Source: Paramecium tetraurelia (lineage: Eukaryota). From it: a stretch of 64,000 nt of DNA. The translations under genes and the position numbers were made by a program. Shown here piece after piece: positions 1 through 64,000 of the stretch. Numbering within the stretch: position 1 is the first letter of the stretch; each line of letters starts with the position of its first letter. Location: the NCBI GenBank assembly GCA_000165425.1, contig CT867987.1:1-64000 (forward strand), in the 5' to 3' direction. Below the pieces are notes generated by a model. The model was given only the letters and a program-made list of their open reading frames with translations. It did no database searches and was not told where the DNA came from.

Positions 1-1851
1 TCTAGCAATAGAAAAAAATCCAGAAGATTCACATTATTTTCATAATAAAGGTTTAAGAAAATATGGATGATATTTTAGCAGCGACATTACAGAAAATGAA
101 CAGATATGAAGAAGCTTTGGATAATTATAATTTAGCAATAGAAAAAAATCCAGAAGATTCAAAATATTTTAATAATAAAGGTTTAAGAAAATATGGATGA
201 TATTTTAGCTGTGACATTACAGAAAATGAATAGACATGAAGAAGCTTTTGATAATTATAATTTAGCAATAGAAAAAAATCCAGAAGATTCAGGGTATTAT
301 TGTCAGAAAGGTTCAATTAAAAATTGTTGATATTTTAGCTATTATTCTATATAAAATGAACAGATTTGAAGAAGCTTTAGAAAATTCTAATTTAGCAATA
401 GAAAAAAATCCAGAAGTTAATTTATATTTTTCTGTAAAAGGTTTAATTATATTTGGATGATATTTTAGCTTTTATTTTACTTGCAATGAACAGATTTGGA
501 GAATCTTTAGAAAGTTGTTTTTAAACAAATTTATAGGATCCAACAAGTTATTTTATAAAGGGTACAAATACAAAATGTATGATATTTTAGCTTATACTTT
601 ACATTTAATGAACAGATTTGAAGAAGCTTTGGATAATTATAATTTAGCAATAGAAAAAACTCCAGAAGATTCAATATATTATATTGGTAAAGGTTTAAGA
701 AAATATGGATTATATTTAGCTGCGACATTACAGAAAATGAACAGATATGAAGAAGCTTTGGATAATAATAATTTAGCAATAGAAAAAAATCCAGATGATT
801 CAAATTATTTTAATAATAAAGGTTTAAGAAAATATGGATGATATTTTAGCTGTGACATTACAAAAAATGAACAGATATGAAGAAGCTTTAGAAAATTATA
901 ATCTAGCAATAGAAAAAAATCCAGAAGATTCAAGATATTTTAATAATAAAGGTTTAAGAAAATATGGATGATATTTTAGCTGTGACATTACAAAAAATGA
1001 ACAGATATGAAGAAGCTTTAGAAAATTATAATTTAGCAATAGAAAAAAATCCAGATGATTCAAGTTATTTTAATAATAAAGGTTTAAGAAAATATGGATG
1101 ATATTTTAGCTGAGACATTACAAAAAATGAACAGATATGAAGAGGCTTTAAAAAATTTAATTTTAGCAATAAAAAAAAATCCAGAAGATTCAGATATTTT
1201 AGCTAATACTCTATGTAACTTGAACAGATTTGAAGAAGCTTTAGAAAATTATAATTTTGCAATATAAAAAAATCCAGAAGATTCAAGATATTTTAATAAT
1301 AAAGGTTTAAGTAAATATGGATGATATTTTAGCTGAGACTTTACAGAAAATGAACAGACAAGAAGAGGCTTTGGAAATTTAAAATTTAGCAATAGAAAAA
1401 AATCCAGAAGATTCAGGGTATTATTGTCATAAAGGTTCAATTAAAAATTGTTGATATTTTAGCTATTATTCTATATAAAATGAACAGATTTGAAGAAGCT
1501 TTAGAAAATTCTAATTTAGCAATAGAAAAAAATCCAGAAGTTAATTTATATTTTTCTGTAAAAGGTTTAATTATAATGGATGATATTTTAGCTTTTATTT
1601 TACTAAAAATGAACAGATTTGAAGAAGCTTTGGATAATTGTGATTTAGCATTATTCAGAAATCCAATAGATTTTGGATCTTGTTTTCTAAAAGGTACAAT
1701 TAAAATCGACGATATTTTTTAGATTTTACTCTAATAAAAATGAACAGATTTGGAGAATCTTTGGAAAATTAGAATTTAGCAATAAAACACAATCCAAAAA
1801 ATTTTGACTATTGTTATACCGAAGGTCTATTAATTTATTCATTATTTTTAG
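1..1851 (+). repeat. ~130-bp tandem repeat (102-nt exon + ~28-nt intron module)
   Basis: Intron gtttaagaaaatatggatgatattttag recurs at 51, 181, 822, 952 and 1082, with close variants at 693 and 1305; period is 130 nt. Confidence 0.95.
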
Positions 1852-1910
1852 AAATGATATTATTTGCAGTATTAAAGGCTTTAGAAATTCTAATCACCAC
1901 TTCTTTATGA
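1..1910 (+). CDS. Tandem TPR-repeat protein, 5' end outside window; about 14 TPR units, essentially one per exon
   Basis: Repeating 34-aa unit S-x-YF-x-NKA-x-TLQKMNRYEEALENYNLAIEKNPED. Exons 79-180, 209-310, 339-440, 591-692, 720-821, 850-951, 980-1081, 1333-1434, 1463-1564, 1592-1693 and 1723-1824 are each 102 nt (469-561 is 93 nt), separated by 27-29 nt phase-1 GT..AG introns. The spliced frame stays open in code 6 to TGA 1908-1910. Confidence 0.9.
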
Positions 1911-3299
1911 ATTATATTATCAATATGTAAATCATAAAACATTTGAGATCATGATTTTATAATTTTATTCATTTGACCTCACTTTTAGTTAACAACTAAT
2001 TTCTAATATGGGTAAAACATTAAATTATCTATCTAATTTTTATTCATTATTGGAAATCTTGTTTCTTATATTTAAAATTTCCTACAGATAATTATTTTCT
2101 TTAGTAAAAACAAAAGCATTTTATAAACATGAATTATTTAAATTAGAATGCCATCAAATCAATTTGACATTTCCTTCCACTCTTTTTTAAAAAAAATATG
2201 ATTCAAGAAATTAGACCATATCAAAATTTGTTACAAATCAAGATTATTTCTAAGATTTTTGATATGTGAATTGTTATTCAACAAACATTCTTAAATTAAA
2301 GAGAAAACATTAACATTATTTTAGGCTAAATTTACGCCTTTTCAATAGTTTATGTAATTAAAATAGTTACCCTCCAATTCTACAATTTCAGCTCTCTTTT
2401 CAGTTCTCGTATAATTAATCTTATAAATTATTTGGAATCTTATTAGCAAAGTGTTTAATTATCAAGCCAACTTAAAGTGTGGAGTTTTAGTAGAATTTCA
2501 AAATCGTTTGTTAATTCAAGCGTAACTTTTTAAATTACTAAATTACCTAATAAACATCCTTAAAATCAATTTTATATATTTTTAAAAGAGTTATTCTCAT
2601 GCAGAATTAAATGTTTTACATTAATTATATTAGAACCTAATTAAATGCAATCAAAAAAAAATTTTTTAGATATTTTAATGAGTTTTATAATTTATTTTAT
2701 TATAACTTAATCTATACATAATATAAACTAATAATTACAGTATACAAACCTAAAAATAATTCTATCGGTAGTAAATAAGGATGGAACATGAGTAATCGAA
2801 TCTATTTGTTTAATTTACAATCTATTCCTTACAATTGGTTTGATTTGTTGAAAAATTGTTTTCTCTAACTCTATGATACGTCAAAATATCTTCTCCAAAA
2901 ATAATAATTCTTTCTCAACCTTTTTTTAAAACTTCAATTCCAAATTAAATGGCTTAGCCAATAGCAACTTTTGATGGCTTCATTTTATTATTAATTTGAG
3001 ATACTTATTATTTTGGTTTTTCCAAAATTAAAATAATTAGATACCTAAGGGAAATGATTACATTTCTATTTTTGCATTTTTTGGTTTGAATTGAAAAATC
3101 AATTGATTATATCAATCACTTTCATTGGAAGAGTGCCATTCGCTATGGTGAAAATAATCATATTAATTTGGCAATATCTTAAGAGCTACGTTTATCTTCA
3201 AAATAGAAATTTTATATGAGGAATCAGAAGTAGGGTTGTCTAAGTAGTAGACAAAGACTATAAGGATTTGCCTAATTATCATTCTAGAACAACAAGCAC

Positions 3300-4500
3300 A
3301 TTATTCAGGCATATTAAATTTTAAGAATTTTTTAATAGCATATTTAAAGAATAATTGGAATCTATAAAAAATGAAAAAATTATATCCGCTTCAATTGATG
3401 TCACCTAATTTCTAGAATGCGAGAGTTGTAACATGTGAGCAGGTAAGTGGTTGTCATGAAATATTTGCAGAATAACTACAAATTTATTGAATAAATATTG
3501 AACTGCATGCTATTCTTGCATTACCTTCATCAGTTGTGTCCCCATAATAATAGCCTATATCCATAATTACCAATACAATAAGGCAGATAATGTATTGATT
3601 CGAAAGGAGAGTTTGAAGTAAAATTCATTCCAAAAAATTACTTGCATTTTTATTAAAGAATATCAAACCATTCACATATTTCTTGGCTTAAGCTTTATGC
3701 ATTAAAAGCACCAAAGCAATTTTATTAAATCAAAATATAGTTAAGGTGTTTAGGATCCAAAATTCAAATATATTGTATTTATCTTTATAAATTCAACATT
3801 TTAAAAACATTATATATTAATCAGTAAATTTTACCAAATTTTAAAGTATCACCTTAAAAATCTCATATACTTTATTATTTGAATCAAATTAATAACTACC
3901 TGCCTGATGGGAACACGATAGACTATGCTATAATCCCCTCTAGGATCAGATATCACTGTATTAGAATTTTGCAAGTGTAACTTAGTTCATGAAACACCCA
4001 TGAAAATTAATCTTCAATTGCTTCTATAATCCCAATTATAACCTCCCAAATAGAGGAATTAGTGTGGCTATCAGACACACTTGAAGAGTCGATATAAATA
4101 TAGAGATTATATGTTTATTTTCATAAACAAATGGGTGATTGAGATCAAATTAAAGTCAATGTAAAGTTGTTGAACAAGATTGATGAGTAATATTGAATCG
4201 TAGATATTCTAATTATCAAACTATTGCAGAAACTACCACAAATTTGGAGGTTATCATTATTTTCCATAGAATTAAATTATTGGATGATATGTTTACCTTT
4301 TGTAACTATAAACTCAACATTTCAATATCTATTTAGTGTTCCTCTCGACTATATCAAGTATTGATAATTGAATACAAATTTAAGGAGTATTTCCAAAATA
4401 ATGCTGGTTTTGTAGGATATAAACGCTTTATTTCCAGTTTCATATTATGGAATTCGAAAATTATAATCAGCATAAAAAGTGTAATTGGTTAGTTGCTTTT
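3300..4500 (-). pseudogene. Degenerate relic of a Cys-rich/furin-like surface protein (approximate limits)
   Basis: Minus-strand fragments such as ILDSREE, QICGS, NITHQS and GYYYGD resemble Paramecium Cys-rich membrane protein motifs but are broken by frameshifts and TGA codons. Confidence 0.3.
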
Positions 4501-5359
4501 GCAAGTATACTCCAGATAATTTGGAGAGAATATCAAAATACTAATTATAAGTCGAAAAAATTACTACACTATCATTATCATACTTGCAAATAATGATAAC
4601 TTTAATACTTTTAATATTCTATTTTTTGGGCAATTTTTATGCTTTTTAATTACTATTTGTGTAATATTGTTATGGGAAAGGATATTCAACATTTTTCAAT
4701 AGGAACAAGTAACATCAGTCAATAATTAAGAAGTTAATTGAATATGACCTTACCTTTATATTTCTTCTTTGGAGTGGCTGGGTAGGTATTACTTATTCAA
4801 TTGTTATAATTGAGAATGATATATAGATTCATCATACTCTTTATAAATTATCATTAATTTGTGTAATTATGGAAAGTGTAAAACTTAGATGATGCTTATT
4901 CTTAGTTTTAGTTTCGTTTCTAATCTATCCCGTTAGGAATAATATGCAAAAGAGATATATATTCTAATTCATTGAATTTGTATAGAGTTTTAATTTTAAT
5001 AAATGTATTAGATATAATATTAATTTCATCAACTTAATTTACTAATTATATTAGTTTAATTTTAAAATATATTTGACTTTAAATTATATAAACTGAAAGA
5101 TTCAATTTACATCCAAAATCATGAATGTAAACATATTCTTATGTTTAATAGTGATTAAAAGATTTAAGTGATCATTTTTTTAATTGCCTTGTATATTACA
5201 GTATTTATGATAGAACTGTGTAAATTAATTCAAAAATTTAATTATAATTAATAAATTTAGAATGTTCTTGATTTTTCATTTTGTACTTCTTTTGGAGTTT
5301 GAAATATCCAATTACAAATTTTTTTAGATTTTAAATAAATGTTAAAAAAAATAAATAAT

Positions 5360-7115
5360 CATATGAAATATTAGTTGTGGATATAAGTCATCATAAAAAC
5401 AAACGCATTTGGAATGCATTGTAACCATTACCCTTTGGATCAAGAAGCTTTTGTTCTAAAAACTAAAGGGATTTTAAGTCAAAAAACTAGGTTCATTCAA
5501 TTATTTTAAAAATGCATATGTGGAAACAAAGCGTACAAACTTAGGATGCGTTCCTAATTTGAATTAAGTGAAATGTTGAAAAACATAACCCCAGTGTTTG
5601 CAGAGTTATGCCGATGTACTGTTACTATGACGAAATAAATCATTAATGTTTATCTCCGAATTCAAATTTAAAGCAAAACTTGCACAACAAATTGTCTTAA
5701 TGAAGTTAGTTGTTGAAGTATAAAGAATTAAAAATTTATTTATAGAGTTAATTATTTGCAATGTTATTGCTTTCGATCATAATAATAATTGATAAATGAA
5801 CAATTATAAAAATATTTCATTATTATTGTACCAACAAATGATTATTTAGTATTTATTTTAGCAAAGAAGGTTGTTCTGAACTGGGAGATGATCAATTAAA
5901 TAATTTAGGTTGTAATGATTCAATAACTGAAGAAGCTTGTATAATCAAATAGTATAATTTACACTATGATTTAGATTGCCCTCTGCCTAAGGAAAATGGA
6001 TAGTATTATTAAGTAAATGGAAACGTTTGTTAAGCGATTTCAAAATAGAATTTAAGAGGTAAATATAACTTAACAACTAAACTCTGTGAAAGAAGTATTG
6101 GATAAGAGATCTGTACTTCTCCTTATCTGAATTTAACAGGATGTGTCTAAATCACACAAGCTACGTCTTGTCGTTGGAGGGAAGAAATTAACAAATGTGA
6201 AATAGTAGAAGTGATTGATTAAGTCACTAAATGCACAGAATTAAAATATTCAAATCCATCGGCATGCTCTTCGATTTCTGAGTTTGTAAATAACAAGGCT
6301 ATAGAATGTTATTTTAACAGCAATAAGCAATTATGGGAAATTATAATTAAGGAGAATTTAACTGAAATTGAATGTTTGCAACAGGGGTTAAACAAATATG
6401 GGTGTACTATGATTACAAAGGTTGGATAGAGATGTAGATGGTTTAGAGGTTAATGTACAAACATTAGAAGTAAAGAATAAATAGCTTAAATTTCATGTAT
6501 TGAACTCAAATATGTTAATCCAGGAACTTGTAGTCTTTGTAACTTTTAGCAAAAATGTTTGTAAATATAGTTTTGATTTTTATGGGTGTGTGAACAGTAT
6601 AAATTCTACTTACACGGGAGATTATTGTAATACTTTCGGCTTGAACTCGTTTGATTGGTCTTAGATTACAAGAAATACTGAAGGGTGTTATTTTGATAAA
6701 ATCAACAATGTTTGTGTATTAGTTCCCTAGAGAGAATCATCAGATCAAATTGTGTAGGCTACTTCAAATCTACTACTAAATACAACCAAATGTATGGCAA
6801 GTTCTCCAACACAAAATTTTTGTATTTCTATCGAAACTTTAGGGGAGTAATTTACTTGGAATTCTAGATCGAGTTAATGTTTATGCGAGCATTCTCACGA
6901 ATTATGTAATATTAAATTATTATTATTCAGCCTAATAAAGATCCATCAGTATTAACAAAAGAAGCGGACTCGCTAAGAGGGTACTTGTAAATGTGGTAAG
7001 GAAACAAATGGGTTAAATAAAGGAGCTTGTTTTAGCATTCCTAATGAGAATTGCAGATGGATTCCTGCTCAATCAAGATGTGCAGAGTATTTAAGTTTAT
7101 GTGATATTAAATGAT
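5360..7115 (+). pseudogene. Cys-rich repeat surface/membrane protein (GLNKxxC-type repeats), frameshifted
   Basis: Translations include QGLNKYGCTMITKVGQRCRWFRGQCT, NGLNKGACFSIPNENCRW and YSNPSACSSI. There is a frame change near 6535 (PGTCS.. to ..VTFSKNVCKY) and further breaks. Confidence 0.6.
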
Positions 7116-7851
7116 TCTCGATGAGATTTCGATATTTTTTAAAACTTAATAAGTTATTATTCAATTATATTAAAATATATACTAAGGGATTTTCGCTTTA
7201 TGTGCATATTAAGAGTTTCTGTTTCTAATTATTGTTAAGCTTCAACAAGCAAAAAATACTGGGAAGACTGATTTAGTTGAGAACCAAATCAAATTAACTA
7301 TTAATTGCATCAAATTTGGAGAGACCTTAAATAAAATAATCAAACAAGATCAATTGTCTAATTTATTTTGAAGTTCATGAAGAAACAGAAATGATGAATG
7401 AACTCCTCATAGATATGATGGAATTAGATAATCCAATCAATAGAAAATAATAACTTTGAGGCTAAGTTAGATCTGTACCAGATGAGTCCTTCTATAAAAC
7501 TTTAAAGATATTCAGATCACTTATTTCAATTTCAATAATTTAAATGTAAGCTAATAGTTAAGGGAATAAATCTCATAATTATAAATATTTAATATAGATT
7601 ATCTTTTCAAAAATCAAATATGGTATCCATCAACCACAAGAGATTTACAAAATCTTTAATTTAATTTCGAATTTCAATCTCTCTCAATTCATTTTGTAGG
7701 TGGTAATAATGATCTTCTTATCTTTTCACTTTTTTTTATAACTTCATTTGTACATAGTATTAATCACGAGTTTATTTTTATAGGCGTATACTATCTTATT
7801 TTTATCTATTTATTTAGATTTATAAATTTTAAGTCTGCTACCCTTACTTAT

Positions 7852-8529
7852 TCACTTCTTATTTTAATTATTCCTTTTAAGATGAAAGAATTGCAATTTG
7901 AGATTCCCTTTAAATTTTTTCCTTTTGATTTTTAATTCTCTTCTTATATTTCTTTTCAATTCAAAATTTGACAAATCTTCTAAATAACAATTTAATAATA
8001 AATTAAACTTATTAATATCTAAATTACTATTTTTAAATAATTAATCTATAAATTCTATTATTTACATTCCTCTATTAGGCAGAGTGCTTTCATTATTCTT
8101 TATAACATATATCACTTTAATAGGTAGTTAAGTGACTACCTTTTAAAATATTAATTCAATTAACAGTTGATCTAATTTACCATTTGTATCTTAAAAACCA
8201 GGGAAGTCAATTAATAAATGATTATATTCTGAATTAAAATAATAATTGGGCTCTTTTGAAACAGAATTCATTCCACCTTTCATCTCTGAAAATTTATTAG
8301 AAGGATTTCTTAATTTTAATACTCTCTCTTGAATTTTGAACTCTGCTCCGCAAAGGAAGTTGAATAAAGTGCTCTTTCCTGCTCCTGTTTATCCTACAAA
8401 TAAAACAATTTCTATATTCTTTTTTGTAGTATCACTAAAAGTAGATAAAAGTCCTTGACATTTATCTATTATTTTTATTATCTCTGTTTCAATCTAACGT
8501 TGAAGTTGATTGCTCAATTAGCTTTCCAT
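7852..8529 (-). CDS. P-loop GTPase (AIG1/IAN/MMR_HSR1-like G domain), possibly C-terminally truncated
   Basis: ATG 8529; IVLFVGQTGAGKSTLFN (G1) and LLIDFPGFQDT (G3); 226 codons to TGA at 7852 in code 6. Confidence 0.75.
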
Positions 8530-8785
8530 AAAAAAATATTATTTTTAATATTAATTGAAAATAAACTTCAGATTTGCTTAATAATCCCAATTTATAGAAT
8601 TAAAATTATGTATTAATTATAGAATTATATTCCTCAAACTCTTTGCTAGAATTTTAAATTGATTTTGTAAAATTCTATGCAGAAAAATAGGTCAGGGTGT
8701 GATTATCAGTCTAACTATATAATTATATTATAATATTGTAATTTAGTAGAATTTTGAATAATATATTAACAGAACAATATTTATC

Positions 8786-10900
8786 ATGTCAAAGTCATCA
8801 TTTTATTTTTAATAAGCAACGATTCGAATTTAATCCATAGTGACAGGTAAATACACTATTCTAGTACCTGAACACATTATTTCCATTTTAATTAATAAAC
8901 TATAAATTAAAAATTTTGGGAGAGAGATAATTATTGGTCGGAAGATCTAAGAAATAATTATTTAAGAGCTTCTATGTTTATGATTGGAATATTAAGATGA
9001 AATTGTTGTCTTCAAGGAAGAATTGCTTTATGAAGAATTATCAACTCATTGACTAAAAATGAGAAAAGAATTTGAAAATGATCATCTTCAATTTCTTACT
9101 GATTTTGTATCTCACAAAATGCTCTCCAGTTTTTCTTTGCCCTTTACGTAAAAATTTTGAATATTGCTTAATAATTATTATTCATCCTTCAGATTTTAAT
9201 GCATTCAAAATTCTTAAAATGAAATGAATGATAATAATTATTTTGCATTCATTTGATAAGGTGTTATTTAATTGGACAATAAAAAAGTTCGAAATCCCTT
9301 AATTAGCAGTTATCAAGGGCATTTAGAGTCTTTATATCTAGCCTTAATATTGGATCAGGATGATTACTTATTAATATCTCTGTTGATGTGTCTTACGCTT
9401 AAAATGAAGGACTTATTTATCAAATTTATTTTAATTGTATTCATTAGTAGTTATCTATTACCCATAGTCTATAATTACTTAAACACCGTTCTGTTTATAG
9501 AACCTGTTTAATAAATGTTAATGAGGAGGGAGTTATCGATAATAGCTAATTGAGTTGAACAATAAAAAATTTGTAATTACCACATTAAGGATCGGTAGTA
9601 TATGTAAATGTCCACCCTTCAGAAAAGTAATTTGATTTCTTATCTAAAGAATAATTAAATTGTTTCCATTCTTAACAGCTTTTCATATAATTATCTACTC
9701 ATGCTTCACATCCAGACTAACATTTAATGGTGCTTAATTAAAATGATGTTATTCCTCCAAAAGCTATACTATTGTGAGACCCTAAATATCCAAAATATTT
9801 AATATATCCACAATCCAAGAATCTTGCCTTACTTTACCAATCTAATGCATAGATATGATCAAAATTTACTATCTTTCTATTAAAAATTTATGTTAATGGA
9901 ATATACAATAGGTTCATTAGTAACATAGAGTAAAGTCATAATTATTAACATTATTGTTAATATTAAATACTTTTTTTTACAAGAAGTATCTAAAATATTA
10001 AATTTATACAAGATATTACATGAAAAAATAATATTGACAGTGGTCAAAGGCTCTGGTTAATAATCTTTTTAATCTTGGGGCAAAAGATTATATAATATTA
10101 GGATATTTTAAATTGAATCATTAATTCATCCTATTTCTAAGAAATATTTAAATCTAAAATGTAGTTGTTGTTCAATTATATAATAATTAATTTGAAAAAT
10201 TTCTAAAAAACTCCCATTTCTTTAGTTGAAATAAAATATTTTATAATAATAAATTTATCAATGCAATTTATATATTATCTGAAATCATGTACTTTTTATA
10301 TAAAAATTATTTGCTGTTCTGAATTTTAAATAAGTATTAGTAATGATAGTCTATTAAATAAATATTTTGAAACTAAAAACAATGGTGATTCATAAAAGTT
10401 TGTTGAATTAGAAAAATCCTAAACCCATTTAAGGCATACTACTGTCTCAGCCAAATTTATAATCTAAAGGTACAAGAATCATTTTAGAGGGTAAAATTTT
10501 AAGGATTTAATTTTTTATAACTTTTATCCATATTTCTCACTCAAAGTAGTCTAAAATCTTCATTTTCACTTCTAAATAAAAGCAGAATTGATAAATTAAT
10601 CACCTAATTTATTTAGAGATTTTGATATTCATGTTACTTAGAATAATCTCTTTTGTGAATTTGCAAATGTGTGTGAATTTTTAGACTAATATCTCAGAAT
10701 AATGTTCAATTTAATTTAATTTAAATTCACTCTTATTAAATTAAATAGATAAACAACGCAATAAGATAGGAAACTCTTTATTCATTAATCACAAATAAAC
10801 TTGTTTAATGATAAATATCAAAGATGTAGAAAAATTAGTATAAGAAATTTAAATAAGAATTTGATTATGGAAAATTTAGAGAAGTAAATCAAAAATTCTT
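8786..10900 (+). pseudogene. Highly degenerate coding relic, possibly a NACHT/STAND NTPase
   Basis: Long code-6 coding-like patches broken by frameshifts. IILTVVKGSGQQS near 10030-10070 resembles a decayed Walker A. The assignment is weak. Confidence 0.25.
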
Positions 10901-11379
10901 TTCTACAGTCAAAGAGAAATAACTATTGGTTTAATTAAAGTTAGATTGAGTTGAAAGGATGAAAGGATCTAAAATAGACGAAGAAAATATCCTTTAAAAA
11001 TCATTTCAATAGAAATGGCTTTCTAGATTTCTACTATTCTATTAAGGTGGTAGGTCTTTGATTCTTAATAATTGATTTGGCCAAACGTTTCTTCTTTGAA
11101 AATTTTAATTTTCATCTTCCCATTATCTTAGCTAAATCATAATTCAAATATTTATAATGTTTATTTAGAGTTAAAAGAGCCTTTAATTACCTTAATTGTT
11201 ATAATCATATTCTCTAGCTTCTTAATCTCTGATATTTAGGTAAGCACTTTACAATATAATCTAAAGGAATATCTTTGCTTCAACTTCAAAGAATAACTAA
11301 TAATTTATAATAAAAGTTAATTATTTTTTATTAATAAGAAATATAATCAAAAAATCTAACAATTTTTTTAACTTGATGT

Positions 11380-12503
11380 TTTGTTTTATTATTAAAACTC
11401 TTTATATTCCCGAATTTATATTTGTTTCGTTTTGCTGTCCCATGTAATCAAAAAGTCTCCTCCTTCGCTCATAGTGCCAAAGATATTCCCCAACCAATTA
11501 TTAGGATAATTGAAATCGATAGCTTACTCTAATTTACCCTCAAACAATTAAGAATTGGTTTTGAATTTGATAAAATTCAAATTATAACCATTTTTGGATA
11601 ATAAAATGTTCTTTGAAGAAACAAAGAAGCATGGAAATAAATTAGCACAGAATTATCTACATCATTAAATTGGTAATTCCTGATATTTATAATATAATCC
11701 ACTCTATGTTGAATATGTATAGAGTTCAAGTTTACTACCTTACCATGGTTAAAATACAAATATGTCCTTAGATATAAATGACAATCTAACACCCTATCCT
11801 TCCAATTTTTAAACAACCTTCCATTGATGATCATCCTAACATTTTATAATGTTGATAACATCATCCTCTCCACAAGAAATTAAAGTGTTGCCTTCTTAAT
11901 TTAAAGACAACCCACAAACTGTATTTGAATGCTCTCTAATTGTTTATTTACAAATCCACTGCGCTTCCTATTAATACCAAAATTTTATATTCTTGTCTTT
12001 AGAACCACTAATTATAACCAACGGGTTTAAATTACGAAGTACTAAACATTGAATATTTGAAATGTGCTCTGATAATTTCATTAGAAACTTTGGATTGGCT
12101 TACTAGTTTTAAGACCATATTTTAATGCAAGATGATCCAGATATAAATAATGGCATTTATCTGAAGAAATTAAGGGTAGTTATCCAGGATTCATGTTTTT
12201 AAATAATTTGAATCCTTTTTAATGCCCCACTTTTGAATTGCATAGTTATGATGTTGGATTCAGCTCCCGTTATTAAAAATTTTGTATGATAATCAAAGGC
12301 AATTGCCCAACACATTTTTTTTTGAATGTAAATTTGAGGAAGCAATTCATAAGTGAATTACGTTTCCTTTGATTATTCTTAAGATTATTATCTATCATTC
12401 TTATCCTTAAGCATGACAAAACAACTATTATTTTTTTAGATATTATATTAACATCAAACATTGAATAATTAGAAAATAAGTTAATTGGTTTAATAATGCT
12501 CAT
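11380..12503 (-). pseudogene. WD40-repeat protein with in-frame TGA and 5' frameshift
   Basis: WD blades HESWITTLNF..ISGS.CIKIW, HISNIQCL..SGSKDKNIKFW and HSNTVCGLSLNQEGNTLISCGED; C-terminal FGTMSEGGDFLITWD. Internal TGA at 11662-11664. Confidence 0.75.
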
Positions 12504-13139
12504 TTTTCATCTAACTTAATTAAATTATAAAATTTAATATTATTTAATTAAGTAAAATATCAAATGCTTAATAATTATTATACAAGCATAAAGAATTAAC
12601 CAAAATTTAACTGAGTATTAAAGCTCTAAATTTCTTTTAATCAATAAATGTTTCTAGAATTATGGCAACCCTTTACTCTACTATCATAAATATTGTGATA
12701 TATAGAAAAATCACTAAATTCGCATAAAACACCAAGATATCTAAGTTCTTCTAACAAAGTTTCAATAAAATCTAATTGAATATCCCAATTGTTAAAAATT
12801 TAATATATATATGAATAAATATATGATGTATTAAAAAAGGCTGAAAAAAATACTAATCTAGAACAGCAATATTGTAAAAAGAGTGGGAATAAACTTTAAC
12901 AATACTCTTTAATAACTGCGTAAGATTATTATTTTTTTATTAGATTATCGTTTTTGGTATAAGATAATTTCAAGGATTTCAAAACGGTAACTTTTTAATT
13001 AATTTTTTAAAAGCTTATTCTCTTAATATTTCTCACGTAAGTTAGCTTAATAAAAACATCGAGCCAGATAAGATTTCTAACATTAGTGATACTTATTAGA
13101 GAATTAAGATATGAATCATAATTTAAATTATAGGTAGAT

Positions 13140-14632
13140 AAATGCAATAATGGTATTTTTGGTTTTTGTATATTTGAAAATATAGAAAGATAAACTCAAA
13201 TTAAGAGTGTATAAAACCCATTCTGTTGATAAGTAACAGGTTATTGTATTCATCTAAGTTTAAAATAGTTAAACGACCTGGTTTATCAGTTTAAGGAATT
13301 ATCTCAGAGTCATCAATATATAATGAAATTTATGATTATAAATTTCACTTAAATAAGCCAAGTGAGGTAATAATTCTAAATTCTCCCTCTGAATAATCTA
13401 TAAATATACAATTTTTATTATTTTATATTTTGCTCTAATGCATTTATATTGGTTTATATGATGATTTAGTTAATTGGAATTAATTTTTCATCCTTCTACT
13501 AATTGCCAATTTAGTATGGAGATGAAATTTCATTAATGAATTTACCTTCTAACACAGATACATTAGAAATCGAATATCAAAAATTAATATAAATTAATTT
13601 TATATGTCTGACATTAATATGTAATAGGTTAGAAAACCCTTTTCTTATGAAATAATCAGAGAAAGTACTATCAAATAAAACGAATACAGTAGTGCAATAG
13701 CAATAAGTAAGGATAATTTACTGGTTTTGGCTACTGCTGACAAGGCTATAAAAGTTTATTAACTTAAATTGGGAAAGCTTAAGCAGTTTCAACATTTAAA
13801 TATGTTTAGAAAAGATGGCACAGCAATTAGTTTATTTGAAAAATCTTCCTTGTTTATAACTGGTGCAATTGATTCAACCATTCGCATTTCTTCAACTACT
13901 TTATTCTCTTCAGCCAAATATATTTAATAATTATATGGGCATACTAGTTGGATTTCAAATTTAATTATTCACCCTGTTGATTAAGATGTTCTATTTTCAA
14001 GTTCGAATGATAGTCAAATAAGAGTATGGCAAAATATGCAGAGTTGGTGTTGTTGTTAAATAATAAAAGAGCATAAAAATGATGTGAAAGGATTATCAAT
14101 AAGTAAAACAGGTAATCAATTGCTATCTTGTTCGGAGGACTTGCAAATCTTGATTATGGAACCAGTAAGCAATAAAAATTATTTTCCTTGGCAGGTAGTC
14201 TAGAAAATAAAAGTCGATTAGTAAGGTTATCGAATATGTTCTATTGATGATAGTATATTCACATTTTAATAGGATTCATAAAATCATATGCACATCTACT
14301 CAAAAGATGAAAATGGATTGTATTGTAAAACAGGATGACTTGAAGTTGCAGGTGGTGGATAATCTTGCGATTTTTTATTTCCATCTATTTATCATTCTAG
14401 CAAATAGCTTTTGATCATTAAAAATGGATATGCGATAAACATAATACGATTCTATAAAGAACTTCCAGTAAATGACCAAAATAAATCTTAATTTCTTTTA
14501 GAATAAGTCATAGATTTTGGAAGTAATACTTATGGGCATATTTGGGGAGCATTGAGTTAAGATCAAGAATACTTGATAACATGGGATTGTGATTCACAGG
14601 AAATATAAATAAGGAAATTTTAAGAGAATTGA
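13140..14632 (+). pseudogene. WD40-repeat protein, paralogue of the 11.4-12.5 kb copy, with in-frame TGA
   Basis: GHTSWISNL..SSSNDSQIRVW, EHKNDVKGLSISKTGNQLLSCSED, WGALSQDQEYLITWD. Internal TGA at 14336-14338, terminal TGA at 14630-14632; the N-terminal part is degenerate. Confidence 0.75.
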
Positions 14633-15214
14633 TACAATTTTAACTTAATTTTATATTAGTATTAGTGTTTATAAATCTTCGATAATTAGTTTGTTGCAAA
14701 AACAATTAAAATTGAATAGAATAATATTTATAGACGTAATATTTAATATATAGGCTCTAGTAGTTGAAAAAATAATTAGCGCTGTTTGAAACTAATCATG
14801 AACAAATTTTGGATAATACTTTATAAGAATTAAGTGGTATAAATAATCAATTAGCACATAATTCTGATCAGATTATTTAAAATGAAATACAAATTTATAT
14901 ATTAAATATAATTTATTTTCTATAGAAGCTACTTAGTAAATAAATTTGGAAGAAAAGTTAGAATTTCTTTTATTTATTTGTAATGTCTAGCAATATTGAT
15001 ATCTTTTGATATTTACTGCTATTTGACTTATTTGTGAGTCTGATTTCAAAAACAGAACAATATAATTTCAATTAAATATTTTTGTGTAATTAAAATTAAT
15101 AGAAAATTTAGAATTATAGATTAGTTAGGATTAAAAATGTAACTTCATTTCATATACAAATTTCTATTGAATCAATATGATTTATGATGCCTTTTGGGTT
15201 TAAGCTTATTTTAT

Positions 15215-15900
15215 TTTCATTTTATTCTTTATCCTCAATTTAATTAGTATCTGTTTTTAATTTAATCAACTTCCTATTCTGTAATTTTTTTCTATACATT
15301 AATTAATATTGATGTCTTTAATAAAGTTTCTATGTTTCAAAAATTTTATTACAATGATTGCAAGTTGCTTAAACTTTTTATTTTAACTGTCCTTTCCCGA
15401 TAGTTTTTCCAAATATTTTGGATTTTTTCTTATTTAGTTATTTTTTATGATGTTTTTTCATTATTTATTTTTCGTTTTTCTGATTAATTTACTCCTAAAG
15501 TAAATTATTCCAGTGTTTTTTTATATTCTCTTATTCCAGAACTTAAGAATTAGTCCTAATCTATGATATTGTTTCTTCGTTTTCTATCTAAACATTCAAT
15601 CTTTTTTATTATGAAAGAGAATCAATTTATTTTGATATATCAGCACATTTCTCATAAATAAGCGCTATAGTTTAATAGTGTTAAGTCAAGGGTATGAATT
15701 TCATTAAATTTTAATATTGTCTTAAGATTATAAATCGCTGCTTTATAATTAATTTATCATTATTATATTTATAAAAGGTTTCTTAATTTTTTCTAGAATA
15801 ATTGATATTGATAAATCTGTTTGATTTTTTAAATTTAGTATCTTGACAAATTACATTAATTGATTACTTCAAAACCATTCTTGATTTAATGTGTTCTTTA
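15215..15900 (-). pseudogene. Degenerate ORF containing a C2H2-like zinc-finger fragment
   Basis: Minus strand reads ATCNHCNKIFETQKLYQRH near 15310-15365; upstream frames are interrupted by TGA. Confidence 0.3.
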
Positions 15901-16289
15901 TTAATGATATTAAATTGCTTCAATCAGTTAAAATGTCTAAATTAATTTAATCAATAATGAAAATAACTATTTTAAAATACTAAATGATTGTAAAAATTTG
16001 TTTTTATTAAAATGGTAAGAAACAAAGTAGTGACTTTTTAATATTTTATTATCTAATAAAATATTAGTTTGTCCAAACTAAAATGAAACAGGCAAGATAA
16101 TCAATTATTTTAAAATTAAAATTACAATTATTTTCAAAAATTATAAGCTAGAACTTCAATTAAAATATTTACATATATAATTGATTCAATTATAAAATTT
16201 ATTTCTAATCAAATGGTTATCTTTATAAATTCATTGGAATCCTGAGCTTACCAGATATAACTTCGCAAGAGCCTAATAGTAAAGGCCCT

Positions 16290-17122
16290 TGGATATTCTT
16301 AAGTAATGTGATAAGGTTGGTGGCTATATAGTTCTGGTTGGTCTTTTAAGTTTTTAATGGATAAAGTTATTTTGGAAAATTCACCAAAGTGGAAGAAGTA
16401 AGTTATTGTGTAAATTTAAAGCGTAAAGGGAATTGCGTTTGAATTTTTAGCACTTAACTTAACTGGATATTTATTTTTAAGTGCTTACAGTTTGTCTGGT
16501 TATTTAAAAGGAGGGGAGAACGGTTGGCCATTCACTGGAAACATTACTTTATAGGATCTTATTTTTGCACTTCATTCAGTGGTAATCACAATCCTGACTA
16601 TACTCCAAACAGCTTATTATTATAAAAAAGAAGATAACCCAGGAGTAAGCTTATGGTGTATAATTGTTTTGATAATTCTATGGGCATAGGCGATATTGTA
16701 TATAATTCTGACATGCATTTTTGGTTGGGAAGTGATATTTACTTAAGAAAAATTAAATGTCCTATATTGGATGGGATATGAGAAATTATTTGTTACTCTC
16801 ATAAAAAATATTCCTTAGGTGTATTTGAATTATAAACGTAAGTCAACAGTTGGCTGGAGTATATTCAACATACTATTAGCCTTTATTGGAGGTATTTTAT
16901 CCTTTTTACAAATGCTGATAGATCAAATCAATGGAAGTATATATATTTTTATGTTAGTAAGAAAGTGCTAATTTAGTTGACATGAACATTGTTAAGTTTA
17001 TTTTGAGTTGGATAGTTTTGGGTTTCGATTTAATCTTCATGTTCTAGCACTATGTATTATATAATCCAAAAAGGAACAAATCAAAGGCTATTAAAGATGA
17101 ATATTAATATATGAAAGAATGA
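16290..17122 (+). CDS. CTNS: Cystinosin-like PQ-loop lysosomal transporter; 5' end frameshifted (sequence error or pseudogene)
   Basis: [47 protein letters not shown] and FDLIFMFQHYVLY; introns near 16408 and 16937; TGA 17120-17122. Confidence 0.8.
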
Positions 17123-17683
17123 TTTTATTTATATTTATAAATCTTTCCGTAATTCAGATTAACAAATAAGAATTAAAGATATCAATAATTATTAGATATT
17201 TTAAATTGATTTTAATAATCAATTATTTTTTTGGTAATCATATGCTAAATTAGAAGTTACTTGTTTATCGACATTCTGATCTATTAATATTTTATATTTT
17301 TTGATTTCTAATGCTGTAAAAGTAATTGTTTGTTTCTAATACAACTGTTATTATATATTAATTCGAAAAGCGTTTAAAGATTCATTAGGTATCACAATAG
17401 AGAGAACAGCTATTTCTTTTCATCTTATGATCGCAAAAATAATTACTGATTTATAAGAATCATAGCATAATAACTTTATTCTAAGAGATTTAATTGAAAA
17501 AGAATTGAAACTCAAATGGGTCTTAAATAAAATTACAAATGTCTAAAATTCAGTCCTTAAAAATGATAATTATACATTATAAAAAGTAATATTTATAAAT
17601 TTAAGAAAAAATATATTAATATTTAATTCAATTTTAATACTCAAAAAATTTATATTTTATATATTCTGGTTTATTCTGAATAA

Positions 17684-18655
17684 ATGGAATGCTCTATTTG
17701 TTGTGAAACAACAGAACTTTTAGAATTGCAATGCAGTTGTCAAATCTGTTCATGCTGTATGTTAAAATCAATTGATGCAAAATATTATGAAGTAATTGAG
17801 GAAATTCATTGTCCAGGTTCATGTCAAAGTAAACATTCAGTATAAGGATTAATGTCCAATTTGGGGGGGTTGAATGATCTTTTACTAGAAAAATATATAA
17901 AAACTACTTAAGACATTAGGTTATGTCCCAAAAATGATTGCTAGTATGGCGGAATAATAAAGCACAATTGTTAACACTTTGAATGCGAATGTGGATATCA
18001 ATTCAAGATAAAAGATGAAAAGTGGAATTTAAGGAGCATATTTTTGAATTTTATCACTATAAAGGATTGTCCAAAATGTTAAAGAAGGATTTTTAAAAAT
18101 GGAGGATGTAATCATATGACCTGTAAATGTTAATATGAATTCTGTTGGATTTGTACATAGAATTTCAAAGAACATAACAAATTAAAGTGCTATTCGAACA
18201 TCTTTATTAAGATATCTTTACTAGTGTTGATGTTTATAAATATAGTATATTCATTGAGATTGCTAGAAAGTTTTATGACAGTAGTTTTAGTACTTGTGAA
18301 GTAATTATAGTAAATTAAATTATTTAGACTAGTGCTATTTAATGGAAGTCTAATATTCTTATATTTGGGTATTATTGAACTGTACTAAATATCAAAATTG
18401 AATTTGGAATGCTCAAAATATTATAGTAATGGAAATGAAACCTTTAAAAGGATTATTAATTAGAAATGGATTATGTTTACATTGCTTATGGGTCAGTTTT
18501 GTCTACTATGTTTCTTTTTTTATTTATGCTACCAAGAATAGTATTAATTATTTGTATTATTAAGATTTATCGAAACTTACTGTCATTTCTTATTTTCGGA
18601 ATTTTCAATATTTATAATATTAGGAGCAACACTTTGGATAAGATCTAGGAAATGA
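17684..18655 (+). CDS. RBR (RING-IBR-RING2) E3 ubiquitin ligase with C-terminal hydrophobic segments; 3' end uncertain
   Basis: MECSICC..., IRLCPKNDCQYGG and [31 protein letters not shown] (RING2 with catalytic Cys); intron near 18301. Confidence 0.8.
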
Positions 18656-19389
18656 TTTAATATGTATTAATTAATTTTAACAATAATTTTTCATAAAGCA
18701 AATATATTTATTTTCCCTTGAATTTCCAATTACTAAAGAGGTATAAAAACCTGTTTCTCACTATGATAAAGACAGTAATTTTGGAATATCTTAGAGATAT
18801 TTTCAAATTCTTCTTGAGATTCAAAGGATATATATTTGAGTAAATTCAATAGTTAAACTATATCCAATAAAATCCCTTCAAAAATAAGAATTTAATATAT
18901 AAAATTCAATTAATAGGTTATTAATTAGGTTTATTATGATATTAGCACTTTTACTTATCGACATTCCAGATAAAGAGAATTAAATCAAAATTATAAATTT
19001 AACAGAGAAGACAATAAATTTTATTCAAATGATAAGACTCGCATTATCTTCGGCCTATTTAAAATTGTAATATAATATTCACGCTAATTTATAAGTAACT
19101 TAGATAGATGTAATTTTAGGGTATGAGAAAGTGTTATTAGTAAAAAGAATAGAATAATCAAATAATTTGAAATTAATATAGATCAAACATTATTTTAAAA
19201 TAAATAAGATAGCTACTTTGAAATATCTGATAATGATGATTATTATTCATGATATAGAATATTTTTGATGAATAACTTTTAACCCATAAATAGATTTTGA
19301 TAATTTATATCAAGAGAATAGAATTAAGAAGTAAAAATGAATGATTAGATATATAATTTTGTACTATACTGATATGTTTTAATGAATCA

Positions 19390-20298
19390 TCATTACTTTT
19401 CAACTTCCTAGTGATCTTTGGCTTATTTTTTTTCAAGTGCGGTCAAATACAAACCATTATCGTCTGGGAGGGAGATCAATGACTTTTTGCCTTTACCAAT
19501 AGTGAAGATATTGTTGATTCTGGTGGAGAAGTGTTTTCCGTTAGAATCCTAGGGATATGTGGAAATGAATGATTACTTTAACATGGACAATATCAAATGA
19601 TCCAAGATGTCTTTCTCTGTGTTGAATGAGTCCAACTCTTCCAATATTGTTACCTCCAATGATGTAACATAAATTTCCTAAAATGAATAGTAATTTTGTA
19701 ATACCTGGTTCTTCTTTGAGGAATTCAACAACCTTTCCTGATTCTAAATCGATTTTAAGAGTGTCATTAACATGGATATCTGGATTTGGATATCTGATGG
19801 TTCTGGCATCATTGGTGACAATGTATGGAACATTGTTTGGACCAACCTTCTTTTAGGTGACTTTGACAAGTTTGAATTTAGCTTCTTCTGGTTTGATGGA
19901 TTTTAAGATGAATTTGCCTTGAACATCATATAAAACTCTATAACTTTCTCTTGTTTTATCAATTGTGATGACATCTATAAGGAAGATATGATAAGTAGAT
20001 ACCCTATAATCCGACTGGATATCCACTATCAGTTCTCACTTTTCCATCAACCTTAATGTTGCCGTCCTTATCAGCAAGTATCATGGTAGATTCTCTAGCA
20101 TACAAGGCATATTTCAATTTATGTTGCAATATGACAGAAAGTGGAATTGATTCTCTCAATTTATGAGGTCCTTATGATGGTCTTGTGGTCCAATTTCCTC
20201 CTAATTTTGAAAGCATCCAACTTTTGGGTGCTGTGATTCTTTTCATGTGTTTCTTTGGTCCTCTTGCCTAAAATTGAGATCGATATAGTTTTTACCAT
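19390..20298 (-). CDS. RPS4: 40S ribosomal protein S4 (eS4)
   Basis: [20 protein letters not shown]..., [23 protein letters not shown] and [28 protein letters not shown]; several small introns; TGA at 19390. Confidence 0.97.
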
Positions 20299-20418
20299 AA
20301 TTGTTTCAAGAAAAAATTAAAATCTTTTTTAATTTATTTCAAAATGTTCACATTATAAACTAAAACTAGACGTTGGCATCTAAATATTTTATGATCATAT
20401 ATATATAAATAAAGAAAT

Positions 20419-22656
<2,238 letters not shown>

Positions 22657-22685
22657 CCTCCTATTATATTTAATTAATAATAATT
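22657..22685. promoter_or_regulatory. 29-bp spacer between divergent genes (DDX42-like and membrane protein)
   Basis: ATGs at 22656 (-) and 22686 (+) with an almost purely A/T spacer. Confidence 0.5.
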
Positions 22686-23389
22686 ATGTTTAAATTAAAT
22701 CCTAAAAAGGTACTCATCAAGACTCCCACTATTTATGATTATTAAGCTAATTTACCTGTCGAAGTAATTGTCCAATCTAAAACTAGACTAGGAAAGCCAT
22801 TGTGCTACATGTGATGAATAAGAATCCAAAACTTAGAATCAAAGGAGGAAATTCAATGACCAATCCATATAAAATACCCTATGAATTGGCTGTTGCAGAC
22901 TAAATTGAATAAATGGAAAAATACAAAAATTCCATTCTTTGGTCACCCAGAATGACTCCTAAAAAATTCACTTTTACTTTCATCTATCCGATGGGATTTG
23001 CTTTAGTCTTACTTTGGTATATACATAATGTTGCGATTCCGAGAAGAATGGTTGAGATGAAAAGAAAATACGGTTACGTCTATCCTGAATTAGAATCGAA
23101 GGGCTGGCTGGATGGTTGGTGGGATTATGAGTAGGAAGAGACAGAGCAGATATTTGATATCATCAATATGGAGTTCAAGAAAACAGAGGATAAAGTTAGA
23201 AACAAACAATATACAGATTTCACTATTTCAGATTTGCAAAACTTTGGAAACAAACCTACTTATGAGAATTCCGAATAAACAGCTAACATTACTAAATCTG
23301 GAAAATAAATTATGCAAACAAAGGAAAAATAGAAAATACAATCCCAATTTGAGAAGATCTTATAGTTGTAGACTAAACCATCGCAATGA
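22686..23389 (+). CDS. Hypothetical single-pass membrane protein
   Basis: ATG 22686, one 23-nt intron near 22764, hydrophobic segment FTFTFIYPMGFALVLLWYI; open in code 6 to TGA 23387-23389. Confidence 0.7.
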
Positions 23390-23510
23390 TTATTACATCT
23401 TTTATATATTTAAATATAACAATACAGAGAAAGAACATAATCGAAATTTATTAATGTATAGTAAAATTTAAAATTCTAATTAATATATCCTTTTAAATCA
23501 TTGATTCGCA

Positions 23511-25043
23511 ATGTCTTATCAAATTGAGAAGTGCCAAATTCATAATCTCGACAAACTATATATAAATTTAGAGAAGAACACTTAAGCATTCATGAAAACA
23601 GAATGCCTCTAATGTATTAAAAAGGAATCAATTAGCGTAGAAGAAATATTGATGAAATTCAAATAAATGATATCTATGCAATCAAAAGTAATTCAGAATC
23701 AACAGATAATGGTTGTCTTGTAAAAAATTGTGCAATCATCAGATTTAGCATTACATTCATTTCAACAAATGCATAAAACAATCTAAGATCAGCATGAAAA
23801 GTGGTAAAAAATACATTCATAATTCGAACAGATTTAGAAACTATCAAAATCTACTTATTACAATCAAGAAGAATTGTCTTAAATTGTAGAATTAACTCTG
23901 AATTCAAATCTTACTAATGTACCAAGTTTTGCAATAGCTTAATTAGATAATTTTCAAAAACTAACTATTAAACTTCAATAAATTAATGAGATTTTGCATT
24001 CAAATCCTCAAATAGCTAAGGTGATTCCCCAATAAGCAGCTAAATAGGAAGAATAATAATTATTATAACCCGTATAAAAAGGTGGTACTGATTAAAAAAA
24101 GGATTTCGAACAATTATCTTAATTTTAAACTAATATCACTGTGTACGCAATTGCTTTTAGTTTTGATAATTCTAAAATTGTAATTGGAGGAGGAAATTAT
24201 AATTAAATTTAAAATAAGAATTTAATGGTTTTGAATTTATCTGGCGACAGTAAATTGTAGAGTGAAACCATTTTATATGGTCATTCTAAGAGAGTTACAG
24301 CAATCTGTTATAGCAAGAACGAGCATTTTTTTGTCTCTGGAAGTCTAGATAGTACATTGAGGTTGTGGAGATATGAAATCAAAAATTAAAATTGGGACTG
24401 CATTAAATAATTGAATAAACACACCTCAACTGTCTTAGGATTAGCTATTAGTAATTATGATAACTTAATAATATCATGTGGACATGATTCTAAAATATTT
24501 ATTTGGAAAAATAGCAATCAAATTTGGTAGGAATCTCAGACTATATCTGAACATATAGCTGCTGTAAATAGTATAAGTTTATCAGATGATAATCATTTAT
24601 TAGCTTCAGGAAGTGAAGATACAAAAGTGTATATTTGGAAAAATGAAAATAATATTTTTAGTAAGTTAAGTCAAATCGATGTTCCTAGTTCAAGTTTTAT
24701 TTATTCTGTTCATTTCATTAAATACCATTCACTTATAGTGGGTACATTCGGCGGTAACATATCGATATGGTAAATTAATGAAGATAATAATCAATTATGT
24801 TATGAAAATAATCCAAATTTTGGATACATAAAGAAAATAGTATATAATTAGAATCAATCATTGATGATTACAAAATGTGAACATAGAACAATTATGTGGA
24901 AAATTATAAACAACGAAAAAATTGAGTAGATTAAAGATCAGGAAGGTGAATACTTAGGAATAGGATTATCACAAGGTCCATCAATAATTGCTATGTTTAA
25001 TTGTGAAAAAAAAGCACTTGAGTTGCTTTAATGTAATGTATGA
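23511..25043 (+). CDS. WD40-repeat protein with N-terminal Cys/His and coiled-coil region
   Basis: Intronless 511-codon code-6 frame; GHSKRVTAICYS..SGSLDSTLRLW, HTSTVLGL..SCGHDSKIFIW and HIAAVNSI..ASGSEDTKVYIW. Confidence 0.88.
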
Positions 25044-25197
25044 CAATATTTTTTTTTGTGTTATATTTATATCATATTATTATAATTGTAAAATGATTAT
25101 CTGTTAATTATCTATACTGAATAACCTAATAATATCGTTTGAAAACTTAAATTTAATAAAAAGTCATATTATAAATGCCTATTTGAGATAGAATTAA

Positions 25198-26982
25198 TCA
25201 ATCAGAATCATATCTTCTTGGTTTCTTAGATACATATATTTCTCTATAGATCGTATTCATAATTAAATTTATCATCCTAGGCTTCTCTTCTTTATCTCTT
25301 AAGAAAATTTCAGTTTATTTATTTAACTCTTTCAAATACCCTTACATGATCTTATTCAATAAATCTTAAATTTCATTATTCTTCTTTGTTTGAGCAGCCA
25401 AATACTTTAAATAAGGAGAAATTATTTGGATAGGAAGAAGATTCTTGATGACTGCTTTTTTACCATCAGGCTCGTCATCAAAAATCTAAGGAAGAATATT
25501 AATTTTATTCCAATTCACTTTTTTCCAATCAAATTTTAAGGGGATTTCATTTGCATATCTTTCTAAATATATGTGTACAAGAATTGATCCCACAATAAGA
25601 GCATTTCTATGTACAAAAAACAGAACATCCTAATCACTTTAGGATGGATGATATTCCCACGCTTTGAAAATCATCTGATTAACAAGTATTCTGAGTAAAA
25701 TTACTCCTTCTATAATCATCAATTGAATTGATTCGCCAATCTTACCGATCTAGCCTATAGTATTGAATCTGATCCTTTCCACTTCATATTGTATAAAGTA
25801 ATCAAGAGGGGGAAATTAATTAGGAATGCAAATAGATCTTAAAAAATCAAAAAATAAAGGACTTATATCATCTGCTTTAACAGTCTATGCTTAAGTGAGA
25901 AATCTAATAATGAAAGCAAAAACTTTATCATATTTCGCTTGATTTTCTTTGTCTTTTCCAATTTCTACTTTAAAGTCGACTTTATTATTCAAGAATTCAA
26001 TCATTTATTATTCTAAAGCTCCTTCATACTATCCTAGTAGATAATCCAATATATTTGGAATTTGAGCATCTTTCTCTCTGCATATTTTTAACTTTTTTTC
26101 AATCTCAGAATTTAAGGTTTTTATGTAATATGAAATGAAAATTATTGATGCTTTGAATATCCTAAACTTCTTGGTAGAAACGGGTAATTTCTTTTTAGCT
26201 TTCTTGAGAAAATTTTATTAGCTGGAATGAGAACTGCTCTTCATCAAACTGCTGGATAATTTTGATTTATGAAGAGAACTTTTGAATTCTTCTTTTAATT
26301 GTTTATCATTAAGTTATTCTTATTTTTTGTAAGGAATATGTTTGTCATATTAATTAGAAATAAGTAATTTATCAATCTCTTATTTTTACTATTGTTATTT
26401 TTGCAACTGTTGTTATTAGTACTGCTAATATTATTATTATTATTATTGGTATTATTATTATTATTATTAGTATTGTTATTAGTATTATTATGGATATTAA
26501 CTTAATTATGATGACCCCAAAGAAGACAATCTGGAATTATTAAAATATTGGGGATCATGAGGGTAAAGTATTTTATCCCCAGGCTTTTAAATTGGTTTAG
26601 GTTTGCCTTAAAAATTAATGGATATTTAAACCTAGATTCATTATGTTTTCTATTCTCTGTTAGCGAATTTCTTATTATTATTTAGATTTCTAGAAATCAA
26701 AACCCATTTAGATTTACGATTCCATTGGCCAAGGCATCATTGTAAAGGGAATAGGGATTACTGGCTATATTGATATTCAGAATTACCATTCCAGGTTGAG
26801 CAAGTGGAATGCTATCTAATGATGATCTGGTAAATATTGATGATGGATGTTCATATTGATTGAAATGCTTTGATTATGGAGGATTAAAGATACTTATGGT
26901 TATTATTAGAAAAAGTGAGCCTTTTTATTTCTAGCTCTTTCTTCTTCTTTCGAATATCTCAATTTAGCTAATTCTAATCCAT
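25198..26982 (-). CDS. Hypothetical protein with Gln/Tyr-rich tract; 5' end has apparent single-base indels
   Basis: Long code-6 frame with poly-Gln (TAA/CAA) at about 26400-26500 and a globular-looking C-terminal half; TGA at 25198; start region frameshifted. Confidence 0.6.
26410..26492 (-). repeat. (TAA)n-rich microsatellite encoding poly-Gln/YQQQ repeats
   Basis: The + strand shows runs of ttattattat with interspersed tag/tgg/ttg, in frame with the surrounding CDS. Confidence 0.8.
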
Positions 26983-27037
26983 ATAATAATTATTAATCTT
27001 GAAAATTATACATTGTTAATAATTATATGTGTATAAA

Positions 27038-28666
27038 TCAAAATTAATTCTTTTTTGGTAAAATCGAGTCCTCTGAATCGAGATTATAAACAATCCCAAG
27101 AACCCCATTATTCATTCCATAATATCTCCATTTGGGATCATACTCATCAGGGATCTTAAATCTTAAATCAAAAGGACCAGATTTTCTCTCTTACTTGATA
27201 TAAGTTGCTTTGTTTGTATACATCGAGATCTTTTTATGTCCTCGAACAATGGTAGAAACATTCTACCTATAGATTTCTACTTCCTCAAGTGATACACCTG
27301 GCAAATCGATAAGGATTATATATTGAGTTCCTTGGATAATATCGATCTAGGGTTCATATTCCTCACCTTCCTCATTGTCAATATCTACAGGTGTAGACAT
27401 CAGTTTAGCTGTGGAAATATTTTAAGTGAATTTGGGGGAGGTTGCTTATTACTTGACGATTCTTTTTTCATTTGGTAGATGCGTATCTTAAATGGTTAGT
27501 TTGATTTGCTTTTTCAAGAGAGTACTAATTTTTAATTCGCAAACTTCAACAATGTCATCATATTTTAGTGTTTTCTTTTGATGAGGCACGACAACCAATT
27601 TCAACCAATATTTGAGAAGACTATAAGTCCAAGGATTAATGCTCTTGCCCAAATCAGAGTTGTCATTTACAATACATATGTGTCTACTCGTTTCTGTGTT
27701 GAACCACAGAACAGACTTTTCTTCCAATTGATTTGTGAAAGGATTCATTGCTTCAACAGTAGACTTCTATATATTTCCTTCTAAGATTTTTTCAATTTAT
27801 ACTTACCAAACATGCTGAATCAGATTTGGATTTGTAATATCTTTAAGATTGTGGATTACTATAATTTCCTTAAATTGTTTGAGAGAGGTGCTTAATTTAC
27901 GAGCTAATTAATCTAAATATCTAACTTCAATGCTTGTGAAATCATTGACAACGCAAATGAAATAGTCAGTTAATTCGAATGATATCTCCAGGATTGCAGT
28001 TTCAATTTATTATTTCTCTTTTAAATTCTTAAGATTCTCAGGTGCATAACTACCTGCTGTATCTATCAACACAAATGAATTATTTTTGTCAACAATGCAT
28101 TGTTTGAAACTGATGCCTTTGGTTGTTATTTTGGATCCTGTGGGGAGATTTTGATTGGTTAATTGATTTAGAATATGGGTTTTCCCTTTGTCATACAAAC
28201 CAAGCACTGCAACTCTAGCTCCCTTCAGTTCATTGTTGTTCACCAACAACTTGAAATATTGGATTAACAACTACCTTCCAAGACGAACTCATATTGATAT
28301 CCATCACTAGGTCATAAATTTGGGTATCAATTATGTTGTACTCTTGGATTGATGGTTTTTGATCATTAGTTATAATATTGGGTATTTCATTGCTTTTCCC
28401 CAGAATTTGGGGATTGTTCAGTTATCCAATAATGCTTAAGGTTTCTTCGCATCTGATTTTCAGTTCATAATGCAAAGCTTCATAAAGATCAAAAAATTCA
28501 TTTATTGACTGCATCTTCCTAAACATCTCAGCAAAAGTTTCCAGCAGATCCAAATTCTCCTTTAACAGATTTCCCAAGATCTATAGACAACTCCGGAATG
28601 CATCTTAGTCCTTAATTACATCAATTCCTTTACTAAATTAATATCACCCTCCTATGGAGAACTCAT
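27038..28666 (-). CDS. P-loop GTPase fused to a C-terminal HSP20/alpha-crystallin-like domain
   Basis: VAVLGLYDKGKT (G1), TTKGIS (G2), LIDTAG (G3) and IHNLKD (G4-like). C-terminus EPQIDII..YIILIDLPGV..VRGHKK..ERKSGPFDLRFKIP..MNNGVLGI is typical of an alpha-crystallin domain. Small introns lie in the 5' part. Confidence 0.8.
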
Positions 28667-28815
28667 ACTACGTAAAACGAAATTTATTATTTAATATAAA
28701 TATATTTGGTTTTTCTAATACTCTTTAAGTTTCTAGATGGATTTAACGAGTTTCTAACAACCCTCATAATTAATTAGATATTTATTTATCTGACTATTAT
28801 TTTTTCCCCTTTCGC

Positions 28816-29969
28816 ATGTCAGTACCATCAAGAAATTCAAAAAGAAGTTACGCTCCTCTTATATTTCTTTAGATCACACGACCTCAATCAATCAAAATCT
28901 TCCAGGTCCAGCCAGCTATGAACCCAAAATAGAAGTCTCACATACCAACGCTCCGAAATGGACTATGAGTGGAACTTACTCCAGAGAAATCCCCATTATT
29001 AAAAACCTTCCAGGCCCAGGTCAATATGACCCTCGATTACCATCGTCATAGAGAAAAACTTTGATTTACGGCAAAGCCTATTAAAAAGACAAAGAATCAT
29101 AACAAAAACCAGGCCCAGGAGCATACAAGGTTGAAATCTCACAGCTCTCCAGAATAGGATTCAAAATAGGCAGTGAGAAAAGGTATAAGGAAGAAAAGAA
29201 ATTATCCCCAGGACCTGGAGATTATCAGGTTGAAGTCAAGAATCATGTTCAATCATACATAATTGGTTAATAAACAAGATCAGGAAAAATCTATAGCAAT
29301 CATGTAGGTCCTGGATAATATGAAATTCCTTCCTTATTAAAAACTGATGGAGGATTTAAGATGGTTCCTCGCAGAGAGAAAACTCTATCAATGATCACTC
29401 CTGGTCCTGATGCATACGAACAACTCAGGTAAGAAAGAGTAAAATCATTTAAAATTGGGACAAGCAAAAGAGAAGGCATTTTTTAAAAGTCCGTTTCTCC
29501 AGGTCCTGGCAACTACGAGGTCTAAGCAATCAAAGAGAGTGTTGCCTACTCAATAGGCAAAAAACAACGATAAGATACAAAACTTGATGCACTTCCAGGA
29601 CCAGGAAGTTATTAACCAATTAAACCTAGCACTGCTCCCAAATACTCAATCTATCAGAGATATAGAGAAAAGACTGAAGCTTCAGGTCCAGGACCTTAAT
29701 CTTATACTATTGGAGAGTTTCGAGAAACTAAAAGCATAATATTTTGTCAGGCTAAAAGAGATAGTTACAATAGGATATAAATACCTGTATGATTATTTGT
29801 CTCATTTTAGGGACCAGGGGAGTATGAAACAGAATTAAAAATTAAGAAGCCTCAAGTGAGTATTGTATTTGGAAGTGAGAAAAGATCACAGAGTTGCTCC
29901 GAAAATACGAAAATGCCTGGACCAGGTGCGTATGATATAGCATCCACTTTTTATGTGAAAAAGAAATGA
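28816..29969 (+). CDS. SHIPPO/ODF3-like (sperm-tail PG-rich repeat) ciliary protein
   Basis: About 11 PGPGxY-type repeats (LPGPASY, PGPGQY, PGPGAY, PGPGDY, PGPDAY, PGPGNY, PGPGSY...); introns near 28847 and 29786; TGA 29967-29969. Confidence 0.88.
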
Positions 29970-30023
29970 TTCGATTAGATTCAAATTATTATTATTCACT
30001 TTATGAATACAGTTTCACAGTAT

Positions 30024-30460
30024 CAAAATCTCTTTAAATTACTTTTCTTATTTTATTAGTGGTTGTCTTGACTCTAATCTGAGAGAGCATAAAGGGGATT
30101 ATTTTAACTTCGATTTTATTGAATACTTTAATGTGTGCTTATGTTATTACTATAAGATTAATTAAATTAATGGGCTCGGTATGTTAGAAAGGTGATAATA
30201 TAGTGAATTGGCCTTGTAAAAGCAATCCGAGAGGTTCCAACCCAAGAACAACTTTCACAATAATTCCTGAGGAGGACTCTGTAATATACTCTTAATAAGA
30301 TCGGTCGGTTTTTACAGCCAGCCAATTTTATCAGAATCCAGATAGTTAAGTAATTCAATATGAGTAATGTAGAGACAAACAGTAATGTTAGGAAATGCAA
30401 TCGCTGTAGATAACAAACTTTAAATTCTAAATGTGTACATATCTAAACTACTTTCTTCTC
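30024..30460 (-). CDS. Small hypothetical membrane protein (start uncertain)
   Basis: The hydrophobic ORF 30167-30400 extends in code 6 to a TGA near 30024; no family recognised. Confidence 0.3.
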
Positions 30461-30488
30461 ATTCAATTAAGTAAATAAATGATGTATA

Positions 30489-30917
30489 ATGAGATTAACA
30501 AATACAAGAAGCAATTCGTATGAAGTATCTTTAACCAACCTAAATCCTGAATTGGGCTGTTATTGTGAATGGCATTTGGAGTCAGACAAGTTGCCAATTC
30601 GTTCTGGGGATAAAATTGATGTAAATTGACTTATAATGATTTAGTTAATCCATATTCTGACAGGAAGATATCTTATGGCCACAGAGATGGATGAAGAGGG
30701 TATAGTCTATTGTGGTTAAGGTTCTAGTAGATGCTGGACAATTGAATTTGATGATAACATTTTAAAAGATGGGGCAATATTTGAATTGAAACATAATGAA
30801 ATTACTAAATACTTATCTTTCATTAATAAAAAAGCATCGTTGTCACATAATCGGTAGGTTTGCTTAAACGACAATGAAGGGAAGAATAACTATTGGAAAT
30901 TAGTTTTGATTTAATGA
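30489..30917 (+). CDS. Small MIR/beta-trefoil-like protein (SDF2-like)
   Basis: PIRSGDKID|LIHILTGRYL, CWTIE..LKDGAIFELKHNEITKYLS and NNYWKL; one 24-nt intron; TGA 30915-30917. Confidence 0.55.
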
Positions 30918-30941
30918 TTAAACATAATTATTATTATTAAA

Positions 30942-32439
30942 ATGATTATTAGATAAGCTCAGCTATTTCTAAGATGGGTCCCTCAACCTAAATACTATCA
31001 TGGAGGATTGAAAGATCAAGATCGTATCTTTACTAATGTCTATCGCGATGGAGATCCTTATATTCAAGGTGCCTTGAAAAGAGTAAGTATAATCATAATC
31101 ATAGGGTGACTGGCATAGAACAAAGGACATATTGACAATGGGTTAAGATTGGATTATAGATGAAATCAAAAAGAGTGGTCTTAGAGGCAGAGGAGGTGCT
31201 GGATTTCCAAGTGGTTTGAAATACCTCATTCATGCCAAAAGTCAATCCAGATGGAAGGTATTTTGATTAATGCAATTATGAAATAAAGGCCTTCTTATTT
31301 GGTTATAAATGCAGATGAATCTGAGCCAGGCACATGCAAAGATAGAGAAATCTTGAGGCACGATCCTCATAAATTAGTAGAAGGAGCCTTGTGTGTGGGA
31401 TTTGCAATGAGAGCCAGAGCAGCATATATATATTGCAGAGGAGAATTCTGGGTAGAAGCTAATGCCTTGTAATAAGCAGTGGATGAGGCCTATAAAAAGG
31501 GATTTTTGGGTAAAAATGCATGCGGAAGTGGATACGATTTCGATGTCTATGTTCACAGTGGAGCAGGTGCCTACATTTGTGGAGAAGAAACAGTAATTAT
31601 TTAATAAAAATGAATAGGGTTTAATTGAATCCTTGGAAGGAAAGCCAGGAAAGCCAAGACTCAAGCCACCCTTTCCAGCAAATGCAGGTTTATGGGGTTG
31701 TCCAACCACTGTTAGCCAATGTTGAAACAGTTTCAGTTTGTCGCAACCATTCTTAGAAGAGGAGCAAATTGGTTTGCATCTTTTGGCAGACCCAACAATC
31801 GAGGCACTAAACTATTCTGTATTTCTGGTCATGTTAACAATCCTTGTACTGTTGAAGAGGAAATGTCCATTCCTCTTAAAGAATTGATTGAAAGACATTG
31901 TGGAGGAGTCAGAGGAGGTTGGGACAATCTTAAATGCATTATTCCTGGAGGATCATCAGTCCCAATGTTACCTAAAGAGACATGTGAAACTGTGCTAATG
32001 GACTTTGATGCTTTGAGAGATGTTAGATCTGGATTAGGAACTGCTGCTGTCATTGTCATTGATAAATCTACTGATATTATTGATGCTATCTTAAGATTGA
32101 GCAAATTCTACAAACATGAATCATGTGGTCAATGCACACCTTGCAGAGAAGGTACTTCATGGTTAGTTGATTTGTTGGAAAGAATGAAGGTTGGAAATGC
32201 TGATTTTGCTGAAATTGATTAATTAGAAGTACTCTAAATCTTATTTATATTGAAAGGAATTAACATATTAAATTGAAGGACATACTATTTGCGCTCTTGG
32301 AGATGCAGCTGCATGGCCAGTTTAAGGATTGATTAGAACCTATAGAGAAGAGATTGAAGAAAGAATTGAAGACTATCATGCCAAACATCCAGTGAAGGCT
32401 AGACAATTACGTAGTAATCCTTAATCATCAAGCCATTGA
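30942..32439 (+). CDS. NDUFV1: NADH:ubiquinone oxidoreductase 51 kDa flavoprotein subunit (apparent frameshifts)
   Basis: [63 protein letters not shown] and [14 protein letters not shown]; small introns; TGA 32437-32439. Confidence 0.95.
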
Positions 32440-32460
32440 TATACACATAAAATATTAATA

Positions 32461-33700
32461 TCACCATCTTGGGATTGTTTGAGATCTCTTTTTCTCTTAT
32501 TTTAATAATTTTAAACTCTTATTCTTTGCTTCTTCATCCAAAATCTGTTATATCTTCTCTAAGGTTCTTATTTCAACTAATAAGATGAAAATACATTCTA
32601 CAAAGGCTTTTCTTTTGATCTAGATATTTCAAATTAAAATTATTATGAGTTATTGTATTTTTCAACATAACTTTATCCTTTACTTCTTTTTTCTTGGATT
32701 CTATTTATACCTTTTAATTTACTATTTAATCTTAATTATCTATAAATTAAAATTTCTTATTTTGTCTTTATATAAATCACTTACTCTCCTCAACTTTGTA
32801 GATCTTATTTTTATTTTAGTTCCAAAATTCAATCTTGTAATTAATACTGCATGCTTTTATGTGATACTTCTAGTCTCCTTAGTTAGATGTTTGAATAATC
32901 ATAATTATTTAACTTTTTTGAAAGAGCTCCTAAATTATTAGTGAAATCTACTATTTATTTATTTTCATATTTTTATATGTCTAATTAATAAGAGAGTTCA
33001 TTTGCCTATCCCATCAGGCTGTTGAGGATTATGAGAGTATACAACTATTTTCTTTTCGAACTGCTTCAGTTGGATGAGTTGAGGCTTTGTGTTTCTATCA
33101 AACCAAGGGTTCTGTCAACAACTCTCATTTATTCTTATCAAAAAACTAAAATTAATCACTTGCAATCAGTAAATAATATTAATTATAAATTTTCACTAAG
33201 AATTTTATCATCCAATTACATTTATCCAAATTTACTGTCCTAAATTAAGGAGAATTTGTCACTACAATAGAATATTCCTTTTATAATTTACCTTTTATAA
33301 TTCTTTGTCCATGCTAATGAAATCTAATTAAGCAATGCTCAAATTCTGATAGGATTACTTCTTAATTGTTTGTGTGATTATTATTATATAATTCGTTTTA
33401 AATTAATAATCCACTGTAAATTCTTATAAAGTATCCTCAACTATTACTCAATGATATCATTACCCAATATTTTAATATCTAAATCATTCAATTTATTATC
33501 TACATATATCTTTAAAAGTTTCCATGTCGGCTTATGCAAGATATTATTGAGATTGTTCATTTAGGATTCAAAGAACACAGCTGAGCCTGGAATTATGGAA
33601 TGATTTAGGTAATCTACTATGTTTTACTGAAATTTTGAATTAGGCTAGTTAATCAATCAAAACATATTATTATACTGAGAAGTTGAAGCTAAAAATTTAT
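32461..33700 (-). CDS. Hypothetical coiled-coil protein (start and internal structure uncertain)
   Basis: Long K/E/Q-rich code-6 frames on the minus strand ending ..RSQTIPRW-TGA at 32461. Confidence 0.5.
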
Positions 33701-33786
33701 AGATTGAAAAGTTTAACAATATTAAGAGAAATATATTTGAGTGAAGTTATGTTAATTATAATTAGTGAACAAAATAATAATTATAA

Positions 33787-34968
33787 TCAACTCTATAATT
33801 TTGTAATCACTTTAGTAATAGTGAGCATAAATTTATAGAAACCAACAGCATGTTGATATGATCCATTAGCATCAAGTACTTTTTCTGGGAAAGCAATTCC
33901 GAAGCCATAGTTATTGGAGATCTCTCTTCCTCCGTAAACTAATGTCATATTTTCATCATCATAATTAATCTTATTATCGATCAATTCCATGTCATTTATG
34001 GATATGATAGGTAGAGTATTTCTTTGGAATCCAGTAGCTACAATAACTTTGGTGCACAATGGCATGTAATTCTTGTACTCAGCTGAGTCAATTTCTGAGA
34101 TGCACTTGGGCTTTTCTCCAATTAGGATGTTTTTGGCCCATTCAGCCACTCTCCCTTTAAGACCTGTAGAGTCATTCATGATTTTTCCATTTGGCAAATA
34201 CTCGGCCACAATGATTGGTCTTCTTTAGAAAATGTATATGTGTTTAGGCCTATTTGGTGAGTTGTAGAGATTCATTGCAGCCAAAATTCCAGAGTGACTG
34301 TTACCAAATATACAGACTGTATCCTCATTTGTAATGTGTTAATGAACATCTTCTGGACTCATGGCAGCGTAGAGGTCAATTTCTTTGAGGGTAGGGTAAA
34401 GTTTGTAGAGTGAAGCATCTACAGTCTCTATTGTATTTCTTTTCGAACCAGTACAATGGAAGACGTATTCGCTCTCGAACTAATAAAATAATCGTCATTA
34501 TTAATACCTAACAATTATTTTTTAATGTAATTTTATTAGTGTGGCCTAGGTTCTCTATTTTTTCTACAACACTTTCCATCTTCGCTAGTAACCCTTTGCA
34601 TGTTTGATCCAATATCACCATGACTTTCTTAAACATCTCATAGGAGAAGCCGAGTTCACAAGTAGTGTTTGGGTCGAAATTTTTAAATACCTAAATTAAC
34701 TAAAATTTCATACTTCAGCGGGGTCTTCTACTTCCTTATGATCCTCAATCCATCCCATTCTCTTTAAGGTGTTTAGGAATAGTTGAATCTAATTTTTATG
34801 TTTAAAAAATACTTTTGTGTTGGATGGTATGTGATTAAACTGGTTCAAAGCTCCACAATTGAATTGGGGATCCACCCATGCAATCGGAGTCATGTTGTTT
34901 TTAAGCAATTAACACACTGTTATGATACCAGCAGGTCCTGCACCAATTACTGTAGATTTAAAATTCAT
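33787..34968 (-). CDS. FAD/NAD(P)-dependent oxidoreductase (pyridine nucleotide-disulfide oxidoreductase-like fold)
   Basis: N-terminal TVIGAGPAG, WVDPQFNCG, IPSNTK, second Rossmann motif VCVFGNSHSG, VIVATGF and YGFGIAFPE; small introns. Confidence 0.85.
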
Positions 34969-35723
34969 ATATAATATATCGTTTTTAACAAGTGTTAGAA
35001 AATGAGTTGTATTGTCACAAATAATAAGTCATTAATAAAAGTTCGTCATCGAATACTACGATTTCGTTTTGAAAATTAATTAATTAAGTATATAAAAGTT
35101 TATTCATTAAAATTGTAAACAAGTATCTAACTTATATTAATCAAATTATATTAATTTAATTAAATGATGATTAACTATAAATTATTTTATCATTAATTCA
35201 AAATATACGTTATTGGTTAATAAATACAATATACAATTATACTCATTTTAAATCCAATACCAATTGTTCCTGAAGGGGAAAATCTTCCTCTTCATATTTT
35301 GATCTTGCTATTTGAGTCTTAAGATAAATTGATGAATGAAAGGGGAATTTTGGATCTGAATTATATTTTAGTTTTTTCCCCTTTTGAGCCTCTTCATGAT
35401 TTCTATATCACATTTATACTATGTATTATGAAAGATCTCCACATTCTTGATAGAAAATTAGCTTCTTTTAATAAATCCACAAACAAAGAGATTGAAGGTA
35501 TTAATATCGAATATTGAAGGAGAAAAAACATAATTAGAGAGCTATTATGACTATGGAGATAGAAAATAGCATATTTTATATTAATTATATATTGATACCA
35601 TTTTATACCTAATTAATATAATGAAATTTGTAAATCATAATGAGGGCAATTTTATTAATTATAATTATAATTTTGAAATGACTTTTAAATGTATATAATG
35701 TTTAACATATATAGATAAAACAA

Positions 35724-37204
35724 TCAACAAGATTGACACCTAGCCAAAAATTATAAGAAATGTCTACCTAGAAATAGGGTTAAGGGATAAAAATACCAAA
35801 TTATGTGAATTGATGTTCTTCATATTTATTGATTTAGATCTGAATTATTTCTTTTTATTTGTCATTGCATTTCGAATAGAAGTTTTGCATCACATAATTA
35901 CCAAATTAATTATTGATTAAAATTAGTAACATTGGTGGTACGCAATTATTCATCAGGATTTTGCAGATGCTTGCAATATCTTCATCTGATGCCAATGTTA
36001 TATATTTCTAAGCCACGTTGCTTAACGAAATTCAATCTAAATAAATACCTGGCATATTTATCTTAACTGACTTCCAGAATTCTGGCTTTGACGAATTTCC
36101 CAATTACTTCAAATCCTTTAGGCGGTCCTTGGGTGATCATGTGCTGTACAATGTAGTTCCCGTATTGACAAAATTGTAATCTCTCACATAAAGGTATAAG
36201 GGAGATGTAGAGTTGTTGTAACTTTTGGTTGGGAAAGATTTCAAGGCATTTTTAAGCAATTCTGCATCCATAGGGATGAGACACGATGTGATCGACGTTG
36301 TTTGTGACAATGTCAATTATGAACTCAGCCTCGGATGCCAAGTCTATGATTTTCTGGATTACATGATTTCCACATTGATCGAAGATGAGATTCAACACTT
36401 GACTTTTGATTGATTAGATTAATTGTATTTTTTGATGGTTTTAAATGAACTCTAGTAATTTTTAGATGACTCGACATCCGAATTTGTCATAGCACATGTC
36501 GATGAGGTAAGGGTGAAGCTATTCAAAGATGAGGGTTCTGAGGTTCTGATTGCTGTTTTCTATAATTTTCTGAATGACATAATTTCCAAATTTGTGTTTA
36601 GAGAGGAGTGGTAAATCATCGATTAAGGCTTTAAATATTTTGTCTCTCTAAAAGTCGTTTCCTTAAATGAAGGACTATTGGATAATTAGGGACGCATATT
36701 GATCTTAGCATTGTTGTGACTACAATAGGAATGGGAGATTTACTATGGTTTGTTCTGAATCTGTGGACGATTGCATTCTCTTGGTTCGTTTTTATGAGAA
36801 GTATCCGTCTTGATAAGGGTAATAGATTGAAGATTGAGAGACCATGTATTGGTGGAATTCGTAACTCATGGAGTGTTACCTTTGTTGGATGAAGGCTGGT
36901 TAGACAGTAAAATAAAAGTTGTTTGGATCATTGGAAGGAAATTCTTATTAACTTTTTTTAATATTGACGATAATACCCTGGATCATCAAGAACGAGTGGA
37001 CTTTCTTTAACATCTTTGAAGCTTTTGGCAGGCTAGATGGTTTAATAGAGAGAATTGTTTACAGATTGAGAATGCTGTTGGGATTTAGTGATGGAAGATC
37101 TGAATTCTGAACATTCTGACTCATCCTCTAATGAGATAAGAAATGTAATTACCGTCTAGCAGAGAACCTATCATATTTTTTTCTGATTGCTCTGTTTCTT
37201 GCAT
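35724..37204 (-). CDS. Pumilio/PUF-family RNA-binding protein (8 repeats)
   Basis: Repeats DQYASLIIQ, HKFGNYVIQ, DKFGCRVIQ, DQCGNHVIQ, HPYGCRIAQ, CQYGNYIVQ, DKYASNVAQ and NQFGNYVMQ, ending FGRH; small introns. Confidence 0.93.
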
Positions 37205-37253
37205 TGATTTTATTAAGTAATAAATACAAACAAAATTATATATATATACAAAT

Positions 37254-37925
37254 TCAGCATTGTTTGGCTTTAGAGGAGTTGAAGAATTCTCTAATGAGAC
37301 ATTTAAATTTGCTTTGGAGTTGTTGTTGTTTGGGTAAAGGTTTCAATTGTTTCAAGTAGATTTTTTTATTTTTTTGATGAGATTTATTGATGGGTATAGT
37401 ACCACTTGGCGAGAATTATAGAGATTATACAGCCTTGCGATCTCTGAGCAATCTGTTGATGGTTTTTTCTTGTCGCAGGACTTATTGTTTGATATTTTGG
37501 AGAAAGCAATTCGAACTTGGGACATATTTATGAGTGCGAGATTGGACAATTTGAGGATGTTCAGTTTTCATGCGTTGTTGTTCAGGCGTGTTAGTTTTTG
37601 TGGGTGAAGTTTGTTAATGCATACTTTCATCTAGGTCAGGCTTGGATCGTAGAATGAATAAGGGATTTCTTGCGAAGATTCTGAAATTCTTTCTTTTTTG
37701 ATCATTTCTCATGTATTTCTTGGTTCCATCAAGTTTGCTAAGGAAGACTTCTTCTAATCTGGCTTTTTTGTGATGGGCAATTTCGCATAGTTGATTGGGG
37801 AGACGATCTTCTTTGAGTGCAGTGAGGCCGCAATGATCACAAACACAGCTTTTACGTCGAACTTGGGTTGTATCTAATTTTGGGCCGTCAAGGTTCTTGG
37901 TAGAGATATGATGTTTGTTATACAT
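37254..37925 (-). CDS. Hypothetical basic protein with RRKSCxCxxCG motif
   Basis: Intronless 224-codon code-6 frame from ATG 37925 to TGA 37254. Confidence 0.7.
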
Positions 37926-37938
37926 AATATATTAATTA
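37926..37938. promoter_or_regulatory. 13-bp spacer between divergent start codons (putative bidirectional promoter/overlapping 5' ends)
   Basis: cat(37923-37925) aatatattaatta atg(37939-37941). Confidence 0.45.
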
Positions 37939-39699
37939 ATGGATTAATCTGTAGTGGCTTTAAAGGTTGATATAAATTCAATAATTGTTAGGCTGAGGTG
38001 AAGGAGTATCAGATGAGCAAAATAGATAGTAATGTCATCCTATTCATCTTGCTGGTATCCAAGAGGGATGGGTAGTAATGGACATTAGAGAAGAGGTATT
38101 CGGAATTTGACGATCTGAATACTAACTTGAAGAAGGTGGGATTATTATTCATTGATTATAGGTGTTCACGAATTTGCCTCCATTGCCAGGGAAAACATTG
38201 TTTAAGTTGAAGGAACATGTCGACATCGAGAAGCGAAGAGTGGGACTGGATTATTACATTAAGGTAAAAAGATATGCATAAGAGTAGGAATTATTAAAAA
38301 GACCAGATGTGTTTAATTCTGAGCAGATGAAACAATTTTTATAGTTGGAGAAGCATGCTTAAGAATAAGTGGTCAATCCACCCAAGATGTTAGGAGAAAT
38401 TACAGGATTCATTCACGGATTAAGAGATTTCTATATAGAGAGATCACAGAGTAAAAAAATCAATTCACAATATTGTAGATGTCATTTTCGTCTTATCTTC
38501 TGACATGAATGTGGCTAGCAGATTCGATGCCTACTTAACTAATATGAAAATGCCATGGGAAAAGGAAGCTCCTCCAACTCTCTTGGCTGTTGGATGTTTG
38601 GAATGTTGGGTGAAGACTAATGATGAGAACGAATTCAAGTATGAGAGAATGTGGAATAAAACCTATCCATCATAAGCAATATGTTTGTATTGGGATGCAG
38701 TGACGTCAACTCTAATCGTTGGATTAGATGAGGGAAAATTGAATTTGCTTAAAGTACCTCAAGAGAGTCAATTTATCAGATACGATGAAGTACCTCAATC
38801 ATATATCAACCTTAGTAAGCAGATATCAAGGCACATTAGGGTAGAGTGATGGGTGTATTTTATGATTCCATAAATTCCCATATTCATTCTGTATCAGAAG
38901 ATAAGAAATATAAAGTACTTGACTTTTAAAGATAAATCACTGTTGCTGAAATCTAACCAAGTCAACATGGTTTGACTGGTTTGGCAGCTGATAAAGACAA
39001 TAGAAGAATATTTGTTTCAGATAGAGGAGGTTACGTTCACGTCTTTGAAATTACCTCTGCAACTATGGGTCCCTCTTTGGCTGTTTCAGTGGCATCCCAA
39101 ACACTCTCTCCTATCAGAGGAATCTTTTTTGATCCTGTCAAGAACTATTTATTCACAGCAGGTTTCGACCAAGGTGAAATTGGTATCTTCGAAGTTGGTA
39201 AGTCTGGCAGAGAAAAATTTACTAAATAAACAGCAAGTTTGAAAGATAAACCACAAGTGAGAGAAATAGTTTGGTCACCTTCCAGAGGAGAATGCATGGT
39301 TGGCAATAAAGACGGTACAGTCACAGTGTGGAGTGGCAAAAAAGCTGCACCAATATGTACTTTTTAGCTATGACATTCTTAGTTGTAATTAAGGCTCATA
39401 ATACTGACATCACCAAACTCCAGTGGTATGAAGATAAACATATGTTGGTTACCAGTGGAAAGGAGAAGTCTTTGAAAGTATGAAGCGTTCTTAATTCATA
39501 GTTCTGGCAATTACCAATGGAATGGAGAGACAAAAAGATTGAGTAGTAGGAAGCGTATGAATACGAACAATGGAAGAAATAAGAAAATATCAAAATAAGT
39601 ATTGAGTCTACTAAAAAGGTATTTCTATATATATAAACACATTCTTAGAAAGAGTTTGATTCTGATGAGGATGATCTTAAAGGATGGCATAAAATGTGA
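37939..39699 (+). CDS. PX-domain + WD40 protein
   Basis: PX: WTLEKRYSEFDDL..LPPLPGK..EKRRVGLDYYI. WD40 blades follow (AHQGRVMGV, AHNTDITKLQW..TSGKEKSLK). Acidic tail DEDDLKGW; many small introns; TGA 39697-39699. Confidence 0.88.
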
Positions 39700-39939
39700 A
39701 GTGAATATCAAAAATATAATAATATATTATTCAAATTTCTCATAATTTGGTATCCCTCAGTCTAAATTCATAATAAAAGTGCTGACTTTGCTTACTATTA
39801 CTTATGGCATGTTAATGAGTGTTTACGATGGTTACATCCTTACAAATTGAATTGCCATTTAATGCAAGGACAGAGGGGTGTTATTTAGCATTATAGAAAT
39901 AGATAATAATTATTATGTTATAAGTTTATTTAGTTAGAT

Positions 39940-40797
39940 ATGATTGTTTAAAAATACAATAACTCATACCGAGTAGAATATTTTGCGTTATCTTTTACAC
40001 TATTTGCATAATAGATCTCTTGCTGCTTCTATTCTCTTGCTCATTTTTTATTATTCCATATTAATAGCAAGAATTCGAACAATAATACATAATTGAAAAA
40101 GTATAGTTGTAATTCACCTTAGGAAACCTCGGATTGGGAACTTGATTTAAATTAACAAGATTTTAAAAAGTTCATTATTGAAGGCTCATTGAATCAAGAA
40201 AGGTTCAAATTCAATCAGGTTCATAGAGATCCCTACTTGCTATTGAATTCCACTACTCTATTTCAGAAAACAGGTTTTCATGAATATTTTGGATACATTA
40301 ATTATCAGATAGCCAAACTCACAAAATCAAAAAAGTTATGTCTGCAACTAATGTATAATCAGAGATTCAAATAACAAATGATCTAAGAATTACCACAATG
40401 CAGTAATAACATTGGAGTATCTATAATACCTTGGTTTTGGAAGGGTGATTCAATACAATACTTGGCGGAGATCTGTTTGAAGGTTTCCATTGAGGATAAT
40501 TAATTATAATACTAAGGGGGATGTTATAACAATGGGTTTATTTACAAAGAATTGGGAAAGGACAACTTACAAACATTTGAGAATTTGTCCATTTATATTC
40601 GCCATGTGAATGACCCATACATAAGTGGAGTGGAATATTCAAATAATTATGAAAAGCCAAAACAGGATAACCATAATCAATTCCCTAAATTCATATATTA
40701 TTGTTTTTTATTTGGATGTGCAGGGATAATTTACTTGATATTTATATACTTGATATTGACTCTGAGAAGGAATAGTGAGAAGACACAATTTGTGTGA
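39940..40797 (+). CDS. Hypothetical membrane protein with C-terminal transmembrane helix
   Basis: 286-codon open code-6 frame; TM segment FIYYCFLFGCAGIIYLIFIYLIL; the true start may lie upstream. Confidence 0.6.
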
Positions 40798-40840
40798 ATA
40801 GAATATTGGTGATAAGTTGATGAAATAAATTGTAAATGTA

Positions 40841-42051
40841 TCATGCTTATTGTTATGTTTGCCTTTATTCGGCCACTCTATTTAATGATAATGTTATGGC
40901 TTTAGACCAATTTTCAACATAGAAATCGTATTATTCTTTCTCTTCTGGATTGAAATATTTGAAACATTCATCAGGTGGCATTTCTTTGCTAATAATGAGA
41001 GTTTGATATACGTGGAGGTGGTGGCAAAACAGGAATGGTCTCTTAGTAATTAATCTAATTTATCTTCTTCTGTGATTTTATGTTTGTTATGGGAGGATTG
41101 GACTTCTAAAAATTTGAGGGCATGCTTTTTGGTTCTAACATCTAGGCCTCCGTGATAGATTTCAAATGTGAATGAATAGGGAATCTAAAAATGATAAACT
41201 ATAAATAGTCTGCCTTCAAATCATCATAAGCATAATCCATTGAAGTACCTGGTGAAAGATATCCAATTTCATGGCCACAAGATCCCATTTTACAAGTCTC
41301 ACAATGTTTCTCTCTAACTTCTGTCAGGATCTGCATCATGTTGGAGAGATTCTCGGATGCTAAATATAGGAATTTATGCTCTACGTTATTCTTTGCTATA
41401 AGCATAGGGAGTGAAGAGTGCTAGGGTGCCAGAATGAATGGAGAAGAAAACGTGGGGTGAGAATTTCTTGAGTTCATCTCTCACTGTTTGGGTCTCGGCT
41501 TCTGAGAATGCAAAGGGTCCAGGAGCTGTTCTTACCATTTCTGGGTCGTGTTCCTGAGTAATTAGTGTTATGTACTTTAGACCAATGGGATTTGTAGTTT
41601 CGATTCAAATCGACTCCATTTTCATTTTCTCTTTTACAAAAATCTCCAGATTCAACTTTCTCTCTTGAGAGTGGATTTAGGTTGACTATCATTCTTAATT
41701 CGTAATTGTCTTTGATTGATTTCATTTCTTCATTTTCACTACAGAGTTTTTTGACAAAATGCAAACCCGTTTCTGGAGAGATCAATTCTCTTGCGTGTTC
41801 TCCGAAGAGTACAAAGCCCTTATTTGGTTTGTTCTGATTCTTGTTGAGAGTGACCATGGACAATTTGGGGTAATCTCTGACCATTTCCAATTCGACTCCA
41901 TCACACTTTTGTAGGGTTTATGCGATTTCGACATGAATATCCTAGATGGGTTGTTTTAGGTGAATAATACTGAGGAACGATGGTAAAAGGAGGGGAATCC
42001 AAGGGAATGAGCGATCGCAAAGATCAATGTAAACAGAATGAGCTTCTTCAT
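40841..42051 (-). CDS. Secreted M14 zinc carboxypeptidase
   Basis: Signal peptide MKKLILFTLIFAIAHS; GEHARELIS, NENGVDLNRN, SIHSG, GTSMDYAY and FTFEIY; small introns. Confidence 0.92.
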
Positions 42052-42085
42052 TTTTCTAATTTAATATACTTACTTATAATTTAAG

Positions 42086-45000
42086 ATGTCATATATAAGC
42101 TTTAAGGTAATAGCAGAGACGAGATATTTGCAAAATGTCAGAATCTGTGGCAACCATGTCTTACTTGGAGATTGGGATCCAAATCGTTCAATGATGTTGA
42201 GTACAACCAACAGTACCTATCCGGAATGGACTCACGAAAGCAAAATTCAAATTGATCCAAGTATGATCAATGTTTCATCTCGATAGCTGTCAGACTGGAA
42301 TTCAAGTGCTTAATACAAGATGGCGACAACTTCATTTGGGAAGAGGTTCCAAATCGGCTACACAAATGTGATTTCAGACGCAATTTTTTGATTATCACTT
42401 TCAATAAGGAAGAAATGAATGTCAGAACCTTTTAGAAATACGAAATCTCTCATGAATTCGTATAGGAAGACTTGAGTAAGATCTCTCAATTTATCCATTA
42501 TAGTGAATGTGTAAAGACTCAGTAGGTCCAGGGATTACGACCCATTTAATAATGATTTAGATTCAGTATTTAAACTACATTTATATTACAGTCTGACAAC
42601 GAGAGCCTGCCAGAATTGGTCAAGAAAATTACAGGAATCACGTAGATCTCCATCCGTTAATTGGAAAGTGATTGGAGAGACATTATCAGAGTAAACATAT
42701 AACTAAACATTCATAGACTCATTTTGAAGGCAAGCAAAAGTAAAAGTCCATATCGAAATTCCGCAAGATTTCAGAGCAGTACGGTTCTCCAGATATCGTA
42801 TTTGATTACAAAAGAAAGAGGTCCCAATCTTCCTCTCAAATTTTCACTGACTCCTTTGTCATATGCTTGACCTTGAAGATACCAATTTAAATAACCACTA
42901 TCGATTAATAAATTTAAGTAAGAACCAAAAAAGGTAATTAATTTACACTTTAATAAAAAGACATTCTTAATAAATATAAATTCACTTCCACCTAGGATCC
43001 CTATTATAACAACATGTACGATCTATTTAGCAATCGATTGAGTCTCAAAGCCATATGGATTGGATGGTTGGGAATTACAATCCCTGATGAAATAGAATTC
43101 AATCTTATCTAACAATACATGTATGCATTCCCTATCAAATTTAGTTATGATCAATATAAGTGTTATGGCATTCAATTGGATGAATCCAAATTATCCTGTT
43201 TCTCCCAATTTATAGAGCCAGTCTTTAGTAATTTAACTCCGCATTTGAAATTCGAATCAGAAGATGATTATATGACCATCAATCAAATATTTGCCAGATT
43301 TGTACAGGATGCCATGTTCTGCACACTTTTTAATAATCAATTCACTCACTTGCATTCGATCTTCATATTTGATTACCAACTCTTTATGATTCCTATTTTT
43401 CTTAAGGAAGGGCTGATAAAGAAGAATGAGTACAGACCTCGTATTTGCACTGTCATGAGAAGATCCTTTCCGAATCCTAAACAATTTAGAACATTCACTT
43501 TCAGTTAGATCATGCTCTCATCATTATTAATGAGTGATTTGATTTCACTAGTTGAATTGAAGGATTTACACAACTTTATATAGTGCATTCCATTCCAATA
43601 CCAAAAATTAACATAAGTAGCAGGAATGACTGCATTTACAATTGAGGTGTTGGGCAGAAAGATAATACTTGATTATGGAAATGTAGGTTTAGATGAAAAA
43701 CAATTAAATAATTTGATTTCTACAGAAGATTGCATAAATGAAGATTCAATCACACTCCTAGGTGTTGATAGTATTTCTGTCTAGAGTGGACTGAATCTCA
43801 AATTTTAAATTGTAGAATAACTGCATTCATCTGGACTCCATCAAATCTAATTGATCCAAATATTATACAAAAATAATGAAGACGATTTTGAAAATAATAC
43901 CTCGCTTCTCCTACTTCATGAAGAGTTAACCAACTTAGCTTAATCCATTAATAATAAATACTAGAAACCATTAATTCTATTAATATAAGATGCTTCTCAA
44001 TAAGACCGAATCAGATTATATAATAAGGCTGATGTTTTAATCAAAACTTCATTGAGAGATGTCATTTCATCAACTCACTTGGAGTATATATATGTCAGAC
44101 AGTCACAAAAGCAACGAGCAAAGATCATCTTAAGCCAATGGTGCAAATCTAAGGTAGAGCATTAAAAAATCAATCCCTTCAATATCAAAATGTCAGCTTA
44201 AATCATTTCTGATTATATTAAAAATGATCTGCCTTCAATTATTAATGTACCTAGCAGTAATGATTGGCTTCACAGATTAAATGATCATCTAAGCTATTGT
44301 GAGGATTATTGGCTTGATAAACAGTTGTATGATTCAGCCAAGGAACTTACAGTAGGATTGAAGGACAGATAGTTTTGCTCTATTGAAACCACCAAGATAA
44401 TCTCCAGATTCAATAACAATCAATAACACGATAATCAAAGAGTAATCATCTTGGCTTATACTGAAAGTTTCAAATAAAAAATACATAAAATTGATCAATT
44501 AGTTTAAGCACTCGAACAATTGGCCTAAGATGAAAATAATACCTTGATTTTGATATCAGATCAAGAATGCGAACTTCTAGAACTAACCTTTGGTTCCATC
44601 AACAATCTGTATATGATTGCCCAAGATGGCTTATTTATTAAGTAAAACAACTAAACTACGTTTTAATAAATTATTGACAAGGATGAAATGGTTGAAGCTA
44701 AACTGCAATAATTATCTTATCAAGAGCATTTCATTCTCTCTTAGAAAAATCTTATCTATACTATGTCATTTTAAGAGAAGATCCAGGACTCCAATGCTGC
44801 TGCCAACATCCTTATTTCAAATCTGATAAAAGAGTTAAGACTAGAGTTAGATGACTTTATAATCACCTAAGATAATTACTCCATCAAAATCAAACATCAA
44901 TATCAACAGATCGAGGAATTGTTGAAGATCATCATTGTGAATGAGGTAGATAAGAAAGGATTGGTTTCTTTTGCAAGCCTTATCTCTTTCGATCGATAAT

Positions 45001-45203
45001 GGCTAGAAAAAATTATCTAGATTTTTCAATTTGCTAATATGCCTTTAAATAAAGTAAGCATGTCATTTTTATGATAATAGAAATTCCACTGCGTTTCCAT
45101 CTCAGATCAAATAGGAAAGAATAGCAATCTTGTAATTGAAACTACTTAAGATATTATATTATTGTTAAATAGGTATGCTATCGAGAGCAAAGATAAAAAA
45201 TGA
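42086..45203 (+). CDS. CBM20 starch-binding + GT20 trehalose-6-phosphate synthase + TPP-like protein, catalytically degenerate
   Basis: CBM20: VRICGNHVLLGDWDP..YPEW. GT20-like: IWIGWLG, IFDYQLFMIP, SFPNPKQFR, LLGVDSI, ADVLIKTSLRD, IILSQW and INPFNI. HAD-like region RVIILAYTES. Many introns; TGA 45201-45203. Confidence 0.8.
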
Positions 45204-45220
45204 AATTTATATAACTACAA

Positions 45221-46789
45221 TCAACCTACTGATTAAAAAAAATTATGTGGAAAGTACCCTCTTACTTAATTCTTGTCTTCTCCATACCACCACCCATTCG
45301 TTGTTTTCTTTAACAGTTTAATCTGATCTCCCTTCTTAAAACTTAAATCTACATCCTGCCTAAATCAATTTAATTTCTTTACTTTTTATGCTTTATAATC
45401 ATATTTTGCTATAACATATTAACAATTTTATTATTGGTTCTCCTTATTTCTTTTTGATTATTTATCCTGTTCTCTGAATACGTGCTGATCCATGTAGATA
45501 GTCTCATTTTCATTACTCTCCTAGACAATTTGAAAATAATTAGAATTCTCGCAGATTTCCTGGTTCATTCTATTGGCTGCATTTAACTATAAGGCTAATT
45601 GATTCCTTTATTTTTCTTTATTTAACACTCTCTGCTTCTCAATTGTGTCTAATTCTGTAAAATATGGGTTAGCCTATGTTATAGATAAAGGCCCACTTGC
45701 ATCTAAGAAGGAATGATATTATTCATGCAAAGAAGCCGAAGCATTTCGAATTGGTTTTAGAGGTTCAGGAGGTGGAGGAGTGTTATTGGTTCTTTGAATT
45801 GAATGTTTGGTAACATTGTTGATTTTATTTCGAAAGGATATTTCCAAAGATTCATTCAATTTTAAAGATTCAACAGTTTAAAAGAAGCCATTGACATCGA
45901 ATTCCTCTGGCAGCACACAATTCCTAAGTGCTGGTAAGTTGAGATTCTAAGTTTTGGAAATGAACTCTAGAATAAATGCTGTTGAGTGTTTCGATATTTA
46001 AATGAGGGATTCATAAGCCTATGTGACTTAGGGTTGGAAATGTAACACAATTTTCTAAAAAAAGGATAGAAACTCTATACAGAGTAAACAATTATCACAG
46101 ATAAATGATTTCAATCCATTATTGATTGCTATTTAATCCTATAATTGTTTAGTTAAGGATTCGCTTTTCTTCTGTTCCATTTATAGATTTTATTTCAAAG
46201 GTTTCATGGATTGAATTTGTTCGTTGATATGGAGTAATTGATTCTAATAGAGCTGACGTTCGCGTTATAGATTTTGGTGCAGATCTTTATTAGTTAATTC
46301 TGATGATTAATACTTTTTTTTTAATTCATTTAGGGTTAATTACAATTTTGTCAATTAGTCTTTCAAATCTTGGTTGTCTTTTAGAATTTTCTAGTAGTAC
46401 TCATCTTTATTGAGGATATTTTCAATGATCATGTTGGCCATGGCATTGCTTGAATTCAGGAAGAGTGCATCTTATTCAGTAATTTGATTAAAATTCAATT
46501 TTCTGTTACTTCTTTATTTTTGAGGAGTGGTAGTGGGTGAAATTGATTTGGTTTATCTTTAATTGTTCTATGCGTTTCCAAGAATTTATAATAGTTCTTA
46601 TTTGTTATTTAACTATTTTGAAGGCTCTTTTTTATTGACGATTTAGATCTGAGTTTGAAGTTATTGTTATGACTTTTATTGAATCTGCAGTACTCCATCA
46701 ACGCTTTGGTTTAATTTCTGGTGTTATGAGAATGCTCCAGGTTTTATTTGAATTTTATTATTAGGCACTAATTTCTAAAGTGAATACAT
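45221..46789 (-). CDS. Coiled-coil protein with Pro-rich motif and C-terminal SH3 domain
   Basis: YVIAKYDYKAQK|DVDLSFKKGDQI..NGWWYGE..GYFPHNF; TPPPPEPLKP upstream. Confidence 0.85.
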
Positions 46790-46850
46790 TTTAAATTTAA
46801 TTATCGTTATATCATAATTCGATATTATTTTGATTTTACATTACAAAAAT

Positions 46851-49117
46851 TCACTCATTTGATTTGAAAACAATAGCACACCTATTTGGCAAATAAATTT
46901 GTATATGATTAGGTCTTCCCTACCACCCTTCTCTGACTAAGGTGAATGGCTTATCATATTATGGAGAAACCCTTGAATGTCCCCCAAACCTCACATCGTC
47001 GGTATCCAAAACTATAAAATGATCTCCATTAAATTTGGTTCCTACTTTGAAATGCTCATAAGACTAACTTAAATATGATTATGCATACTTGTGAGGGATG
47101 AAAGTTGAATACAAAAAGCAATGAACCCCTTTCAAAGATGATGACTTTCATGTCATTATGCTTCTCAGTAACCCATTATTGGCCATCAGGTAACCAGGGA
47201 TTCTTAGATTCTAAACTGAGCATCTCAATATCGAATTATAATAGTTTAGAAAACCTTAAAGTTTAATTGTCAGCTAAATCCCATCTTCTTGTTGCATGAT
47301 GATACGACCACCCATTGCCTTCTCTTGGAAAATCAATCCATTCAGGATGGCCAAACTCGTTCCCCATAAAAGTTAGATAGCCTTCACCTCCAAGAGCAAA
47401 GGTTATCAATCTGATCATCTTATGCAAAGCCATTCCTCTGAAAGTGACCAAGGTTTCTGGTGTAAGAGTGCTCATCTAAGTGTATATCTCCTTGTCAAAC
47501 AGCCACATCGACAAGGTCTTATCTCCAACCAAAGCCTAATCATGACATTCAGCATAACAGATACAATTTTCAAGATGTCTTCTATTCGTAAGAGTGTTAG
47601 TGATGTCTTCCATATCCCAATCATCATCCTTTATTTCCTTTAACAATTTAATCCATTTGTCTGGTACTGCCATAGCCATTCTATAATCGAATCCGATTCC
47701 TCCCTCTTTAATTGTCCTGCACAATGAAGGATATCCAGATACTTCTTCTGCAATAGTTATTGCATCTGGATTGATTTCATGAATTAAATCATTTGCCAAC
47801 ATCAAATAAACCAAAGAGTCTAGGTCTGCTTGTTCATTGAAATATTCATGTAAGCCTCCAGTGTATCCCTGTCCATTACCATGATGAACATACAACATGG
47901 AGGTTATACCATCAAATCGGAAACCATCAAATTAGTATTCGTTGATCCACCATGACAAATTTGAGAGCAGGAATCTCATCACTTCCCATTTAGAATAGTC
48001 GAACACTTTGGAGTCCCATAAATCATGATTACCCTTTGTTCCCGCATGGAAATATTGATATTCTGTTCCGTCCCATTAATTTATCCCATCCTACACATTA
48101 CTAGATGCGTGACTATGTACTAAATCCATTAATACATGTATCCCGTATTGATGGGCTGTATCAATCAGTTCCTTCAAATCGTCTGGACTGCCAAATCTAC
48201 TACTTACTGCAAAGAAATTCGTAACATGATACCCAAAACTACCATAATACGCATGCTCCTATATTGCCATTATCTAAATCACGTTGTATCCTAATTTAAC
48301 CACTCTTGGTAAAACTTACTGCGTGAATTCTTTGAAAGTGTGAACTCGTGGCTCAATTCCTGCCATCCCTATATGCACCTCATATATTTTCAAACTCTTT
48401 GGCTTCACAGGCCTACCATGCTTGAACTCGTATTTATTCTCTGGATTGTGGAAGACTCCATCAAACATCTGAAAAATAAATTTATAAATCAAAAATACTT
48501 TATTTTCTTCATTTTGCCAGGTTGCTCTAATCCATGCAGGTATCTTATAAACATACTCATCTTTGGCATTCTTTATGTAAGTCTTCACTCTAGAACCATG
48601 GGCTATCACATATGTTCCATCTTCATTTCTGGGCAGAAATATCTCCCAATTTCCGAAGGTATCTGAAGTCAAAGAATACTGAGTTTTATCCCAATTATTA
48701 AAATCCCCAGTTAGATATACTTCCTTAGCTCCAGGAGCCCATTCCTTGTACAATATCCCTGACTCTGAGACAACAAAGCCATATTTTTCATAACTAAGGC
48801 AATTATAGATTAAAAATACCCTTTGGCAAAATCTTTGAGAGATGATTCAACTTTGACTATTTGTTCTAGTTATTCAAAAAATCTTGCATTTCTAATTGAG
48901 AAATGTTATTTGTATGGTTGAAGTTGGTGATCATCTTTGAAGATTTTCAATTCGTCGATGTTCTTCTCATATCTTTGAGTAAATTCCTGGTTTTCTAGGA
49001 CGGATTGCTAGATGAGATGGGATGTGGTACTTAATAGAAGAGGGAGTTCTTTTTTTGCAATCTTCTACCTGAGACTGATTTGGTTGATATGGCACTTCCT
49101 TGATCAATATATTACAT
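46851..49117 (-). CDS. GBE1: 1,4-alpha-glucan (glycogen) branching enzyme, GH13_8-like
   Basis: [71 protein letters not shown] and [16 protein letters not shown]. Confidence 0.97.
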
Positions 49118-49256
49118 TATTATTAATATTTTAAGATTTAATATGAGCAAGAGATGATCATAATCAAATGAGTGAGTTAAATAAATGATGTCAAGGGGTT
49201 TATTGATTAAGAAAAAAAGGGAAAAATCGTATCTAAATATATTATAATTAATTTAA

Positions 49257-50288
49257 ATGGCTGGAGAGAAAATTTCAGGATAGGGGAAACGCAAGTGCTA
49301 ACCAAGATGTCAAGAGCATTAGTTTAATCTCAATCCAAAAAATTAAAAGTGTTGGTTTAAGTCACCCACTAACATAGATTTCTGTCCCTTGTACAACGAT
49401 GCTGTAATAGATATATAATATAATGTATAGCTGGCCTGTTTTGAAAATATCGTTCCAGTCTTTAATTAAGATGAACAACAATGTTTGCCCGGTTTCATTT
49501 TAGAAGTGGACAGAGTAAGAATTGGCTGTCTAATATTTACATTAGAATGACTACTTGAGGAGCATGCAAAAATACAAAGAAGATCATCAAAGAAAGATCC
49601 AAGAATATACGATGAAGAAGACCAAATTGGTAATCGATTTAGTTAAGTTTAGTAAATTCCAAAACCCGGCCGCAAGCATAGGTATTGTGGAGTGTGTCGT
49701 AAACCTTATTAAGATTATTTGGAAGTAATGAAGATATTCCTAAAACATAGCATATAAAATCTTCGGATCACATAAATTGCTTTAACAGACATGATTTTGT
49801 CCATGTGATACTCAAAATAATAGATGAAGATTATAAATCAAGAGATGAAAATAAAAATTAAAACGATTCCAGCACTTACCCTGCCAAAGTCGTGATGCCT
49901 AAAAAAAGGGGTCCAAAGCCAAAAGTTCAAGTGGAACAAGGAGAACCTAAAAAGAGAGGAAGAAAACCTCTTGAACCTCAGCCCGCAAAGCGAATTAAAA
50001 CCCAACAAATGAGGGAAGTTATGATCCCAGTTAGACAATAACAACCTCATCCTCCTCCACCTCCACAGCCATTCTTTCCTTAGCCATACTACTTTCAATA
50101 CCATCCTTTGAATTAGATGATTCAATATGGGGCATTGCAAATACCACCACAATTTCGTGTTGGTTTCCCGTTCCAAATGCCAGTTGTCTCAGATATGTAA
50201 ATGGAAATGAAATGCGAAGATATGAGTAACTTATTCAATTACCTTAGTTATAGATGGCAAAATAGAGGATCGTCCTCAATTTGATTGA
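49257..50288 (+). CDS. Dbf4-type zinc-finger protein with AT-hook-like motif and Pro-rich tail
   Basis: RYCGVCRKPYQDYLE|HIKSSDH matches the zf-DBF pattern; KKRGPKPK follows; several small introns; 5' exon structure uncertain. Confidence 0.65.
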
Positions 50289-50386
50289 ATATTATAATAA
50301 TTATTATATTTCAACACCTAAATAAAACCATCCTAAATTCTCTCTTCACATAAAAAATCAACCTCAAACACTCCCTCACTTCATTA

Positions 50387-53232
50387 ATGTTTCATAAAAA
50401 CAACCAAAGTGCTGTCTACTCAAACAGCAGCATCCTACATAGAAAATAACTCTACTTATCCACTGAAACATTCATCTGGATGAACTTTGTCAATATCCTA
50501 ACAGGAATACTTCAAAATACTAAAACTCATCTCATTTTTGAACCTAATGCTATATATTTGGCAGGTATTTCACCCATTATGACATAGGCCATGATGAAGA
50601 TTAATTGCGAGTAGCCCAATTCAAAATCGAATACATTGCCTTCCAAGAGTTCAAAATGATCTATGTCATGAAGGATCAACGAACTATATACTCCTATAAA
50701 CCATATACTTCCATATTCTATTCCAAAAACTACAAGGACCTCTACTCTAAATATCGAGGAACTTGCTTATTTGTTAAGGACAAGCTGATAAAGGAACAGA
50801 AGCAATTGCAAGATTAAACTGGCTATTAAAAGGATTTTGATTTTGAGAAATATGAATCTTTTGTGATTGCCTGGGTTCCTAAGAAGAAAGAATAAAAAAT
50901 CTCTAAATTATTTCAAACTTGGATTGCTGAGTATAATCAATCTAATACCTTTACTCCAAAACTTGAATTAAGGCCGACAATGAATAAAGAATACTTTAAT
51001 GATGCTGACCCTCTCTAATAAATTGCCATGACTTATATTGATTTTATTCTTTTCTATTCTGAAAATGATGTAGAATAATTCCAATTGCAAAATAAAATTT
51101 TGATTAAATTGGTTGATGATGGAAGAAAAATTCAATTCAAAATCTATTCATCCAATCTACTTTATTGCCAATAGGCTTAACAAAATATTAATGATTTTTT
51201 GAATTAGCAATCTTTGGAAATATTCAATATGGAATTGTTTGATCTGTGTGAAGACTTTGACAAGTTCCTTTTTGATTTGGAAGGAATATTGAAGAAAAAA
51301 TGCAATTTGCCTGTCAGATTATATAAACTCGATTCGATTCTATCCTTAGTTAAAGAGATTGATCGAAAATTCGACACTTAAATTCAAAATTATGTTTACA
51401 GCCTCAGATTTAAGTAATGTTTATTTTATTCTAAACAACGAGAAAATACTCAAGCTTCAAAAGTTATTAAAGATATTGTTGAATTAAGGCTGAAATTTAA
51501 TTAAATAATGAAGAAGAAATAATTGGAGATGTCATATTTATCGTAATCATTCCAAAGTAATAAATCCTCATTGCTTAATACTCAATAATGCAAATCTTCT
51601 ATCCTGCCTTAAATAATTAAAGATAAAGAGTAATTAATCCCTTAGGAATACAGAGAGTAATCTATTCATCCAGACAGTACATCTAAATATCAATATGATA
51701 AAAATTCAAGTAGTTTTTCATTCGAACAAAAATCAAGAGTAACCAAAGAAAATATTTAATAGATTTAAAAAGGAACTATGAATGATTAATTTCAAAAAAA
51801 ATCAGATTATTCAAATGGGGGAACTTATAATTCAATGGAATCATTAAAAAAAAATTAAAATAGTTTCGATAGCATTGATAATAGTGATACGAATGAATTG
51901 CAAGAATTTTGCAATGATCTCAACTTAAAATCGCAAGTTCAAAATAAAAAGAACAAAATCTTTGAAGAAGAAAAGGTCTCTTAAATGATTTCAATCCATC
52001 ACATTTCACATCAATTTGTTAGGTAGATACTGTAAATAGGGTTTGATTAAAATTCAATTGTGTATAAATTAAAAGATTAGATGGTATTGCATTTAAAAGA
52101 TTGGGAATAAAGTTTAAGAGACTTTTTAATAAATTAAGATATCTAAATTAATGATTTAGAGTTTATTGTTGCTGATGATTAAATAACAATAAATACTAAA
52201 TTGAATTATCAATATGTTTCTGCTATTTGCGATTAATTTTTTTCAGGTACAACTTGCTTCGTTGTACGATTAAATTAAAATTCTTTGGATTTTAGAGATG
52301 AATTAAAGGACTCTTATGAAATAGAATCAAAGCAAACATAATACTAATAGATTGGATTAATTACAAAAAAATAATATGAATAATTGCAGGTTGATGAAAA
52401 GGGTAAGTATTTGGCTATGGAGATATAAAATTATATGTACTTTGAAAAAAATATCTAATAAAGAATTAATTAATTCATCAATAAAACAGAGTTAGATGAA
52501 CCTCAACCTATATCTGAATTGGGTAAGATGATAATTGTATTGTCACAATCGTAATTAAATTACTTAGAAGAAAATTATCAGGAACCATTATGCAATAGAT
52601 TGATTAAATTTGGAAAATACCTATCAAACGCATTTTATTTTGTGGAGATAGAAAACAATAAAAAATAGTTTTATGAGGAAGCATAAGATTAGCTTAAAAA
52701 AATAGGTTATGAAATGGTGGAAGATTATTGTAATAGAAAAAAGTAGAAATACAAGAATTAGCAGATAATTCAATTAAAATAAAATAGCTGGAAGTTATGC
52801 ATATATTCTAATATAAATAAGTTTTATACTAAATTAATAAATGATCTATTAGAAATCAAATTAAATGAGAAGGAATATCTCTAAATATTTTAAGGAGGCT
52901 TAAAGCTATCTGAGCTTTAAATAGATTTGGGGAAATTTTAAGTAAAGCATGAGAAGGACATAGGCATATTGGAATAAATATTATTGGGGGAGTAAAATTG
53001 TAATTATTATAATTTAATCGATTAAGATAAATGTGCATCTCAAAAAATAGATCAGTTTACACCAGGAAATTATTTGACTATAGTTGTTAGATCAGATCAA
53101 TTACCTATAGAAAACACAAATCACCTTCAACCTGATACGACTCTCATCAGGTAATTTATTTAATATTATAATTTAAGAGGTTATTATGAAGTACAAGGTA
53201 ATCATATCAAATAATAACAATAAAACTGTTGA
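50387..53232 (+). CDS. Large hypothetical protein (possible N-terminal GRAM/PH-like segment)
   Basis: Long code-6 frame, about 900 codons, with introns near 50565, 53000 and 53151; TGA 53230-53232; GILQNTKTHLIFEP near the N-terminus. Confidence 0.7.
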
Positions 53233-53815
53233 AATTATATATATATATATATGCATATATTTTAATTTTTATAAATATTTTACTTTAAACATAAAATTGG
53301 TTAATTAAAATTCTTAACTTTGATATTGAATTAAACATAGATTGATATGTTTTGTGTATACAAAATAATTGCAGTTGAGATGATATAATTTATACATTAA
53401 TTATACATTCTTTATACTACAACTTATAGAGGAAGGAAACTTGCTTTTAACAATGTTAAAAATTGTGTAACATGGTTGGCAGTGATTTACAATGAAAAAT
53501 CTCCATTTCAACAATTCTAATATCTACTCTATTCTTGCCAATACAATTATATGTTAAAGATTTTTTATTTCTAATCTCAATGTTATGTTATAGAAGGACA
53601 ATTAATATTTTTGATTAATAGATTTTCTGAATAATCTATTTTAGAATATTTTATAGGTATTGCATTACTATAATATGCTTCAATCATTTATTCCAAATTG
53701 AATAGATTTTAGAAAACATAGATTTTAATAGATTGAGGACTATTAAACATACTCAATATATAATAAGTGTTTATTATGAATATCCATATATTTTATATTT
53801 TATAATTAATTATTA

Positions 53816-54304
53816 ATGTCTGGTAGTGACTCAGAACTTGAGATGGTACCTTTTGAGGTAGCAAAGTAAGCAGAGGTTCAAAGAAAAAGATAAGTGGCTG
53901 AATAGAAAACATAGGCAAACATGAAGAAACAATAGTAGAAGGAATAGATTAAGCAAAAAATTAAAAATGATAAGGAAATACAATTGAAAGCTAAACAAAA
54001 AAATTTATTTGAAGAAGAACCTCCTGAATAAAGTAGCAGCACTTAGTCACATTTCACTAATAATAAAATTGATGAATCATTCCAAAGGAATTTGAATGAA
54101 AAATTATCTGAAAAAGTTATTAAATCCATTAAAATGCCACAAATATAATAAGCAACTACTATTCCAATTGAAATCAAATCTAAAAAAAGTATGCAGTGTC
54201 CATTATCATAGTCATCAAAAGATTTAATGAAAAAGTTACAATAGAAACATTAGGAAGAGATATAAATCACAAGCAAAACTCGTAATAATCACTAAATTTC
54301 CTGA
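53816..54304 (+). CDS. Small charged coiled-coil protein
   Basis: 163-codon intronless frame starting MSGSDSELEMVPFEVAKQAEVQRKRQ. Confidence 0.7.
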
Positions 54305-54410
54305 AATAGCATTTGGTTGATAAGCAGTAAAGAGTTCCGATTTCCAAGATAATTCCTAAAAAAATTTGAGTTGTCCTTAGTTTTGTTTAATATTTATTTT
54401 GATTAATATT

Positions 54411-55220
54411 ATGTCTGAATAACTAGAACAAACAGAACTGTTGGAGAGACATATAAAGAATATTACTTTTGGTTTGATTATAAGCTAGAAAAGCTTCCTC
54501 CTCAAGATGCAATTATGTTAGACTTTGTAGTTTGTTAAAACTGTCAAGATTATGCTTGGTGTATGCATCATGATGAAGAAAATATATAAAGTTATTCATT
54601 GATTTGTTAATAATGTAGTTATTAATTTATTACTTATAGTGATTGAAAGTTCTATCCAAAACAGTATTTGTACTTTTAGTTAAGGAATCATACCAAGTAC
54701 AAGATCTTTCGAGATTATACATAAAGGTTAATAGAATATTCATAATATTTAGAGGTGCTCATTTATTCAAAATTGATAACTAATTATTTCCACATCTTCT
54801 ATTTTACTTGAAAGACTCAAATGTTTCTAGATGACTTCGAGAATAATAAAGATGTTACTAAATGGTTAACAAAAAGGAAGTTAAGTATAAATTAAGGAGT
54901 GAAATTATAATTATTCTAGCCTCTAAAATTGAAGCTTGAAAGGGAAACTTTCAAATTTATATGAATAAAAGAGAACAAGTGGAAAAAGATAGAAATAATT
55001 AAAAGAGAAGAAAAAGAATAAGTAGATAAGAACAATTACAAAAGGAAAAAGAAGAGAAATATAAAGAATAGAATGAATAAGAAAAAAGATTAGCTTAGCA
55101 GAAAGAAGATGATGATAGATTATTGGATCAAATAAGAAGGGTGAAATTTTTAGGGAACAATAATAGAATCAATAGGAGACTAACAAAGAAGAATAAAATA
55201 AGTAAGGAGGATGAATAAAT
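54411..55220 (+). pseudogene. Rdx/SelW-like thioredoxin-fold protein with coiled-coil tail, multiple frameshifts
   Basis: LDFVVCQNCQDYAWCMHHDEE, PSTRSFEI and LIYSKL..NYF; frame slips at about 54790-54830; may be sequence error rather than decay. Confidence 0.5.
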
Positions 55221-55374
55221 AAATTAATATCATTATCATAATATTTAATATGTTAAGTTTAATGATGTTAAGTGGTATTTCTTGAAAATACGTGAATTTC
55301 ATTCACATCACTTATAGATATAATACTAATTGGAGACAACTTATATTATTATTTTGCTTTTTTGATATAATTTT

Positions 55375-56076
55375 TCAAGATTCTTTCCATTAATTCAAAG
55401 CATCTGAATTGAGGCATCCTTGATAAAATTTATTTAAATATTTTATTGGAGGTCCAACATCTTATAATCTCTCTGATCCTAATAGTTGATCGAAAAATTC
55501 AAAGCTAGTTAGATACTCAATTGATATTTTATTAATCAAAGGATCTTGGAGCATTTCTCTTAAAGTTTTCAAAGAAGGTGACTTTTTGGCAAATTTAGAA
55601 ATTTTCTTCTTGATCTAAGGGTTTTGTTTTGGGTTTTTCAGGCTCAGACTTTCTAACTGATTTAAAATTATTTTAGCATAGAGTTTGGGCAAATTTTTGG
55701 TTTCGGATTATTTTGTCTGTTCCTTCTTTTCACTTCTTCCAACAATAGGCCCCTATTTAAATTCTTCTTAAGGTTTTTTAGATCTATTTTTTTTAATATT
55801 AGTTTTATTTCCAATATTATCTGTACTTTTTTATGATTATGGTGAATTTTCTTGATCCTAGCCTTAATCTGAGTCGAATTCAAGCCTCTTGATGCTTCTT
55901 TCTATATTGGTTTAACCTTAAAACTGTTCATTGAATGAATTGAATTCAAAATTCTCATTTTATTAAGAAAGATCATTGTTGTTTTACTCAAATTCTTGAT
56001 CATATAGAATTCTCTCGTCATTTTCATTGTAAAAACTATTTTATGGATAGTAGCTTTCTTCCTTATATTAATGCAT
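55375..56076 (-). CDS. Hypothetical protein (ETKNLPK motif, likely lineage-specific family)
   Basis: 234-codon intronless code-6 frame from ATG 56076 to TGA 55375. Confidence 0.75.
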
Positions 56077-56149
56077 TTAAAGAATAAAAATTAAAATACT
56101 TCAGAGTGAATAATATTAAGATTGCTTGATAATATAATAATAATAATAG

Positions 56150-57504
56150 ATAAGATATCAGTTGAATTATTGTCTCCAAGTTTTAATTAATAATTTTTTT
56201 TGAAGTAATTTAACCAAAAATTATATTGTGATCATTATTCTATTTGTACACAAGTAATACAAAAAGAACTAACACTAAAATAAAATCAAATTCTTATTAT
56301 AATATATATTATTTCAGTTAGCTCACTTTAATAAACTATTGTTATTACCTTATTTAAAAGGTTCTAGCTTTTTTAATGTTTTATAATTATTGAAGAATAA
56401 ATAAAATTATATTCTAATTATTATCAAAATAATAATTTAAGAAGATTAATAATTAGAACATTGAAATGGAAAGGTTGAGCTAATCTACTGTCTCTTATCC
56501 TCTTTATTATATGTATATTGTAAAATAGTTGCAAAGATTCTAATTGAGATCTTTTTTTTTTAATTATTTTTTAGTTGAGTCATCTTTATAACTCATAAAT
56601 ATAAAATGTACAATAAATAATCATATTGAAAGGTAATTGCATAGATTTTGGATATCAGCTAAACAATCTGCTTCAAATTAAGATGTTAATATGTCGGATA
56701 TCAATTAAAAACTAGAAAAATATTGCAAAGCTAGCTGTTTAGCTTGAATGTCCTCTTTAAGTTTTTATAGATTATTCAAGGTTTTCTTATCGAGCAATCT
56801 TCTAAAATTTTGGTTTTGCTCAAAAATATTCTTATAATTGGTTTCTTAATAAATGCAACTATTATTTACTAATATGATTTAACAAGAGACAAGCAATTTG
56901 GCGATACCTTAACTTCCTTGAAGTTGATTTGGATGTATTAAATATTGGTAGCATGATATATTTATAATTTTGTGATATGAAAATAATTGGAATTTAAAAA
57001 GTAAATGTCATTATTCTATTTATCAACTTAATTAAAAAATCAGAAAGATTTTTGCTTAAAGTCTACAAGAATAATCTAATATAAAATATTTAAGATAAAA
57101 GGTGCATTCAACCTGAACTTAATATTTGTAAATGAGAATATATCTGAAGGCTTCACATGCATACTTTATAGTGAGTAGAGAATGAGATTGGAATTTTTCA
57201 TATTTTCTTACATTAACGATTATTAATTCATGGATTATGGTGGGGCTACTTTTCTAAGAAAATAATAGAATAATCTGATGACTTGGATGAACTGTATAAA
57301 AATTATTAATATTTTATAAATTTTCTACAATATCCTCTCTGATTGGAATCAAAACTTATATTTCCAATACATAGTCATATTTTGATGGCATTGATTTCAA
57401 TCTGCACTATGTAAATTCTTCAAAGTATTTGAAAACTGGCAATTATTTTGTACTTCATTCTTGGTTACACATAAATTAAATGTTGATCGAAAAATCTTTA
57501 ACAT
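56150..57504 (-). pseudogene. Degenerate helical-repeat-like ORF
   Basis: Starts MLKIFRSTF (presequence-like), then coding-like patches broken by frame changes and TGA. Confidence 0.3.
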
Positions 57505-57632
57505 TTAATTTGCAATTAAACAAATATAATTAATTAAATGATATGATTTAAATGTGAAGTAGTGAGAATAAAGTGATAAATATCAATAAATGATACCATA
57601 TTATTTATCTAATTATAAAACATATAAATTTT

Positions 57633-59564
57633 TCATTTTCCAATTATATCTAAAATTGCTTACAAACTATTGCTAATACCTCTATTCTCGTTCAGAGGTA
57701 TTGATTTAAGATTGATTTAATATTTATTCAATATTTTCTTTTTATATACTGTTTGAGTTACTACATCAAGCCTAATATCAAAGTGGCAGGATCCATCAAT
57801 TTCAATAAAAGTATTACCTATTTCATCCTTTCTATCTATTGTAGCATCATCATATTTATTTTATTTAACCTCCAGAAATTCTGTCTACAAGTCATTACTT
57901 TTTTGCATTTATTTTAATTCTTATATATCTAATTTCTCAATATTAATATCCCAAATTCTATAATCAATAAGATAACATCCGACACGACTTTCTTTGATAT
58001 ACTTCAATAAACCTTGTTTTTCAAATAGGAATAAGTTGTATTCAAAGTTGTTTTCCATAAATCCTTAAAAATACTTGAATTACCTCTAAAATTAAAAATT
58101 CGAGATGAATTTTTCCATTTAATCTTTTTTTATAGTTTCAATTAATTTAATTTATATTTTCTTGTCATCATAATAGGCCTAAAGCACCTTAGCTATTGGA
58201 AATTAATCTTCTAATAATTATAAAGCGATAACAAATTAAAGGTGCTTTGAAATGTTTAGAGTTTGGATTTCATGAGCATGAATATTGATAAGGGCTGTTA
58301 AACAATCATTAATTTATTAATGAAATTAATGAGAGTATTTTTCAATGCAATATAAGAATGATACACTATCTTCTAAGATCATATGAAAATTTTAGATTTT
58401 ATTTTTAACCTTCTCCAGGATTAATTTTTCAGACTCGAATAAGCTTGCCATATTGATGATATCTATTAGGGATTCATTTGTAAAATGTTCGATATTATTA
58501 AGGATAAATCTTTCATATTATTTAATTGGCTATAAAAATTTCTATCTCACTTCACTATTAATCTGTGATGGAATGTAAAGCAATGTTTTGATACCTAATA
58601 TAGATTTTTATAAATCTTTGTCTTCCATTTGAAAGTATTCATCAAATTATTCTTTCAAAGCAATTACTATTTAATATTAATATAAGATTTGATTCATGGG
58701 ACTTTTCAAATATTTTGATAAAAGCGACAATAATGAACTTGTACTATATATTTTTAGATCTTTAACAATTTATTCTATACATTCTTTATCATTAAATCGA
58801 AACTGCCCTAAGGCAATTAGGACTTTAGCCTATTAGTCTTCTTTCAGTTTATGAAAATCAGATTTAATTCTGTCTACTATTTATTTGTTCTCCAATAACT
58901 ATATACTAAATTACACTAATTGCTTATTTGATCCAGAAACTAGACTCCACAATAGAAATTGAATGTCAAAAATGCTGAAAGTTGAAAAGTCCTATTGGGT
59001 TAATAATGTATCCACTACTTTATCAACATACTCAGGTTTAATTTCATATTGATTTATTAATGCTATAAAGTGGGTTATATTTTATGGGGTCTAATCCTTT
59101 AGAAATTTTGGTAAGCGATGAATTAAGAAATTGCTACATTGTTGATATACAATAATATCATTCTTATTTTATAAGTAGTTTTTTCTTCTGAGTTGTCCAA
59201 AGATGTATGCTAGCTAAGCAAGGCAGAAAGAATTATTAAAATTTTTATTTTCCTTTAATAATTTAGTCAATCTGTTCCCAATTTATTACCAAAATTCTTT
59301 ATTATTACATTCATTTTGCAAGTAGAAATACATTATACTTTTTATAGCATGGAAGGAGTTGAACTTAGGGATATTCGTGAGAATATCTTTATACAATCCT
59401 TTGACAATGTCATCTTTGCAATCAAGTCCTTTGCATGATTCTCTTAGATTTTCTATTTAAGACTGATTGAGTTTAAATAATTGATTTTTGAGATCGACCT
59501 CTAAGAATCTGGTGTTTACATTGGCAAAATATGCAAAACGAAATCTACATATTAGTGAGCGCAT
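57633..59564 (-). CDS. RAP-domain (FASTK-like) putative mitochondrial RNA-binding protein
   Basis: N-terminal MRSLICRFRFAYFA presequence, helical region, C-terminal GCYLIDY..FIEIDGSCHF..TVYKKKIL; 644 codons by length (middle not fully checked). Confidence 0.78.
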
Positions 59565-59578
59565 ATTAAATTTAATAA

Positions 59579-61349
59579 TCATTATTATTTAACTACTTTT
59601 CTTAAGGCGTAACAAATTTTATGTTCTAAAGTGGTCTCAATGTCCACATCGACCTCGAAAGTCTTTCCTTACAGCGGGAATTTGATCCTATACTTAACTG
59701 TTAGAAGTCTAAACAGGAACAGATAATCTTTATTTTTGTCATAGGCTTCTGCCTCCTTCTTTTAAACGGTAAAGGCTAAAGTCCCTTCTAGCCATTTATT
59801 AATATTATTTCTGAAATCCATATCATGTTTCAGCAATTTACCCATTGCTAATTCCACTTTCTAGAGTAATCCATTCTGAACTTTTGCATCTATAAGGATT
59901 GGCACAGAATGTCTTAAAGCCTTTCTCAATTTGGCATAAGTTTCCAAAGCTAGCCACAATCCTTTGCTAGATTTTTGTTACATTTCTTTAAGAGATTCAA
60001 AGAATAGAACGAAAGAGTTGAGTTTTTTATTATTCGCTTTATTAACACTTTTGACAAAGATATCAAAAACAACATTAGATATCGCATCTCTGGCAAACGT
60101 AATGGCAGCCACAAATGAATCTATAAAATATGTAGTTACTCTCATATCAGTTCCTCCACTTACAACTACACTTTTACCAAGATTTGAATTCTCTTCAACC
60201 ATGGCTTTATTCTATTTGTTTCTTGCTTTTAATTCCATTTTTGCTTTCCAGAGATTAAGACACAGTTATTTTAATGATTTTGCATGATTTCTTTCAAATA
60301 AATCCAAACAAGCATCTATCTTGATATGGAATTTTTCAGCCCATGCTGGTGGCATTCTAGGCTCCATACCACCTGATTAGACACTAATTTACTATGGCAT
60401 AGCAGGTTTCTAGAAATGATATGATAAAATACTGCATCCTCTCTAACTTTGGCTATCTCTTCCTATTTAAATCTATTGTCTCTTGCCAACATGCTCAATT
60501 CTTAGGCGTAACTTCTATTCAAATCTAAAATACGTCTAACTTCATGTTCTAAGATTCTGATCTTATCAAATGCATCTACTAATTCATTGTCTTTGAGATA
60601 AAGGGCTTCAGCAAATTGTTTATCAAGTGCTTCTAATTTAAGTACTTTTTCTCTCAATTCTGCTTCCAATCTTGCAGTTTGATGATCAAGTGTAAATCTT
60701 AAGGATGCTATTTCCTCATCAGCCTTTCTTTTCAATTCAGTTAATTCATTAATTCTTTTTCTCTAATCTTAGATCTCCGCATTCTTATCATTGAGTTGCT
60801 GAGTCAAGCTTTGGACATCAAAATTGTATTGTTTATCACCCAGTTCTAATTTATTAAGCAAAAGATCTCTATCCAGTATGAGATTTTGCACATCATTTTT
60901 AATTTCAAATTGCTTTTCATATGTTTTTTCAGCATTTAGATTTGATTCTTGTGTTTTCTTTTTGATAGTTTCGAATTGAGCAGTTTGTTGTTGATAGATG
61001 GTGTATAATTTCTTTAATTGATCCTTGTACATCTATAATTCATAGGCTACTTTTTGATAATCTGCTTCAAATCCCTGTTTGGCATGTTCGGATACATCCA
61101 AGTCATGTTATAATTGCTATTATGATTAGGGTTATGTACTTGGATATAGTCGTTCATTTTTTAGATCTGATAATTGTATTGTTCTTCTCTTTCCTCGAAT
61201 TCTCGATACCTATCATCTTAATAATCTGGTTGATTGAGTTGTTGGGTTGATTGTTGGTATTGCTGAGGTATTGGATATTGTGGATATTATTTTTTGGTGA
61301 CATATGGAGAATTGTCATAACGTTGAACACCTGTAGGGGATGTAGACAT
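59579..61349 (-). CDS. Hypothetical coiled-coil protein
   Basis: Joins ORF-track segments 60769-61032, 60502-60735 and 59978-60202 in code 6, with small introns near 61115-61140 and 60410-60432. Confidence 0.8.
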
Positions 61350-61399
61350 TTTAAATTCTGTCTGTTATTTAAATAAAATTCTAGAATAAATTAAAATTA

Positions 61400-62967
61400 A
61401 TGAAATTCGTGTTGCTGGCAATTTTCTTGTTGCTTGTATTGGCTGGAGAAGATTATTATCAATTGCTAGGATTAAAGAAGGGTGCAAGTGAAGCTGAAAT
61501 CAAGAAGGCCTTCAAGAAATAGTCTCTGAAATATCACCCAGACAAAAACAAGGGAAATGAGGAGAAGGTAATCAATTATTCTTATTTTTGTACAGGCTCA
61601 GAAATAATTCTAAAAAATAGTGAATGCCTATGAAACATTAAAAGACCCAGAGAAAAGAAAGATTTACGATTAATATGGTGAAGAGGGTGTCAATAAGCAT
61701 GAACAATAATAATAATAAGGTGGTGGAGGAACATATCAAAATTTTGGAGGTGGTTTCGAAGAAATGTTCTCATAATTCTTTAGAGGAGGCAGTGGCGGTG
61801 GTGGTGGTGGTCGCCAGCAATTTCATTTTAATTTTGGAAATCAAGGTGGTGGAGGATTTGGTAATTAAGGTGGTGGATTTGGCAATCAAGACTTCTATGA
61901 GGAAGAAGGTCAGAGAAAAAAAGAAAATCTGTTTGAAAATACAGATGTTTATACACTTGATATGAGTAATCTCTCTCGATTTTACAGAAGAGAAGAAGTT
62001 TGGCTAATATATTTCTATTTACCAAATGGTGAAGGATAGAAACATAAGAAACTTATAATTGAATTGGCTGAAAAATACGCAGGTATTTTTAGAGTCGCTG
62101 CTATTGATTGTGAAGATGATGAGGCATTGTGTGAAGATGAGTTCTCAGTCAAACGATATCCCTCTGTTTCCATTTATGCATCTCGTCTCTCTGCAGAACC
62201 AATTAAGTATAAGGGAAAGTGGGAATTAAATGAATTAGCAAAGGAGGCTGTTGATTTGATGGAAGATTTTGTTATTGTTTTAAGTGGTTTCAATTTCCAA
62301 GAGTATATTGAAAAATCAAAACCTAAAGTTATTCTATTTACCAATAAAAAATCAACACCTCCTTTGTTTAAGGCCCTTTCAAAAGAATTCAAAGGCAAAT
62401 TGGAATTTGCTATGATTAGACAATCTGAAAGACAATTGTCATAGATATTCAAGATAACAGAGTATCCGAGTTTGATAGTTGCTTAAAATGATCAAGATTT
62501 CAAATTGTTTGAATCGGAATTCAAAAAAGATTAGATTGTTAAGTTTCTGAGATAATTTGCATATGGATAGAAGAAGGAACCATAATAGAAAGTAATTTAA
62601 CAGTTGACTGGTTAAAATTATGAATAATGTATATCGAAAGGGAAGGACTTATGTTTCCTATTGTTAATATAAAATGAATTAGATTTAGAGATGATATCTA
62701 AAATACCAAGTAAATATTAAAATGAAAATATTTCATTCTATTATGGATCTCTTAAGTATTTAATTTGATCATTATAGGTAATTGGCATCCAAATTTGAAC
62801 CAAATTAGACCTCTTCATATGCTGTGATTATCAAACCAAAGCGATAAACTTATGCTGTTTAAAATTCAATAGAAACAAATGATATCATAACATTTATTGA
62901 TGATGTACTTGGCGGAGGTAGAACTTTCAACAAAATGCATTCCACTATTAGAAGAGAAGAGTTGTGA
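61400..62967 (+). CDS. ER-luminal DnaJ + thioredoxin-like domain protein
   Basis: Signal peptide, EDYYQLLG..KYHPDKN J-domain, G/F-rich linker, Trx-like folds (AAIDCEDD..YPSV) and C-terminal REEL retention signal; TGA 62965-62967. Confidence 0.92.
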
Positions 62968-63020
62968 ATTATTTTTGTTAATTTAATTTGCTTTTATTCG
63001 TTAATTTTAACAACTAACTA

Positions 63021-64000
63021 ATGGATAACATAGTATAACATGTGGATGATGAATATAATGAAGGGAAACAGGATTCTTATCAACAACCTGAAAAACTATC
63101 AGACAATTTAGCAAGAACAGTTTTCTTTGATTCCAACAATCTTCCTTAAGTGGAATGTTACTACCATAAAGGATATTATATATCTAACATGTGTCGAGCA
63201 CCTCAATGTATAATACCCTTATGTCCTCTTTGCATACATCTTCATTCTAAGGAACATGTCAACGAAGGCACATATCCAGTATTTGAGTCATTAGAAGTCT
63301 TATTAAATCAAGCAAGTGATCATGTTAATAATGAATGTAAGCTTTAGATTATATCCTTTTAGTGAAGAAATTTACTAATTCATATTACGATATCAAAAAG
63401 CATGTGAATACTTTTGAGGTTCATGCAGATAAAACTATAAAAAAGATTAGAGAAATTAAGAAACGTATATAAGATGTCGTTGAACAATTCTTCAATGGTT
63501 TAGAGAATGAAGTCTAACATAAATAGAAGAAGAATGTGAATAATTAAGAGAGAGATGCTAAACATTTACTATCAATGATTGAAGAGAGATGGAGATCAAT
63601 GAAATAGATGTTAAATACATTTTAGAGTTCTGATTGTTTAACAGCTCTCATTCCCTATTTCACAACAACCTTTTAAGAAGACAATCATGTTTATTATAAA
63701 AAGATAGGGGAGTACATAAATGCATTTCCAACTGTCAGTAGTGAAGTCTAAATCGATTAACATAGAGCGTATTTTAATTTATATATATTAGCTCTGAGTT
63801 GAGTTTGTTTTTAGGTTCAATAATACGAGTTCAGCATACATCAATTCCTGATTTTATTGGCATTCATTAATTGCCTACTACCAATGTTACTGAAAGCACT
63901 AAAATCAATTCTCTTTAGGGTAGCAGAATCAAGGAACCATTGCGTGTCACCATCCAGGAAAAGAAAACTCAATTTGAATCTTAAGATCATCAGAAATTAC
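63021..64000 (+). CDS. B-box-like zinc finger + coiled-coil protein, runs off window
   Basis: CYYH..NMCRAPQCIIPLCPLCIHLHSKEH followed by a heptad-rich region; small introns. Confidence 0.75.

Follow-up and report, generated by a model that had tools for sequence, protein, structure and literature searches.

Tetratricopeptide repeat (TPR) genes of Paramecium tetraurelia form a large family of unassigned function that is thought to act in protein-protein interaction (Vitali, Hagen and Catania 2019, PMC6771405). As outlined in the excerpts of the works cited here, these genes consist of "TPR coding exons" that all carry an IES at the 5' end, at densities of up to 10 IESs per kb (PMC6771405), in a genome whose introns average 25 nt (PMC8997360). 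In Ectocarpus, gain and loss of repeat exons and positive selection have been reported, and an immune role has been proposed (Zambounis et al. 2012, PMC3341825). The LRR arrays of Tetrahymena have been attributed to an exon-intron unit that expanded clonally, and TPR is among the expanded species-specific domains listed for that study (Xiong et al. 2019, PMC6564038). A class of fungal NLRs combines a NACHT or NB-ARC domain with TPR, ANK or WD repeats of at least 85% identity (Dyrka et al. 2014, PMC4986451). The exon-per-TPR arrays of P. tetraurelia (PMC6771405) and their analogues in Ectocarpus and Tetrahymena are already published; a search of the literature on Paramecium TPR together with selection or exon shuffling found no treatment.

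The stretch analysed here (the window) comprises 64,000 nucleotides of P. tetraurelia contig CT867987.1, and its positions 1-1910 on the forward strand are the 3' end of a Paramecium TPR gene in the ciliate code. Read in code 6, the spliced frame stays open over 506 codons up to the TGA at 1908-1910, and the two remaining frames are stop-rich; the same code is required for open long ORFs with Pfam domains in the window. The window also encodes, at 20419-22338, a DEAD-box helicase with 100% identity to a protein that its source assigns to P. tetraurelia. The gene is probably the 3' portion of a macronuclear gene of a tetraurelia-type Paramecium, belonging to the large TPR-motif family, a previously described and quickly expanding one. 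No further array copy was found in the window (past 1853, best blastn E=0.002 and best tblastn E=1.1), and a crude census of tiny introns across it gave no size peak.

Tandem Repeats Finder reported a 130-nt period at 3-1201 (9.3 copies, 82% matches) and a second tract at 1193-1803. The array contains 14 GT..AG introns of 27-29 nt, all of which are in phase 1 and follow the first base of TPR codon 8 (Table 1). The original prediction of one 102-nt exon per TPR was accurate for 11 of the 13 internal exons, the others being one of 93 nt and one fusion of 195 nt; likewise, an intron in codon 8 was expected in every unit, and this applies to all 14 introns, whereas the boundary of units 9 and 10 has none. 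The fused exon reflects the loss of 37 nt, comprising 9 bases of exon and the greater part of the intron, whose former 3' end is now coding. Both changes of exon length are multiples of 3, while the lengths of the introns vary. As the 102-nt exons are symmetric (phase 1-1), gain or loss of any whole exon is frame-neutral, in agreement with the proposed modular array of exons exchangeable in frame. Intron 14 is only a candidate because the frame is open whether it is spliced or not.

Table 1. Coordinates of the features of the TPR array at the start of the window.
Feature	Position	Strand	Length	Remarks
TPR exon, 3' part	1..50	+		cut by window edge; array extends upstream
Intron 1	51..78	+	28 nt	phase 1; type A (= introns 2, 7, 8, 9); retention gives in-frame TGA
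Exon	79..180	+	102 nt	
Intron 2	181..208	+	28 nt	type A
Exon	209..310	+	102 nt	
Intron 3	311..338	+	28 nt	same sequence as intron 11
Exon	339..440	+	102 nt	
Intron 4	441..468	+	28 nt	
Exon	469..561	+	93 nt	3 codons lost in frame after P32; most degenerate repeat
Intron 5	562..590	+	29 nt	
Exon	591..692	+	102 nt	
Intron 6	693..719	+	27 nt	multiple of 3, without stop if retained
Exon	720..821	+	102 nt	
Intron 7	822..849	+	28 nt	type A
Exon	850..951	+	102 nt	
Intron 8	952..979	+	28 nt	type A
Exon	980..1081	+	102 nt	
Intron 9	1082..1109	+	28 nt	type A
Fused exon	1110..1304	+	195 nt	93+102; Pfam TPR_1; same DNA in X1 and X20 contigs
Intron 10	1305..1332	+	28 nt	differs from type A at 1 site
Exon	1333..1434	+	102 nt	
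Intron 11	1435..1462	+	28 nt	same sequence as intron 3
Exon	1463..1564	+	102 nt	
Intron 12	1565..1591	+	27 nt	spliced junction in X18 and X17 contigs
Exon	1592..1693	+	102 nt	
Intron 13	1694..1722	+	29 nt	
Exon	1723..1824	+	102 nt	last full repeat; degenerate
Candidate intron 14	1825..1851	+	27 nt	codon and phase as in other introns
Last exon	1852..1910	+		hydrophobic helix-like C-terminal tail and TGA stop
Block copy 1	259..481	+	223 bp	1.7 units; both ends within exons
Block copy 2	1383..1604	+		

The TPR identity of the units is clear from both profile and signature. The 64 residues of the fused exon match Pfam TPR_1 (PF00515) with 41.3 bits (cut-off 27.8, E=1.1e-10), and the signature residues A8 (13/14 units), A20 (12/14), A27 (13/14) and P32 (14/14) are in place. 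Units are 34 residues long in 12 of 14 cases and 31 in the other two, and the framework residues K7, L11, N15, R16, E19 and P32 are retained, with A8, A20 and A27 almost always so. Entropy is highest at TPR positions 2, 9, 5, 24, 6 and 12. Position 2, which had been singled out as hypervariable, carries nine residue types in 13 units (G in three, L and R in two each, and H, K, I, N, S and D), L and D being additions to the earlier list, and position 9 carries exactly the seven types listed before in 14 units (V and F in three each, A, I and E in two each, Y and N). Mean identity between repeats is 62%, rising to a mean of 81% in the youngest clade, and 9 of 91 pairs share at least 85%. Two units are strongly degenerate and share 29-38% and 44-53% identity with most of the remaining units, although units 4 and 13 share 59%. 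The positions that are hypervariable in this array are the most variable positions of TPRs generally (PMC1261162, in the part of that work considered here), and the pattern alone therefore does not set the gene apart.

All 14 introns retain GT..AG and an invariant 3' end, and their size is ordinary for P. tetraurelia. The five type A introns are identical, as are introns 3 and 11, but the description of the introns as near-invariant is overstated for the array as a whole: pairs of introns differ at up to 11 columns, and intron diversity (0.14 over all columns, 0.17-0.19 over internal columns) comes near the exon synonymous diversity of 0.21. Introns are less changed than synonymous sites in the youngest clade of seven units only, where 3 of 28 intron columns changed against 7 of about 18 synonymous sites (Fisher P=0.03). 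Retention leads to a TGA within 6-16 codons for 11 of the 14 introns.

Reshuffling of the array by unequal crossover or gene conversion, which had been proposed from the repeat structure, is documented by a block present twice, at 259-481 and 1383-1604. The copies differ at 3 of 223 columns (98.7% identity) and their flanks are far more divergent; given this identity and breakpoints that lie within exons, the sequence was moved by unequal recombination or gene conversion driven by homology. Exon shuffling at introns was rejected on the position of the same breakpoints. Recombination in such arrays crosses exon borders, and the locus records the expansion and homogenisation of a 130-bp exon-intron module in a genome of 25-nt introns.

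Selection was assessed at the concave-face codons, set a priori as TPR positions 2, 5, 9, 12 and 13. Counting on the tree of the 14 recombining repeats gave 2.86 nonsynonymous changes per site against 1.10 synonymous changes per site, an excess of about 2.6-fold (binomial P=6e-4) that agrees with the predicted excess at ligand-face codons. The counts come from one gene, by parsimony on a neighbour-joining tree whose assumptions recombination violates and with very AT-rich silent sites, and the ratio of 2.6 is indicative only. The concave-face nonsynonymous rate also stood out against internal intron columns (P=3e-5), and only 65 of 278,256 five-codon sets reached the observed nonsynonymous sum (permutation P=2e-4), the dispersion of nonsynonymous changes over codons being 2.1 (P=2e-4). 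Fitch changes per column were 2.80 at codon positions 1 and 2 of the five sites, against 1.03 at other codons, 0.93 at the remaining third positions and 0.83 inside introns. In view of the concave-face excess and its ratio, variation appears neither evenly spread nor at a dN/dS of 1 or below at positions 2, 5 and 9. The sign of binding-face diversification is real but modest, and it may reflect diversifying selection at these codons.

Beyond the five codons, nonsynonymous (1.01) and synonymous (0.96) changes per site are about equal, giving an omega of about 0.9 that is unusually relaxed, over the whole array, for a working protein; whole-exon pairwise pN/pS is 1.05 and falls to about 0.5 in the youngest clade only. 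Such values across the framework would be expected of a decaying or silent copy, that is, a recently duplicated array from which selection has gone and whose site pattern was inherited from functional ancestors. This explanation, which we consider unlikely, also draws on the two strongly degenerate units and on the intron-loss fusion with its 9-nt deletion. It is opposed by the intact 506-codon frame, by the splice signals and invariant 3' end kept in all 14 introns, by exon length changes in multiples of 3 while introns drift between 27 and 29 nt, and by purifying selection on framework sites in the youngest clade (0.21 nonsynonymous against 0.39 synonymous changes per site).

Contigs of other sequencing runs bear on the reality of the array and on its expression. 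It is extremely unlikely that the order and number of units in 1-1910 are an assembly artefact, arising from the collapse of a longer or different array. The array does continue past the window edge, and short-read contigs break all along it, with 63 of 103 pieces from DNA run X1 fitting two places; against a collapse, 16 of the 24 listed runs, for the most part from separate studies, contain half or more of the sampled words, and X1 contigs match the unit-specific junctions at 357-451, 424-601, 1119-1222, 1265-1411 and 1610-2078 without mismatch. That the array belongs to a multi-copy family, as anticipated, is borne out by RNA and DNA contigs of other runs carrying junctions absent from the window. 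Summed X1 contig depth reaches 509 in the array and about 18-21 in the unique flank, a figure that is no measure of copy number. In one X1 DNA contig, extra letters, apparently TA-bounded, lie 11 bases into a paralogous exon, a hint that a TPR exon may carry an IES at its 5' end in the germline.

The RNA evidence consists of assembled contigs, which give neither expression level nor isoforms. Intron 12 is spliced in one X18 and one X17 contig, in which the end of exon 12 joins 1592-1634; the source of this junction may be either the gene at 1-1910 or an identical paralogous unit. In paralogous units, the RNA-type runs lead from an exon end straight into the next exon start (loose ends at 1292; joint 1432 to 1201), where X1 reads on with GT at the exon end. 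X20 contains the unspliced pieces 792-852, 953-1007 and 1405-1478 and hence includes DNA or pre-mRNA. The contigs showed no exon-skipping joint, contrary to the suggestion that exons might be skipped; an X17 joint from 1284 to 1475 that appears to skip 190 letters contains 32 other letters and was assigned to a paralogous unit. RNA words matching 1-1910 fall in parts common to paralogues; expression of the copy in the window is only presumed. For the unique 3' end (1654-2600), no contig was found in the RNA-type runs X17, X18 and X20 (three studies), whereas X1 covers it, a weak hint against expression that would also suit a decaying copy.

A search at E<=1e-3 gave 10,581 related proteins. The nearest (55-62% identity) come from P. 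tetraurelia and P. octaurelia, and most are labelled by their sources as "tetratricopeptide repeat protein" or uncharacterised. Their printed sequences contain insertions of 9-10 residues precisely between K7 and A8, which, judged from protein alone, look like read-through introns of 27-30 nt at the same site. Neither the fused exon nor the C-terminus was found in any protein of 108-2000 residues in a collection of 5.8 billion that includes the P. tetraurelia proteome; over about 110-2000 residues, the fused-exon search yielded 71 candidates with 2 weak matches and the search with the C-terminal 61 residues 31 candidates with no match. The lack of an annotated product in this size range again fits a decaying copy. 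One weak match to the fused exon, P0002 (38% identity), has precomputed Pfam AAA_16/AAA_22/ATPase_2 and TPR hits; at this identity the match mirrors the general TPR consensus, as do the caspase-, CHAT-, ART- and AAA_16-linked matches. The N-terminus of the gene product is encoded outside the window. In the four closest relatives examined (P0004, P0012, P0026 and P0038), Pfam domains other than TPR, NACHT and NB-ARC among them, were not detected at E<=1e-5, and the label "immune-like" given to the array finds no backing there. The N-terminal parts of P0004, P0012 and P0038 gave nothing reaching the Pfam cut-off, even at E<=1, and the N-terminal module of P0004 has no similarity to the WD40 gene at 23505-25043 (best E=0.22).

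These relatives weigh on the proposal that the locus belongs to a dedicated recognition repertoire, resembling those of immunity or allorecognition, in which exon/intron cassettes, possibly with a germline IES per repeat, generate receptor diversity as exons are skipped, recombination is regulated or DNA is variably eliminated. The nonsynonymous excess on the concave face, the symmetric exons and a multi-copy family whose unit orders differ in other contigs are in line with it, as are the high IES density of TPR genes and the protein-diversification hypothesis in the excerpted text of a preprint (10.1101/448316), and precedents have been described for Ectocarpus NB-ARC-TPR genes (PMC3341825) and fungal NLRs (PMC4986451). 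The proposal nevertheless appears quite unlikely: the closest Paramecium relatives are without a NOD-type or effector domain, the breakpoints lie within exons and not at introns, a retained 28-nt insert or intron disrupts the frame instead of diversifying the protein, all TPRs vary at the positions that are variable here (PMC1261162), and the repeats are as similar as in the fungal class (85% identity) in only 9 of 91 pairs. Its strongest form, in which Paramecium TPR arrays are three-layer cassettes (102-nt exon, phase-1 intron and germline IES per repeat) that yield diversified groove-binding receptors by germline recombination and variable somatic DNA elimination or splicing, under diversifying selection at 2, 5, 9, 12 and 13, is very unlikely; if true, it would give ciliates their own version of the recognition systems made of repeat cassettes.

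The explanation favoured here is that tandem duplication, together with unequal recombination and gene conversion inside the array, amplified and homogenised a 130-bp module consisting of a 102-nt exon and a phase-1 intron of 27-29 nt within TPR codon 8, with exchange between paralogues probably contributing. The spliced product is predicted to fold into a superhelix of 15 or more TPR repeats followed by a short helix at the C-terminus, in which groove-lining helix-A residues vary from repeat to repeat and amino-acid changes would have outpaced silent sites. Its most likely function would be the binding of another protein or a peptide along the groove, each repeat contributing its own share of the specificity.

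The nearest described system is the TPR family of P. tetraurelia itself (PMC6771405), with which the gene shares individual TPR coding exons and to which its nearest database proteins belong; a Paramecium TPR protein with one TPR per coding exon is what was found at 1-1910. The focus of that study is on germline IESs, whereas the present locus is known from macronuclear DNA alone, and intron phase, the 102-nt length and site-specific selection do not figure in its section 11 and the legend of its Fig. 8. The array also resembles the Ectocarpus NB-ARC-TPR and LRR-ROCO genes in its one-repeat, frame-neutral exons; these, in the excerpted account (PMC3341825), have 42-residue exons (TPR and linker), long introns with dead exons, and NB-ARC, unlike the 34-residue exons, 27-29-nt introns and no known NOD domain seen here. 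The repeats of the fungal NLRs, as excerpted (PMC4986451), are at least 85% identical and not arranged one per exon, whereas those at 1-1910 average 62% and reach that identity in 9 of 91 pairs, below the level of the fungal class. With the Tetrahymena LRR genes the array shares a ciliate host, fixed-length exon arrays and an extreme one-phase bias, the differences being LRR, 90 bp and phase 2 in Tetrahymena as against TPR, 102 bp and phase 1 here; since that expansion is dated, in the portion cited, after the Tetrahymena-Paramecium split (PMC6564038), the Tetrahymena arrays are of independent origin, and the array at 1-1910 is an analogue and not a member of the 90-bp-exon class. If the binding-face excess holds family-wide, Paramecium would take its place beside brown algae and fungi among the lineages whose TPR arrays are kept modular and diversified, and a genetically tractable ciliate could then serve to ask what such arrays recognise.

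Tandem Repeats Finder describes the 3' end of the TPR gene as a tandem array with a period of 130 nt (9.3 copies with 82% matches across 3-1201, and running on to 1803), and the array contains 14 GT..AG introns of 27-29 nt, a size that is the norm in P. tetraurelia, where intron length is reported to average 25 nt (PMC8997360). After splicing, a single frame stays open for 506 codons, whereas the remaining two frames meet a stop in almost every unit. All 14 introns follow the first base of TPR codon 8 (G|CN, Ala) in phase 1, and 11 of the 13 internal exons are exactly 102 nt long, a clean anatomy that bears out the original observation of 102-nt TPR exons with phase-1 introns splitting codon 8; the observation as a whole was largely right. 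Both departures in exon length preserve the frame, while intron lengths vary by up to two bases. The fused exon arose by a 37-nt loss that took nine exon bases and most of one intron, such that the former intron 3' end is now coding (Asp-Ile-Leu-Ala); its 64 residues match Pfam TPR_1 at 41.3 bits (cut-off 27.8). In the protein, the ex-intron residues contribute to helix A of a repeat with 31 residues. Retention of an intron would produce a TGA within 6-16 codons in 11 of 14 cases; the other three are stop-free and would add nine residues in frame, and the last of these is only a candidate intron because the frame reads through it. Exactly two changes separate the first stop-free intron from the common 28-nt type, the loss of one T and a G to T within TGA, and to these the intron owes its open frame and its length divisible by three. 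The N-terminus lies upstream of the window, and no further copies of the TPR unit occur elsewhere in its 64,000 bases.

Features of the TPR array and of the surrounding window
Feature	Position	Strand	Length or remark
TPR array, 3' end of gene	1-1910	+	
Short internal exon	469-561	+	93 nt
Fused internal exon	1110-1304	+	195 nt
First stop-free intron	693-719	+	27 nt
Second stop-free intron	1565-1591	+	27 nt
Third stop-free intron (candidate)	1825-1851	+	27 nt
Stop codon	1908-1910	+	TGA
Near-identical block, first copy	259-481	+	223 alignment columns
Near-identical block, second copy	1383-1604	+	223 alignment columns
Unique region	1654-2600		
GTPase-HSP20 ORF	27038-28288	-	

The window is ciliate nuclear DNA. 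Its G+C content is 28.6% (18,276/64,000 bases), its long ORFs with Pfam domains (DEAD-box helicase, glycogen-branching-type enzyme, trehalose-phosphate synthase, PUF and WD40) open only with TAA and TAG read as Gln, and the helicase ORF matches, at 100% identity, a protein attributed by its sources to macronuclear Paramecium tetraurelia. One further ORF joins a small GTPase domain (MMR_HSR1, E=1e-10) to a C-terminal HSP20/alpha-crystallin domain (E=6e-8), an uncommon pairing in a single ORF.

Repeats share a mean identity of 62%, with 9 of 91 pairs reaching 85% and the youngest clade, seven units defined on the whole unit, averaging 81%. The units group into types, and the intron type moves together with the adjoining half-exons. 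The two copies of the near-identical block differ at 3 of 223 columns; the flank before them differs at 9 of 50 columns and the flank after is strongly diverged. Both block ends lie within exons, one near codon 25 and the other near codon 12, and the process acting on the 130-bp lattice is therefore unequal recombination or gene conversion driven by homology, in line with the unequal crossover or gene conversion proposed initially. Exon shuffling through introns was ruled out by the same intra-exonic breakpoints. Phase symmetry guarantees just that register-preserving events keep the frame.

The introns had been described as near-invariant, which holds for the young subset but not across the array. 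Five introns are identical to one another and a further two form an identical pair; over the array as a whole, as many as 11 columns differ between introns, and intron diversity (0.14 over all columns, 0.17-0.19 over internal columns) is close to the exon synonymous diversity of 0.21. The last ten bases are invariant in 13/13 aligned introns (GATATTTTAG), the base preceding them being G in 12 and T in intron 6, and variation among the first six bases is confined to positions 3 and 4; constraint therefore acts on about half of each intron. In the five units whose introns are identical, 19/102 exon columns vary vs 0/28 intron columns, a comparison biased by selecting the group on intron identity. 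In the youngest clade, variation affects 3/28 intron columns, compared with 7 synonymous changes at roughly 18 such sites (Fisher P=0.03). The near-invariance of the young subset is explained by recent duplication and splice-signal constraint.

Entropy is highest at TPR positions 2 (3.03 bits), 9 (2.70), 5 (2.28), 24 (2.27), 6 (2.13) and 12 (2.12), including all the positions (2, 5/6 and 9) first singled out as variable, and K7, L11, N15, R16, E19 and P32 never change. Magliery and Regan (PMC1261162) list the concave-face positions 2, 5, 9, 12, 13, 33 and 34 as the most variable in TPRs, and the same source gives HOP-peptide contacts through positions 2, 5, 6, 9, 12 and 13. The variable positions are therefore generic, and diversifying selection is suggested solely by the rate relative to silent sites. 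Parsimony counts per alignment column gave 2.80 changes at codon positions 1 and 2 of sites 2/5/9/12/13, 1.03 at those of other codons, 0.93 at other third positions, 0.83 in intron interiors and 0.31 at intron edges. Counted codon-wise on a neighbour-joining tree, nonsynonymous changes at the five a-priori codons (34.5 over 12.0 sites, 2.86/site) exceeded both whole-exon synonymous changes (20.5 over 18.6 sites, 1.10/site; ratio 2.6, binomial P=6e-4) and intron interiors (P=3e-5), in a parsimony-based test that covers 14 repeats of one demonstrably recombining gene with very AT-rich silent sites. Nonsynonymous changes were over-dispersed among codons (index 2.1, P=2e-4), and only 65 of 278,256 five-codon sets reached the observed sum. 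The new element is faster-than-silent change on the binding face, a modest and statistically fragile signal. The other 29 codons, pooled, gave an omega of about 0.9 (pairwise pN/pS 0.92), which is unexpected in a working protein. Framework codons change at about the silent rate over all 14 units, and at about half of it (omega about 0.5; 0.21 vs 0.39 per site) in the youngest clade only; old degenerate units, gene conversion suppressing silent divergence and relaxed constraint are possible reasons for this pattern.

Transcript evidence consisted of assembled contigs of public runs aligned to the region. One contig each from the RNA-type runs X18 and X17 fuses the 17 bases at the end of exon 12 to 1592-1634 without mismatch, which is the predicted junction; since these words are common to paralogues, this shows splicing of such a unit, not necessarily of the window copy. 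At position 1292, a contig of a third RNA-type run (X20) passes from the exon end directly into the next exon start, where the DNA run X1 reads GT, and a joint 1432->1201, present in all three RNA-type runs, connects two exon types in an order absent from the window. Together, these junctions indicate that the family is multi-copy and that paralogues are transcribed and spliced as predicted. At the last joint, the RNA contigs show the exon type that makes up the downstream part of the fused exon following an ordinary splice junction in another part of the family. The unique region has no contig cover in the three RNA-type runs (three studies); X1 does cover it. Neither the fused exon nor the C-terminus was found in any protein of about 110-2000 residues in a large collection including the P. 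tetraurelia proteome. The contig gap, consistent with this missing record, weakly hints that the window copy may lack expression.

A full HMMER scan matched 10,581 proteins at E<=1e-3. The closest relatives come from P. tetraurelia and P. octaurelia (55-62% identity) and are mostly named 'tetratricopeptide repeat protein' or uncharacterised, a single record additionally bearing the UniRef name of O-GlcNAc transferase, SPINDLY. None of the four closest relatives examined has a non-TPR Pfam domain at E<=1e-5, and the N-terminal parts of three of them reach no Pfam cut-off even at E<=1. Insertions of 9-10 residues lie exactly between K7 and A8 in the closest relatives and resemble read-through 27-30-nt introns; judged from protein only, the intron site therefore seems family-wide. 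Two public P. tetraurelia TPR models (P0004 and P0012) carry odd short K7/A8 insertions in several repeats and some garbled stretches, features that suggest introns of 27-30 nt left unspliced, and frame errors, in the gene models of this family. Distant matches with caspase, CHAT, ART or AAA_16 domains have only the general TPR consensus in common with the array. Immune-like, exon-skipping and somatic-diversification readings of the array are speculation.

An X1 contig joins 469-470 to 91 with 38 extra letters just past a TPR exon start; its depth is 15.8, against roughly 18-21 in unique flank. On manual reading, the contig represents a paralogous exon in which a TA-bounded insert of 28 nt sits at the Leu-11 codon, and removal of the insert restores the usual A-A-T-L-Q-K-M-N-R frame; a TA is present at this codon in 13/13 exon starts of the window. 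The insert position agrees with that reported for IESs in the TPR exons of P. tetraurelia (PMC6771405).

The locus adds one more gene to a Paramecium family already described, and its exon-per-repeat array is of a known kind. Vitali, Hagen and Catania (PMC6771405) described the P. tetraurelia TPR-motif family, with function given as unknown, and their preprint raised the idea that variable excision might diversify TPR proteins. Searches of the literature outside subscription journals turned up no study of selection or intron phase in the TPR arrays of Paramecium. Tetrahymena LRR genes are reported to have exons of exactly 90 bp in the tens of thousands, >98% of the introns being phase 2 (PMC6564038), and in fungal NLRs the TPRs are reported to be homogenised, with sites under selection on their concave face (PMC4986451). 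In the Ectocarpus NB-ARC-TPR genes, for which exon shuffling and positive selection are reported (PMC3341825), each exon encodes a single TPR, as in the present array.
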